Assembly (NCBI GenBank): GCA_038217285.1
Contig: JBBQPO010000190.1
Location: 1 to 11,960, forward strand
Origin: Chthonomonadales bacterium
GTDB taxonomy: Bacteria > Armatimonadota > Chthonomonadetes > Chthonomonadales > Chthonomonadaceae
Length of the DNA stretch: 11,960 nt
Reading direction: 5' to 3'
Below are positions 1 through 11,960 of this stretch, in pieces. The position numbers and the translations under genes were made by a program. The notes under the pieces were generated by a model. It was given only the letters and a program-made list of their open reading frames with translations, made no database searches and was not told where the DNA came from. Each line of letters starts with the position of its first letter. Position 1 is the first letter of the stretch.

Positions 1-220
1 CGTGGAAGCAGCGCCCTCTGCGGCTGTTTCCACGCCTTCTAAGGCGGCTTAGAACCGAGGGGCGACAAAAACCGACTGACAATGAACCCGCTCAGCAATG
101 CCGGGGCGTTCGGCAACGTCGGCTTGTAGTCTAAACGTCAATCATTAGAGCTAGGGTTTCCGATCTCAAATCTTCTGGGAGCGCCGTCTCGGACGGGAGA
201 AAATAGTCTAAACGTCAATA
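1..220. mobile_element. Putative end of an insertion sequence/transposon, family undetermined
   Basis: Hairpins at 1-34 (CGTGGAAGCAGC...GCTGTTTCCACG) and 37-54 (TTCTAAG-GCGG-CTTAGAA). A + frame (2-52) ends ...VEAAPSAAVSTPSKAA*, possibly a transposase C-terminus. Two exact copies of TAGTCTAAACGTCAAT, the second abutting a 5'-truncated gene. Confidence 0.5.
127..219 (+). repeat. Two exact 16-bp direct repeats TAGTCTAAACGTCAAT (127-142, 204-219)
   Basis: Read directly; starts are 77 bp apart. Confidence 0.9.
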
Positions 221-1034
221 TATACTCAAAGGGGACGTACAAACCTCTCGGTACAAAGATTATCGGGCTCCAACACAAGACAGGATGAAATCACCGATTT
301 ACGATATGTGTACAAATACCTGCTGGCTCCCTAACCGACAGGGAAAGTTCTGCAAACCTTCAGAGATAAGCCTACTTGAACTGCCAAGCGGGTGGGAAAA
401 TCTCTCAGATAATGCGAAAATTCTTTCTGAGGCCCTTGACATGAAGCGTGTCGATGCCTTCGAAAAAGAACGGGAAACTCAAGAGTTCGAAGAGTTTAAG
501 CGACTACGGCAGGAATTTCTGGCATGGAAAAGGCGTCAATTATCTCTACCGGAGGGTGAGGAGATTTCGGATGAACGCGCCGCAAAACTTGCGGAAAGCC
601 AGAAGCAGTCTCCTGATGTAAAATATCAGATGAGGTTACGTTCTGTACGAACCTCTTCACAGGACCTGCGCGAAACAGATAGACGCTACCTGATGGAATA
701 TTGTGAAAATGCGGATGGACAGATGTTTTGCCAGATCTGCTGTGATGAGATGCCATTCAAAATCCGCGGTGAGTATTATTTCGAGGCAACTCGCTTTCTA
801 AAGGTGAATGTCCAGGATATAATACGCAATAAAATTGCTTTGTGCCCGATATGTGCGGCAAAATGGCTATACGCTAACCCTCATACTCCAGATGAGATTT
901 TTCAAAAACTTATGCTCTGCAGTAACGGTACGATTGATGTGACGCTTGCCGGGAAGGCTGAAACCGTTCGCTTCTTTGGCAAGCAACTCGGCGATTTAAG
1001 AGCGGCACTTCGCGGATTGCCGAGCGAAGAATAG
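219..1034 (+). pseudogene. 5'-truncated C-terminal part of a large, probably sacsin-like/HATPase protein with a C-terminal Zn-binding HNH-like domain (track ORF 285-1034)
   Basis: The frame is open upstream of ATG 285 back to TAG 204-206 inside the repeat (YILKGDVQTSRYKDYRAPTQDR-MKS). Motifs WLPNRQGKFCKPSEISLLELP, YLMEYCENADGQMFCQICCDEMPFK, YYFEA and NKIALCPICAAKW resemble C-termini of sacsin-like ATP-binding proteins. Low GC (23/60 at 781-840). Confidence 0.6.
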
Positions 1035-1070
1035 ATCCGGAAATTCTGTGTGTTTCCTGTTAAGGGATGC

Positions 1071-1355
1071 GCCAAAGAGTGGCGTACCGACCGCATGATG
1101 CGCAAACTCAAAGCCATGATGATCGTGACGGATGGCACGACCATCTACATCCTCTCCGGCGACGGCAACGTGGTCGAGCCGGACGACGGCGTCGCGGCCA
1201 TCGGCTCCGGCGGCATGTTCGCCTCCGCGGCCGCCAAAGCCCTGGTGAAAAACACGACGATGATCGCCCGTGAGATCGTGCAGGAAGCCATGCGTATCGC
1301 CGCCGAAATCTGCATCTACACCAACGACCGCATCACTGTCGATTCGCTCCCCTAA
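1071..1355 (+). pseudogene. hslV: 3' half of HslV (ClpQ) protease subunit gene; N-terminal half including catalytic Thr1 absent
   Basis: AKEWRTDR..RKL..M, VVEPDDGVAAIGSGG..A.AAAKAL and AMRIAAEICIYTN are hallmark HslV motifs. Homology begins abruptly at about 1071 with unrelated AT-rich sequence upstream. Confidence 0.9.
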
Positions 1356-1390
1356 TCCCGTTGCAGCCCTTGGCTGAGCAGACCGGAAGG

Positions 1391-2011
1391 TTAGGGCGTC
1401 TCCATCCAGCGCACCTTTTCCGAGAGTGGGCGGCGCTCGCCTTCCGGCCAGGGGATGGCGGGCCAGCCGAGGAAGAAGAAGCCGAGCAGGCGCGACGGCG
1501 GCTTCAGCCCGACGAACTCGGCGACATGCGGGTGAATGAAGACGTTTTTGGAGAGCCACATTCCCGCCAGTCCCATCGCATTGGCGACGAGATGCAGGTT
1601 CTGCACGGCGCAGCCGACCGCGATCACCTCATCCTCTTCCGTCATTTGAAGGGAGCCGTCGGGCCGAAGCCCGGGCGTCATCCCGATAGAGATCCAGACG
1701 GGCGCCCCCAGCGCCCGCGCACGGTTCGCCTCGAACGTCGCCTGCTTGAAACCCTGCTCGCCCGCCTCCAGACGATACGCATCCGCAAACGCATCTCCCA
1801 GGGCTTGACGGCTCTCACCGGTGTAGACGGTGAGGCGCCAGGGCTCCGTCTCGCCATGACTCGGCGCCCAGTCCGCCGCCCGCAGCGCCTTCTCGATCAA
1901 GCTCCTGTCCACTGGCTTGTCCGGATGAACGCGCGCGATGCCCAGGCTGCGCCGGTTGGCGATCGCCTCGCAGAGCAGATCCACTTGTTCACTATCGAAG
2001 GGGTACGGCAT
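1391..2011 (-). CDS. Nitroreductase family protein (YdjA-like FMN-dependent oxidoreductase)
   Basis: AIANRRS, AADWAPSHGETEPWR, AVGCAVQNLHLVANAMGLAGMW and LLGFFFLG motifs; AAGGAG RBS upstream of ATG 2011. Confidence 0.9.
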   Translation of the reverse strand: MPYPFDSEQVDLLCEAIANRRSLGIARVHPDKPVDRSLIEKALRAADWAPSHGETEPWRLTVYTGESRQALGDAFADAYRLEAGEQGFKQATFEANRARALGAPVWISIGMTPGLRPDGSLQMTEEDEVIAVGCAVQNLHLVANAMGLAGMWLSKNVFIHPHVAEFVGLKPPSRLLGFFFLGWPAIPWPEGERRPLSEKVRWMETP

Positions 2012-2107
2012 CGCAAATCTCCTTTTTCCGCCTGTTCCGGTCGGCCCGATAGGAATATGATGACACGGCAGAGCGTGTATCGTCTATGTTCAGGCGAATC
2101 ATTTCCC

Positions 2108-2160
2108 AACAAAAGATCAGACCTGCCCTCGCTGCTGCGGCAGGAGGTCAGGTCTGATTT
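2108..2160 (-). terminator. Probable intrinsic terminator of the PEP-CTERM gene
   Basis: Inverted repeat AGATCAGACCTGCCCTC (2114-2130) / GAGGTCAGGTCTGATTT (2144-2160), followed by TTTGTT on the minus strand, about 22 bp after the stop. Confidence 0.65.
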
Positions 2161-2182
2161 CGAGAGAGCCGGTTTTACGCTG

Positions 2183-3130
2183 TCAGCGGCGCGAGCGACG
2201 GCGACGCAGCAGGCCCACGCCGACGACACCACCGCTAACCAGAAGCCCGACAGCGCCGGGTTCGGGAGTGCTCGGGGCAAACGCGATGAAGTACGGCCCA
2301 TTCACGCCATCGGCAGCGGAGGCAAAGAGCGTCCCGTTGCCCCCGCCCGGACCGAACTTCTCGACCGTGTTGTTGCTGGCATTCGCTGCGTAGAGATTGC
2401 CGCTGCGGTCGAAAGCGATGCCAATGGGACCGTTCAGACCGTTGGCGGCGTTTGCGAAGGTGGTGGGAGAGCCGCCGCCCAGGGCAAACTCCAGAATCGT
2501 GTTGCCAACGTTGTTCGCCTCATACAGGTTGCCCGCGCTGTCGAAAGCCAGACCGACCGGACTGCTGATGCCGTTCGTGGCGTTGGCGACTACCGTGGAG
2601 GAGCCGCCGCTGGGGGCGAACTTCAGGAGGGTGTTGTCGCCGTTGCCGGCCACGTAGACATTGCCCACCCCATCGACGATAACTCCCGCCGGACCGTTCA
2701 GACTACTGGCAAAAACGGTAGGGGTTCCGCCGCCCGGCGCAAACTTTAGGATATTGTTGTTGTTGAAGTTGGCCTCGTAGAGGTTGCCGGCATTGTCGAA
2801 CGAAATCCCGAGCGGCCGGTTCAAGCCGTTTGTGGCGGTGGCGAAGACGGTCGGTGATCCGCCGCCCGGTGCATACTTTAAGATCGTGTTCGTTGTCTCG
2901 TTCGCCACATAGAGGTTGCCCCCACTGTCGAATGCAAGCCCAGTCGGGCCGCTCACACTGTTCGCGAATACGGAGCCGGCGCCGCCGCTGGGCGCGAACT
3001 TCCGAATGGTGTTGTCGCCGTGGTCCGACAGATAGAGGCTCTGGGCATGGGCCCTCCGTGCTGTGCCGTGGGCGCTCAAGGCGAACCCGATACCAAGAAC
3101 AAAGAGACCGCGAATGCATCGATTAGTCAT
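2183..3130 (-). CDS. PEP-CTERM sorted surface protein with six NHL-type beta-propeller repeats (315 aa)
   Basis: Start MTNRC at 3130 with GAGG RBS; signal peptide ending AHA-Q; six repeats NLYxAN..N.I.KFAP.GG...FA....GP.G.AFD; C-terminal TPEPGAVGLLVSGGVVGVGLLRRRRSRR. The track start at 3331 is probably too far upstream. Confidence 0.9.
   Translation of the reverse strand: MTNRCIRGLFVLGIGFALSAHGTARRAHAQSLYLSDHGDNTIRKFAPSGGAGSVFANSVSGPTGLAFDSGGNLYVANETTNTILKYAPGGGSPTVFATATNGLNRPLGISFDNAGNLYEANFNNNNILKFAPGGGTPTVFASSLNGPAGVIVDGVGNVYVAGNGDNTLLKFAPSGGSSTVVANATNGISSPVGLAFDSAGNLYEANNVGNTILEFALGGGSPTTFANAANGLNGPIGIAFDRSGNLYAANASNNTVEKFGPGGGNGTLFASAADGVNGPYFIAFAPSTPEPGAVGLLVSGGVVGVGLLRRRRSRR
2270..3043 (-). 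repeat. Six intragenic 42-44 aa NHL-like repeats
   Basis: Aligned by eye from the translation. Confidence 0.85.
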
Positions 3131-3329
3131 AAGACCTCTTTCTTGAAGACACTGGGAACTCTCCCTTGCATGTTTCCCAATCCGTAAACAGTGCGAGCCG
3201 GCAAATCCGGACAAAATTTCTCGCAGGGAGACGCCTATGTCTTCCTGGCGCAAACTTAGCCATCGGACCCCGCCACTGGGGAAGGCCGTCTCTGGAGCAG
3301 GTTTCTGCCTGATCCCGCTTTTCCGATGC

Positions 3330-3362
3330 AAAGAGAGGGGAGTCGAAACCGACTCCCCTCTC
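3330..3362 (-). terminator. Perfect 13-bp hairpin in the 5' leader of the PEP-CTERM gene; possible attenuator/terminator
   Basis: GAGAGGGGAGTCG (3333-3345) / CGACTCCCCTCTC (3350-3362), 4-nt loop, only a short TTT on the minus strand. Confidence 0.5.
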
Positions 3363-3855
3363 CAACCATTTCAGGCAACCCTGCCGACCGAGTTGATGGG
3401 ATAAAATTCAAGCAGGAATCTGCTGTCCCCAACACGAAAGGCAGAGAATGTCTGAATGCTCGTGGACAGTAGAAAATCGCGTTCGTATCACGGACAAGGT
3501 GTCTGAACGATGTCAATCTCCTCGCATAACCCTACCTTTTCGCTTCTGCTCGGACGTTCATAGTGGCAGAGATGTCATCCTTCCCATGGGGATGCGACAC
3601 CGAATTTCATGCGACGGTCCACACAGCCAACCACCTTAAACCACTGTCCGAATTCCTGGGGTCAGTATAGATGGCCACAGACCCATGTTGCCTTATCCCC
3701 CATCAAGCTTTTCAAAGGCTGAGCCTTTGAGCAGAGCAGGAGTTCTGTGCAACTGTGACGAACCTTGTAGCGGGCACCACCATAGATGGTGTCCGTTTCT
3801 ATCTTCTGTTCGATGTCAACGCTTTCATGCTTTCTCGCTATAAGGCAGGTGTGTT

Positions 3856-5541
3856 ATGACTTCTCGCTTTTGGGTTCGAGGCCGAATCCTCTTGCTGCTG
3901 AGTATGCTGCTCTCCGTCTGTGCAGGGGCGGCACCCCGCTCGGAACCGGCCCCTCTCGGCACGGTGGCAGCGCCCACGATGCACCGGCACTGGCTCTTTG
4001 TGTGGCGGGATATGAGCGATCCCAAAGAGGTGGATCGCATGATCGCCCGTTTCCCACGAGCGCAGGCGGACGGTTACAACGGGGTGGTCTTCTCTCCTAA
4101 TATCCCTCCCGCCAAAGCGCCCGAGCTGCGGCAGGCTGCGAAGAAGTACGGCCTGGATCTCGTCGCCATCGTCATGGGCAACTCGCATGACCGGAACTAC
4201 ACGGAGGGTGTGCTCTCCCAGGACGCGCTGTTTGTCCCCCACGACGGCGTCGCCACCTTTCACCCGGACAACCCGACGCGTGTCCTGAATGCGGACTTCG
4301 AGGAGGCGGGCGGCAACCACTTCAAACGTTGGGGATTTCAGGACGATGAGGGCGTGACCACCTTCGCCGACCATGACGTCGTGCACGGCGGCAAGACCTC
4401 GCTGCGCATGGAGAGCATCGGCAAGAACGAGGCCCGGCACGCGCGCATCATGCAGCCGCTCGCGCTGCAGCCGCACCGTCAGTATCGGCTCTCCTTCTGG
4501 GTCAAGACCGAGAACATGGTTCCCGCCGACCCGGAGGTCAAAGTGCTGACCGCCGATTCCGGACGCTCCCTCTGTTTTCAGACTTTCCACGCCGAAAAGA
4601 CCCAGGACTGGACCCACTACGACCTGGTCTTCAACAGCCTCGACAACAGCAAGGGCCTGCTCTATGTCGGCTCCTGGAACGGTAAGGACGGCAAGCTCTG
4701 GTGGGACGACCTGACCTGCGAAGAGGTCGGTCTGGTCAATGTGCTGCGCCGACCGGGCTGCCCGGTGACGGTGCGCGCGGAGAACGGCACGGTCTATGCG
4801 GAGGGCCAGGACTACGTCAAAGTCGTCGATCCCCAACTCCATCCCTATCGCGCCTATCACGAGCCGCCTGCGATCAAATTGACCCCGAATTCGCGCATCC
4901 ACGAGGGCGACCGCCTGCGGGTGAGCTACTATCATCCCCTCATCGTCTACGAGGAGCGCATCACGAGTTGCCTCAGCGAACCCAAGATCTTCACGGAGTG
5001 GCAGGAGGACGTAAAGAAGGCGAACGACCTGCTGCACCCGGCCGCCTTCCTGATGTCGCACGACGAGTTGCGCGTGGTCAATCAGTGCTTGCTCTGCCAG
5101 AGCAAGCACATGACGCCCGGCCAACTGCTGGCCTGGAACGTCCATAAGGCCGCGCAGATCATTCGCGACATTCGCCCGGATGCGGGCATCTGGGTCTGGA
5201 ACGATATGTTCGACCCTCTCCACAACGCGGTCGATCACTTCTACGCGGTGAACGGCCCCCTGAAAGGCTCCTGGCTGGGCCTCGACAAAGACGTCGGCAT
5301 CGTCAACTGGCACGGCGGGCTACTGGGCAAGAACGCGAAGTTCTTTGCTGATCTGGGCCTGAAACAGATCCTCTCCGGCTACTACGATGGCGATGAAGAC
5401 GGCGCAGCGATCACGAAGTGGATCGACAATACACGGACCATTCCCGGCATCGACGGCGCGATGTACACCACCTGGGAGGATCGCTACGACGCCATGGACC
5501 GATGGGCGCAGAAGGCCTGGGGCAGTGGCAAAACGCGCTGA
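3856..5541 (+). CDS. Secreted glycoside hydrolase-like protein: CBM4/9-like carbohydrate-binding domain plus GH20-like TIM barrel
   Basis: Signal peptide (RGRILLLLSMLLSVCAGA); CBM-like NADFE...VVHGGKTSLRM...QYRLSFWVKT...LWWDDL; GH20-like MSHDELR, VWNDMFDP, IVNW and GAMYTTW. Confidence 0.7.
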   Translation: MTSRFWVRGRILLLLSMLLSVCAGAAPRSEPAPLGTVAAPTMHRHWLFVWRDMSDPKEVDRMIARFPRAQADGYNGVVFSPNIPPAKAPELRQAAKKYGLDLVAIVMGNSHDRNYTEGVLSQDALFVPHDGVATFHPDNPTRVLNADFEEAGGNHFKRWGFQDDEGVTTFADHDVVHGGKTSLRMESIGKNEARHARIMQPLALQPHRQYRLSFWVKTENMVPADPEVKVLTADSGRSLCFQTFHAEKTQDWTHYDLVFNSLDNSKGLLYVGSWNGKDGKLWWDDLTCEEVGLVNVLRRPGCPVTVRAENGTVYAEGQDYVKVVDPQLHPYRAYHEPPAIKLTPNSRIHEGDRLRVSYYHPLIVYEERITSCLSEPKIFTEWQEDVKKANDLLHPAAFLMSHDELRVVNQCLLCQSKHMTPGQLLAWNVHKAAQIIRDIRPDAGIWVWNDMFDPLHNAVDHFYAVNGPLKGSWLGLDKDVGIVNWHGGLLGKNAKFFADLGLKQILSGYYDGDEDGAAITKWIDNTRTIPGIDGAMYTTWEDRYDAMDRWAQKAWGSGKTR

Positions 5542-5635
5542 AGGGCCAACGCTCTAACATAATGCAGGAGGAAAACCGGGTCCGATAAGTGAACGGGATA
5601 AAGGTTGTTCGTCAGTTGTACTCTGGAGGTTCCTG

Positions 5636-8266
5636 TTGAACTTACCTGGCGGAACGGTCACCTTTCTTTTTACGGACATCGAGAACAGCTCAAAGCTCTG
5701 GGAGACTCAACCGGAGGCGATGGCTGTCGCACTGGCACGCCACGACGTGTTGCTACGAGAGGCCATCGAAGCCAACAAGGGTGTCGTCTTCAAAACGGTT
5801 GGAGACGCTTTCTGCTCAGTCTTCGCCTCCCCACTGGACGCCTTGAACGCTGCCACAGAAGCCCAGGGTCGCCTGTCGGCCGAACCGTGGGATGAGGCCA
5901 CAGCGGGAATCAAGGTGCGCATGGGGATGCATGTCGGCGCACCCGAATGTCGCGAGGGAGACTATGTCGGCCCGTCCGTAAATCGTGTCGCCCGTGTCTG
6001 TGAGCTCGGTCATGGCGGACAGATCCTCGTCACGCAGGCGGTTCATGAGATGGTCGGGGAACTCGCGCCGAAACAGGTCACCTTCCGCAGTCTGAACGCC
6101 TGGCGCCTCAAAGGGATGTCCCGGCCCGAAACGATCTATCAGATCGAAGCCCCCGGCCTTCCCACGGACTTTCCGCCCCTCCGCTCTGTCACCGAAACTG
6201 TCGGCAACCTCCCCGAGATTCTCGCCTCTTTTGTGGGCCGCGAAGCGGAGATGCGTGAGATTACGCGGCGTTTAGAGAGGCAGAAACTGCTGACGCTGCG
6301 CGGCGCGGGCGGATGCGGCAAAACGCGACTGGCCATCGAGTCGGCCCGCTCCCTGGCGATCGACTATCCGGGCGGGGTCTGGCTCGTGCGGCTGGAGGCC
6401 CTGACGGATTCCGAACGGATCGCGGGTGAAGTTGCACGTACGCTCCGGCTCTATGTACCTGCAGAACAGACGGTCGAGCAGGCTCTCGCCGCCCGTCTGA
6501 GCGAACGCCCCACCCTGCTTATGCTGGATAACTGTGAGCACCTGCGGGCCGGGTGTGCACGCTTTGCGCATGCGCTTCTCTCGACCTGCCCGGATCTTCG
6601 TATTCTGGCGACGAGCCGCGAATCCCTGGGCGTACCGGGCGAACAAATTTTCGAAGTCTCTCCGCTGCGGCTGCCGAATCGGTCCGTGCGGCCTGCTCTC
6701 GCCATGCTGCGCGCCAGCGAAGCCGTGCAGCTCTTTACCGCGCGCGCCGAGGCCGGCTCCGGATTTGCGCTGACCCGAGAGAATGCAGCGGCGGTGGCGG
6801 AGATCTGCCGCGCCCTTGATGGCATTCCGCTGGCGCTGGAGCTTGCCGCCCGCTGGGTCGGGATACTGCCACTGGACGATATCGCCCGCGAACTGAGCGA
6901 TCTCATCAACGAGCCGCCGGACGACCTCGGCATTATCCCTGCGCGTCAGCAGACGATGCGCGCAACCGTGGACTGGAGCTTCAACCGCCTCGAGCCCGAT
7001 GCACAGGCGCTCTTCCTGAACCTCGCCGTGTTCGTCGGCGGCTTCACCCTCGAAGCGGCGCGCGCCATGAATACCGCCCCGGACCACAGCCCGACCCATG
7101 TTTTGCGTCTGCTCAAGGGCCTCGTAGATAGATCGTTCGTCTTCTTCGATGAGAACGCCCTACCCGATCCGCGCTACCGGCTGTTGGAGCCGGTTCGCGA
7201 AGTCGCGGTCGAGAAGCTATTAGCCGCAGAGAGGGAGAGCGCCGTACGGGATCAACACCGAGACTGGTTTCTCTCCTACGCCATACACGCTGATTCTGAA
7301 CTTCAGGGCACCCAGCAGGCCCTCTGGCTGGACCGAGTCGAGGCCGACCAGGACAATTTCCGCGCCGCGCTCAAGTGGTCCATTGATCCGAAAACTCGGC
7401 TCCGTCTGGCGCTGGCGCTGCACCGCTATTGGCTTAGACGGGGTCCGGCCGTCGAAGCCCGTGCCTGGCTGGAAGGCGCACTCGCGCAGGCCGCAGGAAT
7501 TGAGGAGAGAGAGCGTGCCAGGACTCTCAACATTCTCGGTATCCTTGCCTGGACACAAGGCGAGATCGAGTCGGCAAAGCGATTCTATGAGGAGAGCCTT
7601 GCGATCTGGAAGCGGATGGACGTTCTGCCTGAGACAGCGATGTTGCTTAACAATATGGCTATGATTGCGCGGTATGAGAAAAACTTTTCGCAGGCGACCC
7701 TTCTATATCAGCAGTGCCTTACCATCTATCGCGATCTTAAAGACGATCAGCATATCTGCGCTGTTTTGAACAACCTTGGGGGAGCGCTAAACGATTCAGG
7801 TGACCATGCCGCCGCTCTCCCTCTTTTGGAAGAGAGCCTGCGTCTGCACCGGTCCTGTGCAAACGAGGCGGGTGAGGCCAATGCGCTGTACAACCTGGGC
7901 GACGTGGCGCTCTTTTGCAAACATTATGAGGATGCTGAAAAGCTGTTTATCGAAAGCCTCGATATTTTCGCAAAGCTCGGGGACGGGAAAGGAATTGTCC
8001 TCGCGTGGGTAGCCTTAGCGCCCGTCTATGTTGAGTCAGGACGTTACACAGACGCGGTTATGTTGCTTTCAGCGGCGCATCTGGCCGCAGAAAGCGCTGG
8101 CACACGCCTCTCTCCAGCTACTCAAGTACGTGTTGACAGGACTATTTCAGTCTTAAGAGAAGCCTTACAGCAAGACCAATTCGACCTCACATGGCACGAA
8201 GGTCAGACCACACCCCTCGCTGACATCGTTGCGGGGGTACACCGAGGCGACCTCTCTCATCCTTGA
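5636..8266 (+). CDS. Class III adenylate/guanylate cyclase - STAND (COG3903-type) NTPase - TPR protein
   Basis: TTG start with GGAGG RBS. Cyclase motifs TFLFTDIE, FKTVGDAF, VRMGMHVG, DYVGPSVNRVAR; P-loop GAGGCGKT; Walker B LLMLDNCEHL; ILATSRE; LDGIPLALELAA; C-terminal TPRs (LNNLG..., ALYNLGDVA). Confidence 0.92.
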   Translation: MNLPGGTVTFLFTDIENSSKLWETQPEAMAVALARHDVLLREAIEANKGVVFKTVGDAFCSVFASPLDALNAATEAQGRLSAEPWDEATAGIKVRMGMHVGAPECREGDYVGPSVNRVARVCELGHGGQILVTQAVHEMVGELAPKQVTFRSLNAWRLKGMSRPETIYQIEAPGLPTDFPPLRSVTETVGNLPEILASFVGREAEMREITRRLERQKLLTLRGAGGCGKTRLAIESARSLAIDYPGGVWLVRLEALTDSERIAGEVARTLRLYVPAEQTVEQALAARLSERPTLLMLDNCEHLRAGCARFAHALLSTCPDLRILATSRESLGVPGEQIFEVSPLRLPNRSVRPALAMLRASEAVQLFTARAEAGSGFALTRENAAAVAEICRALDGIPLALELAARWVGILPLDDIARELSDLINEPPDDLGIIPARQQTMRATVDWSFNRLEPDAQALFLNLAVFVGGFTLEAARAMNTAPDHSPTHVLRLLKGLVDRSFVFFDENALPDPRYRLLEPVREVAVEKLLAAERESAVRDQHRDWFLSYAIHADSELQGTQQALWLDRVEADQDNFRAALKWSIDPKTRLRLALALHRYWLRRGPAVEARAWLEGALAQAAGIEERERARTLNILGILAWTQGEIESAKRFYEESLAIWKRMDVLPETAMLLNNMAMIARYEKNFSQATLLYQQCLTIYRDLKDDQHICAVLNNLGGALNDSGDHAAALPLLEESLRLHRSCANEAGEANALYNLGDVALFCKHYEDAEKLFIESLDIFAKLGDGKGIVLAWVALAPVYVESGRYTDAVMLLSAAHLAAESAGTRLSPATQVRVDRTISVLREALQQDQFDLTWHEGQTTPLADIVAGVHRGDLSHP

Positions 8267-8314
8267 GGTCGAACTTATACGACGGTACGTTGGCAGCGTA
8301 CCCGAGGAGAAAAC

Positions 8315-8800
8315 ATGGAACCTGAATTCGAAGAAGTCGATACCACTGTACCAAAACGCCGCAGGAAGAAGGGGCCTCTTGAAGCTTATGATATCCCGAT
8401 CAGTCTCGCCGTAAGCGACTATCCCACGAGTGGGCTCATCGGGGAACGAACGAAGCGGCCCGGCGGCTCACCGCGGCCTGCCACTTTGAAAGCGCAAGTT
8501 ACGGTTAAGATTTTGGACGCCGTGCCGGCTTCCGTCGACAAAGATGTCGCCTTTCTCTTAACAGGATATATGGTGAAAAACGGCAACCTGATCCCGCATA
8601 GTAATCTCCTTGATGGGCTCAAAACAGATCCGACAGGGAAGATCCAAAACAGTAACGAAGGCTTTATTCTCGTGGAAATAAATTGGCAGCACATTAACCC
8701 TGGAACATACTACGTGCGGGCCGAAGTTACCGTACTAGCCACCGATACGGGTAAGTCTTTTGCGCGCTACGAAGAGATCTTTATTCGCTTCGAGAAATAG
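8315..8800 (+). CDS. Hypothetical 161-aa protein, beta-rich (possible Ig-like sandwich) with basic N-terminal patch
   Basis: GAGGAG RBS; 48 bp after the STAND gene on the same strand; PGTYYVRAEVTV strand motif; no signal peptide. Confidence 0.75.
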   Translation: MEPEFEEVDTTVPKRRRKKGPLEAYDIPISLAVSDYPTSGLIGERTKRPGGSPRPATLKAQVTVKILDAVPASVDKDVAFLLTGYMVKNGNLIPHSNLLDGLKTDPTGKIQNSNEGFILVEINWQHINPGTYYVRAEVTVLATDTGKSFARYEEIFIRFEK

Positions 8801-8903
8801 CGAGATCCAGATGCGCCGGAGGCACATTAACCGCCCCGGCGCTCATTCTTTTTCCGATAGTATCCGTTCCATTGTGTATGGAGTCAGGAGAGGGAAATCT
8901 ACT

Positions 8904-10943
8904 ATGCACAACAAAGTCCCGGAACTCGTCCGGTCCGACCCGACGCTGCAGCCCTACGAAGGCGCAATTCGGCAGCGTCGAGATCGTTACGTGTCTGCGT
9001 TGGCGGGTATTAATGCGCAGGGCGGGCTGCTCGGCCCAATCAGTCAGGGGCACGACTACTTCGGTTTCCATCGAGGAGAGCGGGAGGGGCAGCCCGGCGT
9101 CTGGTATCGCGAATGGGCGCCCGCCGCGCATCGGCTTTTCCTGGCTGGCGACTTCAACGGATGGGACCGGGGCAGGCATCCCCTTGATCGCGGTGACGAG
9201 GGCGTCTGGACCCTGTTCGTGCCGGACATCGACGGCGTGAATCCGCTGGCGCACGGCAGTCTGGTGAAGGTGCATATCCTCTCCGACGTCGGCACGATGG
9301 ACCGCATTCCCCTCTACGCCCGCCGCGTCGTGCAGGATCCGCAGAGCAAAGACTTCACCGCACAGATCTGGATGCCGCCTACGCCGTATCGATTCGAGCA
9401 TGCGCCGCCTCGCCTGGAACATGGACTGCGTATCTACGAGGCGCATGTCGGCATGGCGACCGAAGCCTATCGGATCGGGACGTTTGCGGAGTTCACGGCC
9501 GACATCGTTCCAAAGGTGAAGGCGCTGGGTTACAACGCGATCCAGTTGATGGCCGTGATGGAGCACCCGTACTACGCCTCGTTCGGCTACCATGTCAGTA
9601 ACTTCTTCGCGGTCTCCTCGCGTTTCGGCACACCCGAGGAGCTGAAGCTGCTGATCGATACCGCCCACGCCGCCGGTCTGCTGGTGTTGATGGACCTTGT
9701 CCATAGCCACGCGGTGAAGAATACTCAGGAGGGCCTCGACCTGTTCGACGGAACCTCCTATCAGTTCTTCCATGCGGGCGCGCAGGGAGATCATCTCCAG
9801 TGGGACTCGAAGCTGTTCGACTACGCCAAACCGCAAGTGCAGCATTTCCTCCTGAGCAATATCCGCTACTGGCTGGAGGAGTATCGTTTCGACGGGCTGC
9901 GCCTGGACGGCGTCACCAGCATGCTCTATCGGGATCACGGCATCGCCAGGGTCTTTGCGAGTTACGACGACTACTTCGGGGCCAATGTGGACGGGGACGC
10001 CCTGCTCTATCTCCAGTTGGCCAACGCCCTCACCCATGCCGTACGCGCCGAGGCTCTGACCATTGCCGAGGATGTCTCCGGGATGCCCGGCCTGGCGCGT
10101 CCCGCTTCCGAAGGCGGACTGGGTTTCGACTACCGACTCAACATGGGCGTGCCAGACTACTGGGTCGAGTTGGTGAAGGAGAAGTCGGACGAGCAGTGGC
10201 CGCTGGGCGCGATCTACGCCCGACTGCTGGACCGGCGACATGGCGAGAAGCATGTCGGCTATGTCGAAAGCCACGACCAGGCCCTCGTCGGGGACCAGAC
10301 CCTCCTCTTTCGCATGCTGGGCGCGGAGATGTACGCGAACATGCACCGGGTGAGCGCCAGTATCGTCGTTGACCGGGGCATCGCCCTGGCGAAGATGATC
10401 CGCCTGCTGACGTTCAGCCTGGCCGGAGAGGCGTACCTCAACTTTATGGGCAACGAGTTCGGCCATCCGGAGTGGATCGATTTCCCGCGCGCAGGCAACC
10501 ACGAATCGTTTCAGCACGCGCGCCGACTCTGGTCGCTCGCGCAGAACGACACGCTGCGTTACGGCGACTTGCAGCGCTTCGACACGGCGATGCTGGCCCT
10601 GGACACCCATTACAATCTCTTGCTCGATCCGTTTATCGAGCAGTTGGCTCTGCACGAGGAGGCCCGCCTGTTAGCCTACCGCCGGGGGCCACTGGTTTTC
10701 GTCTACAACTTCCACCCGACCGCCTCCTACACCGACATGCGCCTTCCCGTCCCGGATGCCGCCGACTATGAGGTCGTCCTGAACACCGACGATAACCAGT
10801 TCTCCGGACACGGCCGCAGTGGAAGCGATCCGGTCCGCTACCCGCTGCAGTCTGTCCCGATGTATGGCCGGGAGCAGAGCATCCAGATCTACCTTCCCAG
10901 TCGCAGCGCTCAAGTGCTCGCTCCCCGCAGCAGAATTACCTGA
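8904..10943 (+). CDS. glgB: 1,4-alpha-glucan branching enzyme, GH13_8 (eukaryote/Bacteroidota-type), 679 aa
   Basis: Start MHNKVP at 8904 with purine-rich RBS. Motifs YREWAP, IYEAHVGMA, MEHPYYASFGYHV, DLVHSHA, FDGLRLDGVTSMLY, IAEDVSG, ESHDQALVGD and FMGNEFGHPEWIDFPR. Confidence 0.95.
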   Translation: MHNKVPELVRSDPTLQPYEGAIRQRRDRYVSALAGINAQGGLLGPISQGHDYFGFHRGEREGQPGVWYREWAPAAHRLFLAGDFNGWDRGRHPLDRGDEGVWTLFVPDIDGVNPLAHGSLVKVHILSDVGTMDRIPLYARRVVQDPQSKDFTAQIWMPPTPYRFEHAPPRLEHGLRIYEAHVGMATEAYRIGTFAEFTADIVPKVKALGYNAIQLMAVMEHPYYASFGYHVSNFFAVSSRFGTPEELKLLIDTAHAAGLLVLMDLVHSHAVKNTQEGLDLFDGTSYQFFHAGAQGDHLQWDSKLFDYAKPQVQHFLLSNIRYWLEEYRFDGLRLDGVTSMLYRDHGIARVFASYDDYFGANVDGDALLYLQLANALTHAVRAEALTIAEDVSGMPGLARPASEGGLGFDYRLNMGVPDYWVELVKEKSDEQWPLGAIYARLLDRRHGEKHVGYVESHDQALVGDQTLLFRMLGAEMYANMHRVSASIVVDRGIALAKMIRLLTFSLAGEAYLNFMGNEFGHPEWIDFPRAGNHESFQHARRLWSLAQNDTLRYGDLQRFDTAMLALDTHYNLLLDPFIEQLALHEEARLLAYRRGPLVFVYNFHPTASYTDMRLPVPDAADYEVVLNTDDNQFSGHGRSGSDPVRYPLQSVPMYGREQSIQIYLPSRSAQVLAPRSRIT

Positions 10944-11055
10944 CATGTCCGCAAGAGGAGTCGTTTCCGGGGTAACCTTTCGAGGGAGCGATTCGTCCAA
11001 CTCTTGCACAAAGGTGGGAATAAGCGATTAGGATAATCGGGCCGGAGGAGGCGAG

Positions 11056-11736
11056 ATGACGCGAAAAGAAGCGGTAGGCTGGATGCTGGGCGGGGGGCTG
11101 CTGTGCCTCGCGTTTTCGGTTTCCGCAACAGCGAAGCAGGCGAAGCCGGATACGAAGAAGCAGGAGGCGCTGAACAAGGCGCTGATTCATGCGGTGCGCA
11201 CACACGATGTGAAGACCGTTCGCGCGCTGCTCGCTCAGGGTGCAGATGCAAACGCGCCGGACAGAGACGCCAAACCGGATCGAAGTGGAGCCCTGCGTCT
11301 GCCCTCCGAAAAACGGGTACCGACGCCGCTGTTGATCGTCTTCGAGGACGCTGTCCTCTCTACCAAATGGGCCCATGACGAACTGAAGACCCGGCGACGG
11401 CCCGACCCGGCAGACACCGTGAAAGCGCTGCTGGACAAGGGGGCCGACCCGAACGTGCTGAGTTACGATGGCAGATCCCCGCTGCTGTTTGCGGCCCAGA
11501 ACAAGTATGCCGCCTCGGCTCGCCTGCTCCTGGAGCATGGCGCCAATGTCAACCAGACCTGGGTTCATGGGATCACGCCCCTGGGCATCGCCGCCGGAAA
11601 TAAGGACGTCCCCACCGTCAAAATCCTCGTGGCAAACGGAGCCGATAGGACGGCACAATCCGCCTTCGACAACCCCGCGCATCCGCTGGACGAAGAGGTG
11701 CGAAAACTCCTCCAACAACCGAAAGAACAAAAATAG
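11056..11736 (+). CDS. Secreted ankyrin-repeat protein
   Basis: GGAGGAG RBS; signal peptide; repeats ALIHAV..VRALLAQGADAN, VKALLDKGADPN, GRSPLLFAA..LLLEHGANVN and GITPLGIAA..ILVANGAD. Confidence 0.9.
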   Translation: MTRKEAVGWMLGGGLLCLAFSVSATAKQAKPDTKKQEALNKALIHAVRTHDVKTVRALLAQGADANAPDRDAKPDRSGALRLPSEKRVPTPLLIVFEDAVLSTKWAHDELKTRRRPDPADTVKALLDKGADPNVLSYDGRSPLLFAAQNKYAASARLLLEHGANVNQTWVHGITPLGIAAGNKDVPTVKILVANGADRTAQSAFDNPAHPLDEEVRKLLQQPKEQK

Positions 11737-11821
11737 GCCGCATCGCGGCTTCTGACACCGCATGACTGACGCCCCGCACCGAAGCTACCGCCAGAATGCT
11801 GCACTCTCTGCTTGATTCATG

Positions 11822-11960
11822 GTTACTGTCTAGCCTGGAGCGACAGGCTCGGGCGATCCCCGAAAGACGCCTTCCAGAGCGGTCAGGATATTCTTGCCCT
11901 GTTTGCGTAATGTCGAGAGATAACTGCGCAGACGACAGAAACCCTCGGCACCCGGCAAGG
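11822..11960 (-). mobile_element. Right end of an IS66-family element
   Basis: GTTACTGTCTAGC (11822-11834) overlaps the transposase stop and resembles the GTAA-initiated IS66 terminal inverted repeat with a third-position mismatch. Confidence 0.7.
11830..11958 (-). CDS. C-terminus of IS66-family (ISBst12-like) transposase, partial at window edge
   Basis: Own translation: LPGAEGFCRLRSYLSTLRKQGKNILTALEGVFRGSPEPVAPG*, matching the GA..FCR.RSY.ST.RKQG signature. Confidence 0.85.
   Translation of the reverse strand: MPGAEGFCRLRSYLSTLRKQGKNILTALEGVFRGSPEPVAPG

What the first reader, a model, noticed from the sequence alone, without database searches (positions are those of the whole stretch)
5636..8800. 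NLR-like cyclase-STAND-TPR receptor with a low-GC 'TPR sensor + small partner gene' block: candidate two-gene signalling system
Seen: cyclase and NTPase motifs look intact (both metal Asp, N..R, ATP-type Lys and Asp). GC is high in the NTPase region (44/60 at 6301-6360) but falls from about 7500, where the terminal TPRs start (27/60 at 7681-7740), and stays low through the closely linked 161-aa gene (24/60 at 8641-8700) before recovering in glgB. Known: STAND proteins sense ligands via C-terminal repeats and oligomerise to activate N-terminal effectors; class III cyclases need dimerisation. Inference: the sensor end and partner gene are exchanged together as a polymorphic cassette on a conserved cyclase-NTPase chassis. 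The small protein could be the cognate ligand, inhibitor or guarded decoy controlling cAMP output, in signalling or immunity.
Basis: partly seen in the sequence, partly recalled or inferred. Interest (0 to 1): 0.7.

Follow-up and report, generated by a model that had tools for sequence, protein, structure and literature searches.

The report
Cyclase NLR-like receptor with hypervariable partner
An optional two-gene unit in a soil/sediment bacterium pairs a cAMP-making, NLR-like receptor with a small, very fast-evolving immunoglobulin-like protein, and the receptor's sensor end is reshuffled between relatives, which resembles an immune-type or recognition system but is untested.

Summary
The ORF at 5636-8266 encodes an intact class III cyclase, STAND NTPase and TPR protein. 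GC falls from 0.636 (5636-7499) to 0.523 (7500-8800), which lies in the lowest 2.5% of genome windows.

New findings:
1. The cyclase gene and the 161-aa gene together form a block of at most 3.35 kb (5571-8924). This block is missing between the same flanking genes (CBM gene, glgB) in 2 same-genus genomes and in contigs of 2 other metagenomes. A third metagenome has it.
2. The 161-aa ORF is a real gene. It has 9 distant full-length homologues and is predicted to be a cytoplasmic Ig-like beta-sandwich with a disordered acidic N-terminal tail. In the one other context I could retrieve, a homologue sits directly after a receptor orthologue. There the receptor is 63-79% identical by domain and the partner about 30%.
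3. Two other cyclase-STAND-TPR paralogues in this genome show the same design with unrelated small partners (receptor 69-73% identical, partner 35-36%).
4. Trees for residues 1-600 and 601-876 of 12 orthologues conflict (AU p 5e-6 and 1e-69). One pair is 93% identical up to residue 525 and 60% after it, so sensor ends are exchanged on a conserved chassis.

Not shown: co-exchange of the partner with the sensor, binding, any effect on cAMP, or a role in immunity.

Verdict: new variant of a known kind; interest moderate to high.

The parts
5571..8924 (+). Maximum extent of the presence/absence block (receptor gene, partner gene and short flanks)
   Evidence: G001:C30 and G003:C227 have the CBM-gene stop, 12-14 nt, then the glgB ATG. 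A contig in run X3 matches 5000-5570 (17 mismatches in 571), then has 105 other letters, then matches 8925-9331. A contig in run X6 joins 5523 to 8925. No border repeats were found, nor any tRNA.
5636..8266 (+). Cyclase-STAND-TPR receptor gene (P0001, 876 aa). TTG start, preceded by GGAGG at 5625-5629
   Evidence: Orthologues begin MNLPxGTVTFLFTD.
5654..6145 (+). Class III adenylate cyclase domain (aa 7-170) carrying D14, K53, D57, D109, N116 and R120
   Evidence: Pfam PF00211, E 4.7e-14. The residues were read and are conserved.
6227..7015 (+). STAND (NB-ARC-like) NTPase module, aa about 198-460. Walker A at 223-230, Walker B D298
   Evidence: Pfam AAA_22, nSTAND1 and NB-ARC all match just below their cut-offs. 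NCBIfam FxSxx_TPR aligns over 197-459. This is the most conserved part among orthologues.
7226..8266 (+). Variable sensor arm (aa about 530-876). TPR_12/TPR_10 repeats start at aa 626 (nt 7511). The last 76 aa are the fastest-evolving part
   Evidence: The P0006/P0008 identity break lies at aa about 530-600. Identity to orthologues is 60-73% in the TPRs and 39-64% in the C-terminal tail. By PDB sequence the TPRs are closest to LGN/GPSM2, kinesin light chain and AfsR.
8304..8309 (+). GAGGAG ribosome-binding site, 5 nt before the partner gene's ATG
   Evidence: No terminator-like site lies in the 48-nt gap.
8315..8800 (+). Partner gene (P0002, 161 aa). Disordered acidic N-terminal tail (1-21), conserved DIPIS segment, Ig-like beta-sandwich (about 23-161). 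No signal peptide is visible
   Evidence: 9 full-length homologues. AlphaFold model with pLDDT 75. Generic Ig-like fold matches with Z up to 9.4.
3856..5541 (+). Left flank: CBM_4_9-containing protein gene, conserved in same-genus genomes
8904..10943 (+). Right flank: glgB (1,4-alpha-glucan branching enzyme), true ATG at 8904

Best explanation
This is an accessory two-gene module.

Gene 1 encodes a soluble NLR-like switch. It has an N-terminal ATP-specific class III cyclase as output, a central STAND NTPase as the oligomerisation switch, and a C-terminal TPR arm of the kinesin-light-chain/LGN type as sensor.

Gene 2 lies 48 nt downstream with its own ribosome-binding site and is probably co-transcribed. 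It encodes a small cytoplasmic Ig-like protein with a disordered acidic N-terminal tail.

Shown here:
- The pair is gained or lost as one block.
- The pair stays together in another organism.
- Divergence rises steadily along the module: NTPase, then TPR, then C-terminal tail, then partner.
- Sensor ends are replaced by recombination on a conserved cyclase-NTPase chassis.
- Two paralogous receptors carry unrelated small partners evolving in the same way.

Inferred mechanism:
- The partner is the cognate protein ligand of the sensor arm. It is most likely a bound regulator or guarded bait that holds the receptor monomeric and off.
- A trigger that alters or displaces the partner, or that binds the partner-sensor surface, would allow ATP-dependent oligomerisation.
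- Oligomerisation would bring cyclase domains together as active dimers and raise cAMP.
- cAMP would then be read by the few cNMP-binding proteins of the genome.

The accessory distribution, the fast evolution and the recombining sensor favour a conflict or recognition role (phage sensing or self/non-self) slightly over ordinary environmental signalling.

The confidence of 0.55 is for the whole statement. I put the architectural part (a co-inherited module with a hypervariable sensor and partner) at about 0.85, and the partner-binds-sensor step at about 0.45.
For: Architecture and intact motifs.

Block absent between the same neighbours in G001 and G003 and in contigs of runs X3 and X6. A contig in run X2 spans the CBM/cyclase junction at about 95% identity.

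The partner is a real family: 9 homologues of 160-195 aa aligned end to end.

Conserved linkage: in L014 a receptor orthologue (NTPase 78%, WH 79%, TPR 63%, tail 47% identical) is followed 50 nt later by the homologue P0131, which is about 30% identical.

dN between the window and L014 rises along the module: 0.12-0.14 (NTPase and WH), 0.24 (TPR), 0.42 (tail), 0.75 (partner).

The same pattern holds for paralogues. The C277 receptor is 73% identical to its orthologue and partner P0135 is 36% identical. The C19 receptor is 69% and partner P0134 is 35%.

Only 3 of 26 STAND-TPR paralogues have a GC drop of at least 0.07 at the sensor end, and those are exactly the three with such partners.

Recombination: the AU test rejects a shared tree (p 5e-6 and 1e-69, 12 sequences). 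P0006 and P0008 are 93% against 60% identical.

The genome has 12 cyclase-domain hits against 3 cNMP-binding hits.

The TPRs resemble peptide-binding TPRs of kinesin light chain and LGN. That those TPRs bind short acidic peptides is recalled, not tested.
Against: No evidence of physical contact between the two proteins was obtained.

Only one independent context exists for this particular partner family. Pairing of the other 8 homologues with receptors could not be checked.

The neighbours are metabolic or unremarkable genes (CBM protein, glgB, ankyrin protein), not defence genes.

PADLOC finds no Avs/NLR defence model for the receptor and nothing for the partners.

cAMP is a general messenger, and no cNMP-dependent effector is encoded beside the module.

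Only 3 of 7 assessable cyclase-STAND paralogues have such a partner, so a partner is not obligatory for this receptor class.

The three partner families share no significant sequence similarity (hhalign E 0.13-0.56).

Low GC and fast change could also reflect relaxed constraint.
Confidence: 0.55

Rival explanations
1. The sensor end and the partner gene travel together as one exchangeable cassette, with a breakpoint at the NTPase/sensor boundary, so partner type co-varies with sensor type.
For: There is a sharp identity break at aa about 530-600 between P0006 and P0008, and the partition trees conflict. The low-GC tract is continuous from about 7500 through the partner gene, and the same is true in L014.
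Against: Co-variation could not be tested because only one other receptor-partner pair was retrievable. Among most orthologues the sensor is simply a faster-evolving orthologous region: distances in the two parts correlate (r 0.87, slope 1.7, 66 pairs). The partner diverges much more than the adjacent sensor (about 30% against 47-63% identity), so the two do not behave as one uniformly evolving unit.
Confidence: 0.35
2. Passenger gene. The 161-aa gene is a functionally unrelated small gene that happens to sit downstream. The low GC and fast change reflect weak constraint plus AT-biased mutation, with no signalling link.
For: No binding evidence was obtained. The partner has no known family. 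The partner's dN/dS is about 0.5, although dS is saturated. Part of the GC drop is due to amino-acid composition, since GC1 and GC2 fall.
Against: Linkage is kept across about 25% receptor divergence in another organism, with the same spacing and orientation. The family keeps its full length and keeps invariant residues I27, P28, D35, R48, R54, G130 and T131. The same arrangement recurs at two paralogues and is conserved in same-genus genomes. Among 26 paralogues the GC drop at the sensor end is specific to the three receptors with partners.
Confidence: 0.2
3. Ordinary signal-transduction receptor of the MalT, AfsR or mycobacterial cyclase-ATPase kind. It would sense a metabolite or protein cue, with the partner acting as an anti-activator (as MalK, MalY and Aes do for MalT), and would not be an immune or conflict system.
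For: The family is very large and mostly annotated as signalling proteins: 7990 of 8000 scored candidates have E<=1e-10. The output is cAMP. The genome has about 26 STAND-TPR paralogues. The TPR tail matches AfsR. There is no defence-island context and no PADLOC Avs match.
Against: There is a presence/absence polymorphism between relatives that are 97% identical in the flank. No orthologue was found in 67 other genomes of the order, where the best match to the sensor end is 39% identical. Sensor ends are recombined and the partner evolves very fast. These features are more typical of conflict systems.
Confidence: 0.35
4. The partner is the downstream effector that reads the cyclic nucleotide, giving a Pycsar-like logic of cyclase plus cNMP-activated effector.
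For: It is adjacent to a cyclase. There are weak PycC matches to the cyclase domain (E 4.8e-4 and 0.002).
Against: No cNMP-binding family, transmembrane segment or enzymatic domain was found in the partner. The fold is a plain Ig-like sandwich. Three unrelated partner families would each have to bind cAMP.
Confidence: 0.05

Closest known systems
Bacterial antiviral STAND / NLR-like receptors (Avs/AVAST, bNACHT)
   Same: Both have a tripartite layout of N-terminal effector, central STAND NTPase and C-terminal TPR-like sensor. In both, sensors are the variable part, distribution is accessory, and the expected mode of action is activation by oligomerisation. Section 5 of PMC13581612 was read.
   Different: The effector here is an adenylate cyclase rather than a nuclease, protease, Sir2 or TIR domain. 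'Cyclase' occurs 0 times in the main text of that survey. There is no PADLOC Avs hit and no defence neighbourhood. Here a dedicated small partner gene accompanies the receptor, whereas Avs proteins sense phage proteins directly.
Mycobacterial cyclase-ATPase-LuxR proteins (Rv0386, Rv1358, Rv2488c; the CHD+LuxR subfamily)
   Same: A class III cyclase is fused N-terminally to a large ATPase/TPR regulatory body. Passages of PMC3466318 were read.
   Different: Those proteins end in a LuxR helix-turn-helix domain, and P0001 has none. No conserved small partner gene is described in the passages read.
MalT and AfsR (STAND transcription activators with TPR-like sensors)
   Same: Both are STAND switches with a TPR or SUPR sensor. 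MalT is held off by small protein partners that bind it (recalled; the title of reference 26 was seen). The AfsR TPR matches P0001 at 615-843.
   Different: Their output is DNA binding, not a cyclase. Their inhibitors are housekeeping proteins encoded elsewhere, not hypervariable adjacent genes.
Pycsar/CBASS cyclases with a fused Ig-like AGS-C domain
   Same: A nucleotide cyclase is associated with an Ig-like module that is suspected to tune what is sensed. Passages of 10.1101/2023.05.21.541620 were read. The EcPycC AGS-C structure 9ard is among the top fold matches of P0002 (Z 8.8, rmsd 3.3, 105 residues aligned).
   Different: That match is tied with many generic Ig-like domains (Z 8-9.4). 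There is no sequence match to any Pfam family at E<=1. Here the Ig-like protein is a separate gene and the cyclase is embedded in a STAND receptor.
Plant paired NLRs with decoys and fungal NLR/het loci (analogy only, recalled)
   Same: A receptor is genetically coupled to a fast-evolving partner or bait, and the recognition parts are recombining and polymorphic.
   Different: There is no homology of the partner, the output is different, and nothing about this analogy was tested here.

Membership tests
Class III nucleotidyl cyclase (PF00211) | Profile match above the curated cut-off | tested here: met
   52.8 bits against 21.9, aa 7-170. Confirmed on the genome copy.
Class III nucleotidyl cyclase (PF00211) | Two metal-binding Asp, the transition-state Asn/Arg, and the substrate-specifying Lys/Asp pair for ATP | tested here: met
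   D14, D57, N116, R120, K53 and D109 are present and nearly invariant in 14 orthologues. The residue roles are recalled from the literature.
Class III nucleotidyl cyclase (PF00211) | Dimer-dependent cAMP synthesis | not testable with these tools
   Needs an enzyme assay.
STAND NTPase (NB-ARC / AP-ATPase type) | Walker A and Walker B motifs in a P-loop module between an effector and a repeat sensor | tested here: met
   GAGGCGKT at 223-230 and LLMLD with D298, invariant in orthologues. The tripartite order is shown.
STAND NTPase (NB-ARC / AP-ATPase type) | Pfam NB-ARC or nSTAND profile match above the curated cut-off | tested here: inconclusive
   NB-ARC 21.5 against 23.5; nSTAND1 23.0 against 27.1; AAA_22 25.9 against 27. 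All are just below their cut-offs.
Avs/AVAST and other catalogued defence STANDs | Match to a defence-system protein model | tested here: not met
   PADLOC v2.0.0 gives only a generic TPR model and weak PycC matches. The library dates from 2023 and lacks the newer Avs7-21 families.
Avs/AVAST and other catalogued defence STANDs | Location among known defence genes | tested here: not met
   The neighbours within the window are an NHL protein, a CBM protein, glgB and an ankyrin protein.
Pycsar | A cyclase plus an adjacent cNMP-activated effector (transmembrane or TIR with a cNMP-binding domain) | tested here: not met
   The partner has no cNMP-binding, TIR or transmembrane family. The PycC matches are weak (E 4.8e-4 and 0.002).
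AGS-C Ig-like domain (for P0002) | Specific sequence or fold similarity to AGS-C | tested here: inconclusive
   9ard gives Z 8.8, tied with unrelated Ig-like domains, and Foldseek E 4.9e-3. No Pfam family matches at E<=1 in any of the 10 family members apart from 5 chance-level hits.
Mycobacterial CHD-ATPase-LuxR subfamily | C-terminal LuxR-type helix-turn-helix domain | tested here: not met
   No HTH family appears among the 15 Pfam matches of P0001. The protein ends in TPRs plus a 76-aa tail.

The most novel reading that the evidence does not exclude
Cyclase-STAND-TPR receptors with their downstream hypervariable Ig-like proteins form a previously unrecognised class of two-component bacterial NLR systems. 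In this reading the small protein is a dedicated bait, decoy or co-receptor. Its interface with the sensor arm is diversified by recombination and fast evolution, in the manner of plant NLR-decoy pairs or fungal allorecognition loci. Recognition is reported through a shared cAMP signal from a dozen parallel receptors per genome.
Probability: 0.25. Interest if true: 0.8.

Novelty: new variant of a known kind. Interest (0 to 1): 0.6.

Why it matters
Cyclase-STAND-TPR proteins are very common in soil and sediment bacteria and are annotated only by their domains. What they sense is unknown.

A dedicated, co-inherited and rapidly diversifying protein partner, together with demonstrable replacement of sensor ends, would give these receptors a concrete and testable ligand. 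It would also link them to the logic of guard/decoy immunity or self/non-self recognition, with cAMP as the read-out.

It also offers a simple experimental handle. Receptor with and without partner can be compared in an E. coli cya-minus strain.

If the partner proves to be irrelevant, the finding reduces to an ordinary accessory signalling gene with a fast-evolving 3' end.

Tried and rejected
- Complex prediction of the sensor arm (aa 560-876, 14-row alignment) with the partner (10-row alignment) returned 'no answer', score 0.00 in both runs. This is not evidence either way.
- No listed sequencing run is on record as RNA, so expression is untested.
- A search for fused or longer forms of the partner found none among 8000 scored candidates. 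This is weak evidence.
- ESM Atlas: best feature score 0.85, no informative cluster.
- Partner families against PHROGs, PADLOC, NCBIfam and Pfam: no family.
- hhalign between the three partner families: E 0.13-0.56, not significant.
- The model of P0135 was of low confidence (pLDDT 56) and was not fold-searched.
- No border repeats beyond chance-length matches, no tRNA and no Rfam family at the block edges, so the mobility mechanism is unknown.
- The search for related loci with the 10-row alignment failed for lack of a conserved stretch. With a 7-row alignment it found 0 relatives among 82 pattern matches in genome contigs and 1 among 120 in metagenome contigs.
- The sensor end used as a query found none among 39 pattern matches in genome contigs.
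- A scan of 9 more distant STAND-TPR loci for similar downstream genes gave no consistent pattern.
- dS between the window and L014 is saturated (0.9-2.1), so dN/dS values are unreliable.
Full report
**Observation**

The window is contig C190 of a 6.21-Mb, 459-contig assembly with GC 0.604. Names given by sources to close homologues point to Chthonomonadales (Armatimonadota).

The ORF at 5636-8266 (TTG start, GGAGG 6 nt upstream) encodes 876 aa with three parts:
- A class III cyclase domain at aa 7-170 (Pfam, 52.8 bits).
- A P-loop STAND module at aa about 198-460. NB-ARC, nSTAND1 and AAA_22 all match just under their cut-offs.
- TPR_12/TPR_10 repeats from aa 626 on.

The tract 7500-8800 has GC 0.523. 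That is the lowest 2.5% of 28,292 genome windows of the same length. The fall involves GC1 and GC2 in the TPRs, which is an amino-acid composition effect, and also GC3 (about 0.72 down to 0.56, and 0.42-0.46 in the last 75 codons).

**The pair is an optional block**

In same-genus genomes G001 and G003, the upstream CBM-domain gene (3856-5541) is followed 12-14 nt later by the glgB start codon. Homology resumes at window position 8925. The real glgB start in the window is the ATG at 8904.

Contigs of other metagenomes agree:
- Run X3 has a contig matching 5000-5570 with 17 mismatches in 571, then 105 other letters, then 8925-9331.
- Run X6 joins 5523 to 8925.
- Run X2 has a contig spanning the CBM/cyclase junction (5439-5815, 20 mismatches) and pieces extending as far as 8527.

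The block 5571-8924, carrying both genes, is therefore present in some close relatives and absent in others. I found no border repeats, tRNA or RNA family at its edges. G004 has a transposase-like ORF after the CBM gene instead.

**The small gene is real and linked**

P0002 has no paralogue in its own genome. It was not found in any of the following:
- 60 relatives.
- 400 other genomes sampled from the phylum.
- The other 67 genomes of its class.
- The word-indexed 5.8-billion-protein set, apart from itself.

An exhaustive HMMER scan of 1.84 billion representatives found 9 homologues of 160-195 aa. They align end to end at 28-44% identity, with invariant I27, P28, D35, R48, R54, G130 and T131 and a consensus N-terminus MExxPEEVD...DIPIS.

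The AlphaFold model (pLDDT 75, pTM 0.68) has a disordered residue range 1-21 followed by a beta-sandwich. Fold matches are generic Ig-like domains with Z up to 9.4. The Pycsar EcPycC AGS-C domain scores Z 8.8, tied with many others. No signal peptide or known family was found.

The one retrievable context is a 2662-nt metagenome contig, L014. It encodes the C-terminal 583 aa of a receptor orthologue, followed 50 nt later by the partner homologue P0131.

**Gradient of divergence**

Identity of eight close orthologues to P0001, by region:

| Region | Identity |
|---|---|
| Cyclase | 69-82% |
| NTPase | 71-82% |
| Winged-helix region | 73-82% |
| TPRs | 60-73% |
| Last 76 aa | 39-64% |

Between the window and L014, dN is 0.12-0.14 (NTPase and WH), 0.24 (TPR), 0.42 (tail) and 0.75 (partner). 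dS is saturated. L014 shows the same GC decline along the gene, so that decline is an old trait of the module.

**Recombination of the sensor end**

I compared 12 full-length orthologues, leaving out the truncated P0010 and P0018. ML trees for aa 1-600 and aa 601-876 conflict. Each partition rejects the other's tree (AU p 1e-69 and 5e-6).

The clearest case is P0006 against P0008. They are 93% identical over aa 1-525 and 60% over 526-876. The drop falls between about aa 530 and 600 (nt about 7226-7436), around a conserved island at 571-600. In the C-terminal part P0008 is closest to P0007 (67%).

Across all 66 pairs, distances in the two parts still correlate (r 0.87, slope 1.7). Faster divergence is therefore the rule and replacement is occasional.

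**Recurrence at paralogues**

The genome holds about 26 STAND-TPR ORFs with complete 3' ends, and 8 of them carry the cyclase. Only 3 of the 26 lose at least 0.07 GC at the sensor end: C190, C19 and C277. All three are cyclase receptors with a low-GC ORF starting 29-55 nt downstream: P0002, P0134 (295 aa) and P0135 (235 aa).

| Receptor (this genome) | Compared locus | Receptor identity | Partner identity |
|---|---|---|---|
| C277 | G003 | 73% | 36% |
| C277 | G001 | 51% | 33% |
| C19 | G003 | 69% | 35% |

The three partner families are not detectably related. However, the best non-significant alignments all anchor on a short (G)Q/D-A-I-P-I-S-like segment, which is invariant as GxAIPI in the P0135 family.

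The other cyclase-STAND paralogues have different downstream genes.

**Interpretation**

The data support a co-inherited receptor-partner module whose recognition end (sensor arm plus partner) is hypervariable. Two corrections apply: the chassis itself is accessory, and the GC pattern is ancient.

I infer that the partner binds the sensor arm and gates NTP-dependent oligomerisation, which would dimerise the cyclase and raise cAMP. The genome has 12 cyclase-domain hits but only 3 cNMP-binding hits, which suggests many receptors feeding one messenger. The TPRs are closest in sequence to peptide-binding TPRs of LGN and kinesin light chain. The partner's conserved acidic tail is a plausible docking peptide, but this rests on recalled properties of those TPRs.

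Binding, the partner's effect on cAMP and any immune role remain untested. There is no defence-gene context and no PADLOC match.

**Literature**

I found no paper describing this pairing. Five searches were run. From them I read:
- Passages of Kaur et al. 2020.
- One section and passages of Lee et al. 2026.
- Passages of the CBASS AGS-C preprint.
- Passages of the actinobacterial LuxR survey.

Supplementary tables of the STAND survey were not examined. They could list cyclase-bearing clades.

Noticed in passing
window:8315-8400; L026:6988-7695; L025:3554-4441: The three unrelated partner families each carry a short conserved segment. In the P0002 family it is DIPIS (I27 and P28 invariant), in the P0135 family GxAIPI is invariant, and in the P0134 family it is NxGQxIxxxTSxP. 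The best hhalign alignments, though non-significant, anchor on this segment. It could be a shared docking motif or chance.
   Followed up: partly
window:8315-8345: The P0002 family has a conserved acidic N-terminal consensus MExxPEEVD in a disordered tail. It recalls the EEVD peptides bound by TPR clamp domains of Hsp70/Hsp90 co-chaperones (recalled from memory). Here it is N-terminal, so a carboxylate clamp could not apply as such.
   Followed up: no
window:285-1034: A 249-aa ORF with low GC (0.463) and no Pfam or NCBIfam family. This is another low-GC orphan in the window.
   Followed up: no
L004:3228-3428 (G004:C317): In same-genus genome G004 the CBM gene is followed by the start of a transposase-like ORF with a helix-turn-helix N-terminus, at the contig end, instead of glgB or the module. 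The same intergenic site may be prone to insertions.
   Followed up: partly
window:8904-8924: The first seven codons and the ribosome-binding site of glgB differ from those in G001 and G003, where homology starts only at 8925. The insertion or deletion event therefore remodelled the 5' end of glgB.
   Followed up: partly
L034:138-997 (G000:C55): A shorter cyclase-STAND paralogue (639-aa ORF) is followed by a small ORF and then a gene whose N-terminus looks like a PIN/VapC toxin (judged by eye, no family scan).
   Followed up: no
G000 genome-wide: There are 12 class III cyclase domain hits, most fused to STAND NTPases, against only 3 cNMP-binding domain hits. About 26 STAND-TPR paralogues were found, and many contigs end inside them.
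   Followed up: partly
window:1361-3331: The 462-aa plus-strand ORF (1361-2749) overlaps a minus-strand NHL-repeat gene (2183-3331) that has strong Pfam support. The plus-strand ORF has no family and may be partly spurious.
   Followed up: no
L017, L020 (G053:C139, G020:C85): More distant STAND-TPR homologues in other genera also lose GC at the sensor end (0.68 to 0.58, and 0.61 to 0.50). They are followed within 39-61 nt by ORFs with signal-peptide-like or Tat-like N-termini.
   Followed up: no
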